A stretch of DNA of 64,000 nt from Oopsacas minuta (Eukaryota; Animalia; Porifera): positions 310,001-374,000 of the forward strand of contig JAKMXF010000300.1 of NCBI GenBank assembly GCA_024704765.1, read 5' to 3'. A model generated the notes under the pieces. That model was given only the letters and a program-made list of their open reading frames with translations. It did not search any database and had not been told where the DNA came from. The position numbers were made by a program, and so were the translations under genes. Below are positions 1 to 64,000 of this stretch, one piece after another. Positions within the stretch are counted from its first letter, which is position 1. Every line of letters begins with the position of its first letter.

Positions 1-33
1 CTAAGTGGACGGAGATTTGAAACACCAACAGCC

Positions 34-2019
34 ATGACAGGCTCTAGACAACTCAACTCTAAATCACTTAAGAATGTAACAATACAAAGAATGGATTCAG
101 ATAAATTATCCCCTACCAGTTTACAAAGTACAAACACATATTCTCTATCCTCGTGTTCTGAAACTGAGGGTGCAGCTAAACGCAGTAAAGATGCGGATGA
201 GTGTGATCATATTGCTTCCCCACCCAAGAAAATATGCTCAGAATTCCAAGAACCAGCTGCTAGATTACTTCCCAAACACTTTTTCTCTTCAAAGATTTGT
301 AAATCAGGAGTTATATGCGATGATTGTGCTCTCCCGATTAAGTTCGGAGAGAGGAAAGAGAAATGCGCTTTTTGTCGAGCAGTAGTCCATCCTAAATGCT
401 CCAGTCATTACGATAGGGTTAGTCAATGTCAATCCAAACTTCCCTCACTTGCAAAATCACTCAGTGTTGATACAAGCACAATAGGACCACAACCTTCATG
501 TGATTGGTTTAGGGTATTATTCTGGCCTTGTCCTAGACAATGTTGGGAGAAATACTTCATAATTCTAGCGGATGATGCTATATTGTTATACCAACAACAG
601 CCTTCAATCCCTAATAGATCAGAGGCAACACGAATACTTAAGCTAGGTCCCTATGATGAAGCTATTGTATCCGTCAATAGTGAATTTATTCGTAAGAGAT
701 TGAGTGCATTTTCAAATACTCAATACTCGTGTACTCTAGCTCTGATCCTTAAAAAGGAAGGACAGCCTATTACTGATTCTTCAGAGGGTGTTTACCTGCA
801 AGCTCCTTCTACAGAGAAGAAATTCATGTGGATTGATTTATTGACTGGTACAATTAATGAATTGGAGAAGAATCGTAATAAAAGACCTCCTTTCGTTATG
901 GAGGTCATATATCGTGGACCTTTCCTGGTTCAGCAGTACTTTTTCTCGGGTTTGCATATCAAGGAACACAATTTTGTTCTTCTTGCTGAACACACTGCCA
1001 TATTTGCAATGTCAATGCCTACATTCATTAATCCATGGTCCGAACCGATTAAACTTGAAATTTCACAGTCAATTGCTCCTATTTATACCATCAAGCTATT
1101 TGCTGAGATGGGTATGATCGTGTTGATAGCTGGAAAAGAACGTCAAATTTACACAACACTGCTGGAGCCAATGATTGAATTTGTTGGTGGGCTATTCCGT
1201 GATAAGAAAAAGGCAACACCCAAATTCATTCCTATTCCAAACAGCACAGGCTGTCATATCATAGAAGTCGGAAAAATAACTGAAATTCCATTCATGTGCA
1301 GTTTCCACCAAGATTTGAAAGGTACGGGTAATCGAATAATGTCTCATTATAATCAACCATCTAATCATACTAAATGTCCATTACAGCTTTGTGATGAGAG
1401 ACCTCTTGCTCAATGTGCTAGCATATTAGTAACTCCTGGAAAATTCTTGATTGGCTCACACGTCATTCTATGTTATAACCCAATAAAAAAGTTCATTCGT
1501 GAGTCACAAATTTCAATGCATAATAATGCGATGAAAAAAACTAGAACTCTTCGTAATCCTATTGAGATGGTTCCTCTCCCTAGTGGAGTGGAATATCTCC
1601 TGGTATACTCGGATATAGGAGTAGTTATCTCGCGTGCAGGGGGTGGTATGTATGTGAAGGAAGAGGCGTTATTATGGGAGAGTACACCTACTCATGCGTG
1701 GATAGATAATGGTATTCTCTTCGTTCTTTCTTCCAAGAACGTTGCAGTATACAGGTTTGTGAATGACAAACTACCAATGAATCCAACATATTACAAGCTC
1801 TGTTCTAACACTGGACAATTCCTCTGTTACATCCCCTTCAACAAATCTATGCTATACACTTCATCTGAAGGTGATTCTACTTTTATATTTTCGTGCGAGT
1901 TTCTTTTCCATAATTTAATCAAACGAACCGGTTCGGCAAAGTCAGCGAAACCTGGAAACTCTAACATGACACGACAGAAGACAACTTCTTTGATAGACAT
2001 GACTGAGTCAATTTTATAA
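34..2019 (+). CDS. C1-PH-CNH domain protein (citron/MRCK-like C-terminal architecture); may be 5'-truncated by the window edge
   Basis: C1 zinc finger (CDDCALPIKFGERKEKCAFCRAVVHPKC), PH-like WEKYFIILADDAILLY, then a CNH-like region. The frame is open from base 1 to the ATG at 34, so the gene may continue upstream. Confidence 0.7.
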   Translation: MTGSRQLNSKSLKNVTIQRMDSDKLSPTSLQSTNTYSLSSCSETEGAAKRSKDADECDHIASPPKKICSEFQEPAARLLPKHFFSSKICKSGVICDDCALPIKFGERKEKCAFCRAVVHPKCSSHYDRVSQCQSKLPSLAKSLSVDTSTIGPQPSCDWFRVLFWPCPRQCWEKYFIILADDAILLYQQQPSIPNRSEATRILKLGPYDEAIVSVNSEFIRKRLSAFSNTQYSCTLALILKKEGQPITDSSEGVYLQAPSTEKKFMWIDLLTGTINELEKNRNKRPPFVMEVIYRGPFLVQQYFFSGLHIKEHNFVLLAEHTAIFAMSMPTFINPWSEPIKLEISQSIAPIYTIKLFAEMGMIVLIAGKERQIYTTLLEPMIEFVGGLFRDKKKATPKFIPIPNSTGCHIIEVGKITEIPFMCSFHQDLKGTGNRIMSHYNQPSNHTKCPLQLCDERPLAQCASILVTPGKFLIGSHVILCYNPIKKFIRESQISMHNNAMKKTRTLRNPIEMVPLPSGVEYLLVYSDIGVVISRAGGGMYVKEEALLWESTPTHAWIDNGILFVLSSKNVAVYRFVNDKLPMNPTYYKLCSNTGQFLCYIPFNKSMLYTSSEGDSTFIFSCEFLFHNLIKRTGSAKSAKPGNSNMTRQKTTSLIDMTESIL

Positions 2020-2196
2020 AACAGAAAGTGTATGTGTATTATTGTATACGGACAATCTCACTTAGCTATTAGTTCACTTATTCAATAAATCACTCATCTT
2101 TCTATATTTATTATTTTTATTACTTATGTAGCTATCCTATCGATTTAATAATTAATGAATTATTTGGTACTAAATATCATACGATCGTGCTAGGAA

Positions 2197-2730
2197 ATGG
2201 GAAATGCTCCATCACAAGAGGATAGAGAGGAAGAGGATATGGCGAAGGGCGTGGCCTTGTCTAAAACAAACACTGGAGAGATACGAATAACTGAAGGATT
2301 CGTAGAACAATTAGAAGAGCAATCGAGATCTGATGAAGGGGGGTCTTTATATTTACAAGGAAGACAACTAGAGAAGGTTTCTGCAATTGTAAAGGCAGCT
2401 AAAGAGAAAGGGAGAGAAGAAATGAAATCAGAAATTCAAGAGGAGATATCTGAGCTCAAAGAAAATCTTTCAAAAGAAATACAAGCAAACAGTGACCTGA
2501 AAAACACCAGCCTTCCAATAATTAATGACCTGTCAGATACAGTTTGTTCAAAGCTAGCTCCAAAAGCTGAGCTTAAACCAATACTCTGTGCTAAACTTAT
2601 GAATGATGTTCTAGAATGTTCTAGAAATAACCCGAATCGTACTCTATACTGTACATCACTTGTTGATTCCTACGTAGATTGTGTTAAGTCACATCGACAA
2701 CAATTAGTCCACCCACCAGTTATCCACTAA
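2197..2730 (+). CDS. CHCHD3: MICOS subunit MIC19/MIC25-like (CHCH domain)
   Basis: N-terminal myristoylation motif MGNAPS, coiled-coil middle, C-terminal twin CX9C (CAKLMNDVLEC ... CTSLVDSYVDC). Single exon. Confidence 0.78.
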   Translation: MGNAPSQEDREEEDMAKGVALSKTNTGEIRITEGFVEQLEEQSRSDEGGSLYLQGRQLEKVSAIVKAAKEKGREEMKSEIQEEISELKENLSKEIQANSDLKNTSLPIINDLSDTVCSKLAPKAELKPILCAKLMNDVLECSRNNPNRTLYCTSLVDSYVDCVKSHRQQLVHPPVIH

Positions 2731-2929
2731 TTTCATAATATGATACATTTTTAATAAATTCATGACGAAACGGAGTAGTTATTTTTCTGTGATAATTCAA
2801 TATAATGTTGTAAACTGCACTTTATACTTACTACCAGAAACCATGATAATAGTCCATTTGAACAAACTAAATATGTATAAATGCTAGTTATATTTATTTT
2901 ATACAATTCTACAGTCAAGTATATACTAG

Positions 2930-5900
2930 ATGACAAGTAAATTGACAGATAATTTCGCATGGCCTGTAGGCAGCTCACAAACACAATTCATAAAAGAACT
3001 CCAGAAGAATCGAGAACAGAGGAACGTGTCTAGGAACAAAGGAGAATCAATTATCAAGATACAATCTGCAATGCGAATGCGTATTAGTAATAAACGTCTA
3101 TTCACTTCACTTCGAAAAGAGATTGATGCATTTCTTGTGAAAGATTTCAAACATTTAAATGCTTTAGAGATATTCCGTGTTTGTAGAAAGCTTGTATTCA
3201 TCTACAATCCTGCTGTAGATGCGGAGAGACTATTGCAAATGTGTCATTTTATACTACAAAGTATGGACTCTAACAACAAGAAAGTTTGGTATGTTGGTTT
3301 AGCACTGCATCGAAATTACGTCACCAATTTTATTCTACAACTCAATAAATTATTGGTATATTCATCTGACATGCTGTCAATGTATAAACCTTCTAATTCT
3401 GAGCATATGTTCAGAATACAAGCATATCTACGATTCATTTTCCTATTCACTGACTACAAACTATGGAAGATTAGTGCTAAGTGTTCTGATGGTATTTTAA
3501 ACACTCTCCAGGAGCTATGTCTTAAACTTATGCTTCATCTGGTTAACAAAGGTTTTTACGCTAATTTAAAGAGATTATTAATTGCTGGGTTATCTCCTGT
3601 GAATCCTGATTTCTCTCATACTACATTACTAGCAGCTCTTGGTATTAAACCTATAGTATCTACAGGCTGTAATAACATTGTAATATACGGATGTGTTCTA
3701 CATACACTCACTATCCCAGCTCTAGTACAATATGCTTGTGAGATAGCACCAGATGCAATTTCTCTGTACAAAGAAATAAAAATACAGGAACATATACTGG
3801 ATATGATAAGCGGGCATAAAGATAGTTATAAACAGCTGGATTTAGTTGGACAACTGGACACGTCACAAGCTCTAAACATGTTGGGTAATCTCGTACAGCT
3901 GGTACATTTGTGTAAGGTACAGAGCTTAGCCTATGTAGAGTTGTATGTACGTTCTGTTAGCCGTCTGGTTGATTATATAAGAGTTAATATTGACACTAAA
4001 AGCAAGAAGTATGTTACGTCACGACAATGGCATCCTGTCCTTGGTTGGTCTGACTTTAGTGCAGATTCATTGTCTCCATCTTCCGTTACTCGTTTCTCAA
4101 ATCAACTCAGACTCTTGTGGCATCGTGATACTCTGATTCTACTATTCCAGGATTATCTAGGATTAGATATTCATAAAGAAGAGATTATTAAGTCTCAAAA
4201 CGCAGCTGAGAGACGTAATCCAATATTTAGAATAGCTTCATCTCTCAGTAAAAAGCCTAAACTACCTAGTGATAAGATAAATCAATCTATCTTGATCTGT
4301 CATATGTACGCTTCAATTCTCAGCACTTTATCCAACTTCCATCGCGAGGCTACGATTAGTCTTAGTTGTGATAATAACCTGTGTTCACATTTATGGCATT
4401 TATTGAGAACACTACACACTGGTGATGGCTTAAAAACACTATTAGATTGCCCTCTGTCTGATCCTCTTATGGATATTCTACAGTTCTTCTCTGAGTGTAC
4501 TTCCTTCTGTATTAGCATACAGGATTCTAAGGAGTTGTATGAAGACCAGCTATATTTCACTCTTGATGAGTTAGCACAGATCGCTAACTTTCTGAATAGA
4601 TTCTTATTCAATAGCATTTCTTCCATATGCACGTCTAAAATGAACAATTCTACACAACTACCTCCTGTTCTACAGTCTGTACATGGTCTTATAATGGTAC
4701 TATACGAACGTGACTGTAGAAAATCGTTTTGTAAGGAAGATATGTGGATTCTGAAAGAACTTAAGTCTAGTTCGTTTCTACGTGAATTAGAGAAGGGCCT
4801 GCATAAAGCTACTATGATACTTGAATATATTCCACACGCAATTCCATTTGAACAGAGACTTAAAATGTTCAGAAGATTCGTACAAAATGACCGAAAAGCT
4901 CTGAACTACGGAGATGACATATTTTCCCAACCAATGACAAGAATTAAAGTTACTCGAGGCATGATACTAGAAGATGGATTCAATCAATTACGCACAATTT
5001 CTCCTGAATTGATAAAAGCACAAATTTCAGTTCGTTTCTTTAACGCACAAGGCTTGGAGGAACCTGGAATCGATCAGATGGGAGTTTTCAAAGAGTTTTT
5101 AGAGAATTTAATTCTACAAGCTTTTAACCCAAACATGAGCTTGTTCAAAGGTGGAGTCAATAACCAAATATATCCTTCTTATCTAAGTTTCATTCATGAT
5201 AATCACCTGGAGCTGTTCTACTTTATCGGGTCTATGCTGGGTAAAGCTGTTTATAATGGCTTAATAATGGAGCTTAATTTTGCACCTTTTGTCCTCCGAT
5301 TCTTATTACAACAAACTAGTGTAATGTATAGCTTATTTGATGAGCTGCCGAGCTTCAACCAGGAGCTCTCAAATTCGCTTTCTTATATCAAACATTATGA
5401 AGGAGATATTGAGGATTTAGAATTATACTTTTCAATACAAGAAGACCGCATGGGTCAAGTCGTGAGCCATGATTTGAAACAGGATGGTTCGCAGATTAAA
5501 GTTAATAACGAGAATAAAATAAGTTATGTGCATTTAGCTGCTACCTTCTATATGCATACTCAGATTAGGAAACAAATATCTTCGTTTTGTAAAGGATTCC
5601 ATAGCATTATTGATCCAACCTGGCTTAGTTGTTTCTCTGTACCTGAGTTACAGAAATTGATTGCAGGTGATGCTCAATCTTTCGATATTTCTGATTTGAA
5701 GCGTCATACTGATTACCATGGGGGCTACCATTCAGGACATAGGGTTATATTATGGCTATGGGATATTCTAGCTAATGAATTTGATATTGAGGAACGCGGT
5801 AAATTCTTAAAGTTCGTTACAAGTTGCTCAAAACCTCCTCTAATGGGATTTGGACATCTCCACCCTAAATTCGCTATACGGTGTGTGGAATTAGCAGAAG

Positions 5901-6100
5901 ATGATTTTAGAGATGATACTGTAGGGAACGTGTTGAGGGGCGTGTTTAGTATCAAACGAGGAAAGCTGAGTCCTGAGAGATTACCAACAGCTTCTACTTG
6001 CTTTAACTTACTAAAGTTACCGTGTTACGACAAGAAATCTACACTGAAAGATAAACTGAGATATGCTATTAACTCTAATGCTGGGTTTGAACTGTCTTAA
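2930..6100 (+). CDS. UBE3B: HECT E3 ubiquitin ligase UBE3B
   Basis: N-terminal IQ motif (IIKIQSAMRMR); C-terminal HECT domain with RLPTASTCFNLLKLP catalytic Cys, ending NAGFELS. Intronless, 1056 aa. Confidence 0.9.
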   Translation: MTSKLTDNFAWPVGSSQTQFIKELQKNREQRNVSRNKGESIIKIQSAMRMRISNKRLFTSLRKEIDAFLVKDFKHLNALEIFRVCRKLVFIYNPAVDAERLLQMCHFILQSMDSNNKKVWYVGLALHRNYVTNFILQLNKLLVYSSDMLSMYKPSNSEHMFRIQAYLRFIFLFTDYKLWKISAKCSDGILNTLQELCLKLMLHLVNKGFYANLKRLLIAGLSPVNPDFSHTTLLAALGIKPIVSTGCNNIVIYGCVLHTLTIPALVQYACEIAPDAISLYKEIKIQEHILDMISGHKDSYKQLDLVGQLDTSQALNMLGNLVQLVHLCKVQSLAYVELYVRSVSRLVDYIRVNIDTKSKKYVTSRQWHPVLGWSDFSADSLSPSSVTRFSNQLRLLWHRDTLILLFQDYLGLDIHKEEIIKSQNAAERRNPIFRIASSLSKKPKLPSDKINQSILICHMYASILSTLSNFHREATISLSCDNNLCSHLWHLLRTLHTGDGLKTLLDCPLSDPLMDILQFFSECTSFCISIQDSKELYEDQLYFTLDELAQIANFLNRFLFNSISSICTSKMNNSTQLPPVLQSVHGLIMVLYERDCRKSFCKEDMWILKELKSSSFLRELEKGLHKATMILEYIPHAIPFEQRLKMFRRFVQNDRKALNYGDDIFSQPMTRIKVTRGMILEDGFNQLRTISPELIKAQISVRFFNAQGLEEPGIDQMGVFKEFLENLILQAFNPNMSLFKGGVNNQIYPSYLSFIHDNHLELFYFIGSMLGKAVYNGLIMELNFAPFVLRFLLQQTSVMYSLFDELPSFNQELSNSLSYIKHYEGDIEDLELYFSIQEDRMGQVVSHDLKQDGSQIKVNNENKISYVHLAATFYMHTQIRKQISSFCKGFHSIIDPTWLSCFSVPELQKLIAGDAQSFDISDLKRHTDYHGGYHSGHRVILWLWDILANEFDIEERGKFLKFVTSCSKPPLMGFGHLHPKFAIRCVELAEDDFRDDTVGNVLRGVFSIKRGKLSPERLPTASTCFNLLKLPCYDKKSTLKDKLRYAINSNAGFELS

Positions 6101-6204
6101 GCACACATACTGTACTTTAATTCACTCCGTCAGGATTCTAAATTGTATTCTTATTATTATGCATGAAGTTTGTTAAGAAATTAAGTATTGTCTATATACT
6201 AAAT

Positions 6205-6272
6205 CAGAGGATACCTGTTATAACAACATGAATTGCTACTCCCAAGGGGAATCTTATAACCGGCATCCACTG
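6205..6272. mobile_element. Short MITE-like palindromic element (CAG(T)...ACTG, TA on right flank)
   Basis: Left end cagaggatacctgttataac matches the reverse complement of the right end (cagtggatgccggttataag). Lies in the UBE3B-OSGEP spacer. Confidence 0.55.
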
Positions 6273-6326
6273 TATTAACATTCTTACTTTATACTAATAT
6301 TCGAATTTGTACTAGCTTTTTAAGGT

Positions 6327-7334
6327 ATGTCAATTGCAATTGGTTTTGAAGGCAGTGCAAATAAACTGGGCATCGGTATTATTCGTGACGGAGTTATCTT
6401 ATCTAATCTCCGTTGTACTTACATCACGCCCCCTGGCCATGGATTTCAACCTAAATTCACTGCAATACACCACAGAAGTGAGATAATAGATTTACTACAG
6501 AGATCTCTTAAAACAGCTGGAGTAGATCCTAAAGATATTTCCTGTGTGTGCTATACAAAAGGACCAGGGATGGGTGCTCCTCTTGTATCAGTCGCTGTAG
6601 TAGCTAGAACCTTATCTCAGCTATGGGGGAAACCGCTCGTTGGTGTTAACCACTGTATTGCTCATATTGAAATGGGAAGACATGTTACTGGGGCGAGTGA
6701 TCCAACTGTTCTGTATGTGAGTGGGGGAAATACACAGGTTATCGCGTATTCTAACAGGAAGTATCGTATTTTCGGTGAAACAATAGACATTGCTGTGGGA
6801 AATTGTCTCGACAGATTTGCTCGTGTTATAAAACTATCTAATGATCCTAGTCCAGGATATAACATAGAACAACTAGCTAAACAAGGGAATAGATACCTTG
6901 AATTGCCTTATAGTGTTAAAGGGATGGATGTGGCATTTTCTGGCATAACAAGTCATATCGAATCTGTAGCAGTTAAGGCAATGGAAAGTGGGGAGTATAC
7001 GAAAGCTGATCTCTGTTTCTCACTTCAGGAAACTATTTTCGCGATGTTAGTCGAAGTGACTGAGCGAGCAATGGCACATACTGGATCTCAAGAAGTGTTA
7101 ATAGTCGGTGGAGTAGGTTGTAATGAACGTTTACAGGATATGATGAGGCAAATGTGCAATGAACGTGGAGCAAAGCTATGTGCTACAGATGAGAGATATT
7201 GTATTGATAACGGGGCTATGATTGCACACACTGGGTTAGAAATGTTTAAGTGTGGAGTTACTACTGAACTGAAAGATTCCTGGTGTACACAAAGATACAG
7301 AACTGATGAAGTTGATATATTATGGAGAGATTAA
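6327..7334 (+). CDS. OSGEP: tRNA N6-threonylcarbamoyladenosine synthase Kae1/OSGEP
   Basis: [23 protein letters not shown] (HxxxH metal motif), [19 protein letters not shown]. 335 aa, intronless. Confidence 0.97.
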
Positions 7335-7420
7335 TTAATGATTCATTTGACTGATATGACATGTGTTAGAATAGCATAATTTGAGGTTTTTCAATGTTTA
7401 ATGTACTTGATGTTCTAGCT

Positions 7421-10400
7421 ATGGTTTCAGATTCTGAATACAGTTTGAAGGTTTGGGGGCATATTTGTGGAGGACAATTGGGTCGATCAGGTGTCCCTGA
7501 CAATGCAAATGTAAGCACTATGGTATTTTGGACAGGGGCAGATGTTCCTCTCTGTTCTCAATTGATCCTCCTTACTTTGATGCATATTCCTCTTCTATTG
7601 ACAAGTGCTTTCTATGCGGGAGTATATTACAAGTTTGTGAAGTTTAAAATAATATCGAAAATTCTTCAATTTATCGTTGTACTATCACTCTTCTTCGTTC
7701 TCATTTCTATAATTAACTTTCTATACTTATACTTGTACACACGATCAAATACCATATCTCTCATTCTGATATCGCTTCTAATTGTGAAGTTGTTAACTTG
7801 GCTATCACATACTGTTTGCATTATACATCTTGTGTATGGGATTGGATACAAGAAAGATAGACCTCTTAACTATTCTATAATATATTGGCTTATTGTATTA
7901 ATAAGCACACTATTATACTACAGATCTCTATTAACCTATCAGGTAAACCCGTTCATCTATAAATACAGTAATTTTCGCTTAATAGAGCCAATTATTTATT
8001 GTATTTATTTTCTGATAAAAATTTTTCTCAGATTCATCCTGAATGGTACAGTTTAATCGATTCCACATTCCTGAAAGGAAATTTCTTTCTCTACACTATA
8101 TCTATAGAAATATTTCTACATATAGTATATGGAACTTTAATAATCTTATCTTATTTAAAAGTACCTATACTCGTGTATGTTCGTAAATTGAGGCAAACTG
8201 ATCCCTTATCCCAGAGTCTACTCAACATACAACAATCGTATGGATCTATACACAACGATGAGGCTAAGTTACCAACTCGCCCTATCAATGAGGAAGGAGT
8301 AGGATGGTTTTCATATCTATTCTTTAACTGGTTTAATCATACTATTAAGCGAGGGTATAAGAAAAAAATAGAGTCCTTAGACGACCTGCCTTCTCTACCC
8401 AGGAACCTCAAAGGAGCTTGTCTTCTCACGAAATTTAACAATCATTATACTGATAAACAATTGGATGGAAATAATATAAGCAAGTAAGTAGAATTATTTC
8501 GATTTCTAAATAGAGTTTATACACGTTATTATATAGATGGCATCTACTGGGAAGTGTAGTTAGAGTTGCGGGTTATAAATTCTATCTAGCTGGTATCCTC
8601 AAACTAACAGCGGATGCTGTCACATTCACAGGACCTCTCCTACTCAATGGTCTTGTTTACTTGGTAGAGAACAACAATCAACCAATATATGTCGGTTATT
8701 TCTATGTCATTGGTTTATTCGTGAGTACTCTAACCGGGATGTTACTTAATGTACATTTCCAATATCTGGTAGATAAAGTAAACATCTCAATACGATCTGC
8801 TCTTATGAATGCTGTTTACCAGAAAGTAATTCGTCTTCATTTAGCTGAGTTATCAAGCTTCTCTACTGGTAATAATGTACAGTCAGCTGATTGAGAATAA
8901 ATATATATTAATTTTGTGTTATGTAGGTCAAATTCTCGACTTCATGAGTACAGATGCGAGTCGTCTCTCCAGTGTTTGGAACGTTCATCTCCTCTGGAGC
9001 ATGCCTGTTATGATAATCATATGTCTCTATCTACTATATCTACAGGTGGGATTATCCTTTCTAGCTGGTTTAGCATTCTGTATTGCTGTAATAGCGATTA
9101 ATCAGGTGTTAACTGTGTTAATTGCGAGAGCGTTTAAGAAGTATATGGAGTGTAAGGATGAGAGAATTAAAATGATGTCAGAGATATTGGCTGGAATTAG
9201 AGTTATTAAACTGTATGCTTGGGAGAGAGTATTCAAAAACAAGGTGAATAGATATAAAGTGTAATGTAACCTCCGCAAACGAGGGAAATGGAGTAGCATT
9301 AAATGTGTACTCTACATTAATATTATTGATATATTAGATCGGTAAGATACGAGCTGATGAACTTCTACAACTAGCATGGGTAAAGTGCTTAGACGGTTTC
9401 TGTGTATTCTTCTGGGCTTGTACTGCTACTATGATGTGTGTGCTTACATTCATTACATATTCACTGTTAGGAAATGAGCTCACAGCAACAAGGGTAAGTC
9501 CATAAACTATAACTATAGTCTGTTATCTTTTAAGGGTGCTGTTTATTTATTTATGGCTTAGTTGAGCAAGTTTTGATATTTAAGGTGTTTCCCTGATTTG
9601 TGACCCATGGTATTTGAGTTACTCTTGGGTACAATATGGGGTAAATTATGATTAATTGATTATTAACGTTAGTCATATCTGCATGTTATTTAATATATTA
9701 ATTAATTTGCATAAATTCATGGATCAGAGAATCCAAACAAGCTAACCCATTAATATATTTGATTTGTGGCTTTGTGTGTTTGAATGTGTAGATCTTTTTA
9801 GCACATACATACATGAATAGCCTTACATTTCTATATAAAACAGCGTACAAGTATTGCTTCCATTGAATATTAAGAAAGCGCTTTTTGTTTACAGAAATTA
9901 TAATATTTATTTTTGGAAGATACTAGAAAATACTTATAACGGAACTGCCACCGTTTCTAAGCCTACAGACTAATTAATGGGAGCTATTTTCATTATAATT
10001 ATCCCGCTCTATCATCTATTTTAATATGCTTAATTATTAATTCATTAACTGTTAGTTCATTACAAAAATTTCTGTTTTTGATATTTTATTTATTTTTGCT
10101 TGATTTTGAATCAGGTGTACGCTGTACATATAGCTTGTATATAGTTAGTTCGTTATATAAGAGACTAACCTTTTTGAAATCAACACCTATCTATCTACGA
10201 AGAAGAATGAGTGATAATTCGAATAATAAAACTAATGACATCCTACCTAAATTCCCTTACACGGCAAAACCAGTTACTCACTCTCTACGTAATAATAATT
10301 CTGATACTGCACCAAGCAGTGATAATAATAGTAACCCTAATATGCAGGACCGGACCATGCCGAAAATTATTCTATCCGGCAAACCAGCATACTATAAACG

Positions 10401-13400
10401 TACACAGAGCTTATCTTCAAACAGCTCTGACATTTCATCTGAAGATGATGACTGTGAAACTTCGAAAAGCGAGGATCCGAAAAAATCAATCTTATTAGAT
10501 ACGGATATTTACAAGTTTGTATATTCTCGCGAGGATATTTACAGTGTTCGCGATTCGATCGGGATGATGACTGTCCCAGACAAGATAAAAGCCTGGCCTT
10601 ATATCTACCTCCCTGAATCCTGGGAGCTGGAAGTATCTCCTATAAAGAAGAACAGAATTAGGAGCTCTAACTCTGAATCTATGGATACTCGTGCACGTCA
10701 CATAAATATAATAAATGAAGAGTTACGTAAGAATGAGATGGTGTTCTCTCCCCAGAGACGCTCATTTGTGCGGGGGTGTATCTATCCAGTGTCCAGTGCT
10801 CCCCCACGTTCCCCCTCCAACGTATACGAGTACGCCCCTAGTCCCCCTCTACACCATACGGAGGCTATGTCAGCTCGTGGTCAGAGGTATGTCCCGCCAC
10901 ATGAGAGGCCTGGTCCTCCCCAACAGGGCCCCGGCCCTAGACCCTCTATGCAGAAAGGTGTGCGTCCAGCTGATGTGGATGACAATTGGAGAGGGAGCCG
11001 TATGAGACGTCCAGGTAATGAAACCCGAGAGTATGAACAACATGGAGGCTACAGGAGACACATTACTTCAGAGGATGACCATGAACCGGAATGGATGATG
11101 TACGGTCCTCAGTCTTCTGCTGAGACGATAGAGCTCAAAGGACTAGGGGCACGATCAGGAGGTCGTGAAGGGAGACATAATCATAAACAAGATGACGAGG
11201 GACAGTTCTCTGACGAAGATACTCCAGAATGGCTGGAATTCGGTCCTGTCTCCCAAACAGAATGTGTAGAGCTGAGAGGACTCAGAGATGAAGCAGCTGT
11301 GAGACGGAAGTTCCTGAACTCTCAGGGACAAAGCAGTGGTGGTAGTGATGACTCAAACAGACAATCTACTTCTAGTCCAGAAGATGAACCTGAATGGGCT
11401 AATGTGGAGATGTCAGATTTATCGGGAAATAAAAAGAAACCTGAGCTACTTAATAATCTATTCGGTAATGTATCTCTTGTTCAGAATCCTACAATCTCTA
11501 AACCATTACCAGTACATACAATGACACTAGATCAACTGGAGCATAGCTGCTCTCCACAAACTGAGACTAGGATGCCATTTAATTCTAATGGTAACAATCC
11601 TATAAACATGATGATGGCTCCACGGGCTTTCAATCCAATGCAGCATAGTGAACTCAATAGTCACACTCCTCCCAATAGTACAGGTGTATTCCAGCAGTTG
11701 CTGACGTCACTACAGATGCAGAAGCAAGGTCAGGTTGGTATGAGACAGCAACAACCTGTATACAAAGATCATAACATGCATATGAATATGAATACACCCA
11801 CTCTTTCTCAAGGATCACTGACCAATCCATTGCAGGGAATATCTATGCCAGTTCAGCAGCCATTTCAATTACCAAACTCACAAATGTCATATCCTAAGGA
11901 GCATACTATTCAACAACAATTCCCACCCCTACAGCGTCCTATAATGCCACGTCCACCTTCAGAGATGTCACCTAACCCCCAGACAAACGAGAAGGTAGAA
12001 TCTCGCATTAGAGATCTATTCAAGGTTAAAGAAGCAATCATTCAGGAGCCATTGACTCAGGAAGAAAAGATAATTCTTATCAATCGTATTGATGAGAATA
12101 TCAAACAGCTGAGAGCCTTAGCTCTTAAACTGAATGATCCTAATTCCCAGCATGGTCCTATCAATCAAGCCCAACCGCCAATATCTCGACCTCAGTTAGC
12201 ATCACATACTCAGAACGAGGCAAACAAGTTGAATCATAATCAGATGAGTAGCATTCCAATCAATTTCCCTAACAACGCATCTCTTGCTCAGGCATCTAAC
12301 AAGATTTTCAGCAATCAGACTCCATCTCCACTCGCAAATAACTTTCAGCCTCCTAATATAAATACTCTCCAGAATCAACAACAACAACCGATCGCATTCT
12401 TACAACAACTCCTCAACCGAAATATGACATCTCGTCCTACTGACATGCAGTTACCCATGGTGGGAGCTATGGGGCGTGGTATAGCCCCTCCTTACAATTT
12501 CTCACAGCCCACAAATTATACACAGCGTCCCGCACAACAGCTGAGACCCGCACAGAAACCCATTGGTATGCAGGCAAACACTCCTATTTCAGATATGGGA
12601 CTGGGAGAGCATATATTTGGTCAAACAGCTGTAACCAAGGAACAGGCTCGCACTCTCCTTCAGATGCAAGGAGCTCCGCCTGTGCAACCGGCTATATCCT
12701 CTCCCCTGTACCATGGTACAGTACATACCCAAAAGTAGCTCTTGTTCTACGAAGTATTAACTAAACGCGTACAATCAAGGAATAACTTACAAACCAGTTT
12801 TATTGAGTGCAAATTCTGAATGTTTAAATTTTAGAGTACGTATACATCGATTGTTCTTTCTGTGGGGGGGGCTAAACTGGAGTTATATGTGTCTTGTTTC
12901 AACGTTTCTCTCTCTCTCTCTCTTTCTTTTCAGAATCCATACACATTACTTAATTACGTACAGTATAGTAGTTTTGTTCAATATGATTGATTCTATTATT
13001 AGACACGGATTCTCTAATTTTACGTGCAGCAAATCAGTTGTTATTATTTTCATCTTGATCGGACACTTTATTATAGTGTTTCTTCAGTTTATTTTGGGAT
13101 AATATTGGGTTATTGGGTGTATAAATAATTGTTAGTTTTTTTAATGATTTTGGCAAATTTACTATTTTCGTATTCTCTTTCTCTCTCTCTTTTTTTGTTT
13201 CTTCAGGTCTTCACCAGTGTGTCTCTATTCGCTATCCTAATAGGCCCATTGAATGGATTCCCACTTGTACTCCAATGGATCGCAGAGGCGTGGGTATCTC
13301 TCGGGAGATTAAATAAATTTCTATCAGTTCAAGAGCTGAATGAAGAACGGTATTATTCAATGCAGCAGCGTAAGTCTATTGTTTCATATGAGTCACGTTG

Positions 13401-16400
13401 GTAAATTGGGATTTCTCTGAATAATACGAATCATTATAATTCCATTTAGCTGATGATCCTAGTATCGTGTTAGCTGTACAGAGAGGAAAGTTTTCTTGGG
13501 ACTCTAATAAGAAGAATAAGAAAATAAGGGAAACAATAGAAAGACCAACTTTGAAGTGTATAAATGTGGTTATACACTCAGGACAGTTTGTAGGTATCGT
13601 AGGACAGGTTGGCAGTGGAAAGAGTTCAATATTCTCCGCACTCACTATGGAGTTGAATAAGAGAGAAGGATCCATTTATTGTAAGAGAATCTTTGATAAA
13701 GAATTGTAATATAATCACATTGTTTAATAGACAAACATTTGCGTGAAGGCTTCGGTATTGTATCACAAGAAAGCTGGATACAGCACGGTACTATCAGAAG
13801 CAATATTCTATTCGGTATGGAGTATAACGCTGATTTGTATGAGAGGGTGGTCAGTGCATGTGCTCTTCTCCCTGACTTTGCGCTAGCATACAATAGCGAC
13901 CTCACAGAAGTAAGAAAACATACTTAGAGTCCTACGAAATATAATTACTTGATAAAATTTAAGGATGCACATAGCAACAATCTTTGAACAGATAGAATGA
14001 AACCTCACCCAATTGTATATAGGCGATTATTATTGTATTTATATGTTATTTTATAGGTGGGTGAGAATGGAGTCAATCTTAGCGGCGGTCAAAAAGCGCG
14101 AATTAACCTAGCTAGAGCTTGTTACCAACAGAAACCATGCTTACTATTAGATGACCCGCTCTCTGCAGTAGATGCTAATGTTGCTCAGCACATACTAGCT
14201 AACTGTCTGCATAAACTGTTATCTCGTAAAACTAGGATTCTAATAACACACCGTGTAGAATTACTCAAATCTGTAGATGTAGTATTCGTAATTAATGAAG
14301 GTAAAGTAGTGACTGCGGGTTCCCCTGATAAAATCCTACCTTCTGTGGAGAGTAGTTTTGAAGTAGAAAGGATGAAAGGAGTAGTTAAGACTGATGAGAT
14401 TACAGAAGTAGTAGCGAATGATATTAACGGGGATGGAGCAGTATTAGTTAAGGAGGAAGAGAAATGTACTGGACCAGTCAAGTATGTTATTTTATAAGTA
14501 CAGTCAACTCCTGTAATAGGTCAAATTTTGTCCTAAACCGTTAAAGTAACATAAATTCGCGGTCCCTTGAGCCTTGATGTAACGTGAGTTGACTATTGTA
14601 GACATTTGTATTATAAGGGTATATCTATAGACCTAAAATCTACTGGTCATATTGGAGATCAATTGGACATGTATTCGCGTTCTTAATTCTACTCACAATG
14701 CTAATAATGGAATCTTCTAAGAGAATCACAGACGTTTGGCTATCCATATGGACAACAGCCAATATAACACAAAATCACACTAACAATAATATAAGCATAG
14801 TCCAGGTAAGTGATAGCTATAATACCCAATAATATTATTCCAGTAAATTTAATCAAGAACGTATATTATATCTAAGCTATATATCAATATCATACATTTA
14901 CAGGTTAAAATTTCTGACATTAGACATGTACGTATTAGCACTGGTAGACAGGTTTAACATAGAAGGTAAGAATGCATAATTAACAATGAAAAGCAGTAAC
15001 CTGTCTTGAACGGCGTAATACATAGAAAACATTGATAATAGTAAAACTCATCCAATCATTGTACCGTACGTATGTATAAGAATATTCTTATTTTGAAAGA
15101 GGGCAAAATGCTTCTAGGATACTTTTAGCCATTTCGATATTATTCTTCGCAATTCCGAATGCGCGTGCTATCTCATCCTCTGGATACCCAAGTGCCCTTA
15201 GCTCTTGTTTGGCTAGCTGGCTGTCCTCTTTCTTCATCGGAGCTTTCACAAGTTTGGGAGGGAGTGGTGGCATCAATACGTCCTCTTTTTTCATCTCAAT
15301 GATGTTCTGCGGCTTTAGGTTGATGTAATTGCTATCATTTGGTACTTCCATCTGATTTATAATTCTAGATATTGCAACGCCTTCATTAGAAAACGGATTA
15401 CTGAATTCTAATTCAGATAGTTGAGTTGGGGTGTCGTCCTTAAAAGGGTCTTGTTCAAGGAGTACCTTAGATTTAGGGTCTATGTCTAAATCATCCAAGA
15501 AGGGATTTCCTTCTGAAATGTTCCGTTTGAAATCTGGAGGATTCATAGCAGCTATATCTCTAGATTCGTCTATCTTTATCAAATCATTTGTTGGTATAGT
15601 AAATTGCGAATTTGTAATAGAGTTTTCTGAACATAAACTAGTTGGTGAAACTTGTTTATTATCAGAAAACGCTATTACACATTCTCCATTGACATCTGTC
15701 GCGATGACGTCAGCATACTTTAGTGTACGATTGCCTTCATCATGTATTCCCTGAAGGTCTCCATAGTTTGGATTTTGTAACACATCCACATCGATGTACG
15801 TGATCTTTTCTTTTTTATGCTCTTTCTTCTCAGTAGGGAGAAGTGATGTTTGTTGATGAGATAGTAAGATCGATTCCTCGTTTGTTTCATCTCCTATTTC
15901 TCGTCGGTTTGGGGAGCTATTCGTTTGTTTCAATACACTTTTCTTACTGATACTCGCATAGCCAGCTATTACTTGGTCTCCTTCATTCTGGATAGGAGCC
16001 TCACTGCTATCTATTATATTCTCAGTATCGAACTTTTGTAAGTTCTCTCGCTTCTTTAAACGAGTACATTTTTCAGTAGAAATGCTTTTGCTTCGTTCTC
16101 CTAAGTTTGGTAAATCATTTAGTTGTGCATTAGCCTCAGCTCCAGTAGGTTGCATACGTTTTGGATCATATACACTGTTTATTCGTCGACCTCCTCTACT
16201 TGGAAGGGGTGGTGGAATTGTTTTTCCTTCAGTGTGAGTCTTATTTTCGGTAGACCTTACTCGAATTACAGGTGAATCATCACTATTTTCATCAAGTAAG
16301 GAATTTGGTTCTTTTGGAAGGGGACGTGATGTCTTAACCCCGGGACCGTTCCTCCCATTAGACTCGTAATCTGCATCAGGAACAGCTGAGTATTCCGCAT

Positions 16401-19400
16401 CGATATGAAAAGGGTCTACAACGATGTTACAGCTGTCTCGAATATCTTCACGACAGAATGGGCATTTTGTGCCTCCGCAATCCACCCATGAATGTAGACA
16501 CTCCTGACACATTAAATGACCACATGGCTCTAGCTTAACATCTTTGTTCCTTTCAGCACATATCTTACATAACTGGAAAGTTGTCCCGATTTCGCAGTAT
16601 ATATCATACTGCTCTTGTGTTACACGGATATGATCTTTGGAGGTGACAGTAACTGCAGCTCTCAGATCAGGATTATGGTCTTCACCATTGGGATAAAGAT
16701 AGAACCCCTCCTGAGAGCCTTCTAACAGTGCTTGTATGAGGGATTTGTTCTGTGGAATTGTCTGTAAGATGTTACCGTCATGTGTGACGTAACCAATTGC
16801 CCATTGTCCCAATCGTGTACAGGAGAGACGGAAAATATAAGTTCCCGGTTTGTTTATGAATTCGGTTAGTCTAGCTTTGACTTCGTCGTAAGTTAGAAAC
16901 GCTTTATAGCCAACATGCTTGACTACTAAGTTATTCCAGTTCACAAGGATATTAGGCCAAGGTTGGAAGAGACGGGTGAATACGTCAAACTCGAATACTG
17001 AGATGTGGTCGCTGTGTGAAAGGTCCATAGTTGTTTTGAGAGCTGAAGCTTCCATTTGGTCGTTAATCTGGTGGACTAATTCTAATTTTGCTCGGAAATC
17101 GGACCAGGTTACGAGAGGCTGTCCGGGGAAATGTGTGTGCCAGAAATCAGCTGCGTCTGCTTTGGTTATGCGAAAATCTACGCCTAAGAATTTCCCGCTT
17201 GGCGGTGGAAACATTGCCTTCAGCTCTGTAGCCATGTGACTGAATATAAGACTCATTTTAGTTAGCGTCCGTCTTGATTCGCTTGTCTCTATGTAGATCT
17301 GATCTTTAGCTGTAGAGAACAGTTTTATAACTTGCTTACATTTTGTGTTGAAGTTCTCGATAAAAACTTGAAAATAGAAGAACTCTGCCAGCGAATTTGG
17401 TTCGCTTTCGTAAGCATGCATGATTAGTTTCAGATGTTGGTACGTATCTGGTAAGATGTCAAGTATAAAAGGAGGGCTATTCTTCAGAGACATTTTTCTG
17501 TTGGAACACAGAGTTACAACTTTATCCATACTCTTCCATAACCTCTCGACATGACGCTTTTCAACCGGTTGATATTTTGGTATTGCTCCTGCCCCGTTAG
17601 TTGCATTTGGTGCTGCTCCTTTGAGTCGATCAGATGCTGATTGGAAAAACCCCCTCAGTCCGTTCAAAGCTTTATTTCCTTCCATCATTGCCATTTGAGT
17701 TTGTAACTCGCTATCAAAATTTATTGTTAGTCAAGATATTGGGAGTAATACACGAATTAGGCATAAGCCTAAACCATACACTATTCCCCACATTTATGGT
17801 ATAAGATTTCTCCGTTTTAGTAAGACATATATTGGAGGATATTTGATCCCTTGACATGAAATATTTGAGATACAAACTAAAGGGTTATGAACAAAATGAA
17901 TTTACAAATTATTTCATTGTACCCAAAGCCTTGCAGTTTTCATTGTTTCAGAGTTCTGAATTGATAAATGTTAATTCTTACAAGTGACTGTTCTTTTATG
18001 TCGAATGTAGAATAAAGTTGTTTCTGTGAAACCTAAATGAAGCCTTAATTGGTATAATTATCTACATAGCTGCAATACTCGAGTTACTCCATTTGTGTTA
18101 TGCGTCAGGTTTGACATTAGCCATTTTACCACTTTCTATTAACGTATATTATGTGTTTGTATGTTAATGCTACTCTCCATCATGATTTATATCATTGCAT
18201 TTTGCACACACGAGCTATCGAGTTGTTGGTGCTTGCTGGATTTATGATTACCTTATATTACTTACGATAACACAGTATTTCATTATTCCTTAGAATTTAT
18301 AATATGGTTAATAAATCTCTTTATATTCATATCAATGATTACGTGGTCAATTTACGGAGATTGCCTAATCAGTGCTTCAACCACGATATATTGCTTGATT
18401 TTACTGAGAGCAACTTGGATACCTACTATGTATATATTCTAAGTTTTGTCCAATTGTCCATTTACAATCATGCCCGAATTCCAGGCTTATTGTGTATTTT
18501 GCTATTGCTAGTATGGGTAAGACTTCAAAAGACAAACGTGACATATATTATCGCTTAGCTAAAGAAGAAGGATGGAGAGCTCGTAGTGCTTATAAATTAT
18601 TACAAATTGATGACCAGTTTAAGATTATTGAAGGTGCGAAGAGAGTTGTTGATCTATGTGCTGCTCCTGGTAGCTGGTCACAGGTACTATCCCGTAGATT
18701 GAGACCTGATCAAGATCCTAGTGTTAAAATTGTAGCTGTAGATCTACAAGCAATGTCTCCATTACCTGGTGTAACTCAATTACAGGGTGATATAACTTCT
18801 GAGGTAACAGCTAATGAGATTATAGCCCATTTTGAAGGAGCACATGCAGATGTTGTTGTATGTGATGGAGCACCTGACGTAACAGGAATACATGATCTGG
18901 ATGAGTATATACAAGCACAGTTGTTACTAGCTGCGCTTAATATCACTACACATGTGTTAAAACCGAATGGAGCATTTGTAGCAAAGATATTTCGCGGGAA
19001 AGATGTTTCGCTTCTCTTTATGCAGCTTCAGTTATTCTTCAAACATGTAAGCTGTGCAAAACCGCGAGCTAGCAGAAACTCAAGCATTGAAGCATTTGTA
19101 GTCTGCCAGAACTATTCACCACCTGATGGGTACATCCCCAATATGGCTAACCCCCTGCTTAATCCTCAATCTTGTCCAGACTTCTCTCAGTTAGGAGGTA
19201 TAAATAGAGCAATTGTACCATTTGTTGTGTGTGGAGATCTCAACTGTTTGGATGCTGATAAGAACTATTCACTCGATGAGCTTGAAGATAGAGAATATAA
19301 ACAGCTGGAACCGACACAAGCACCTATTCATCCACCCTATGAAACAGCTCTTAATATGAAGAAATCTGGACAAGCTTGTATCCCACCACTGATAGATGAC

Positions 19401-21852
19401 GTCATCATAGAAGAGATGGTAGCATCTGATAACGAGTTTGAGGACGGGATACCTCTTGATATTCTCACAGAGCTATCGATCTCTCAAGAAATACAGCCTG
19501 ATCTAATCCCTGATCTACCTGATAACGAACCTTTACTTCCTCCCGACTTTCTTATTAACAAGTTATGAACCTCTTTATTTCATTTACTTATTTTGCTAGC
19601 TTTATTGATATAACGAATGATTTCTAATGATCATCCATGATTTACAATATTTTGACTGTACGTTTTTGTTAAGGTTATTCCTAAAATTCTGATTGACTGT
19701 ATCCCACTATTCTTATAGAGCACACAATCAGCTGATACGTTATACTATCTCAGTATATATGCCGGGTTAAGTATTGCTACATGTGTTGTTACTATCCTCA
19801 GAGCTGGATCATTTGCTATCGGTACATTCAAGGCTTCTAAACTCATACACTCTAAGCTTTATCATCAAATGACAAGAGCTACAGTATGTTCCTTAATTTA
19901 CAGAATTCTGTTACAAATAATTATTGGATAAATTATAGATCCTATTCTTTGACTCAACTCCTATCGGAAGAATTCTTAACAGATTTTCCTCTGATCTCTA
20001 CACAATTGATTTTGACCTTCCCTTCAATCTTAACATATTTCTGGCTCAGATATTCTCTCTCATTGGAGCTCTTATCATTACCATATATGGATTGCCTCTA
20101 ATTATAATTCTACTTCTCTTGCTCAGTGTGTTCTATTTCCTATTGCAACACTTCTACAGGAGAACTTCCAGAGAGCTGAAGAGGATCGCTAGCATTAGTA
20201 TGTCTCCTGTATATTCACATTTTACTGAGACATTCACTGGTATAGCTACTATAAAAGGAATGAGGTAATACATGTATTTATTGGAAATCGATTATTTGAT
20301 TTATTCCTGAATTTTACAGGGCTGCTGAGAGATTCTTCCTGAATAATATTGAGAATGTTGACAGGAATCAACAAGCTAATTTCACTTCTAATATTGCTTC
20401 TGGCTGGTTCCGTATTCGTATACAGGCTATATCTATTGTAGTTGTTACAGGTGTAGGGCTATTTGCTGTGTTGCAACATCAATTCTTATTACCAGTAAGT
20501 TAATGAGTAAGTAGACCCGAACATTAAATTCCGAAACCTCGGAATAACGATGACAACTTCTTTAACCGCCATTAAGAATAGAGATTATTATGAATACAGT
20601 GGAAACCTCTGCAAACAGAGTGAAAATCGATGGAATTCCTAGTCCTATACAAATGAACCGCCATAAACGAGGAATTTGGTAGAACAGGGTAGCATTTTCG
20701 GTGTCCCTGCTTCCAGTTTGTGGAGTTTACACTGTATTTTCAGGATTACGGCCAGCTGTAAATTGTAGAGCTATTCCCAATAAATTCAAATTGTTGTTTA
20801 GGTGAATCCAGGTCTGCTAGGTCTCGCTCTATCCTACGCAATTACCCTTACCGGTATACTGGGTAGTACAATAGAGACTTTCACTCAGTTAGAAATGCTT
20901 ATGGTAGCAATTGAGCGTATTGATGAGTATTCTAATAACACACCTGTTGAGAATATTCTAGCACTTGAACGCAAAGAACGTCATCATGAGTCAGTTACTT
21001 TAAACATTATATCAACCCGTGTATTTAATTGGTGCACTATTATAGGGGTAGAGTTATTTATTGGACTGCTCGTGCTCCCTCTGTTACTTTTGACAATGTT
21101 ACACTTGAATACAGAGAGGGGCTACCTCGAGCTTTGAAGGGAGTAACATTTCATTTGGATGCTGGAGAGAAATTGGGTGTAGCCGGTCGTACTGGTGCTG
21201 GTAAGTCAAGCTTGATAAGAGTATTGTTCAGACTGGTTGAGATCTGTGGTGGAAGGATTCTTCTTGATAACGTAGATATAATGGAGTACTCTCTACAAGA
21301 TTTGAGGACTAACTTAGCTGCTATCCCACAAGACCCGTTTCTGTTCAGTGGCACTGTAAGAGAAAATCTTTCTCCTGATACTAAAAGGTAACTTCATACT
21401 TTCACTAGTTTTTGTAATTGTTATTATTAATATATAATAGGTTTAATGATGGAGACTATTGGAGCTCACTTGAAGACACATATCTGAAAACAGCTGTTCA
21501 GAAAATGGGTGGACTTGATGCAAATGTCGGTATTGGTGGGAAGAAGTTCTCTGTTGGTCAAAAGCAGTTGTTGTGTTTAGCTCGTGCTATCTTGACAAAA
21601 CCGAAGGTTCTTTGTATCGACGAAGCAACTGCTAATATAGATTCTGAGACTGATACTCAAATACAAAATGTTATACAGACCAAATTCTATTACAGCACTG
21701 TTATCACTATAGCTCATCGTGTCAATACTATTCTACACTGTGATAAGATTCTTGTTATGGAGAATGGAAGAGTGGTAGAGTTCTCCACCCCTAAGGCCCT
21801 TCTAAACGATCCTAATTCTGGATTCTACTTGTTGGCAACTCAATCAATATAG
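7421..21852 (+). CDS. ABCC10: ABC transporter C family, MRP7-like; multi-exon host gene
   Basis: TMD0, TMD1, NBD1 ([35 protein letters not shown]), TMD2 ([17 protein letters not shown]), NBD2 ([29 protein letters not shown]). In-frame GT-AG introns deduced include 7943-8031, 8484-8513, 9244-9337, 9494-13206, 13370-13449, 13681-13730, 13910-14056, 14482-14630, 14806-19718, 19884-19938, 20265-20319, 20495-20801, 20990-21045, 21388-21440, plus one near 8870-8928. The start could instead be the ATG at 7394. Confidence 0.88.
10207..12738 (+). CDS. EIF4ENIF1: eIF4E transporter (4E-T)-like, nested on the same strand in an ABCC10 intron
   Basis: eIF4E-binding-like YSREDIY followed by PESW; [11 protein letters not shown]; Cup-homology motif [20 protein letters not shown]; Q/P/N-rich C-terminus. 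First in-frame ATG at 10207 (ORF-track start at 10078 is TTG). Intronless. Confidence 0.85.
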   Translation: MSDNSNNKTNDILPKFPYTAKPVTHSLRNNNSDTAPSSDNNSNPNMQDRTMPKIILSGKPAYYKRTQSLSSNSSDISSEDDDCETSKSEDPKKSILLDTDIYKFVYSREDIYSVRDSIGMMTVPDKIKAWPYIYLPESWELEVSPIKKNRIRSSNSESMDTRARHINIINEELRKNEMVFSPQRRSFVRGCIYPVSSAPPRSPSNVYEYAPSPPLHHTEAMSARGQRYVPPHERPGPPQQGPGPRPSMQKGVRPADVDDNWRGSRMRRPGNETREYEQHGGYRRHITSEDDHEPEWMMYGPQSSAETIELKGLGARSGGREGRHNHKQDDEGQFSDEDTPEWLEFGPVSQTECVELRGLRDEAAVRRKFLNSQGQSSGGSDDSNRQSTSSPEDEPEWANVEMSDLSGNKKKPELLNNLFGNVSLVQNPTISKPLPVHTMTLDQLEHSCSPQTETRMPFNSNGNNPINMMMAPRAFNPMQHSELNSHTPPNSTGVFQQLLTSLQMQKQGQVGMRQQQPVYKDHNMHMNMNTPTLSQGSLTNPLQGISMPVQQPFQLPNSQMSYPKEHTIQQQFPPLQRPIMPRPPSEMSPNPQTNEKVESRIRDLFKVKEAIIQEPLTQEEKIILINRIDENIKQLRALALKLNDPNSQHGPINQAQPPISRPQLASHTQNEANKLNHNQMSSIPINFPNNASLAQASNKIFSNQTPSPLANNFQPPNINTLQNQQQQPIAFLQQLLNRNMTSRPTDMQLPMVGAMGRGIAPPYNFSQPTNYTQRPAQQLRPAQKPIGMQANTPISDMGLGEHIFGQTAVTKEQARTLLQMQGAPPVQPAISSPLYHGTVHTQK
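14501..14594. mobile_element. MITE-like element in an ABCC10 intron
   Basis: ta|cagtcaactc ... gagttgact terminal inverted repeat, TA on the left flank. Confidence 0.5.
15088..17694 (-). CDS. CBL: E3 ubiquitin ligase Cbl (TKB-RING-proline-rich-UBA), nested antisense in an ABCC10 intron
   Basis: [50 protein letters not shown], linker [38 protein letters not shown]-terminal UBA. Intronless. Confidence 0.95.
17695..18512. promoter_or_regulatory. Putative bidirectional promoter between CBL (-) and FTSJ1 (+), inside an ABCC10 intron
   Basis: Inferred only from the head-to-head arrangement (818 nt); no specific motif identified. Confidence 0.4.
18513..19568 (+). CDS. FTSJ1: tRNA (cytidine32/guanosine34-2'-O)-methyltransferase Trm7/FTSJ1, nested on the same strand in an ABCC10 intron
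   Basis: [75 protein letters not shown]. Intronless. Confidence 0.96.
20597..20734. mobile_element. MITE-like element with TA flanks in an ABCC10 intron
   Basis: ta|cagtggaaacctctgcaaac ... gtttgtggagtttacactg|ta: imperfect ~20-bp TIR with TA on both sides, typical of Tc1/mariner/pogo-derived MITEs. Confidence 0.6.
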
Positions 21853-22118
21853 TTTATACTCTCTTCTACCCACAAGTCTTAGAACATTTATTTACTTATA
21901 CTCTTTCATATATTTCGAACGATAGGTTCATTTTCGCTTTGCAAATTATAATTCATCATCTACTGATTCCTAATTGTGTAACTCTTAATATGTAGTGCAT
22001 ATGGCTCCTCATAGCCAACCAATGGTCAGCTTTCGTCTACATACAATTATGCTTGATTATCTTAGAGGTATTTATACCAGTTGAGTAACTGATTATTTAA
22101 TTGTTTAAGCTTGTGTTA

Positions 22119-22436
22119 ATGGGAGACCCTGATAAAGGCGCTAAGATATTCAAAACACGCTGTGCGCAATGCCACACAACTGAAAAGGGAGGTAAGCACA
22201 AAACTGGGCCAAATCTCAACGGGTTATTCGGTAGAAAAACAGGCCAAGCTGTAGGCTTCACATACACTGATGCTAACAAGAATAAAGGTATTACATGGGG
22301 AGAAGATACTCTCTTCATTTATCTGGAGAACCCTAAGAAGTATATTCCTGGCACGAAGATGGTGTTTGCTGGCCTCAAGAAAACAGGAGAGAGAAACGAC
22401 TTAATCGCTCACTTGAAATCAGCGACTAGTAAATAA
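22119..22436 (+). CDS. CYCS: Cytochrome c
   Basis: [19 protein letters not shown] (CXXCH haem motif), [25 protein letters not shown]. First ATG at 22119. Confidence 0.98.
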
Positions 22437-22804
22437 GAACACAAAATAGGTTCCAATGTACTTCTGTATCTAGCAATGTTATCATTAAACTCAAACTTTG
22501 ATTTGAAAGTTATGCATTACTAGTATAATTATATTATCGATATTGTATTTATTAATTATTATAATTCTATAATTCTATACCAAATAGTGTATAGGAGATA
22601 TCCATTATATCAAATTTCAATACGTGATACGGCAGATGGTTTCTGCTCTACTTAGGTATAGTTTTCAATATATATATCGTTTGTAGGCTTGTAAGTTGTA
22701 CACGTCTGATTGCAGAATTGCAATGACATTATTTTTACTTGATATTCTATGTATTTACTTTCGTGTTCCATTCTTTTTCTACAGTGACGACTGCTTTGCT
22801 TACA

Positions 22805-24874
22805 ATGGGCAAAGGAAAGCGCTCCAGGGAGCCAGGAACTAAACGACGAACTATCTTACAAATTGACTCTAATAAGATAGCTAGTAGATCTAATGTTAGT
22901 CCACCTCGACATGAGGAGATGCTACCTGTACCAGAGCCTGTTGATGATCAGCTGGCTGAGTTCCTGAAGGAGATATCAGCTCTTGAGGAAGAGAACAAGT
23001 TAAAATCTGAAACGCCTACAACTGACATCCAGCAGGAAGTTCCTAGTGATGCACAAGTGTCTACTGTTAATCAAACTGAATTACCAGAAGGTTGGCAGCG
23101 AGTATTAGACAACACAACTGGATACCATTACTACTGGCATGTAGCTACGAATGAGACCAGCTGGGAGGTACCATCTGTTAAGCAGCTGACTACACAGTCT
23201 AATGAAGCAAGAGAAAATCCAGCTGGACTATCTCTCATTAGTGCTTATTCTGAAACTGATTCAGATAACAGTCCACCTGCCCTACGCAAAGAAGTTGAGA
23301 ATGACCGTGAAACACATTCCATACCTCAACCCATAGCAACCGTAGCTCAGCCAATAGAAGACCCTTCTAATACCTTGAATACAACACAAGATAATACGTT
23401 GCCATTACAGCCTACTACTAGCAACCATGGACATAAAGTAGCCAATACAATCAATACTATAGACTCGTATCAACCAATAATGAACTATTATAAACTCCCT
23501 CTCATACACGCATTCACTCAGACAGAAGATAATATGGATATTAAGCCAACAGATGACGCATTACGACCTCTAATACAACAGCTGGTAGCTGAGGTTAAAC
23601 ATAAACTAGAATTCCTTGGTATAAATTTACAACAAGTTAACCAGCTGCAAGGTATGTTGATTGAGTTAGAAACACGTGTAAATGATTGGAGAGCAGGCTA
23701 CCTCCCTTCTGAGTATACCCTGACTAGATTACAAGAATCAACTCGTGTACTGAGAGAGTACGAACAATCAGCTGCTCCTGTAGGATGGGGTTGTACCTGG
23801 GATCCAAATCAACAGAAATATCAATACATACAGACATCTAGTGGTAGGACTGTATGGGAATATTCTAGTGCAGTAGCTGTTAGTTCTGAAGTGTTAGGAG
23901 ATGAGGATATGGTGTTATCAGGGAGTGAAGATGGTGAGTGTCCTCCTCTCCCTCCTCTCCCCACTTCTCCTACTTCTGGACCGCCTCCACCCCCAGCTGA
24001 CGTTACCAATCAATCAGCTGATCTAAAGTTCCCTATAGAACCCCCTCTACCCAGTTCTACCCCTCAACCCGCTTCTATTCAATCTAGCAATCCCCCTCTC
24101 CCTGATTTACCCCCTTCAGAATCCTCTAGTCCTCCTCCTCTTCCGATTATCCCCGAGACAACCCCTGCTATTCCTCCTCCCCTCCCACCTAACAACTCAC
24201 CCCTTCCCCCTTGTCCAGATATCCCTGTGTCTCCATTACCTCCCTCAGACAACTCAGACATGTCTCACTCACCAGCCACCAGATCACCTCCCACCAAACC
24301 CAACTCTCCTCTCCCTCCATTACAACAGGACACTTCTTCGTCACAACACGTTATACCTCCACAGTATTATCCTCAGCAAGATCAACAACAATTAGTTTAT
24401 ACTTATTATAATCCTACTAACAGTGCCAATTACGATGCTTACAGCCAAGCTACTTATTTACAACATCAATACACACCTCCGGCTATTGAATCTCCTAAGA
24501 GCCCTCAATCTAGTGGGAAAGCTAAAATCAAGAAATCTAGTTCTTCTAATGCAAAGAAGATTCCACCCTCCAGTCTATCTACACATGCAGTATCTCTTAA
24601 GAAGAAAGGTATAGCTGGTATGCTGGAGAAATGGCAACAGCTGCATACAGTAGAAGCTTCTTCTGAAGACTCTGATTCTGAAATTGAAGAAGAAAGCAGT
24701 TTGAAAGACAGAATTGCTGAATGGAAGAAGGAACAGCTTGTCTCTGGGAAAGCTAAGGAAAATGCGAACTTTCATAATATTCATGGTAACTGGAAAGATA
24801 AGATTAAGCGCGCCAAACAGAACTCCACAGCTGATTCATCTCTACTCCATCTCTCTCAACCTACTGAAGGGTAA
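22805..24874 (+). CDS. FNBP4: Formin-binding protein 4-like (two WW domains, proline-rich)
   Basis: N-terminus MGKGKRSREPGTKRRTILQ; WW domains LPEGWQRV...YYWHVATNETSWEVP and PVGWGCTW...VWEY; C-terminal RIAEWKKEQLVSGKAKENANF. Intronless. Confidence 0.85.
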   Translation: MGKGKRSREPGTKRRTILQIDSNKIASRSNVSPPRHEEMLPVPEPVDDQLAEFLKEISALEEENKLKSETPTTDIQQEVPSDAQVSTVNQTELPEGWQRVLDNTTGYHYYWHVATNETSWEVPSVKQLTTQSNEARENPAGLSLISAYSETDSDNSPPALRKEVENDRETHSIPQPIATVAQPIEDPSNTLNTTQDNTLPLQPTTSNHGHKVANTINTIDSYQPIMNYYKLPLIHAFTQTEDNMDIKPTDDALRPLIQQLVAEVKHKLEFLGINLQQVNQLQGMLIELETRVNDWRAGYLPSEYTLTRLQESTRVLREYEQSAAPVGWGCTWDPNQQKYQYIQTSSGRTVWEYSSAVAVSSEVLGDEDMVLSGSEDGECPPLPPLPTSPTSGPPPPPADVTNQSADLKFPIEPPLPSSTPQPASIQSSNPPLPDLPPSESSSPPPLPIIPETTPAIPPPLPPNNSPLPPCPDIPVSPLPPSDNSDMSHSPATRSPPTKPNSPLPPLQQDTSSSQHVIPPQYYPQQDQQQLVYTYYNPTNSANYDAYSQATYLQHQYTPPAIESPKSPQSSGKAKIKKSSSSNAKKIPPSSLSTHAVSLKKKGIAGMLEKWQQLHTVEASSEDSDSEIEEESSLKDRIAEWKKEQLVSGKAKENANFHNIHGNWKDKIKRAKQNSTADSSLLHLSQPTEG

Positions 24875-25011
24875 GTCTACATGTATGGTAAGGATAATAC
24901 TTTTGTTTCTTTATTTCAATGTAGTTATAAATTATCCAATTTAGTATATAAGAATTAGAAATATCTCTAAAAATCAACGAATTTACCGTTAAAGTAGTTC
25001 AATTAGCTGTA

Positions 25012-27876
25012 ATGAGTTCTGATGAAGCTTCCTCACCTCTTAACCCTGATGGGAAGAACAGATTCTACTCTGACGCTCTTCTCACGAAAGGAAAGTCTCG
25101 TGGTAGAAGTCTAACTAATTGTTCAAAACTGTTGATAGCATGTATCTTATTGCTTTTACTTCTATTGCTTGTGATTGTGCTAGTTGCTGTATTCGTAGTT
25201 GTTCTACATAAAGTTGTTGCAGAAGAAGTAGCCGAGCCTTGGAAATCTAAACGATTGCCTTCTTCAGCTAAACCTGAGACTTATGATATAACGCTCAATG
25301 TTGATTTGGATACTTTAACAGTTACGGGAGAAGAATCCATTAATGTAAAAGTAGTGGAGAATACCCAATGGATATTACTGCAATATAGTGAGAGCATGAA
25401 TATTACTAGCGTGGATGTGCTAGATTCTGGCAAATCTCAGGAAGGAGTTTCAAACGAGTTACACCCTGATAACGAGTATGTGGCTATTTCTAAGGAAGGG
25501 GACTTCAATAAAAATAAAGTCTACACGGTTGTTGTGAAGTTCTCTTACTATTTATACTCTGGTGGTCTGTCAGGGTTCTATAACAGTACTTACAATGAGG
25601 ACGGGGAAGCCGTTGTTTTAGCTACAACACAGTTTGAACCTATTTACGCTAGAAAGGCGTTTCCTTGCTTTGATGAGCCTGCAATGAAGGCTAACTTCAC
25701 TATTACAATTGTACACCCGAATACCACAATAGCTCTATCAAACATGCCCATTCTAGCCATGCATAATGATGAAGATGGTGTAATTACAACTCATTTTGCG
25801 CCTTCCGTTCCTATGAGTACATATTTGGTTGCTTTTATCGTCTGTGAATTTAAGTTTACAACTAGTTTGACTAATGCTAGTGTTAATGTAAGCGTGTACG
25901 CTCGTCCTAGTCTGGTTAACGATACGAAGTATTCTCTGGATATTGCAGTTCAAGTTTTGGAATATTATGAACAATTCTTTGGTATTAATTACCCTCTAAT
26001 AAAAATGGATCTTGTCGCGATTCCCGATTTTAACGCGGGGGCAATGGAGAATTGGGGGTTGGTAACTTATCGCGAAACTGCGCTTCTCGTCACAGAAAAC
26101 GTGAGTTCATCAGCTGATAAACAGTGGGTTACAGAAGTAGTTGCTCATGAATTAGCTCACCAATGGTTTGGTAATCTCGTGACAATGGCTTGGTGGCAAG
26201 ATCTGTGGCTTAACGAAGGATTCGCTACATACATTTCATATCTAGGCACTAACATATGTCATCCTGAATGGAATTACCTTGATTTCTTCATTATTGGAGA
26301 TCTGCATGTTGCTCTTGAAGCTGATGGTTTTAACGAAACTCATCCAATAATACAATCAGCTGAGACTCTCAGTGAAATTAACGGTTTGTTTGATTCTATT
26401 TCCTACTCGAAAGGGGGGTCACTTATCAGAATGATTATAGGATTTATGGGTATGGAGGAATTCAGACTGGGATTGAACCATTATTTGAATAAACACAAGT
26501 ATGGTAATGCAAAGAGCGCTGATCTTTGGAGTGCTCTTCAGGGTGTAGTTGAAAACGTTCCTTACAATATTACTGCGGTTATGGACACCTGGACAATACA
26601 AGGAGGATATCCTATCCTTACTGTTACACTAACTGATGGGTGTGCTAAGCTAAAAGTTACTCAAGAGCGTTTTGTGATAGTTCCCACTGATCCGAAGGAT
26701 TTTGCGAAGTCTGAATTTAACTACATTTGGAAAGTTCCTATAAATTTTATCACAGACTCGAATCCGGATCCTTCTGAGACATTTTGGCTAAATAAGAAAG
26801 AAGATGAATTTACTCGTACTAGTTTGAGTAAGGACTGCAAGTGGTTGAAAGCTAACTTTGGAGAACTAGGGTTCTATCGGGTTAATTATGAGGACGCTCA
26901 ATGGACGGCACTGACTGATCTACTCAATACTGATCATACACAATTACAAACAGCTGATCGAGCTAACCTTCTTGATGATGCTGTGTCTCTTTCTATAGCT
27001 GGGTTCATAACTCCAATGCAAGCTTTGGATCTAGTGTCTTATCTGAAACAAGAAACTGACTATATTGCATTGAGAGTTGGTTTGCTATCTCTATCACAAA
27101 TACATACAAAAGTAATATTATCCAAGGTAGAGGGAAGCTTTACAGATTATGTCCTGTGTCTACTAGAGACTGAGATTGAGGAGGCTGTTGGAACCTTTCC
27201 GAATGCCACAACTGGCCATTTAGAAAATCTTAAGAGGAGTTTGATCCTTAAGTATGCTCTTCTATATGGAAACACAACTTTTGCAGGTTTGGCTTTAGAT
27301 GAATTCGAATCATTCATGGCTGGCACTAAAGAACCAGTTCCTGACCTGAAGGATGTTATTCTTACTGCTGGTATTAGAGAAGGGGGACAAGCTGAATGGG
27401 AATTTCTTTGGAATAAGTATGTTGAGTCAGATAATCCTACAGAACAATCTGCTATTCTATCTGCTCTCTCCTATACGAAAGAGCCCTGGCTTATCCAGCT
27501 ATATCTAGATAGGAGTTTGACAGAAGTTAGAAGTCAAGACGGGCTTACAGTGCTGAGACGTTTAGCTTCCAATTCTTACGCCTGGCCTTACTTATGGAAT
27601 TTCTTTAAGGAAAACTATGATGAGTTATTTAACAGATATGGTTCTTCACTGAGCTTCGGGAGAGCTATCACTGCAGCTACCGGACACTTTACAACACAGA
27701 ATCAACTCGATGAACTGGAAATGTTCTTCTCAAACAGAGATGCTGGGTCTGGGATTGTCGCACTCAAGTCTGGCATTGAACAGATAAAGTCTAACATCAA
27801 CTGGCTGGATAAAAACCTGGATAATATCGATAATTGGCTTCATGAATTTCTTCTTGCTAACTGTAACAAGATGTAG
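25012..27876 (+). CDS. M1 family membrane zinc aminopeptidase (aminopeptidase N/A-like)
   Basis: Type II TM anchor, TQFEPIYARKAFPCFDEP, GAMENWG, HELAHQWFGNLVT...WLNEGFA (HEXXH-x18-E), ERAP1-like C domain. Intronless. Confidence 0.93.
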   Translation: MSSDEASSPLNPDGKNRFYSDALLTKGKSRGRSLTNCSKLLIACILLLLLLLLVIVLVAVFVVVLHKVVAEEVAEPWKSKRLPSSAKPETYDITLNVDLDTLTVTGEESINVKVVENTQWILLQYSESMNITSVDVLDSGKSQEGVSNELHPDNEYVAISKEGDFNKNKVYTVVVKFSYYLYSGGLSGFYNSTYNEDGEAVVLATTQFEPIYARKAFPCFDEPAMKANFTITIVHPNTTIALSNMPILAMHNDEDGVITTHFAPSVPMSTYLVAFIVCEFKFTTSLTNASVNVSVYARPSLVNDTKYSLDIAVQVLEYYEQFFGINYPLIKMDLVAIPDFNAGAMENWGLVTYRETALLVTENVSSSADKQWVTEVVAHELAHQWFGNLVTMAWWQDLWLNEGFATYISYLGTNICHPEWNYLDFFIIGDLHVALEADGFNETHPIIQSAETLSEINGLFDSISYSKGGSLIRMIIGFMGMEEFRLGLNHYLNKHKYGNAKSADLWSALQGVVENVPYNITAVMDTWTIQGGYPILTVTLTDGCAKLKVTQERFVIVPTDPKDFAKSEFNYIWKVPINFITDSNPDPSETFWLNKKEDEFTRTSLSKDCKWLKANFGELGFYRVNYEDAQWTALTDLLNTDHTQLQTADRANLLDDAVSLSIAGFITPMQALDLVSYLKQETDYIALRVGLLSLSQIHTKVILSKVEGSFTDYVLCLLETEIEEAVGTFPNATTGHLENLKRSLILKYALLYGNTTFAGLALDEFESFMAGTKEPVPDLKDVILTAGIREGGQAEWEFLWNKYVESDNPTEQSAILSALSYTKEPWLIQLYLDRSLTEVRSQDGLTVLRRLASNSYAWPYLWNFFKENYDELFNRYGSSLSFGRAITAATGHFTTQNQLDELEMFFSNRDAGSGIVALKSGIEQIKSNINWLDKNLDNIDNWLHEFLLANCNKM

Positions 27877-28079
27877 TTCTTGTAGCAAAGCTTAACTTTT
27901 GTTATGTTTCATTCCCTCGCTCGTTAGAATAGACTATCTCTACTTTTGATTCGCGACTTTATGTATACTGTATCCTATAGGATGTAGTTTATACTTGTTT
28001 GATATTATCAAGAAATATATAATTTGTTTGTGTTTATTATTAATAATTGTATACTGTGTGTATTTACGTAGAATATTTA

Positions 28080-30086
28080 ATGGCGAGTAAGATAGGTGGT
28101 GTAGAGATGGGAGAGGACGATCCTCATAAAGTTAGTTTCAGGGGACAAGCTCTTAAAGTTGATACCGTTGAAGATGCTCAGAGTATTATTGATCAAATTG
28201 AGAAATGCGATGAACTATTAACTCTTGAGTTATCTGGGAATACATTTGGAGTAGAAGCAGCTGAAGCAATAGCTCATGTTCTAGAAGAAAAGAAATACTT
28301 AAAGAATTGTCTTTGGTCAGATATGTTCACTGGGCGCCTCAGAAGTGAAATTCCTTCGATATTATCTTCTCTATGTAATGCTGTAATTAAGGCGAACACT
28401 CATTTAGTTGTGTTAGACCTATCAGATAATGCATTTGGTCCTGACGGTATAAAAGCTGTAGAGCAGCTACTAACTAGTCCTGCTTGCTATTCACTAGAGG
28501 AGCTCTATTTCAATAATAATGGCTTAGGTTCTGGAGGTGAAATTCTAGCCAAAGCATTGACAGAGTGTCATAAAAATGCCAGTGAAGCTGGGGCTAAGTT
28601 TGCACTTAAAACTTTTGCTTGTGGGAGAAACAGAATTGAGAGTGATAAAGTCAAACCGCTAGCAGAAGCTTTTAAACTCTTACAAACACTAGAGGTTATT
28701 CGTATGCCACAAAATGGAATAAATCATGTTGGAATTGCAGCATTAGCAAAGAGTTTTGAATCTAATCCGAATTTGACCGAAATTGATCTTCATGATAATA
28801 CCTTCGCTCCCAAAGGTTCTAAAGCAATTTCTGAGGTTTTGCCAAAATTATTAAAACTCCGAGTAGTAAATTTCGATGATTGTTTACTACGTGATGAAGG
28901 CGCGCAGATTCTATCACATGGATTCACTAAAGAACATACTCATCTGGAAATTGTAAAATTAGGTATGTTTGGTATAGCTTACGAATTCTTCTTATAATAA
29001 TTTACTTATATATTACAGAAGCTAACGAGATTAAAACAGATGGAGCAATCGCACTAACAGACATTATTTCAACTCTACCTGCTATAGTAAATTTCAATTT
29101 GAATACTAATGAGCTGGGGAAAGATACAATTAAAGATATTAGAACTAAAATGAAGTCAGCTGGTAAGGAAAAAGTTCTTGATACTTTCAGTGGGGATGAG
29201 TTAGATGATGGAAATAGTGATTATGACCCAGAGAATGTGAATAACTCTCAAGGTAGTCATTTATATAATTTACTCAAATATTATAATACAATTTACAGTA
29301 GAACTCGGATAAGACAAGTTTGTCTTATCCGAGTATTCTTACTAACTTAGTTCTACTGTATTTGAATGCTAATAGTGAAGAAATTCTAGACTAGTCATGA
29401 TGTTCAATTACTTATCCCACAAGAACCGACACACGTAATTATGTAGATATTCTATTAACATAGGTTGCTAATTTTACGAATGTATATTGATTGTTTAACA
29501 ATATTCTCCAGATGGTGAAGATTCAAATAAAGATAAGCTAGACCATTCTTTAGAGAACGCAACCGCGAAAAATTTGGAAAACAACTTAAACGATCCACCA
29601 ACTAATGAACAAGTAAACTCATTCCTAACCGAACCATCTTTTGAGAAATTTACAATACTTGGTAACAACTGTCTCCCTGTAATTTTGGTACATATTTCAA
29701 GGGACAAAGATGCAGAAATTATTACGGATATGATAGTACGCTTGTCTGCCATTTGGTATGAGTGTGAAGCTCAACAACTCATAACATTCCTTGTTGAAAT
29801 ACTCGACGCTATCCTTGCGGAATCCACGAAAAATAATTCTTACTTCTCTTCACAGTTTATAAACTATATCCTTGTGCATATGGGTATGATCAAATCTGAA
29901 GATAAGAAGTTTAAACCGTTGGATAAACTCGGTCCTATCCTCTCTATATTATCAGAGATAATTAATACCGGACATTTCTCGAAAACTGATAAAGATACTT
30001 TGCTAATTTTCTTACAAAAACCATTCCCAAAATTGTTAGAATCGCCCACTGAATTGAGTATACTCATAGGACGAATATTCTCTTGA
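28080..30086 (+). CDS. RANGAP1: Ran GTPase-activating protein 1
   Basis: LRRs (LSGNTFGVEA, SDMFTGRLRSEIP, LSDNAFGPDG, CGRNRIE), acidic linker, C domain VHMGMIKSEDK. Introns 28963-29018 and 29253-29511 restore the frame. Confidence 0.92.
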
Positions 30087-31320
30087 TTAATTACTGATTT
30101 CATAGTAACTCTCTTTCCTACAACAGCTACAGCATCATGTTATTTGTTTGTCATGTTTGTTATTGTTAATAGATTCCATATTCTGTGGGAATGTTTAATA
30201 TAATTACAAGTTTAATGCGATAATCTCTTTAACTAATTATAATTTTATTTATAATTAGCCCATATACTACTTTGATGTTAAAAGGTAGCATAATTTGATA
30301 ATCTGTAATTATATAGTTTATCTGTTACAGAAAGTATTAAACACGTAATAGTGTCCTGATCATGAGATATTACAATCTGCTCCACTAAGTGTAAGTTCAC
30401 TCGGGTTTATGGTCATACCAAGATAATAATATGTTGTAACTCATTAATAATATTCAATATTGTTTGAGTAATAAATATTTACGTTGTATGAAAATTAATT
30501 ATTTTCTCATGTCCGCTTCACAATATTTCAATATCCTAATTCGACCATTACGGAGTATGTAATATATTAATAATAAGAACTTCTATAGCTGTGTAATTGA
30601 GTTTTCTCGATACTTGCCTCATTTGAACTTTCTACACAATACTCTACCTCTATGTAATTTACAATGATATCAATATGCCATATAATATTCATTAGACAAC
30701 CTTTTGCTAATGACTTCAATTTACACGCGTACAAAGTTCATTAGTTCACTAGTTAATATTTGAATAATTATAACTTCCATACGAGTATTCTTTATAAATT
30801 AATCCTTAGAAATGGCTGTTCAAATTCTGAGTATTTTCCTGAGAACATTTCTCAGTGGTTTGCAAGAGAATATATAGCTTGGAACCAATATGCTACATTA
30901 GTTGTTAACAGTATATTATTTGACTACAGTATAGATTGTGGTTTGAATTTCGATTGGTGATATCGACTCATTGCTAGATTGAAAATACCATCTTCCCAAT
31001 TTCCATTTATGTATAATAGTATACGTAGATATACCAAAATTCACATTAAGACGTTACTTCTTGAAATATTCTATCGCGAATTTGTACAAAGTATCCTTTT
31101 CTATCATTTTGTGAAAATCTATCCATACAATTTCTTTAATTTGACAAAAATATGTGTACAAACGAGTTTCTAATTGCTCATAATTTCAAACAGTTAAACT
31201 TTCCTTAAATTTCTTAATAGAGTTCGTATAATTTAAGAGATATCAGATCTTCAATCATTATCAGTGAAATCTACAATGTTTGAATACTACAAACTGTTCA
31301 CTATAACTTCCACTCATTCA

Positions 31321-31331
31321 GTATATAAGAG
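31321..31331 (+). promoter_or_regulatory. TATA-box-like element upstream of the ankyrin PP1-regulator gene
   Basis: gTATATAAGag about 80 nt upstream of the ATG at 31406; a weak signal in AT-rich DNA. Confidence 0.3.
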
Positions 31332-31405
31332 TCCAGTTTTTATATACACTGTCTAACTCAGGTTTTCTACTACTACCTTCCAACATATATACATTAATAA
31401 TTGTA

Positions 31406-32299
31406 ATGGAGTTTTATATTCACAAAAAAACTGCAGGAGGTAGTCATCAGAAAAGTATTACATGTGTACGTCGTGACAGAAAGACATATTGCACTTCCAC
31501 GATTCCTCTCAAATTAAATATACACACCATATGCACTAATTCCCCGACCAAACCATCTCAAAAGAGACGGGTATCATTCGATAATATGACCATACTGAAT
31601 GCTGCTATACGTGAGGATAATATTGAAGATGCACAAGCAGTTATGTCCTCGATAAGTTTACACTCATTGAATGCTACAGGGACTTCTGGTATATCTCCAT
31701 TGCATCAAGCTTGCCTCGATTCGAACCTCAAAATGGTAGATTTGCTTCTTAAGAAAGGGGTTAATTCTTCTGTTAAAGATGCTGACGAATGGACCCCTCT
31801 CCATGTAGCTTGTAGTCAGGATGCGTTAGAAATCGTGAAATTACTTCTAGAGTATAATGCAGATCCGTGTCTTCTCAATCTAGATGATGAACACCCAACT
31901 GACTTAACTGATAATGAAGATATAAAAGCTGTACTCAATCGACATAGTAAATCATCTGTGAAAGAGAACTTCGAAACTTCTCTACTCTCGTGTCTGAAAG
32001 CTGCGGTTATAGAAGACAGAGTTGATTCTTTCCTACAAACAATTTACATATCAAACCAAGGCACACTTCTGCACTTATCTGCAGCGTACGGATTCAAGAA
32101 ACTCGCTACCTATATTTTAGAGAATAAATTTATAGCAGTAGATACCATGGACAACGAAAACTGGACACCACTACATGCTGCTTATTATTGGGAAAACGAG
32201 AATATTGTCACTTTACTGCTTAAATACAACGCCAACCCTGATCTCGTAACAAAGGACTATTCTTCTATTGAAGATTTGAAGAAGGAAAGGTCCTATTAA
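31406..32299 (+). CDS. Ankyrin-repeat protein phosphatase 1 regulatory subunit (PPP1R12/16/27-like)
   Basis: RVxF motif KRRVSF immediately before ankyrin repeats (GISPLHQAC, DEWTPLHVAC, ENWTPLHAA). Intronless. Confidence 0.75.
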   Translation: MEFYIHKKTAGGSHQKSITCVRRDRKTYCTSTIPLKLNIHTICTNSPTKPSQKRRVSFDNMTILNAAIREDNIEDAQAVMSSISLHSLNATGTSGISPLHQACLDSNLKMVDLLLKKGVNSSVKDADEWTPLHVACSQDALEIVKLLLEYNADPCLLNLDDEHPTDLTDNEDIKAVLNRHSKSSVKENFETSLLSCLKAAVIEDRVDSFLQTIYISNQGTLLHLSAAYGFKKLATYILENKFIAVDTMDNENWTPLHAAYYWENENIVTLLLKYNANPDLVTKDYSSIEDLKKERSY

Positions 32300-33295
32300 A
32301 GATGATATATACATTTATAAATATATGAATACTGTTTTATGATGTATCTCATCTCATCTCATGACAGCTTTACGTAGCTATCACTATTTTTAATTAAATC
32401 TGGTTATTTGTTTATGGAAATATTTTGAATATTTACAATTTGCTTATTTTTTAGAAATGGAAGTAAGACAAATTTAATCTTCGTGAAAATTGTTAAAGTA
32501 ATATACAATTAAACTCTATAATCGAGTGATAACGAAATCTGTGTTTAATGGTATTTTTCTCCCCAAACTATTACGCTTTTACCAGATACAGGACGTAGTA
32601 TAGCTGCTAATTTCTATTTCTTTGATCTGAGTTAATTTTGTTATCACCTAATTGGATTCATGTTCTATTTAAACTTTAATAGAGTTGCTAATTATTTTGT
32701 TTGTTTACTAATTGGGTGTTTGATGATTGGAAAAACTTTATTACCATTTTGCAATATTTGGTAAAATTGCGTTACAATTCTCTGTATATTTGAGATTATA
32801 CGATAAGCTTGATCTATTTGTGAAATGCAATGATAGTAGGATGAGATCATGAGGAGATTACATGAATGAATACGTGTGTTACACTCTCCCACTCTATTAT
32901 TTAATAATACTTACAGTGTGGATGTTCTAATAATGATATTGCTTGATTTTATAGTGCCATACATGTTCTAATAAAATTAGTAGAATTGTCTTTTTCTCTC
33001 ACTTAATACTTTACAAGAATTATAATCTGTAAACTGCGTCTTTTATGTGTAAACTCTCTCAATTATGTATGTTAGAAAATAATCCAGTACAACTTTTCAA
33101 AACTGAATGTCTGTTAATTCCTAATAACAGTACCTTCTTCTATATACAAACAATCCAAGCAATATAATTGGGTTAAATAGGCATTCATAATTCCACCAAT
33201 CCTCTCTCTGGAGTCTTAGTTTGAATTATCTAGCATCATTAATAAAACGAATAACAATTTTGTGACCGCCACTAGACTAAGAGTTTTCACATCAA

Positions 33296-33637
33296 ATGGA
33301 AGTTCGAGAGGCTGAGCGTAAAAAGAATATAAATGAATTCCTCTCCTGTCTGCATATGACTAGCTCTAATTTCCTAGATGACTTTACCCCTTCCAGGGAC
33401 ACCAGGCCTGAAAAACAACTTTATAAAGATGTTTTAGTTGACAACTCGAAATCTGTTTTATTGCAATTCGGACAAGCACATCCATTTCTTATAGAGGTTG
33501 AAAAAGAAAAACAGCGAATTAAACAACGGGAAAAAGAAATTGAGCGCGAGGCTCAGCTGTTAATTGTTAGAAAAAAGAGAGAAAGATCCCAAATAGAGGA
33601 CCAAAATGTAAAAAAGAAAAAACCCAATGAGTGTTGA
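33296..33637 (+). CDS. Hypothetical 113-aa charged coiled-coil protein with basic C-terminal NLS-like tail
   Basis: ATG-initiated ORF in otherwise stop-rich DNA, E/K/R-rich helix, ends KKKKPNEC; 134 nt upstream of CDK5RAP3 in the same orientation. No family recognised. Confidence 0.55.
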   Translation: MEVREAERKKNINEFLSCLHMTSSNFLDDFTPSRDTRPEKQLYKDVLVDNSKSVLLQFGQAHPFLIEVEKEKQRIKQREKEIEREAQLLIVRKKRERSQIEDQNVKKKKPNEC

Positions 33638-33771
33638 AAATGGAAAATTTTTACTTGTGAATCAAAAACTTGTATGCGTACTTAATTATTTGAAATAAAT
33701 ATCTTGAAATTTTTGGGTGTAAATTACATATAAAACAGCAATTTTGTTATTCTCTATGGTTAGCTTGCTGA

Positions 33772-35178
33772 ATGGCTGAAACTCAGCCAGTATTCCCTAT
33801 TGACATTCAGTGCATGAAGGTTTCTACATGGTTGGTACAGAGAAACCATTTAGGGAGAGATTGGCGAACTGAATTAAAGGAGCTTACTAAGAAAGAAATT
33901 GCTCCTCAGATACCTTTCCTTCCTGAGGATCTGATCGATAAAATTCCTCAGTTGAAACCTAACTATACGCTTGATTCCAGTATTATTTCTTATTTCGTTT
34001 GCAAACAGATTTTGGATTACTTCAAGAGTAAAGAAGGAAAGGCTACTGATCGATTTGGAGGCTATTTTTCCTCTAGAAATGTGAAAATTTGGTCTAATAT
34101 CGTTACCGAATATAAAAAGGGACTTAAGAATCTAGGAGAAACTGGGTATTTAATCACGAATAATCTAAAATACGAGCTTCCTTACTGGCGCAAACAGAAG
34201 GAGCGTACTAACCAACAAATTCAACAAACTAGTTGTAAAATAAATTCATTGAATCGTCTTAGAGACAATCAGAACGATAAATTTATTAAAACTTGTTCCG
34301 GGTTGGGACTGAGTGTTGAGAGCGATTTTAGCAGACAGGAAGTGTGGAATTTCGCGATTTGTGGCTTGATTGATGATGGAAAAAGCAAAATGTTAGAGTT
34401 GTTGCAATCAGAAATAGTTTATAATCTTATACCAATCAAAGAGTTTTATCTTAACTTTATCAAAGCTTGGCATGTTGGTTGCAAAGAAGATATTGACGTC
34501 ACTAATAAACTACTCCCTCTATTAACTAAAATATTCTCCTTTCTTGATTCGCGAAAATTTGAGCAACCAGCCCAAGATTCCCCTCCTGTTACTAGCTACA
34601 GCGAGTTTGGAATTGAAATTGTTGATTCACAAGAAGATAACTCTGCATACGATTGCTCCTCTTTCCCTCCTGTCAATGAACCATCATTTCGACACCAGTA
34701 TTATAATGAACTACTCGAACTGGAATTTTTTCTGGGACAGAGAAAATTAGAATTTAGTGAATCTAATCAAGATGCGTTTTCTCTTTCCCATTTAGTAGAG
34801 ACCACACCATTAAGGCAAGATCTGGAAAAAATCGATGCAAATAAACTCTCAGAAATGTTGACAACTGTGAAACAAATAAAATTACAATCGAACCAATCTC
34901 AAATTCTCCAGGCTTATAAACTGCTACGCTCTAAACCTTACAGGCTTAGACTTCAAGAAGAAATCCTGAACTTAAAAGCTAACATTAACAAAAACGCCGA
35001 GAAAATAGATGCACTAGATCAGACACAAGCAAATCTGGTTAGAACCCTGCAACAGAATACAAATAAAATAATGGATGTAACTTTAGAGTGTAAATTTCTT
35101 AAAAAGTTATTCGAGATGGAAGCTTCTGAGAATTTTGATAGAACTGTTAATATCGTGGGAGAGATAAATCGCTTGTAA
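33772..35178 (+). CDS. CDK5RAP3: CDK5 regulatory subunit-associated protein 3 (C53)
   Basis: N-terminal PIDIQCMKVSTWLVQRNH (cf. PIDIQTSKLLDWLVDRRH), NLGETGYLITNNLKYELP, FRHQYYNELLELEFFL, C-terminal RTVNIVGEIN. Intronless. Confidence 0.85.
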   Translation: MAETQPVFPIDIQCMKVSTWLVQRNHLGRDWRTELKELTKKEIAPQIPFLPEDLIDKIPQLKPNYTLDSSIISYFVCKQILDYFKSKEGKATDRFGGYFSSRNVKIWSNIVTEYKKGLKNLGETGYLITNNLKYELPYWRKQKERTNQQIQQTSCKINSLNRLRDNQNDKFIKTCSGLGLSVESDFSRQEVWNFAICGLIDDGKSKMLELLQSEIVYNLIPIKEFYLNFIKAWHVGCKEDIDVTNKLLPLLTKIFSFLDSRKFEQPAQDSPPVTSYSEFGIEIVDSQEDNSAYDCSSFPPVNEPSFRHQYYNELLELEFFLGQRKLEFSESNQDAFSLSHLVETTPLRQDLEKIDANKLSEMLTTVKQIKLQSNQSQILQAYKLLRSKPYRLRLQEEILNLKANINKNAEKIDALDQTQANLVRTLQQNTNKIMDVTLECKFLKKLFEMEASENFDRTVNIVGEINRL

Positions 35179-35484
35179 CTAATCTGTTGCGTGAATTGAT
35201 GTCTTAAAGTTGAGCCCTTTATCTATCTTAACCTCATATTGTCTTCTCATAGAAACTCTACTATTGTTAGAATTACATACAGAATTATTATGATTGCATG
35301 AATATATGATTATTTTTCTGTATCGTATAGGCTAGACAATTGCTGGTGGTTAAAGTGATAATAACTATATAGAGAGTGATCTAATAGTGAAGATAATAAA
35401 ATATATATACATGTACATATGTGACTGAATTTATCTATTTCATTTTTTGTATTTTTCACCTTTTACACTATTAGCTGGACTGGA

Positions 35485-38168
35485 ATGATCTCGTTATGGC
35501 GGGCAACCAACTCACTTAAATATGTACCCACGGTTTCTCTGAGTCATGTAGTTAGTCGAATAATGCCCAATTTCACTCAGCCCTCACAGATTTCTATATC
35601 TCAACCTAATATTCCAAAAAGAAGGTAATTAATGGATTTTTCAGCCAATAAATGAGTGTGCTACACGAATATGTTTGTTTAGTTATAAGAATCTGGGCTA
35701 CTTCCGGTCTCTGAGCAAGGAGAAGTCTTTTAGTCAGAAATTCCAGATTTCTGACACTGAGCAACCTAAAGATATTGATGAGATAATGTTCGATATATAT
35801 TCAGAAGGTGGAAAAATACGCGTATTGAGATTCATTGAGGTAAATACATGAGCTAATTTTATGAATTATATTTCAATGCTAATTATTCAGGAGCTTGAAT
35901 CTCATGGAATTAATACAAACAAAGATCCAAGATTCGATTCACTAACCAAACAACTTAATGTTATTATTAGGAAGCAAGGCGGACTATGCAATTTCCAAAC
36001 ATTCAGAGAGTAAGTGTGTATTTTTCTAAATATTCTATTTTAATAGAAACTGTGATATTAGGTTGATCAGTCCAGTGCTTGATGTAATAGTGAGCGTACT
36101 TCAAGGTCGTAATGTTATAAACGATTTTAATTTATTTTCTGACGAGCTGACTAAACTGTTCGATGAAGTGAAAGAAATTAATGGAGGAGAGACTGTTGCA
36201 CAAAATCCACATCTAGCAAGACTCGATTCTGACAAATGGGGCATGTCGATCTGTTCAGTTGATGGACAGAGGTTCTCAATAGGTGACTGTGATGATAAAG
36301 TTGTAATTCAACAGGTCGTGAATCCCTTGATGTACGCGATAGCCCTCACTGATCTGGGAGAGGACTTGGTGCATAGTTTTATAGGACATGAACCTAGCGG
36401 ATTTGGATATGACAAGTTGATGCTGAACACCAAAGGTTATAAAAATCAGTAATTATTAGTTGAGTAATTATTTATGAATTTAATTCCTTTCCAGGTCTGC
36501 CCCATAATCCAATGATCAACTCTGGAGCTCTGGTGTTATCCTCCTTAGTAGCTGTAAGGAATTTATGATAATTGATTGAACAAATTTTCTACTTATTTAA
36601 TTCACCCCTACTTCCTATTTAGCCCAATCAACCACTCCCAGATAGGATAGGCTATGTGAGTGCATCATTTTAGCGTGATATTATTACGATAGCATTGAAT
36701 AAATTTGTATACACATTAGATGATAAACCAACTCAATAGATTATGTGGAGGAGGTAGCACTGTAATTGATCTGCCATCGTAAGTTTGTATATAGAATTAT
36801 ATTACTCATCTGTATTATGTTTGTATTTTCATGTGTAGGTTTATTTTTGAGAGAGAACATGCTGATAGGAATTATGCACTTGCGTATTATCTACGGGAAA
36901 ATAAGGTATTTTAACTTACTGCTTCCATAAGGCTATTTTATTTATTATTGTCTTATGTAGTGTTTTGAGAAATCTATAAAATTGAAGGATATTTGTGACT
37001 TATATTTTCAGGTTTGGAACTCTCATGATAAATTTTGTACTCTTTCAAAATGTTATGATAATATTGTTATTTATTATAGCTAACTTCTTCGCTTTTTGAT
37101 TGTGGGAAATTATCAATAGTAGCAGGAACACTTGCAAATGACGGAGTGTGTCCATTGACAGGGGAGAGAGTAAGTTCTCTATTATTTCTTATAATAACTT
37201 TGAGTATAATTTTATAATATATTCCCAGATACTCAACTCGATTGCTGTCAGAAATACCCTCAGTATAATGAATTCCTGTGGACTATACAATTACTCTGGG
37301 ATGTTCGCTTTCAAAGTATGACCCATATATAATAGCCAACTATATAATGACATAATTTTCTTATTGAGAGTAGGTTGGATTTCCTGCTAAGTCTTCTGTA
37401 TCTGGATTCGTAATGGCTGTAATTCCTAATGTTATGGGTATATGTACATGGTCTCCTCCTCTTGATATCAGGAGTAATAGCGTGAGAGGAATACAGTTCA
37501 TGGAGGTTAGTGTGTGTGTGTGTGTCTATTAATAATTGCTCCATTTAATATTGTATTTTAGAGACTCGTAAAAAAATTCAATTTTCATAACTATGATTTT
37601 TCCCGTGACAAGAATCACATAAACCCAAGGATACGACAGAACTCAATTGAGGTTTGATAACAACTGATTGCTATAATGCCAAAATTTACAATTGTGTATA
37701 CAATTAGGAACATAGGATAACGACAATGTTGTTTGCTGTACTGCACGGATCTCTTGGGTCAATGCACAGGTAATTTAAAGACGGATTATTTAGCATAATT
37801 AGTGCTTTTTGATGACGTAATATATGTAGGTATCTCTCAGCTGGGTATAACTTCAATGCAGCTGACTATGATGGTAGGACTTGTTTACACATTGCTGCTG
37901 CGGAAGGTAACACTAATTTGTATAGAAAATCATTAATTGTAGCTTACTGTTGCTAAATATTTAGGAGCACTTTCTATTGTAAAGTTCTTGGTAGAAAACG
38001 CTGGAGTAGATCCTTCCCCAGTTGACAGGTAAATTCATTCACTATTCCCATAAAAACACAGTTTTATATTTTCATTTAATTAGATGGGGGCAAACACCGA
38101 TTAAAGACGCTACACTTTTCGGACATGAAGACGTGAAGAGATATTTAGAAGCAATAGACATATCTTAG
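35485..38168 (+). CDS. GLS: Glutaminase (GLS)-like protein with C-terminal ankyrin repeats; predicted catalytically inactive
   Basis: Multi-exon gene (about 16 short exons) with a mitochondrial-type leader, [68 protein letters not shown], and ankyrin [15 protein letters not shown] / DRWGQTP. The SxxK motif reads QVVN. Confidence 0.88.
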
Positions 38169-38430
38169 AATTTGATTTATTTGGTTTATCATTTCTCTTA
38201 TTTATTTACATTTCCCGCAAATATTATAGACTCTAACTATTCTAAACTCATTTCCAACAACTTGTACTTATTCTGATCATTAATTTATTGATCCATTATC
38301 AAAATATCGGCTAACTGTATTCGTATAAGGACCATTTTCCCCAACCATTTGGTAGCCAAACATACACTTTACTGTACACACATATTCAAAATTAAAATTA
38401 CTTTTAACGTTAAAATGTGACAGTATTTAA

Positions 38431-39396
38431 ATGCTTAAAACCTCAAAATCTATTGAAAGAGCCAAGAGTTCTTGGACACCAATTAATGACCAAGTAGCGA
38501 ACAGGCAGGTAATACAATTATTTGGCCCTCACACACCTCAGTGTATCTCATTTAATTTGACTTATTTCGTTATAGCTATTCAATGAACGTATGAAACTCC
38601 TATCTCATTGGGTAAGATATGCACTAATGTCTTGTCCATTATTGGGTATTAATATATAATTGCAGCACAAAGCTTGGTCTGAATCTCAAAGGAGAGACTT
38701 CATAACCTACAGCTTGGGTCTCTGTAATGAAGAAGAGCTCTACTATACTAATTTCCTGTTAAAACAAGTTACGCCCTCTGAATGTGTTGATTTCACTAGA
38801 ATACTATTGAAATCTTTATCCATTAGAATTCTATCATATTTGGAGCCCAAATCTCTGTGTAGAGCAGCCCAGGTAATCTATGTAATTTATACAGCGATGA
38901 TACCATGGAGTATAACAAGTATTTAGGTGTGTTGGTATTGGAATTATCTCGCCTCTGATAACAGTCTCTGGCAGTTTAAATGCTGGAGTATTGGTTGGCA
39001 AGCTGATATACATTTGCCGATGAGTGTGCTTGGATTTTGGAAGCATTTTTATGCACAGAAAATACACGAATTAAGGAAGTTACCTTTGGTAGGTTAATTG
39101 AGGGGATAGTACGTCTTAGTTACAATTTCGATTTTAGGTTGAGAATTTGGAAATAGAAGAACCACCCCAACAGGTGGAAAAGATTGAAACGCCGCCGGTC
39201 AAGAAGAAGACAATATCTTTTGTAAAACACAGTACTCAAACTAAAGTTCTTGCTTGGAAATCAAATGATAAGAATGCTAGAGATATTGAAAAGTTGTCTA
39301 AATCATCTGAGAAAGGCAAAATGTTGTTGTCTAGTTTTATGCTTTTTATTTCATAAATACGAATATCTGTAATTTAATTTTATCTTTATAGATTGA
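38431..39396 (+). CDS. FBXO16: F-box only protein 16-like
   Basis: SSWTPINDQ, FNERMKLLSHW, WSESQRR, F-box DFTRILLKSLSIRILSYLEPKSLCRAAQVCWYW, AWKSNDK. Introns 38509-38575, 38612-38665, 38873-38926, 39089-39137. 3' end uncertain: stop at 39356 if unspliced, or 39396 via a possible GC-AG intron. Confidence 0.8.
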
Positions 39397-39695
39397 AGTC
39401 ACTCTCTGCGTAACTAAAATATTTTCTAAGAAGATTCTAGAATGACTTACAACCCGGGCACTTACACTGTATCTAATTTACTTATTCATGAATTTATGAT
39501 ATCTGGAAATTATTATCCCAACCATAATTGTTAAGACAGTAGGTGTATCAGTTCAGGGCAGATAAGTTTTCAATGACATTAATATAACTTGAGTCAAATG
39601 AGGATAGATAGGCACAGAGGTGGGTTACTTTTGGATATCATCCCATATTTATAGAAGTGTAGCTGTAATGGCCAGAAAAAGACAAATTGAGAAAA

Positions 39696-42600
39696 ATGAA
39701 CAGGTATCTGTTACAGAAGAACAACAAGCCTCGTTCAAGTACTGTTTCTGATAATGATAAAACTGCAAAGAAAAAACGTCAATTATTTTTTCGTACCAGA
39801 CAAGGTAATACTTATTCGGTTGTATCGTTTTGTTTCGCACAAGTAGGAATTAAAATACGATGTGAAACTTGAACGGGTTTTATTTCCAAACAGGTTCATG
39901 TAATTATAGTACATTTTATCTAGTTCAATCACATAACAATTTCGAGAATTACCTCATGTTGGGAACACTTGATTCATCTGGTAAAGCTAATTCAGAGAAT
40001 CTATTAAATCTAATAAAGAGAGGGGATAGTGATGGCTTGGGAGTATTCCTCACAGATAAACCTGAATTTCTTCGCATAAAGGATCAATTACAAGGCTGTA
40101 CTCTGATGCACTATGCTGTAGAATACGATAAGAGTTCGATTATAGACAGGCTAGTAGAATTGGGAGTTGATATTCATGCTACAGATTATGATGGTAAGAT
40201 TTGGGTTATCTGACTTATCTCAAATATATTTACGTATTTTTTGGTTTTAGGAAATACACCGTTACACTGGGCTGCTGTACACGACTCGCCATTGAGTATG
40301 CTCGCTTTATTAGGACACGGGGCCGACTACAAAATACTTAACAATGAATCTGAATCAATATTGCACACAGCTGTTATATTGAATAAAATAGATCTTATGA
40401 AGACTTTGTTGTATTCTGGACATGATATAGATTTGGTGATACACGGCTCAAAAGGTAATACTACATCATCTCATATAATGAGCTGGAGACTTGGAGTTTA
40501 TCTCATATATATTTATTAGGTAAAACTCCATTACATTATGCAGCTGAATTAGACAATATAGAGATGATAGAGTTATTTTCAGAGTACGGAGAAATTACGC
40601 AGAAAAGTACAGATGGTAAAAGTGACCGTCAATTCCGTCTATGCAGTAGAGATGATGAGAATAATGCACCTATACATACTGCTGCAAGAGCAGGAGCTGC
40701 TAGGGTTTGCGAAATATTCAACTTTACAAATAGTCGTAAAATTTGTGTTTATTATTAATTGTAGGTGCTGGAGTTTTTCTTCAAATGTTGTAAAGAACAT
40801 GGCTACTCACATGAATTCATTTTAAGCCTCGTTTCTTCAGAGAATTCTACACCATTACACAATGCAGTAGATGGAGGACACACCGAAGTAATCAAACTTC
40901 TCATTCAGTACGGAGCTGATCCCTTTTGCACTCAAGGACAACTTCTTCCACCTTTTCATATTGCTGCTTCTATGTCAAACCCAAGTTGTATAAAAGCTAT
41001 GATCAGGTGAGTTAAGCAAGTACCTAATACAAATCCGTATGTAGTATTTACTTCTATGCTATCCAGTGAAATAGACAAAGACAAAATAGATTCGAAAGAT
41101 CAGGAAGGCATGACTGGATTATTGAGGGCTATAATAAATATTAATATTACTGTAGCTAAGTTACTCTTGGATATCGGAGCTGATCCTAGTGTCAAGTACG
41201 GAACTGATGAAAATACTGTCTTGCATACTGCTGTAATGCTCAATTCGGAGAGTTGTGTTAATTTACTGTTATCTTATGGTGCTGACTACTTGTAAGTAAC
41301 TTTTATATCGAGTAAAAATCGTAGGCATCTGTACAACAAGAGTTGAATATTTTATATTTTTTCCTCCTATAGCTCAATCAATGGGAACGGGGATACAATC
41401 CTACACTTGGCTCTATGTCTGCCTAATATTAAAGTTATAGAGAAAATACTAGGTCATGAACAAGTATACACACTGGCTAAAACTGAAAACGTCGATGGTT
41501 TGAGGCCAATACAGTTAGCTGTTCGCTACAACAAATTGGAACCTCTGAAACAGCTGTTAGAATTAAGATCATGCAAAATGGTCCATGACTCTTACACTGA
41601 TTTGCTACATATTTCGGCAGAGCAGGGACATCTACAACTTACACAATATATTATAGAAGAGAATTATAAACTTGGTTAGTTAACTTAAACGGTAATGGTA
41701 TCGACTGGGGGTATATTAATTCATAATAAATAAATTTTTTAGGAAGGTCTATTATAAACGATCCCAATAGTGATGGAATTACACCATTACACCTAGCTGC
41801 AAGAGAAGGACACATAGAAGTTGTTAAACTGCTGCTAAAATTTGGAGCTATCCTACATCATTGTCCAAAAGGATTTTCACCATTTGCTCTTGCTACTCTT
41901 ACAGGTTCTCTTAGAACTTTACAGATCCTATTAGAATCTTTCAAATATGCAAAAGATATGAGTACATATAACGGTGATACACCCTTGCATATCGCCGCAT
42001 CAAATGGTCACTCGGAAATTGTCACATTCCTTCTAGACAAAAACGCAAAGATCACACTCAATAATGAAGGCACTACATTTTTTTACTCCGCAATAATGAA
42101 TGATCATTCTAATGTAGTATCAGTTACACTCAAGCATAAACGTTGGCAAGAAGCATTAGACATACTTGCTACTTCAAAACCTCCTCCTTTCGCTGCTCTA
42201 GTAATCCGTATGCCTTCTCTTGCTAAGATTGTATTAGATCGTTGCATTGAGAAATCGTCATTTAGCGATATCAAGAAAGATAACTGGATTAGTTATAATT
42301 TTAAATATCTCGTTCCACCACCTAACCTACCGGTTCTACAAAGACCATCCACTCTAAGTCCCACTAAATCAATGGGTGAGGGCGATGGAACCAGCTCAAT
42401 AAGCTTCTCACTCAGCTCAACACTGAGAGCTACTGAGAACTTATTTGAATATAAGAAAGTTGATCAAATGTATGTGCTAGACATGATGAGGAAATATGAA
42501 CGTAGGAACTTACTCAAACATCCTCTTGTTAGCAAGTTTCTACAGTGTAAGTGGGTGCGTTATGGTAGTAGTTTTTATTTCTTGAGTTTCATTTTCTTCT

Positions 42601-43700
42601 TAGTTTTCCTCATTTTATTGTCCGCATTCACTATTGTATACAGACCTATTTATAATTGTGAGACTCCCTCATGGTCTAGTGTTAGTCTATCAAACAATCC
42701 AAATGCTTCTTACCTAAATAGCAGTGGTTACTACGCTTATAGAGGAATTCTGGATATTCTAGCATTTGGATATTTAGGATTATTAATCCTAGGGATATTT
42801 CTTGCGAAACATAAGCTCAGTTATACAATCTCGATGCATTTCATAGTGGAATTGCTCTGCTATATTAGTACACTAGTTTTCCTACCCCTACATACACCTT
42901 GTCCTATCTGGAGTGCTGGTGCATTTGCTATCTTCTTTGGTTGGCTAACATTCGTATTTTATATAGGACAGTATGGTATATTCGCGTTGTATACTCGAAT
43001 GCTAATTGCTGTTTTTAAAACGGTTTTTTACATGCTTCCACTTGTAGTTTTGTTGATCTGCGCTTTCGCATTTGCATTCTTTATCCTATTATCACCAGTT
43101 ATAATCGAGCTTAGAGATATAGAGAGATCTCTATTATTTGTGTTTCAAATGTTAATAGGAGATCCGAAATTCGAATTTGTCACTGATTTTGCGTTTGCTG
43201 ACGCAACTGAAGGGAAGCTACCGAGCAAAGGTGTGTCTTATTTCTTCTTGATATTTGCTGGACTTCTTATAACGATTATTCTTACCAACTTGTTGATCGG
43301 TTTAGCTGTAGGGGATATAGCCAATGTGAGAGAGGGAGCTTTTCTAAAACGTGTTAAAGATAGAATTATATTTTTCGGTAATATGGATAGATCTCTTCCT
43401 GGATGGGTTAAGCGAGATGCGAAGTATTTAAAGATTATAGAGTATCCAGATAAGCATAGATTCGGAGCTGTGTCCGTGATTTGGAAACATATTCTTGAAC
43501 TTTTCGCTCCCAACAGCGAAGAGGAAATGGAAGATATCGCACTTAATGCCGATACTGATTTTGATCGCAAGATGAATGGATATGAAAAAAACGTAGATGA
43601 ACTGAAAGAAATGGTTGCGAAATCGATGGAGATTATCTCAGCTATAAGAAAGGAAGTTTCACCTAGAAAATTAAGCGCTGTTGATAGTCTGGATCATTGA
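39696..43700 (+). CDS. TRPA1: TRPA-family cation channel (ankyrin repeats + six TM)
   Basis: Many ankyrin repeats over seven short 5' exons (introns start 39805, 40194, 40455, 40705, 41007, 41292, ~41675), then one exon 41743-43700 with YNFKYL, LLKHPLVSKFLQCKW, pore FQMLIGD and S6 TNLLIGLAVGDI. Confidence 0.85.
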
Positions 43701-43892
43701 TTTACTTTACTGTTGAATGGCCTGTTTTCTCTAGTTATTGTAATTATCTTAGTTAAGTTTAATTCTTGTATATTAAAGGATTATTTTCTCACTTTTTAAT
43801 AAAGAGGCTTGTTATACAATTCCTAACAAATCTTGTTTGCTATCCTTGAGGTAGATAGCATTAATTAAAACGTAATACAGTAGATATAATTT

Positions 43893-45302
43893 ATGGATAA
43901 AGATATATCTGAATTCTACGGAAAATATCATATTAATGAAGAGTTAGGTCAGGGAAGATTTAGTGTTGTCAAGCGATGTACACTAAAATGCACTGAAAAA
44001 TCCTTTGCTATGAAAATTGTAAAGAATCCAAGTGAATACGACAAGAAAAATCTCAAAAAGGAAACTGATATCTTGCTACAACTTGAGCATAAACATATTG
44101 TCCGTATTCATGATTTTTTCACCAATTCAAGTCAGTCGTTTATCATCCTAGATTACCTCTCAGGAGGTGATTTATTTGAAGAAATAATAAAACATTCTTA
44201 CTACTCAGAGAGAGATGCTAGTACATGTATCCAGCAGGTATTAGAAGCTGTTGAGTACTGTCATAGTATTGGTATTATACATAGAGACTTGAAGCCAGAG
44301 AATTTATTGCTATCACAATCTAAAGGTATTTGGATTAAAATTGTTGATTTTGGCTTAGCTGTTCAGTTGGATAAATATGAAAGGTTTTGGTTTGGATTTG
44401 CTGGTACTATGAGTTATCTTTCCCCAGAAATAATAAATCGAATAGATTACGGGAAAGGAGTTGATATTTGGGCGTGTGGGGTAATCCTGTATATTCTTCT
44501 GTGTGGATATCCTCCTTTTGCTAATGAAGATCAGCGGGAGCTGTTTGGGAGTATTACAAGTGGGAAGTACGAGTTTCATAGCCCAGAATGGGATACAGTG
44601 ACTCCTAAAGCGAGAGATATTATTCAGTCAATGTTAACAATGGACCAAGATAATAGACCGACTGCCTCTAGCCTATTGACACACCCCTGGGTCAGGGAGA
44701 GGATGAATATCGCTGGTACTGAAAACCGCGAAGAGACTATTGGGGCTCTTAGGAGATTCATTGCTAAACGAAAACTTAAGAACACAGTTCAAAGCATAAT
44801 GACTATTAATCGTGGTAGTATTGATGGTATAGGACAGAGGCTTGATAGCTCAAAACCTGTGAGCCATGTTCCGCTCAGAATACAGCCTGCCATTAATAGG
44901 GAATCAGTTGATCATACAAGATTATCTGTAGATTCAACAGATGATATTAACAAACGAATACTTGATTTAACTCATAAGATAATCAACTTGGAAACGAATG
45001 AATATTTGGATTGCAAGAAGTCAACTGAATTCAGAGTTGGAATTCCGTGTATTATAACTGCCAGAGATAAACCATTAAATGAATCCACTAGCTCAACACA
45101 TTCTCATAAACATTCTATTCTCCACCCTATATTCCATACGCTCAGTCAAGATGCAGTTTGTGTTGCTTACATTCATGTATGTACTAACTACAGTGATAGT
45201 TGTGCTGTACATACGAATGTAAAGAGTTTCAAAGAGACTAGAGTATGGCAGAGAATTGGAACAGATTGGGTTTGCTTACATTGTCATTCTTCTGAGACAT
45301 AA
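43893..45302 (+). CDS. CAMK2: Calcium/calmodulin-dependent protein kinase II-like
   Basis: LGQGRFSVVKRC, HRDLKPEN, DFG, WFGFAGT, regulatory REETIGALRRFIAKRKLK, hub-domain end ETRVWQR...WVCLHCHSS. Intronless. Confidence 0.88.
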   Translation: MDKDISEFYGKYHINEELGQGRFSVVKRCTLKCTEKSFAMKIVKNPSEYDKKNLKKETDILLQLEHKHIVRIHDFFTNSSQSFIILDYLSGGDLFEEIIKHSYYSERDASTCIQQVLEAVEYCHSIGIIHRDLKPENLLLSQSKGIWIKIVDFGLAVQLDKYERFWFGFAGTMSYLSPEIINRIDYGKGVDIWACGVILYILLCGYPPFANEDQRELFGSITSGKYEFHSPEWDTVTPKARDIIQSMLTMDQDNRPTASSLLTHPWVRERMNIAGTENREETIGALRRFIAKRKLKNTVQSIMTINRGSIDGIGQRLDSSKPVSHVPLRIQPAINRESVDHTRLSVDSTDDINKRILDLTHKIINLETNEYLDCKKSTEFRVGIPCIITARDKPLNESTSSTHSHKHSILHPIFHTLSQDAVCVAYIHVCTNYSDSCAVHTNVKSFKETRVWQRIGTDWVCLHCHSSET

Positions 45303-45404
45303 CAAATATCTCTTCTTATAACATATTTATGTAATTAAAATACATTTATTTGATACAATAATGAGCAGTTTCAGCTAAGTAAATTTACTCAATTTTCATA
45401 GGAA

Positions 45405-47202
45405 ATGTCCCGTCGACCAATATCAAACCAGGGCAGAGCTAAGCCAGACGTTAAATCCTATCCTACACGCCCCAGCACTACAAATAAACAGAAAAAGCCC
45501 GTAGACCCAGTGAAAGCAGAAGAAGAGTATAAAAGGATGAACGAGGAGCTACAGAGAGAATTTCCTGAAATTTCAAAGCAATATGATAGCTTTATGGATC
45601 CTTCCAATCCGACCTCTCTAGAAGGCTTCCTCAAACAAATGGGCACCCAATTGGGAACAGATATTTCCTCAATTACGGACAACAAAGAACCATTCAATAC
45701 TCCTATACCTGAAGCTAAATCAGGAGAAGACTTAGTCCCTAACATCGATAAACTTCTGCAATCACTAAATTGCCCTACAGAAATTAATGATCAATTTTCT
45801 AGCATCAAAGCACGAGAGAAAGAGTATGAGAGATTGAATGATGAATTGAATAATAAGAATGCTACAATGATGGAAGATTGTAGAGCTCTCTTAAATAAGC
45901 TCAATTCTGGAAATGATTTACTATTGGAAAATGAATTAGAAACACCCTCACTTACAGAAGATTTCGCTACTAACTTTGAGTCAATAAAAGCAAGGGAGAA
46001 GGAATATATAAGGCTAAATGAGGAACTGGACAAGAAGAACGCTTTAGTAACGAAACAAGCTGAAGAGATACTCAATAAACAACGTAGAAAAGACCCATAC
46101 CTGAATTCTAAATTGTCCAGCAAGAAGCCTCCACAAACAAGATCTCTAAATACTAAAGCAGTCAGATCATCAGAGAAAATTACAAAACTTCATACACAGG
46201 ATAATACTATAGGAAATAGAACAGATTCTGAGGAGTCTATAGATGCACTTAGAGATGAGATTCTATCTGGAACAGATTTCTCAGATGCTATACGTAGAAT
46301 TGAAGCTAAAGTATTGAAAATTAACAGCAGTCCTGAACAGATAGAACCGACTAAAGAGCAAATTAGCTCACAAGTTGAAATAGAAAATACAAGAAGAGGA
46401 ATAGCTGAAAAACAGACATTCAATTTAGGTCGTCCTGCTACGGCCCCTGGTCCAATCCCGAGAACAGCTGGAGGGTCTAGAGCTAAAGATCCGATCAGAG
46501 ATATCGAGCCTCCAGAAGAAGTAGGAGCTGAAGCAATTCAGAGATTCCTGAAAGCTAAACTAAACGTTTTGCAAGAAGAACTAGACAGAGCCTCAGAGGA
46601 GATAGCGCAAAAAGACGCAGAATTACAGGAATGTAAGAAAGAGCTGCTCGCGAAACAGGAACAGAATATACAGCTCGACAGACGAGCTACAAGTCTTAGA
46701 ACTACCTCTGAGAAGCAACAGAAGAAATTAGATTTAGTCACGAATGAATTGGATAACAGTAAATTAGAGGTAAGATACCATTTACTAGTTGTATATTATA
46801 GCTTAGACGCGTAATATAATCATGTGATAGATAGCTGGATTGAAAAGAGACTTAGACTCACAGGTACGTAACCAGAAGAAAACAGACAATACTCAATCTG
46901 CTGTAGAAGTAAGGCTGAACAGAGCTCTAGAAGAAATTGAAAAACACAAATCTACTATTCAGCATTTGAAAAGCGATACAAAAGACACACAACAGTCTAG
47001 CACCAAAAAGCTAGAAGAACTTCAATCTGAAAATAAAATATTGTTTAAACAGAGAGAAGAATTAATGACAGGATTCAAGAAACAGATGAGATTAATTGAC
47101 AATTTAAAAAGACAGAAGATGCACATCGAAGCTGCTAAAATGTTAGCATTTAGTGAGGAAGAATTTATGCGTGTGTTAGACTGGTGGAAAGTCAAAGACT
47201 AA
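45405..47202 (+). CDS. TEX9: Testis-expressed protein 9-like coiled-coil protein
   Basis: EEEYKRMNEEL, RFLKAKLNVLQEEL, EVRLNRALEE, KRQKMHIEAAKMLAFSEEEFM. Phase-0 intron 46770-46830. Confidence 0.85.
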
Positions 47203-47411
47203 GTCACATACAAATACATACAAACCGATCTCTTACCCTTCCCAATAGAACTGAACGATTTTAATGTGATACTATTGATTATAGATACGTACTAATCATA
47301 CGAGTGCATAGAGAGATAAGTAATAATAATGAGTGTAAAAATGTTCATTCAAACGACAAACTAGAGTTCTTATCGAGGGTGAGTGGGAGTAAGTAAGTGC
47401 TCGGGTTGTAT

Positions 47412-48038
<627 letters not shown>

Positions 48039-48265
48039 TTATCTAATCTGATAATTGTCTATATTCGTAAATATACAATCTTAACTATCAAAATTCTTTT
48101 ATAGAGAATCTAGATTCAAATGATGTTAGTTAGACACTTACTTTGAACCTATTTCAATCTAGCAATAATTACTCAATCAACTGTCTGCATGTATAGCCGT
48201 CCAATAGTGTAATGTTTCATAATACTGTATTAAACTAAACAAATAGTAAATGGCTAGATAATAGA
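48039..48265. promoter_or_regulatory. Putative bidirectional promoter CAPSL/DECR1
   Basis: Head-to-head genes 227 nt apart; inferred from arrangement only. Confidence 0.45.
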
Positions 48266-49323
<1,058 letters not shown>

Positions 49324-49503
49324 CTTACAGAATCATATTTAGAGAAAAAAGATTCTGTCAGTTTGATACTTTGTTTGTTGTTTGTGTATTTTGGAGTAAA
49401 CATATCAATAAATATTATTAAACAGCTGAGTAAATAAAAATATAGAAACCTTGAATAATCCAAATAGTATGAGCTAATCTCTATGATTTAATAAACATTG
49501 GCG

Positions 49504-50461
49504 TTATTTTGCTAACTTTGCAATAAGCGCTTTACCGTTTTCAGATTTCCACCCATTAGCATCTTCGAACCCATTCGTACACATCCTAAAATCGAGCATA
49601 GCTTGCCTCAATTCATCGTTCGTGTTCATGACAAAAGGACCAGCTTGTGCTACACTCTCTCCTATAGGTTGACCAGCTACTAGCACGAAATGTAACACCT
49701 CACTGCCATTATTCTCAAATCTAATTCCATCTCCTTTTTGGTTGAAGAGGAGAGTATAATGAGCGGAACATTCCTTTGAGCCACCAACGTTGCCAAACAA
49801 CCCCTTCCCATCTAGTATATAAATAAACGCATTCCAGGTTTTCCCAATTTCCTGGAAATGCGAAGCTCCAGGTTGTAATTTAAAGTCTAAATAGTAAATG
49901 GGAGTTGTTGTGTAAACCTTAGATTCTATACCCATTGCCTTACCAGCTATAACTGCTACCATGACACCATCCTTCTCAACTTTTGGGATATCTTTAGATT
50001 TCAATTCTTGGTACCTGGGATCACACATCTTATATTTAGCAGGGAGATTCACCCATAACTGTAGTCCTCTTGCCTGGCCGTCTCCACAAGGCATTTCTGA
50101 GTGTAAGATACCTTTTCCGGCTGTCATCCATTGTAAGTCTCCCTCATTTAAAACACCTAAATAATCCAAATGGAAATTGTAGAAATAAGAAGTTATTGTA
50201 AGTACCTTTGTTCCCTTTGAAGTCTTCGTGGGTTAAACAACCTTTCAGAACATAAGTCACCGTTTCAAACCCCCTGTGTGGATGATCTGGGAACCCAGAA
50301 TTGCCCCCTAGGCCCATCATCTCGTCTAGCATCAGAAAGGGGTCCAATCGTCCACAGTCTTGTCTCCCTATACTCCTCCTAACTCTAGCATTAATACCCT
50401 CTTGTTGTTCTATCGACTCGAATGATTTCTCTATACTTCGGCTCTGTAATGCATCTGCCAT
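49504..50461 (-). CDS. PIR: Pirin (iron-binding cupin)
   Basis: ARVRRSIG, DPFLMLDE, FPDHPHRGFETVTY, LQWMTAGKGILHSEMP, LQLWVNLP, GPFVMNT. Intron 50157-50205. Start at 50461 preferred by homology; alternative 50506. Confidence 0.95.
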
Positions 50462-50649
50462 TTGTATTGTACTGATAATACCAAGAGCTAGAAAATAACT
50501 GAACATCTCATCTAGAATGTATTCAATTATTCCAATACACTTATAATATCAGTCCGTTTCTATATATAATCAGAACAAGTTAAAATCTAAATTAGTACTA
50601 AATGAGCAGAATTAGTTCCTAAGAGAGTCAATCAATTGTTACACAAATA

Positions 50650-50650
<1 letters not shown>

Positions 50651-50686
<36 letters not shown>
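50651..50686. repeat. (GTT)12 microsatellite
   Basis: Twelve perfect GTT units directly 3' of the PASK stop codon. Confidence 0.95.
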
Positions 50687-50695
50687 AACAAGCTC

Positions 50696-53601
50696 TTAAC
50701 AGCTCTCAGACTTTACATATTGATAACGTGAAGATATTTTTGGTGTAGTTGTATCTGAAGGCAATTCTGCTTCAATAAAACTACTCGTATCGTGACCAGC
50801 TTGTCCACGCATTACAGCAAAGAAATGATATTTTTTGATGTCTACAGGTTGGTATGTCCATTCATTAGCTAGTAATTGAGTAACACTTGCTCTTGACTTA
50901 GGGTTAGGATCTAATACTTGGAAGATGAGTTGTGTTAGTTTCGCTGAGACACGGAATGGTAAATTCAGTTGCCCGCTAATCGCTTCTTCTACATCTACAT
51001 ATGGATTTTCAAAGAATGTCATTGTGTATAGGATTATTCCCATTGTCCAAACTTCAAGTTCTGGACCGTAATATTTATTTCCTAGCAAAATCTCAGGAGA
51101 GCAATACTCCATTGTGCCGCAGAAAGTCGCGAATAATTTCCCTTCCTCCATGAAATCAGCTGATCCGAAATCTATCAATCGTATATTAAAATCCTCGTCT
51201 ATTATAACATTTTCATCTTTGATATCTCTATGCGCTACATTACAAGAATGCAAATAAGCTACAGCATCTACAATCTGTCTAAATATATAGCTAAGTAGTA
51301 TCTCGTCAAGTAGAGGATGTAACTCTATGAAATCGAATAGATCCATTCCATCTCCATGTTTTCGCATTACTAACTGGTAATAGCTTAAATTCTCGTATAC
51401 CTCTAATAAATCAACTATCTTGTCGTGTTTGAGTCTACTCAAAACTAGGATCTCTTTCGGTACACGACCAAGATCTTTATCTTCAATCCAACTCTCTTGG
51501 AATACTTTAGATTTACACAAGAACTTAACAACAACAATTTCATCTATTCCTATCCGTCTACAGAGATTTACATGTCCAAATGCCCCACTACCAATCTCTC
51601 TCAATGGAATGAAGCGTTTTATAAATTCTCCAGATTCAGGCGCCACATTGTTAGGTACATATTTTTGTGGAGAAAATGTCTTTTCTTCCTCAATTGATTT
51701 TTGAGCCTTAACCGATTGACTCATGTTTAGAGCTATTTTAGCACGTTGGTCATCTTCAACACGTGATACCCATAGACATACCAACAGTTTTCCTCCTGAC
51801 AACGGAACCTTCCTTATCTGCACATCAACCGCCAGCTGAGATCCATTCTTATGAAGTGCTTTCGTTGAGAAGGAGCCTTCAGGGATAGCAGCTATCGTGG
51901 GTGTCGTTATAGAATCTGAGATGGAATTTGATAGATCCATCGGGTTGAAAGAGGGAGTAGAACACCGTTGGGATATTGAAGGCTGTGTGGGACTATTATC
52001 TGAAGGACTGTCATCCATTTTCTGTGAAATCAGCTGATTTATCTTTGTAGGGCGTGATGAAGGAGACATATGTGATGTATCGTGTATGCTCGTGTTCTTA
52101 TTCAAGGTTTGTGTTAATGAACTGTTTAAAAGTGGTGGGGTTGCTATATGTCTCATTACATGCATTCTGTTAGAAGTATTAGATATAAGAGAAGCTGAGA
52201 ATAGATCTGAGCCTTGTGTTTGATCAAAAATAGACGAATAGTTAGTCTGTTCTAAGGCGAATTCATCATCAAGCAGATCAACTTGCTCATAGAAATCTGG
52301 GATTACTTTAGTGATAAATTCATCCCTCAATTCAACATCTCCATACCCGAATATAAAAGAAGAAAAGTTATGGTTGCATCCGTATATTGTACCGTTCTCT
52401 TTCAGTGAAACTAATCCACTCACACTTCTGAATACAGTGATAGCGATAGGGAATAGAGCGTTTAGCGAGAGCAGGACTGAAGCACCCTGATCTAAGAATT
52501 CTCTTGCTACCATTAGATCAAGAATAAGAGGGAAAAAGGTACCGGATTTAGTTTTACCGGTCACGGGAACACCATCGTCAGTCTGCGGTATTTCGAGAGG
52601 AGAATTGAGTGAAGGGATTATAAGAGATAACTGTTGTCCAGTTAACTCTTTTTCATTCTCATATCCAAATAAAGTTGGTACCCAAGCTTCAAAATCACAA
52701 ATCTTACCATGAGCATCAACTTGTAGTACTGCCATTGTAAGTTCAACTGGTTCAATCACGATTATTGCACGCTCATTCTCGCGGTTTTTGTCACCTGAGC
52801 GTGCTGGCAATCGTTTCAACCAAACACTCACAGATACTTCTCCTTTAGCAGTGAGTGCTTTCATAATCTTACCGTTAATTTTCACTACTTCTCCCTTCGA
52901 ACTAAGCACTTCATCCCAGAACTCCATCTTACTAGCTCCTATCCCTGAAAGGTTCTGACTCAATAAACTGGTAACAGGTACTCCTACTAATTCCTTGCTT
53001 GACACGCCCCACAGTCTACACGCATGCTTATTAACCGTGAGAACCTCAGCAGTGGAGGTTGATATCGTTATGAGGGATTTGTTAGGGTTGCGTTTGGTTG
53101 TTGCCATCAGTTCCTCTGTCTGTGTCTCACCTAAAGAATGACGTCATAACATTAGGGTATACATAGATAGTCTATTACTACCATATACTTACCCAGTGAG
53201 CAATTAAGTCCTCTGAAGAACGAAGCCTCTAGGCTAGAGTCATAGAATCCATGTTTCTTATCTCCATTAGCTAGACAATGTCTGTTACTGTTAGATATAG
53301 CGTATGAGTAGCTCATGCTCATAAGGGACTCTCCAAAGAAGGGATCCCCTCCTGTGAGAGTAGTGGAGGTGGTATCGGTCTGATTGGCCCTGAGGTCAAG
53401 GTCCGGTTCATGAGGATCATGCTGAGGGAGACGTAAACTTCTCGTGGATTGTATCAGTTCATCGAGAGGAGAAGCTATGAATTTGCTTAGAATCCGATTC
53501 GAAGAGCTAAGAAGGAGCTTATCTCTCTCAAGTGGAAGCTTCATCTCTGAGAAACTGGGTTCTGATGTGGAGGGGCTTGGGAAAGTTACGGGACGAGACA
53601 T
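50696..53601 (-). CDS. PASK: PAS domain-containing serine/threonine kinase
   Basis: PAS regions (NPNKSLITI...VNKHACRLWG), kinase IGSGAFG, HRDIKDEN, LIDFGSA, FCGTMEYCSPE. A phase-1 intron 53131-53192 joins ORF 53601-53193 to the 803-aa ORF in frame. Confidence 0.9.
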
Positions 53602-53699
53602 ACAGCTAGTTTAATATATTTAATATAATCGTAGTTAGCTCTAATCAGATTATTTAATAGACAACTTTTAAAATTCACTATTACTGTCCTAGTTAAAAC

Positions 53700-54575
53700 T
53701 TAATTACTAATATCACCATCATTATAATAAAGATCTTTTTCATCCTCCAAGTATTGAGCACTAAGATCGCCAGCCCATGGGTCATTGTAAAGCGCTGCTT
53801 GATTGGATCTATACTCATCAAAATCACCAGTGTAATAATCCTCTTGTTCAGGTATATACTTTGAGCTATACTCTCGATCAATTTCTTGCTCCAAGTCAGA
53901 ATCAGGTATTTCTGGATAATCATTTCTCCAATTAGTCTCCTCGTTAGAATCATCGTCAGATAAACCTGTGTGTTCGAATTCATCAAAATAGTGGGCGTGC
54001 GGGGCCTTGGTAACAGGGTCTACCCATGTGACATCATACTCTAGAGGGTTGATAAGAACCATGGTAGGGTCATCAAACATTGACAAATCCGCACCATCAG
54101 TTAAGTATAGATCGTATACATAGTCGTAGTCAATTGGCTGTATATTTTGATTTGAATTTGGCAGTATTTCTCGTATCAGCTCATCTCCATTACATGTTAC
54201 AACTGGTTTGGGATTTGGAGCTGTTTTTGGTTGTGAATACGGTTGTAAAGTGAATGTATCTGTCACTGAATCTTGTACAATATCAAATACCTGTAGACTA
54301 TTGTTGTTTATTTCAGCATTAGAATGTTCAATATCTCCTAATTTCAGTTTTTTCATTTTTCCGCCCAAATCATTTCCCCCCAGGAACTCAGAAATTTTAT
54401 CTTCTGTTGGAGTGATCATGTCAATACTTGTTGTTCTTATAAACACAGTTTTGGGTTCAACAAATTTTCTATCACTATTGTCAGATTCTATGAAGAAAGA
54501 TTCTAAAGGAGGAGCTTGTCTCTTCCGCTTCATTCTGATTATAACTGAGTTTTGAGGATCAGCTTGGCTGGCCAT
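53700..54575 (-). CDS. SLC7A6OS: RNA polymerase II nuclear localisation protein Iwr1/SLC7A6OS
   Basis: N-terminal IIRMKRKR, DYVYDLY, Iwr1 motif DDDSNEETNWRNDYPE. Intronless. Confidence 0.85.
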   Translation of the reverse strand: MASQADPQNSVIIRMKRKRQAPPLESFFIESDNSDRKFVEPKTVFIRTTSIDMITPTEDKISEFLGGNDLGGKMKKLKLGDIEHSNAEINNNSLQVFDIVQDSVTDTFTLQPYSQPKTAPNPKPVVTCNGDELIREILPNSNQNIQPIDYDYVYDLYLTDGADLSMFDDPTMVLINPLEYDVTWVDPVTKAPHAHYFDEFEHTGLSDDDSNEETNWRNDYPEIPDSDLEQEIDREYSSKYIPEQEDYYTGDFDEYRSNQAALYNDPWAGDLSAQYLEDEKDLYYNDGDISN

Positions 54576-54726
54576 TTTAATGCTAATTCTTTTATAGAAA
54601 TATGTTATTATTCGAACTTGCTAACTACATTAAAAGGATTGTAAATACTTGCAATAAATAGCGAATATAAATGAACAACATATTAAAAAACTACAGAGTT
54701 ATAACATAATTATTAGTATGTATAAG

Positions 54727-57700
54727 TTAGTGTATCGTAGAATCTTCGAAAAGAAATGAATCATAGAACTTCTTACTGGTGGTGAGGGTATTCTTAATTT
54801 GAGGTTTCGGGTTGTCTAACAGGGCTAGTTTACGCTGCATAAGAGGGCCATCACGAACGATTGCCAGTGATTTAGAATTTCTTGTTGTGATGTCGTTGGT
54901 GATATCAGTTTGCTCCTTATCTTTGCAATTATTTTTAGAAATAAGATTTGAAGCAATAAACCTGTTTGTCAGATTTTTTTTTGAAGGAGGAAGGAAACCT
55001 TCGTTATATTTACGCATAAGTATCTCTTCATCTAAGCTTAGCGCGGGTAATCCCTTGGTAGCAGTCATCTCCCATTCATATTTAAACTTCTTACAAATCT
55101 CTCCAACGGAAAAGTGTTTATTAAACATGTAACAGAGATAGGGGTCTAGTCGGAAAGCAGTTAAGATATTTCTCCTTGCAGTTGGATTAAACGTCAAATA
55201 ACCCAATACAACAGCAGCCATACGAGCTACACTGTTAGCTTGATGGAATAAGTTCTTGAAGCAGTGTTCTATCCCATTAGCTCCTATTATCGCAGCAGGT
55301 ATTCCCTCTGTAGTGCGACTGAGTGCAGCTAAGTAATTCAATGATTCTATAACGATAAGTTCATTGCTATCTGATAAGAGGTTAATAAGATCTTGTAGAC
55401 CGTTTATAATTACATCAGCTGATGAGATGTCTCTAAAGAAAGATGCTAGGGTTATCTGTGAAAATGTTATATCACAAAAATTAGTTGAATTAAAGTAATC
55501 TTCTTTCAAATCTGTGAAGTCCTTGTAACTGAGTCGTAGTGTGTAGTTACGAGAAAATGTTCTTTGAAAAGGTTTATTATTGAATACGAATAAAGCTAAA
55601 CTCAGAATAGCGATCACTCTAGCCAGACAATATTCCGACTTCAATAAACTTAACAAATCGTTGATATTCAAATGTTGATTGTTCTGCTCTATATTGAATA
55701 GCATTCCTTTCTCCAAATTCCTATACGCCCTTTGGTTGTCACGCATGTATGCGGCTATACACAGCCAGGATTTAGCTCTCAGCAGATTATCCCCAACAGA
55801 TAACAGATTCATCAGAGAATAGATATTGTTATTCTCATAGAATGCTTCTTGTATTTCAATATTGGGAGTCAATGCTTGTGCTAATAAGAATGAATACAGA
55901 GTATCTGTGAGATGTAGAATACGTTCTCGTACATTCTCCAAATCCCCCTGGTTGTGAGTCATCTCCCTGATTGCCCCCTGGAGGGTGCGAAATACAGGTA
56001 ACACCCCTGCTTCCTTGTAAATACGACAAGCTATATTAGATTGACCAGTAGCAAGTGCATTTAATGCATCTGCACAGACTAACTCTAACTTCAAATCTCC
56101 TAACTCAATCATATCCGCCAGCATAGGAATTGTTATGAAGTTAGCTATTACTTTCTTTGTATCGAGTTTAGAACCAGCTATAGCATAAAGAGCAAATAGT
56201 CCACAGGTTTTGGTTTGATTTTCTTTCATCTTGGAGAGACGAGCTAGTCCAGATTTTGACTTAGAATTAGCTAGTATTATATCTTGACAATTCTGATTCT
56301 TACTAGCTATATTCTCAATAGCTTGTGCAGCTGAGTTTTGAACTAAACTGACGTCACTGAATAGGAGGTTAACAAGAAAATCTACAGCACCAGTTTCTAC
56401 AACAGACATCTGATTTTCAGTATTATCTTCTACGATAGAAGCTATTGCCATCGCAGAGGCAATCTTAATGTCATGGGAAGGGTCTTGTAGCAAGGACACT
56501 AGTTTAGGCAATGCTTTTGCTTTGACTATATTCTTTTTGCATTTAGTATTCAACTTAGCCAATTGACATAGACAGTAGCAGGCATTTAACCTCAGGTCAT
56601 AAGAACTGGAAGTAAGGATAGGGACTATATGAGAAATAGCACCTTGCGAATGGATAATATCTTGGTACTCTGTAACTATTGTACGATCTGTTGAGTCAGT
56701 TGATATAGTTACCATGTCAGATAGAATAACTACTATTCTCCATTGTAGCTTTTCACTTATATTTTGACTGGCTAGTAGATTTGTTAATTGTGATACAACT
56801 TGTGTAGAACCTAGAGCTTTCTTAACTAACGGCTGATAGCTAATATTCTGTAGAACAAGTGTACACAAAAACTGTAGCTCTTCTCCTTTATCTAGCAGTG
56901 ATATGAGGGCATCTATTCCTCCAGCATTGTATAATTCTTGAAAATATTCATTAGATATTTTAGAGAGAGGGTCTAACATCCTAGCTGAACACTCAATCTA
57001 CAGATTGTAATCATTAAATATATGACGTTATGTTAACTACGTAATACCTCTTGAATATCAGCTGATTTTAACATGTCTGTAAGTGCTTGCCATACAGGAA
57101 TATCTCCTCTCTTGAGCTCGATAAAGTACTTGAGGATATTTATATGACAGTTCATAGCTGTCCACTGCACTAAAGTGTATTTCTCTCCTACGATCGGATC
57201 TATACTAGCTCCTAGTCTCAGTAACTGAGTGACTGTGTCCAGAGCACCAGCTTGTATGGCTAGGAGTAGAGGAGTACACTCATTACTGTCTTGAGTTACA
57301 GTGTTAAGTGAGTCCGGGTTACGTTGTACTAAATAACGCACTATATACTGGTAGTTGTTGTAAGCAGCATAATGCAGAGGGATCCATCCTATTAATAAAT
57401 AATAATAATAATAATAATAATCCACAATTAAGATGAATACACGTATTGAGTATAATTACCTTTATAATCAACATGTGTAGCATCAGCTCCATGGGTTATC
57501 AGGGAAGCTACTATATCTATATGTCCAGATCCAGCTGCTATTGATAGAGGAGAGGTTCTTTCAATAGAATTGAATTCGTTAGGCTGATTGACGTCACAAC
57601 CCATACGCATTAAACTTATAACAATATGGCTGTGTCCGTATAGACAAGCTAAATGCAGGAGATTGTTACCGTCAGCACCAGGCTTCTGCATGTATGTTTT

Positions 57701-60651
57701 AGTTGAACGAGATGCTAGCGTATAGAAAGCTATTAGCTCTCCAAGTTCTGTTACTTTACGGAGCTGAGATGGATTAGTTTTAAGTCTTGATACTTCTTTT
57801 GAACCTAATCTGAGACGTAATAGATCTTGTATACGAGTTTCTGAGAAGCGATCTGAAGACTTTAGCATGTCTCCTTTGTTACGGAGCTCATCCTTAAATG
57901 CATGTACCCATCTGTAAATAAAATATAATACTACTACAGTTAATATTGATAGTATAATTACCTTGGTATTTTAGGAGAAACTGCATAGAAATCTTCAAAT
58001 GTTATCTTTAAGAAATAACAACTCTCTCCATCCTCACACACTGTGTGATATACTTTCTTATTCTTCTCTTCTCTCTCAATCAAGCCAGGGAGTTGGTTTA
58101 ACATGTCGCTCGAGATATCAACGGTTTCACTCAAATCTCTCATTTCAATTCTTTGTTTGAATATGTCTAATGAGCACTTAACTCCACACAGTTTGGAGGT
58201 TTTCTGTGGGTGCCAGCGAGAGCCTAAACTAGGGAGAATGGGACAAAATTGCTTCTCATTAGTGTAGGCATCTTTCTCGAGTTTCTCCAACAGAGAAGGT
58301 TCATGAGGGATCTTGCCTGGAAAAATATTTAAATCACGATATTACTAGCAATTTACTTCTATTTATACCTTTTCGTTTGAGTACAATGAACAGTGGTAGA
58401 AGAAATATAATAAACTTGAATAGCATCAAATCCATTGTATATTTGAGGTCAGAGAAGAGATGTTTGTATAGATATTGTCTTTGTGCTTGAAGGTAACAGT
58501 GAATTCTACGATGGTCTACTTGTGACAAGTTCTCAAACTGAATGTGTTTTACTCCTAGGTCAATTTCTGCTGAGCTCAATAGGACATTACCCTATGAATT
58601 TAAATTGGTTACACACAGACTATTAATTGGTGCAAGATAGTGCTGGTAATCACTGAGCTAAAAATAGCAATTATTATTCAATATGTGTATCAAGATTTAC
58701 AGGGATAAACAGGTATAAATCATTTCCATGATGGGCTCACACAACTAAATTATGGACAGTATTAGCTTCGAATTAGACAAGTGCATAGGGAAGATAGGCA
58801 GTGAAGTATCTAACATTAAACGGCCACAAGGACTAGCTATTGATACCATAAATGAAAATATATATATTGTAGATGAAGGCAATAGAAAAGTATTAGTCTA
58901 TACGATAGGAGGAGAATTTATATTAGAATTTCCTAAGAAATTGGGTTATATACTAAGAGGTGCTTGTGGCATTGCTGTTAAGTTCAATAAGGTATTCGTG
59001 ACTGAAGAATTTCGTTCTACAATTTCTGTATTCAGCTTAGAAGGAAATTTCCTAACACGATTCGATGGCCGAACTCTATTTATAAAAGAATCACTGGATG
59101 TACCAACTGGAATAACAGTCGCAAAAGATGGAACTGTTTTCGCGTGCGATTGTTTCAACTCCAATATCGTGATATTTACCGAGGAATTAATTCCGCAAAT
59201 ATATATTTTACCAGCTGGGAAACTTCCCAAAGATGTTAAGCTGTTGAATGATAGAACACTAGCTATATTGAATGGAGACACAAAATGCATTATGCTAATT
59301 AACTTAGAAGATGGAAATAAGGAAGATATGATAGTTAACAGGAAAGAAGGAGATGTCTACAATCCAATATTCTTTGAAATTTATCTCAACGAGTATATAC
59401 TTATTAGCGATTATGAGAATAATACAATTAAGATATTCTCTAAGAAAGGAAAGCTATTGAATGTCATTGGTAAGAGTGGAGAAATGTTCAATTATCCTAC
59501 TGGTATTGCTGTACACAGCAATACACAAACTTTAATTAGTGTATGCCGGAAAGAACACAGTCCTATCCAATTCTTCAAATTAGAAACTTAATTTTCTGCT
59601 AACTTACATTGAAATTAACTGACTTTAGACGACCTACAATGTGAGGAATGAGAGAATCTATGTGAAGAAGGAATGTCTGTTTTCTAGCTGCCTCTTCTGA
59701 AGTCGCGAAATCTGGCGGATCATTACGATTGGGAAGTTGTAATTTATCCAAATCCAATAATCCTAAGAATTAATATTAAAATTTGCATGTGACAATACTT
59801 CCAATAATTTTTACCTGCTTCTAATAAGTCATTTCTTTCCTCTCTCATGCGTGTGTTACCGTCTATGTATGTAGGTTCTTTGGGCAGATGTATCATACCC
59901 ATCTTAAAGTAGGTCTTCTGTATCTGTTCTGACATTGCATTAGCTACTTGTAGAGAATCTCGACGATTGCTAAAAATATATAAATTTGACTTAGAATTTC
60001 ATAAGAATTCTTACAATACTATACCTCATTTGGATAGGAGCTTGAGATTGTTTGAAGAGAGTGCGCCAGTTGTCACCTAGTCCCGACTGCTTGTCAATGT
60101 CAAACTCAAATCTGTTCAGTAGTGATATGACAGCATAACCAATAGATATCATAGTCTGTCCTATTAGCGTATTGTTGTAAGCAGGAGTTATCCTTACTGT
60201 TGTGCTACCTAGATAATGTGTACATATAACTACGTATTCAAGTATTTGTTGGGGAGTTAAATAGCTAACCGTCATGATTGGGTATAAATGAAAGCTGTGG
60301 AGTTTGTTGGAATATATAGATACCAATAGTAAGTTCTCTGATAATGTGGTGGATTTGAGTGAGAGTAGGGAATTTGAGAGGAGTTGAATTTTCATTTTTA
60401 ACTCTGAACCCGAGGATTAGATCAATATATTGGTTTGAAGAGAGGGTGGGGAAGGGGTGTAAAAAGGCCTCTTGAGGGGGACTGGGGTCAAACTCCCCTA
60501 GCAACCAGTCAGTGTGTCGATAGTATGCAGAGGCATGCAGAGAGGTCCTCTCTAACTTTTCAAAGTAGTGACTAGCATTTCTCGCAGCTGTAATGAGTGA
60601 TTTAGCTACACGCTCCATTTCAGTACGTATTGAAGGCTGATTGCCAGACAT
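54727..60651 (-). CDS. ANKAR: Ankyrin and armadillo repeat-containing protein; host of a nested NHL gene
   Basis: N-terminal RNASHYFEK, IRELTIGIY, PAYNNTLIGQ, KFIIFLLP, ankyrins (GWIPLHYAA, CTPLLLA), armadillo repeats. In-frame introns 60209-60269, 59970-60024, 59763-59814, 58592-59607, 58317-58368, 57912-57961, 57389-57459, 56998-57047. Confidence 0.85.
57399..57420. repeat. (AAT)n microsatellite in an ANKAR intron
   Basis: About seven AAT units. Confidence 0.8.
58752..59591 (+). CDS. NHL-repeat beta-propeller protein, nested antisense in an ANKAR intron
   Basis: NHL repeats RPQGLAID...IYIVDEGNRKVLVY, VPTGITV...VFACDCFNSNIVIF, FNYPTGIAV. Intronless, 279 aa. Confidence 0.85.
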   Translation: MDSISFELDKCIGKIGSEVSNIKRPQGLAIDTINENIYIVDEGNRKVLVYTIGGEFILEFPKKLGYILRGACGIAVKFNKVFVTEEFRSTISVFSLEGNFLTRFDGRTLFIKESLDVPTGITVAKDGTVFACDCFNSNIVIFTEELIPQIYILPAGKLPKDVKLLNDRTLAILNGDTKCIMLINLEDGNKEDMIVNRKEGDVYNPIFFEIYLNEYILISDYENNTIKIFSKKGKLLNVIGKSGEMFNYPTGIAVHSNTQTLISVCRKEHSPIQFFKLET

Positions 60652-60818
60652 AATTATCTAATACAATAAATAACTCCAATGGGTTATATCCAATCTATTT
60701 ATGTTTCTGAAAATGAATGTTTTGATATATCAGCACAATTATTTATATTATAAATTAACTCATCAAACAATAGCTAAGAATAGTATCCAGTTTCCTATAT
60801 GTAGGTCTCTTCAATTGT

Positions 60819-62065
60819 CTAGAATACAATTGTACTTAGCATAGTGCCCAATGACTGAATGATATTAGAAGCTAGAGTGAGATCAACTTTCTCTTCCAGA
60901 TGCCGTTTGGGATCTTGTTTGCCAACATTCTTAATAGCGAGTTGTTCAGGAGTCATCTTATCTTCCTCTACAACAGCTTTATTATATGACTTAGCTAGTT
61001 CTAACATCTCAATTACTATCTTTTCATTATCATCAGCATGTTCTTTGAACTCAACAAGCTTCAAACCTTCCATCCAAGTTTTCTTATGTAAATTCATCAA
61101 CATTTTCTGCTCTAATTCGTTTTTCTTATAATTGATAGGCATGGAGTAGTAGTGTCTACCCAGACCATGTATAACTGCCTGTATAGACGGCTTTTGGAGA
61201 TGACCTGTAGAAATTTAAGAGAGTACAATATTTATTTATTATTAGATAATTAACAAGTAGTGTGACCTCAGTAAACTGTTGTGTCGGGAACGCAGAAAAT
61301 GCTACCATCCCATTTCCCCGTTTGTAGAGGTTTTACTATACCTATATTAGATGTAGTCTGTCTAGATTCTTGTGTAGGAGCTAGCGTAGCAGTACCAATA
61401 AGCCTGAAGGCATCAATCACTACTTTCCCTTTAACACTTTGTATAGGATCAACAACCACAGCAACAGCTCGACTAGTTAGAGCTTCAAAACTCTGTTGTG
61501 TGTTAATATCCACACCTGATAGCCAGCAGCCGAATCCGGGGTGTGAATGATACCATCCTACCACCATCTCTGGCCTACCTGTCTGTTTAAGCATGTCAAG
61601 CATTTTAGCCTGGAACACAGGGTCTACAGCCTCAACACTTACTCCTGTACCTGACTGAGGCATCGCAAACACGTCGATTACTTTAACTGTGTAGTCGTCG
61701 ACAAAATCTCCTACAACGAGACATAAAGATTAATCAGTTAATTCTGTAAGTATCAGGCAATTGAAACCCAACATAGAAAGTTCACGTGTGGATAATTACA
61801 CTTATAACTTCCGAATACAATTATATGGAATAAATTTAGAATGATGAATTGAACTCTGGTAGCAAATTACAATAAATTGGCGGAATTTCTTACCTAACAT
61901 TAGTCCCATTACCTCCATGGGTACCCCTGCTCTCCCATGCTTTAGCATCTTGAGTAGAGCTAGAGAAGATATGTAGACCTGCTCAGCTGTGTCCATAGTA
62001 GGACCATCTTGTTGAGCCCCCATCATACCAGGCATACGACGACCTAACTGAAGGAGACTTTCCAT
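60819..62065 (-). CDS. PSMD14: 26S proteasome deubiquitinase Rpn11
   Basis: [38 protein letters not shown] motif [23 protein letters not shown]. Introns 61711-61893 and 61205-61341. Confidence 0.97.
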
Positions 62066-62583
62066 TTTAGTGCTCTAATTATCAGTGAATAAATGATTAC
62101 TTAAAATTCACAAAAACAAAAATTGTTGTAAACTTGTTGTCATGGGGAAAAGTACGGTCTGTTTGATATTAGGTGACGACATCATGAATTAACGTTAAAT
62201 GCGAATTTTGAGGATTATAATTTCGTAATGAATAAATAATTGCAACACAATGTAAACATAATATATTTTTGAAAAATCATTAAAATCTTAGAATTCAATG
62301 ATACTTTCTCCAAAAACTAGCATAACACATCTGTATTATTAATCATCTCCTTACGAATGAGCAGGACCGGATATAATGGGAATGCGGTAATGATTACAAA
62401 AGTTTATAATGATGCTAACTCTAATATAGTCTATAATAGCAAAAATGTAGTAACTCAATGCCATATTGGCTCTAACTGTAGGCATAATTAGAGTACATTA
62501 TGTGGAGAGTTTGTGGTGGCAGTATATCTACGCCTAATCCTACACAGCTATTTAATCTAGAAACTACAATTACAAATAATAAT
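62066..62583. promoter_or_regulatory. Putative bidirectional promoter PSMD14 / ADF-H-Rab gene
   Basis: Head-to-head arrangement only. Confidence 0.4.
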
Positions 62584-64000
62584 ATGGCAACATCTGAGTG
62601 TTTGAAACTAGATAATGAAGTTCAAATTCATTACAGTGATATTGTAAAGGCTAAATGTGCTGCCACACCTTGGAAAATATTCACATTCGGAGAAGAGGAT
62701 CACAGTACTCTACTGTTCCTGGAGGAGGGCTCCTCCCTCAATGATTTCAAAGCCAATTTGAGTAGCGATAAAGTTCTATTCGGGCTGTTACGCATAGCAG
62801 ATAACAAACCAGCGAATTTAAAAGGAAAACTAATCTTAGTGTATTGGTGCGGACAGAATTCAGAAGCAGAATTGAGAACTGAGACTGAGCAACTATACAA
62901 GAGTAACGGAGAGGTTGTATTTAGCAAGTGTGAAAGGTTTATTTCCATTGAAAGCCTCGAGGAATTGGAAATGAAGTTAAAAGTTATACTCACCAGCAAA
63001 GAGCATAAAAGAATCGATAGTATTAAGGACAAAAATTCTACTCTCGACAATATAAGCGGTGGAAAAGGCAAGAACAAATACAAATCGAAACGTAAGGGTA
63101 AAGCTATTAGAGAGAGCAGTGTACTTGATGAAGGAAGAGATAGCATGACACCAGACAATGGTAGTGGAGATGAGTTGGTATTCCCAGCACCTACAAGTGC
63201 AAGTGAGTTTTGCTTATTTTTAGGGACTAGTATAATAATATGGCCGGTAAGGGGAAATTCGCCCCTGGTACATTTCTCCAGATCTTCACAAGATCACACC
63301 ATGAAATCTATTTTTGCAATTTTGAGCATATCAATTGGACGAATATTTTAAAATATAGCCATGCAAAGTGGTTGATGCACAAAGACGTAAGTCATTCAAA
63401 TCTATTCTGCAAATTTCCACCGAAAATGTACTGTTTGCAAGCTATGTTAATCAGGTACTAAATTTGGTAAGATAACGCGGCTACTGATAGAGCACGTAGT
63501 TATAACTGTATCTACATAATTTTCAATTATAATACACACAATGTATTCTTGTAGCTCAGAGCCCAGTCGAAGATAAACCAGAAACCAAGGGATTAAATGC
63601 ATTAGAAAGAATCTTAGCTACAGACAGTATAAGTTACGCTAATGTAGAAAAGATGAAGGTTATCATAGTAGGAGATTGTCAAGTCGGTAAGACGCATCTT
63701 CTACACACGTATGTCTATGGAAAATCTAAGAAATACCATCCACAGGTAACTGTAGGAGTAGACCATCTATACCGTGTAGTTAACACTGATATTAATAAAC
63801 CGATTAAACTTGAGTTGTGGGATACTAGCGGGGAGGAGCGATATAGAGCTTTAGCTTCTGTATGGTATAGGCATGCTGTAGGAGCTATGGTTGTATTTGA
63901 TTTGACTGATGCTGATTCTCTGGATAGTATACCAAACTGGATCGAGTCAATTAACAGGTACACAGACTGCAAAGCATACATCTTGGTAGGAAACAAGAAT
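62584..64000 (+). CDS. ADF-H (drebrin/coactosin-like) domain joined to a Rab-like small GTPase; 3'-truncated by the window
   Basis: Exon 62584-63202 encodes ADF-H (WKIFTF, KVLFGLLRI, KLILVYWCG). A phase-1 GTGAGT...TAG intron 63203-63554 leads in frame into GDCQVGKT, TVGVD, WDTSGEERY, YRHAVGAMVVFD, VGNK. Confidence 0.72.

Follow-up and report, generated by a model that had tools for sequence, protein, structure and literature searches.

The DNA analysed here (the window) is a stretch of 64,000 nucleotides from the glass sponge Oopsacas minuta. Reading of the sequence together with a scripted frame walk placed a GLS-type glutaminase gene of 17 exons and 581 codons at positions 35485-38168 of its forward strand. 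The coding sequence is 1746 nt long and its sole stop is the terminal TAG at 38166-38168. An earlier note, made from the letters alone, had held that all exons splice in frame; in agreement with this, all 17 exons are joined by GT..AG introns (16/16, each 51-69 nt long) and no internal stop was met on the frame walk. The DNA is AT-rich, with a G+C content of 39.6% in the exons and 24.8% in the introns. We use the name "clade A" for the group that holds the window gene and its orthologues. Family and similarity searches with the window gene were run exon by exon, with single exons as queries. The features of the locus, with residues numbered after human KGA, are as follows.

33772-35178, forward strand: CDK5RAP3 gene (PF05600), single exon, upstream of the clade-A gene; syntenic anchor
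35485-35624, forward strand: exon 1, ATG and a basic, acid-free leader resembling a mitochondrial presequence
35683-35839, forward strand: exon 2, N-terminal domain; four orthologues share 43-45 of its 52 residues
35891-36009, forward strand: exon 3, N-terminal EF-hand-like region (weak match to EF-hand_14, E 0.16)
36062-36435, forward strand: exon 4, in which the glutaminase domain begins and which carries the lid, the dead Ser-x-x-Lys motif and the activation loop (PF04960, 66.7 bits)
36201-36203, forward strand: CAA, Gln at the position of lid Tyr249 (in the six species, Gln in two and His in four)
36312-36314, forward strand: CAG, Gln at the position of the nucleophile Ser286 (CAG in 6/6 species)
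36321-36323, forward strand: AAT, Asn at the position of the general base Lys289 (Asn in 5/6 species, Lys (AAG) in L013)
36495-36553, forward strand: exon 5, Asn335 retained
36623-36655, forward strand: exon 6
36720-36778, forward strand: exon 7
36839-36905, forward strand: exon 8, interface helix with Glu381, Arg387, Asn388 and Tyr394 retained; orthologues share 20-22 of its 22 residues
36961-37011, forward strand: exon 9, DLYFQ, Tyr414 retained
37080-37169, forward strand: exon 10
37229-37315, forward strand: exon 11, CGLYNYSG, Tyr466 retained in O. minuta and His in L010
37374-37505, forward strand: exon 12, PAKSSVSG, with Lys481, Ser482 and Val484 retained and Gly483 replaced by Ser (PF04960, 64.2 bits)
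37562-37651, forward strand: exon 13, linker to the ankyrin region
37708-37769, forward strand: exon 14, first ankyrin-like repeat; four orthologues share 19-20 of its 20 residues, and L013 shares 17
37830-37906, forward strand: exon 15, ankyrin repeat (Ank_4, E 3.3e-4, just under the cut-off)
37965-38028, forward strand: exon 16, ankyrin repeat
38084-38168, forward strand: exon 17, ending in the TAG stop at 38166-38168

Replacement of the catalytic residues

The assignment of the window gene to the glutaminase family is based on the Pfam profile Glutaminase (PF04960), which was matched by exon 4 at 66.7 bits and by exon 12 at 64.2 bits (cut-off 27); exons 8, 10 and 11 match collinear positions of the same profile, and a scan of the gene's own genome gave scores of 65.8 and 61.7 bits. 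In the ankyrin region, Ank_4 reached 21.4 bits against a cut-off of 22.7 when one exon of 25 aa was scanned alone, and by eye exons 14-17 line up with the ankyrin portion of glutaminases of full length. The leader encoded by exon 1 contains five Lys/Arg, 11 Ser/Thr and no Asp/Glu among its 46 residues; its start, M-I/N-S-L-W/R-R, is kept in the orthologues and the remainder is weakly conserved.

What defines catalysis in the serine-dependent, beta-lactamase-like fold of PF04960 is the Ser-x-x-Lys dyad. Exon 4 aligned without gaps to the human GLS2 and GLS chains (E ~1e-28, ~38-40% identity), and in this alignment the human motifs QSCVKP and AAYIPQLA correspond to QQVVNP and VAQNPHLA in the window protein. 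Compared with human KGA, the protein carries Gln instead of Ser286, Asn instead of Lys289, Gln instead of Tyr249 and Ser instead of Gly483. These readings agree with the earlier note, which had claimed that CAG and AAT replace the Ser and Lys codons (an exact match when read against human GLS and GLS2), that the lid Tyr had become Gln and that PAKSGV had become PAKSSV.

The residues of KGA that contact the ligand are Tyr249, Gln285, Ser286, Asn335, Glu381, Asn388, Tyr414, Tyr466 and Val484 (PMC4929687), and the substitutions Y249A, S286A, K289A and Y466A each strongly cut the activity of the human enzyme (PMC4929687). Of these contacts the window protein lacks only Tyr249 and Ser286, and the base Lys289 is gone as well. 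Tyr466 and the substrate contacts Gln285, Asn335, Glu381, Asn388, Tyr414 and Val484 are all present, as is the motif CGLYNYSG; the retention of the ligand-contact motifs and of a leader peptide, also put forward in the earlier note, holds.

The comparison can be extended to the human mitochondrial glutaminases GLS (KGA/GAC) and GLS2 as a whole (PDB 4bqm, 8szl, 3ss3 and others). The predicted order of the window protein, namely leader, EF-hand-like region, PF04960 and C-terminal ankyrin repeats, is like theirs. Likewise retained, besides the contacts named above, is the activation-loop residue Lys320, and at position 318 there is Tyr, as in GLS2. Unlike the human enzymes, the window protein has neither the catalytic dyad nor the lid lock (PMC4929687, PMC9949068). 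Since the catalytic features of the active enzyme are missing despite the match to the PF04960 profile, we regard the window protein as a glutaminase-like pseudoenzyme rather than a glutaminase. An alternative catalytic exon hidden in an intron was ruled out, because the short introns leave no room for one.

Paralogues, orthologues and selection

A six-frame scan of the whole O. minuta assembly (G000, 61.5 Mb, 365 contigs) with PF04960 yielded three loci, the window gene and the two given below.

G000:C365:681471-682615, reverse strand: canonical GLS, multi-exon, identified by the six-frame PF04960 scan and by its motifs
C255, L001:1144-2790, reverse strand: clade B dead paralogue (P0001), intronless ORF of 548 codons

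The gene on C365 reads ADYIPQLA, QSSVKP, NPMINAG, SERENADRN, DLYFQ, CGMYNYSG and PSKSG. Judged by these motifs, it is the working glutaminase of O. minuta. The earlier note had described the window gene as a paralogue and proposed a search for a second GLS with an intact Ser-x-x-Lys; such a gene was found in the genome. The C365 gene is probably LOD99_13155 of Table S16 in the O. minuta genome paper, which lists this one glutaminase only and leaves the dead copies unmentioned (PMC10280926). That the window gene is the sole glutaminase of the genome was ruled out by the canonical gene on C365. Apart from the genome, the two genes share domain order and a mitochondrial-type N-terminus and are ~35-40% identical; they differ in that the canonical gene has intact catalytic motifs and far fewer introns.

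The clade-B gene of O. minuta reads VDNLPEL and QACINP, that is, Asn for Tyr, Ala for Ser and Asn for Lys. Clade B (P0001 and its orthologues P0002-P0004) resembles clade A in its GLS-type architecture and in the replacement of Lys289 by Asn. Unlike clade A, it is intronless, retains Ser286 and Tyr249 in three of four species, and evolves about twice as fast while still being constrained. At least three species have both clades A and B. Clade A is accompanied by a canonical GLS in O. minuta and, among the five other assemblies with a clade-A gene, in at least one; the canonical GLS was seen to be co-retained in one of these five only.

These five assemblies, ERZ23487945, ERZ25072730, ERZ25766962, ERZ25072740 and ERZ20067936, were identified by a word search with the exon-4 ORF, which returned fragments of 65-79% identity (P0121-P0125). 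They are presumably those of other glass sponges, judging only from synteny and the 65-79% identity. At all five loci the gene directly upstream of the clade-A gene is CDK5RAP3 (PF05600), as it is in the window, which indicates that the loci are positional orthologues. All 17 exons map to each orthologous locus with equal lengths, and the 520-528 mapped codons of the six clade-A genes contain no stop. The position of Ser286 is occupied by Gln, encoded by CAG, in 6/6 genes; that of Lys289 by Asn in 5/6, the exception being the most distant locus, L013, which has Lys (AAG); and the lid Tyr249 has been lost in 6/6 (Gln in two, His in four). The replacements read in the window hence recur in the orthologues, and their presence at five orthologous loci in independent assemblies shows that they are due neither to chance nor to assembly error.

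Other positions show the opposite of replacement. Gln285, Asn335, Glu381, Arg387, Asn388, Tyr414, Lys481, Ser482, Val484, Lys320 and Tyr318 are invariant in the six clade-A genes and carry synonymous codon changes, Arg387 being encoded by AGG, AGA, CGA or CGT. Over the whole alignment, 313 of 516 columns are invariant in the six species. Tyr466 is His in one species (L010), so that conservation may not extend to how the glutamine side chain is recognised.

Selection was assessed with Nei-Gojobori counts summed over per-exon codon pairs. Compared with O. minuta, pS in clade A is 0.70-0.80 and thus saturated, and pN is ~0.09, or 0.18 for L013. In the three clade-A pairs that are unsaturated, omega is 0.035, 0.049 and 0.056, which corresponds to strong purifying selection, and the N-terminal, core and C-terminal parts of the gene are under similar constraint. 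For one species pair pN is 0.086 in clade A versus 0.097 in the canonical enzyme, indicating that the dead copy is constrained as strongly as the live one. Together, the canonical second GLS, the shared replacements and the purifying selection support the view, advanced in the earlier note, of a paralogue that is catalytically dead by sequence but conserved. The roles which that note envisaged, namely Gln/Glu binding with signalling through the ankyrin repeats or a regulation of active glutaminase oligomers, would be compatible with the retained ligand-backbone contacts, activation loop and interface, and with the pairing of live and dead domains in fused relatives.

Dead glutaminase domains outside clade A

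A HMMER search with exon 4 against 1.84 billion representatives returned 1928 relatives, only one of which, the clade-A fragment cluster itself, is more than 52% identical to the query. Because no relative exceeds 52% beyond this cluster, clade A appears to be confined to the six assemblies. A full-length or transcript-derived clade-A protein was not found in a collection of 15 billion proteins, from which only the 129-aa fragment cluster P0121 was returned. In a quick tree of the exon-4 segment, clade A (99) and clade B (99) form separate groups in the animal-like part of the family and are not resolved as sisters. A single inactivation shared by clades A and B was considered; it is not resolved by this tree, given that the two clades are not sisters in it. 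The neighbours of clade A (P0186, P0194) and of clade B (P0203, P0271, P0279) share no more than 30-43% identity with any sponge gene and are therefore uninformative on the origin of either clade.

Reading of the three catalytic columns in 286 proteins revealed about 60 domains that lack Ser and/or Lys. Among 36 two-domain glutaminases, whose motif contexts were checked by eye, 31 combine one live and one dead domain, both domains being live in three and dead in two. Examples of the live and dead combination are proteins of Rhodelphis marinus (EP00736_P003218) and Andalucia godoyi (ANDGO_01371) as well as KAL0219874.1, and it was also seen in other protists. These proteins are like the sponge genes in pairing a live with a dead unit. 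They are unlike them in that the two domains are fused in one chain, and they are not close relatives of clade A; their dead domains have Glu, Ala or His at the position of Ser and Ala, Asn or Gly at that of Lys. By analogy, the live and dead fusions of other lineages provide the best independent hint of a partnership with an active domain, and suggest that the clade-A protein may have such a partner.

Dead homologues that are under selection and act with or on an active enzyme are known from plant PDX1.2 and the viral pseudo-glutamine-amidotransferases (PMC6829848, PMC7605207); their folds and families are unrelated to glutaminase, and the likeness is one of functional analogy only. Full-text literature searches for a pseudoenzyme of the glutaminase fold, for glutaminases of glass sponges and for inactive glutaminase paralogues with ankyrin repeats returned no paper. 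By the literature searched, the non-catalytic role that the clade-A gene most likely has is new for this enzyme family.

A probable partner of the active glutaminase

Glutaminase occupies a central place in the metabolism of nitrogen and glutamate and is a drug target in cancer; how oligomerisation and filament formation regulate it has been worked out only recently. In GAC and GLS2, catalysis needs the lid residue Tyr249 to close over the substrate, which exposes an interface for filament growth (PMC9949068). With Gln at position 286, Asn at 289 and Gln or His at 249, hydrolysis by the Ser-Lys mechanism of the family is predicted to be lost in the clade-A protein, and conservation across six assemblies as tight as that of the working enzyme makes a non-catalytic role most likely. 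Judged from sequence, this role would most likely be that of a ligand-binding partner of the active glutaminase. We thus consider it probable that the clade-A gene encodes an intact, strongly conserved and mitochondrially targeted pseudo-glutaminase which, as a ligand-binding but non-catalytic partner, tunes the oligomers or filaments of canonical GLS.

The steps of this proposal are as follows. The basic, acid-free leader would direct the clade-A protein to mitochondria. The fold is kept, and so are Gln285, Asn335, Glu381, Asn388, Tyr414 and Val484, which contact the ligand at its alpha-amino and alpha-carboxylate groups; an amino-acid ligand would probably still be bound. Assembly with canonical GLS may be allowed by further parts that are kept, namely the activation loop with Tyr318 and Lys320, the interface helix with Arg387 and Tyr394, and the ankyrin tail. 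Within such assemblies, the non-catalytic subunit would tune the oligomer- or filament-coupled activity of canonical GLS: since the Tyr249 lid lock links catalysis with filament growth, a subunit without Tyr249 and without the nucleophile could cap or retune them. The dead sponge glutaminase might then be the separate-gene version of the live and dead domain pairs that are fused in protists and other relatives. The idea of hetero-oligomerisation draws on the motifs that have been retained and on an analogy with the fused proteins, whose relationship to clade A is not close.

Other explanations of the clade-A gene have to be weighed against this one. The protein might be a stand-alone sensor of glutamine or glutamate, in which the ligand would occupy the dead pocket and the signal would travel through the ankyrin repeats to other proteins, independently of canonical GLS. 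The contacts with the ligand backbone, invariant in six species, would fit such a sensor, as would ankyrin exons constrained as strongly as the core and the occurrence in O. minuta of glutamate and GABA signalling components in the absence of iGluRs (PMC10280926). We nevertheless regard it as rather unlikely, because the residues that bind phosphate or lie at the interface have been kept along with the activation loop and a leader of mitochondrial type, which points to the same compartment and mode of assembly as the enzyme; moreover, the side-chain contact Tyr466 is lost in one orthologue, and the pattern of live and dead fusions favours partnership with an active domain. A sensor function and a partnership with the canonical enzyme are not mutually exclusive.

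Still less probable, in our view, is that the protein is an enzyme with a changed chemistry or substrate, using another nucleophile or employing Gln286 in a new reaction. In favour of this, its constraint equals that on the active enzyme, Tyr466, Lys481 and Ser482 are mostly kept, and the CAG codon for Gln286 is invariant in 6/6 species. Against it, the Ser-x-x-Lys dyad defines catalysis in this fold, with S286A and K289A crippling KGA (PMC4929687), and positions 289 (Asn or Lys) and 466 (Tyr or His) vary within clade A, unlike those of a fixed new active site. The invariance of Gln286 could, as an observation in its own right, reflect a new role in chemistry and not just a loss. Scarcely credible, finally, is that the gene is a decaying duplicate and young pseudogene, or that its catalytic codons were misassembled or misread in sequencing; nothing speaks in favour of this beyond the loss of the catalytic residues itself. 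Decay was ruled out by the frames, free of stops in all six species, by the conservation of 17 exons and their lengths, and by an omega of ~0.04-0.06 with saturated synonymous sites; error was ruled out by the replacements being shared by five independent assemblies. Assembly error and neutral evolution had both been named in the earlier note as grounds on which its view would fall.

The clade-A gene is a clean natural case of a glutaminase dead by sequence, in which the residues of the chemistry alone have been replaced and the ligand pocket, activation loop, interface and ankyrin tail have been held, past synonymous saturation, under constraint equal to that on the active enzyme. Taken with the repeated occurrence of live and dead domains fused in one chain, it suggests a testable general mode of glutaminase regulation. 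We put forward, as a tentative possibility, that dead subunits are a general and hitherto undescribed regulatory device of GLS-type enzymes, in which a ligand-binding subunit that is without lid and nucleophile might, together with a live one, gate oligomer- or filament-coupled catalysis; the two would be fused in many protists and in some two-domain proteins of 600 aa, and encoded by separate genes, in two independent clades, in glass sponges. The clade-A gene also offers a handle on how glutamine and glutamate are dealt with in glass sponges, which are syncytial animals.

Stepwise loss of catalytic residues in two sponge clades

Residues are numbered as in human KGA. Clade A consists of the dead glutaminase gene of the window (35485-38168, + strand) and its positional orthologues in five other assemblies, and clade B is a second glutaminase paralogue group of glass sponges. 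The loci that bear on the loss of their active sites are:

L013:5950-6321 (assembly ERZ20067936): most distant clade-A orthologue, Lys289 (AAG) retained
L010:6109-6195 (assembly ERZ23487945): clade-A orthologue in which Tyr466 is replaced by His (CGLHKYSG)
G000:C255:264120-264980 and L001:1144-2790, - strand: intronless clade-B gene, the second dead glutaminase paralogue of O. minuta

The retention of Lys289 in one clade-A orthologue and the change of Tyr466 in another show that the catalytic residues of this clade were lost singly and in succession, Ser286 to Gln being the earliest change.

The evolutionary rate of clade B is about double that of clade A. Lys289 is replaced by Asn in all four clade-B species, and three of them retain both Ser286 and Tyr249; only the O. 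minuta copy has in addition Ser to Ala and Tyr to Asn. Because the Lys289 change is common to the four species and the further changes are confined to O. minuta, the clade-B active site was lost in steps as well.

Dead glutaminase domains in other organisms

Among the fetched relatives P0140-P0270 are two-domain glutaminase proteins of 600-1650 aa, from protists (Rhodelphis, Andalucia and others) and further sources. A live Ser/Lys domain is combined with a dead one in 31 of the 36. In the forms of ~610-660 aa, the second domain repeatedly carries the motif Q-A-x-x-N-P. Five single-domain homologues (P0203, P0259, P0193, P0271 and P0272) keep Ser286 and carry Asn at position 289. Their identity to the sponge genes does not exceed 43%, so the Ser-x-x-Asn state arose repeatedly.

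Neighbourhood, annotation and introns of the window gene

Window 33772-35178, + strand: single-exon CDK5RAP3 gene of 468 codons, 307 nt upstream of the dead glutaminase
Window 38660-38926, + strand: next downstream ORF, with an F-box-like motif (LSIRILSYLEPKSLCRAAQV)

The order CDK5RAP3, dead glutaminase is kept in six of six assemblies. The full-length protein of the window gene was not found in a collection of 15 billion proteins; the C255 paralogue, by contrast, is present there as an NCBI entry. In public annotation the window gene may be missing or split. The sole glutaminase given in the O. minuta genome paper is LOD99_13155 (PMC10280926).

The clade-A gene has 16 introns, the clade-B gene none and the canonical glutaminase (G000:C365:681471-682615, locus L003) far fewer than 16; intron loads thus differ strongly among the three paralogues. 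Intron 12 of the window gene contains a short (GT)n microsatellite (window 37512-37527).

Follow-up and report, generated by a model that had tools for sequence, protein, structure and literature searches.

Rab GTPases are normally bare switches, and they reach the cytoskeleton only through the effectors that they recruit. At the end of the 64,000-nucleotide stretch of DNA analysed here (the window), an open reading frame resembling ADF-H actin-binding domains lies upstream of another resembling a Rab. The locus raises the question of whether the two frames are parts of one protein and, if they are, what such a protein could do. The window lies on contig JAKMXF010000300.1, and the genome to which this contig belongs, assembly GCA_024704765.1, is that of the glass sponge Oopsacas minuta (PMC10280926). 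All coordinates are those of the window, and all features lie on its plus strand unless stated otherwise.

Exon 1 occupies 62584..63202. It begins with ATG 62584, and its frame (62584-63201) holds 206 codons, followed by the base A at 63202, which opens a codon divided between the exons. The donor GTGAGT begins at 63203 and the acceptor ..ttcttgTAG finishes at 63554, delimiting a GT..AG intron of 352 nt (63203..63554). Both sites are in phase 1; splicing unites A and CT in a Thr codon, and the frame then remains open up to the window end at 64000. The first-pass annotation had paired this donor with this acceptor and predicted an open frame into a G domain, which was verified in the sequence. 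Exon 2 (63555..64000) is cut by the window end, and the stop lies about 255 nt beyond (L001:5056-5756 in the source contig). Upstream of exon 1 there is a minus-strand gene for Rpn11/PSMD14, with JAB and RPN11_C domains; about 520 nt separate ATG 62584 from 62065, where the first coding exon of that gene ends.

We determined whether the two exons are joined in transcripts. Four sequencing runs of one study cover the stretch, and the depth of three of them is flat and DNA-like. The fourth, run X4, follows the exons: its depth is about 840-1130 over exon 1 (from 62647 on) and about 700-1130 over exon 2 but drops to 57 over the intron between them; over the Rpn11 exon it is very high, and over the intergenic region it is zero. 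TruSeq adaptor ends were found in run X4, and Nextera ends in two of the three DNA-like runs. Given the exon-shaped depth and the TruSeq ends, we infer that run X4 is RNA, which fits the libraries of the genome project, among them RNA-seq and mate-pair libraries (PMC10280926). Run X4 contains the joint 63202->63555, with GT..AG ends, at a depth of 819 compared with about 900 for the exons, demonstrating that the two exons are spliced together in this RNA-like run. These are exactly the bases at which the first-pass annotation had proposed to look for reads across the junction. The shorter side of the joint contig is 29 letters, slightly below the 31-letter rule applied to joints; 29 letters is about the maximum for a k=31 unitig where spliced and unspliced paths form a bubble. 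A contig that retains the intron (63178-63584) has a depth of 57. Since the joint (819) and the retained intron (57) together account for approximately the depth of exon 2 (about 860), there is no room for a separate leader at 63555. Transcripts that start at 63555 and use ATG 63653, which had been named as the case against a fused gene, were accordingly not seen.

The genome's own automatic gene model, P0001 (467 aa), also joins both exons, and the Pfam scan suggested earlier found both PF00241 (Cofilin_ADF) and PF00071 (Ras) in it. The ADF-H-Rab protein is thus already predicted as an automatic public gene model, yet undescribed. P0001 starts at an upstream ATG, 62500, and this start is common to none of the relatives described below. 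All of the relatives begin with MATS.. at an ATG homologous to 62584, and most of them have in-frame stops just upstream; for this reason, the product is likely to be a protein of 439 residues, equivalent to residues 29-467 of P0001. The RNA-like cover of run X4 starts at 62647, 63 nt past ATG 62584, so the assignment of this start codon draws on conservation and on the fold's need of residues 8-22 rather than on reads. Residue numbers hereafter refer to the 439-residue product.

The first-pass annotation had recommended a search of related sponges. Six exon-1 homologues, 51-69% identical, were found in ENA assemblies, and they represent six further distinct genomes with the same intron and frame. 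Where the genes were called, the gene order in these relatives is an NHL-repeat gene, Rpn11 (-), ADF-H (+), Ras (+), PWI (-), and a CLC channel (-). They share close gene order with Oopsacas and are probably glass sponges. A phase-1 intron is present at the homologous position in all seven distinct genomes (the six relatives and Oopsacas). The donors of the relatives are GTAAGT, GTGAGT, GTAAGA, or GTATGT, the last of these in L010, and in each of the six a nearby acceptor restores one frame of 434-446 aa. These introns were placed by consensus donors and homology; taking every frame-keeping GT..AG pair gives far too many candidates. The homologous introns are short in the relatives (53-170 nt) compared with the 352 nt of Oopsacas. 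The long Oopsacas intron contains a 73-codon ORF, and no second copy of either the ORF or the intron sequence, such as a repeat origin would leave, is present within the 64-kb window.

Eight spliced models, drawn from seven distinct genomes, were aligned over the part of exon 2 that precedes the G domain (63557..63652; ..SPVE.., ..SISYANVEK). In Oopsacas, the 32 codons from the acceptor to Met 63653 contain no ATG and no stop, and they are conserved as protein. Because this segment has no in-frame ATG, it can be coding only when it is read from exon 1. Selection on the separate parts of the protein was assessed by the Nei-Gojobori method. The dN/dS values were approximately 0.11 for the ADF-H domain, 0.08 for the G domain, 0.35 for the exon 1 linker, 0.33 for the exon 2 segment before the Met, and 0.21 for the C-terminal tail; these values come from the closer species pairs only, and synonymous sites are saturated in most pairs. 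The ADF-H-Rab architecture is therefore conserved under purifying selection in the relatives. We refer to these orthologues, together with the Oopsacas gene, as group A.

A second set of fused genes, group B, was recovered by running phmmer exhaustively against 1.84 billion representatives, which gave 54,002 Ras-superfamily matches. Among the best 150 of the 54,002, which were listed, P0138 (438 aa) was the sole one aligned across both domains in a single stretch; the members of group B score close to the boundary of the best 150. P0138 is a single intronless ORF with Pfam matches to Cofilin_ADF (34.6 bits) and Ras (134.6 bits). It is one of at least four such genes (438, 410, 410, and 409+ aa) arranged in tandem and interspersed with Rab-only ORFs, and the sample containing this array also contains a group A orthologue. 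Twenty long candidates from the exhaustive list were scanned with Pfam, P0138 as the single-stretch match and 18 others as multi-stretch matches; the 19 other than P0138 were devoid of ADF-H, and nearly all of them were tandem multi-G-domain proteins. A long Rab of 447 aa that also carries WDTSGEER (P0008) was considered as a relative of the fusion and rejected, its sequence having no ADF-H domain. By a profile search, 15 further clusters of 312-424 aa were found to combine the two families in a single ORF; every one of them came from ENA assemblies, and no protein name was attached to any. A word-based search with the full-length protein returned no other ADF-H+Ras protein, a null that reflects a limit of sensitivity because the exhaustive and profile searches did find fusions. 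Scanning JGI metagenome contigs with the ADF-H alignment revealed no relative.

Collectively, this evidence bears on the simplest objection to the fusion, namely that the locus holds two adjacent genes, one for a coactosin-like protein and one for a small Rab starting at ATG 63653, and that the fused model is an artefact of annotation or read-through. Prokaryote-style gene callers do give the two exons as separate ORFs on the contigs of the relatives, the G domain opens with an in-frame Met (63653), and the RNA-like cover of the 5' end is incomplete. Against this, the GT..AG joint is as deep as the exons, the stretch from the acceptor to Met 63653 is free of stops and ATGs and conserved as protein, the phase and position of the intron are conserved in seven of seven distinct genomes, and the intronless paralogues hold both domains in one ORF. 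The two-gene explanation is thus highly improbable, and we regard it as almost certain that the locus encodes a single fused protein of ADF-H and Rab. The earlier proposal of one spliced gene is borne out by the joint in run X4, by the P0001 model, by the six relatives, and by the intronless paralogues alike.

Groups A and B differ in several respects. The P-loop is GDCQVGKT in group A and of the standard type in group B (e.g. GSVGVGKT or GCSGVGKS), switch II is WDTSGEER in group A and the standard WDTAGQER in group B, and G5 is ETSA and ECSG, respectively. The proteins of group A end in KKKKEKCCxK and those of group B in GCQxC.., and the single phase-1 intron of group A has no counterpart in group B. 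The ADF-H domains of the two groups share approximately 15% identity, with few invariant residues. When the G domains were placed in a tree together with their 59 nearest database Rabs, group A and group B each formed a clade. A free quick tree search had split A from B, but this split was rejected as a search artefact, since a tree that unites A, B, and N (the Rab-only ORFs neighbouring the group B genes) is better by 55.9 log-likelihood units (p-AU 0.968). The A+B+N tree favours, without proving, one fusion event followed by duplication.

We next consider what the N-terminal half of the protein may do. Coactosin, Abp1, and drebrin bind the sides of actin filaments. The motifs WKIFTF, KVLFGLLRI, KLILVYWCGQN, and FISIESLEEL, by which exon 1 was originally likened to the ADF-H domains of such proteins, are present, and the Cofilin_ADF family matches exon 1 above its cut-off (35.2 bits, cut-off 22.4, E 1.2e-8; residues 17-128, profile positions 5-117 of 125). 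The domain was delimited to residues 8-137 (62605..62994) by Pfam PF00241, phmmer against the PDB, AlphaFold (AF2), and Foldseek. By phmmer, exon 1 matched coactosin-like protein, drebrin, and Abp1 best among PDB sequences. Residues 1-147 modelled with AlphaFold gave a pTM of 0.72 and the element order of an ADF-H domain (H-E-E-H-E-E-H-E-H); in most 10-residue blocks of the domain, the pLDDT was 69-86 in this model of the domain by itself and 80-93 when the full-length protein was modelled. The top Foldseek match was human coactosin-like protein (1t2l; TM 0.73/0.78-0.81, 23-24% identity), followed by Abp1, drebrin, HIP-55, and GMF. There were 66 PDB fold matches at E <= 0.001, and all 50 of the matches listed are ADF-H proteins. 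In the phmmer alignment with 1vfq/1t2l, ..NLKGKLILVYW of exon 1 lies over ..SKRSKFALITW, which aligns Lys82 of the F-loop (62827..62829) with Lys75 of human coactosin-like protein. The equivalent of Lys82 is a Lys in six of the seven group A species and an Ile in the remaining one (L009). Human coactosin-like protein needs this F-loop Lys75 (PMC4161475).

These matches are consistent with F-actin binding, but partners other than actin are known for some ADF-H proteins, such as Arp2/3 for GMF and 5-lipoxygenase for coactosin-like protein. It could be that the fusion is real and that its ADF-H domain recognizes a non-actin partner, as GMF does, or folds onto the switches of the Rab and is autoregulatory. 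Identity to proven actin binders is as low as 10-24% among the fold matches, GMF structures are among the good ones, the ADF-H domains of groups A and B have few residues in common, and the Lys75 equivalent is missing from L009. This explanation has to contend with the fact that coactosin-like protein, Abp1, and drebrin, all of which bind the sides of F-actin, match best in sequence and fold, and with the F-loop Lys of six of seven species, and an autoregulatory fold also with the AlphaFold model, which has no confident interdomain contact, though its alignment rows are mostly unpaired. We consider a non-actin or autoregulatory role rather unlikely, and a domain that binds filaments is the preferred reading.

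The C-terminal half is a Rab-type G domain that starts at 63653 and runs to the window end at 64000 within the window, as indicated by Pfam Ras and by PDB matches. The motifs recognized in the first reading of the sequence are all at the positions given for them: G1 GDCQVGKT at 63671-63694, switch I TVGVDH at 63749-63766, switch II WDTSGEE at 63818-63838, and the start of G4, GNKN, at 63989-64000. Exon 2 as cut by the window scores 104 bits against Pfam Ras. The top 60 PDB matches to the G domain are all Rab/Ypt; Rab1, Ypt1, Rab11, Rab14, Rab39, and Rab35 score 109-119 bits, with no subfamily clearly ahead, and group A stands apart, with full support, as a clade of its own in the tree that includes the 59 nearest database Rabs. 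The segments VGVDH, KLELW, RYRALA, WYRHA, and VVFDLT align with IGVDF, KLQIW, RFRTIT, YYRGA, and IVYDVT of Rab1, and we take these five, by the usual motif definitions, to be RabF1-F5, which are still recognizable because the substitutions in them are conservative.

The nucleotide-binding motifs of the G domain are intact and conserved in the relatives, namely GxxxxGKT, Thr272 of switch I, DTSG (DxxG), GNKND (NKxD), and ETSA. The residues associated with catalysis are atypical. The catalytic Gln of switch II (DTAGQE) is replaced by Glu300 in WDTSGEE, and this Glu is invariant in group A. At the positions of Ras G12 and G13, where Gly-Gly is found in Ras and Ser-Gly in typical Rabs, Rab1 for example, the P-loop GDCQVGKT of the sponge protein has Cys-Gln (GDCEVGKT in one group A species). 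The two changes together suggest an altered GTPase or an altered response to GAPs, and hydrolysis may be slow or GAP-insensitive. The C-terminus of the protein, ..KKKKKEKCCHK, combines a polybasic stretch with a CCXX-type (double-Cys) Rab prenylation motif. Nearly all group A species keep the tail KKKK[ED][KR]CCxK, and every group A relative has CCxK or, in a single species, CC-K.

Considering these catalytic residues, the G domain might be locked, that is, a pseudo-GTPase that provides a prenylated anchor and an interaction surface only, which would make the protein a constitutive membrane-actin linker and not a switch. The conservation within group A of the Glu in WDTSGEE and of the Cys-Gln in GDCQVGKT speaks for this, as does the retention of the standard WDTAGQER in group B; on the other side, the nucleotide-binding motifs are all intact under strong purifying selection, and exchange of Gln for Glu in Ras is not known to abolish hydrolysis. 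We consider a locked G domain unlikely.

The two domains are separated by a linker of about 100 residues in total. Its exon 1 part (62995..63201) is predicted to be disordered and consists of a basic patch (KSKRKGKAIRES) followed by an acidic SGDE patch. The mean identity of the linker among the relatives is 46%, and the KRK..IRES and SGDE patches are conserved. A full-length AlphaFold model, built with an alignment of groups A and B, was confident for the ADF-H domain (8-137) and the G domain (238-407), with a pTM of 0.45, and the pLDDT of residues 141-220 and of the tail was below 50. The model points to two domains joined by a flexible tether, and it predicts no contact between them with confidence. 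Most group A rows of the alignment are unpaired exon products, so the model is weak evidence against contact.

Taken as a whole, the explanation that we favour, with some reservation, is a single 439-residue fused protein that would act as a tether between Rab-bearing membranes and F-actin. The tether mechanism set out below is possible rather than probable. The tail would be doubly geranylgeranylated and, together with the polybasic stretch, would anchor the Rab domain in a membrane, probably one rich in acidic lipid, for example the plasma membrane. At the other end of the long flexible linker, the ADF-H domain would bind the side of an actin filament as coactosin, Abp1, and drebrin do, and the approximately 100 residues of the linker would allow a membrane-bound Rab to reach filaments some tens of nanometres off. 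A Rab-marked membrane would in this way be tethered to F-actin directly, without a separate effector or motor. The nucleotide and GDI cycle of the Rab would set its residence on the membrane and hence the tethering. A bolder extension, which we regard as quite improbable, is that glass sponges have evolved and expanded single-polypeptide membrane-actin clutches, in which the nucleotide state gates F-actin binding by the protein's own ADF-H domain and replaces the chain of Rab, effector, and motor. The gating might occur, for example, by folding of the ADF-H domain onto the switch regions in one nucleotide state, and the role of such clutches might be to position organelles in syncytial tissue.

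Membranes marked by Rabs are coupled to actin in other systems as well, as in Rab27a-melanophilin-myosin Va and Rab35-fascin. In these links the GTP-bound Rab has to recruit an effector or motor as a separate protein, whereas in the sponge protein the predicted actin-binding module is in the same polypeptide. Its nearest counterpart on the actin side, coactosin/COTL1, is the best sequence and fold match to residues 8-137, with the Lys75 equivalent retained; it is a free single domain of about 140 residues, whereas the sponge ADF-H domain is the N-terminus of a 439-residue GTPase with a predicted membrane anchor. Abp1, drebrin, and HIP-55 resemble the sponge protein in layout, with an N-terminal ADF-H domain (TM 0.65-0.73), a long charged region of low complexity, and a C-terminal module. 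However, these proteins end in an SH3 domain, by which endocytic proteins are recruited, whereas the sponge protein ends in a Rab with a putative lipid anchor.

If actin binding by the ADF-H domain is true, a conserved, expressed, and duplicated Rab with such a domain built in would represent a minimal natural tether from membrane to actin, and evolution would be able to hard-wire the membrane-actin link. The protein would also offer a simple system in which to test nucleotide state, lipid anchoring, and filament binding together, consisting as it does of two well-understood domains with obvious point mutants. It may bear on the organisation of the cytoplasm in the syncytial glass sponges, and it adds to the Rab family a lineage-specific branch with unusual catalytic residues.

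The first-pass annotation had known of no described ADF-H plus Rab architecture, and a full-text literature search likewise found no paper describing one. The genome paper of Oopsacas makes no mention of Rab or of cofilin/ADF (PMC10280926). In the ESM Atlas, queried with P0001 and P0138, there was no cluster of at least 50 members combining both families, and the searches turned up no named protein with the pair. The closest analogues in overall plan are the large Rabs Rab44, Rab45/RASEF, and Rab46/CRACR2A-L, which have in common with the sponge protein a long N-terminal region and a C-terminal prenylatable Rab. The N-terminal regions of Rab44, Rab45/RASEF, and Rab46 carry EF-hands and coiled coils (PMC8303950), as the first-pass annotation had stated for RASEF and Rab44/45. 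In contrast, the N-terminus of the sponge protein consists of the ADF-H domain and the disordered linker, and the Pfam scan of the protein gave no match to an EF-hand or coiled-coil family. The G domain also sets it apart from the large Rabs, as it groups with no known Rab subfamily and has Glu at the position of the catalytic Gln. The structure neighbours of P0001 in the ESM Atlas nevertheless include large Rabs, which are matched through the Rab part.

The genome's own model of the fusion gene, P0001 (467 aa), begins at an earlier ATG, which adds an upstream extension of 28 residues (window 62500-62583, plus strand). This ATG, at 62500, was absent from every relative compared (further assemblies that share the gene order at the locus), and in-frame stops occur there in most of them. 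Judged from these sequences, the upstream start of P0001 is probably an annotation artefact. In X4, a sequencing run that we take to be RNA, no contig was found over window 62397-62646, although the start codon lies at 62584; from 62647 onward, the X4 depth was approximately 840. At position 62928, the RNA-like contig carries A (depth 897/897), whereas the genome carries G. The difference is synonymous (AAG to AAA, Lys115), and an allele is a likelier explanation for it than editing.

The gene for the proteasome deubiquitinase Rpn11/PSMD14, in which the JAMM motif is present, occupies window 61268-62065 on the minus strand. It and the fusion gene form a head-to-head pair, which is kept in all of the relatives' contigs. 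Given this layout and the distance of about 520 nt between the two start codons, a bidirectional promoter region common to both genes is suggested.

The intron of the fusion gene (window 63203-63554, plus strand) is 352 nt long in Oopsacas, compared with 53-170 nt in the relatives, and contains an ORF of 73 codons at 63240-63461. No second copy of this intron was found within the window.

In L011:1-17317, a contig of a relative, intronless ADF-H-Rab genes form a tandem array with Rab-only ORFs between them, and these Rab-only ORFs cluster with the ADF-H-Rab genes of the array in the tree. Upstream of the array, at a distance of about 5.7 kb, lies the coding sequence for an LRRK/Roco-like protein of 2853 aa (Ank, Roc, COR and kinase). 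In L004:4748-6981 (contig ctg326496 of ERZ26869290), the ADF-H, Rab and Rpn11 genes are present twice in mirror image with the junction inside the Rab exon, and the duplication looks like a fold-back assembly artefact.

Among the top matches of the exhaustive phmmer search, four proteins (P0026, P0027, P0028 and P0029) had three or four matched stretches each. Two of them, P0026 and P0029, were scanned with Pfam, which confirmed for each that a single ORF encodes at least three complete Rab-type G domains. The four could be genuine multi-GTPase proteins or merged tandem genes. P0008, a protein of 447 aa, comes from a Logan assembly. Its N-terminal half is of low complexity and its C-terminal part is a Rab domain, but it has no ADF-H domain; it has the unusual switch II WDTSGEER in common with group A, the fusion gene and its orthologues.
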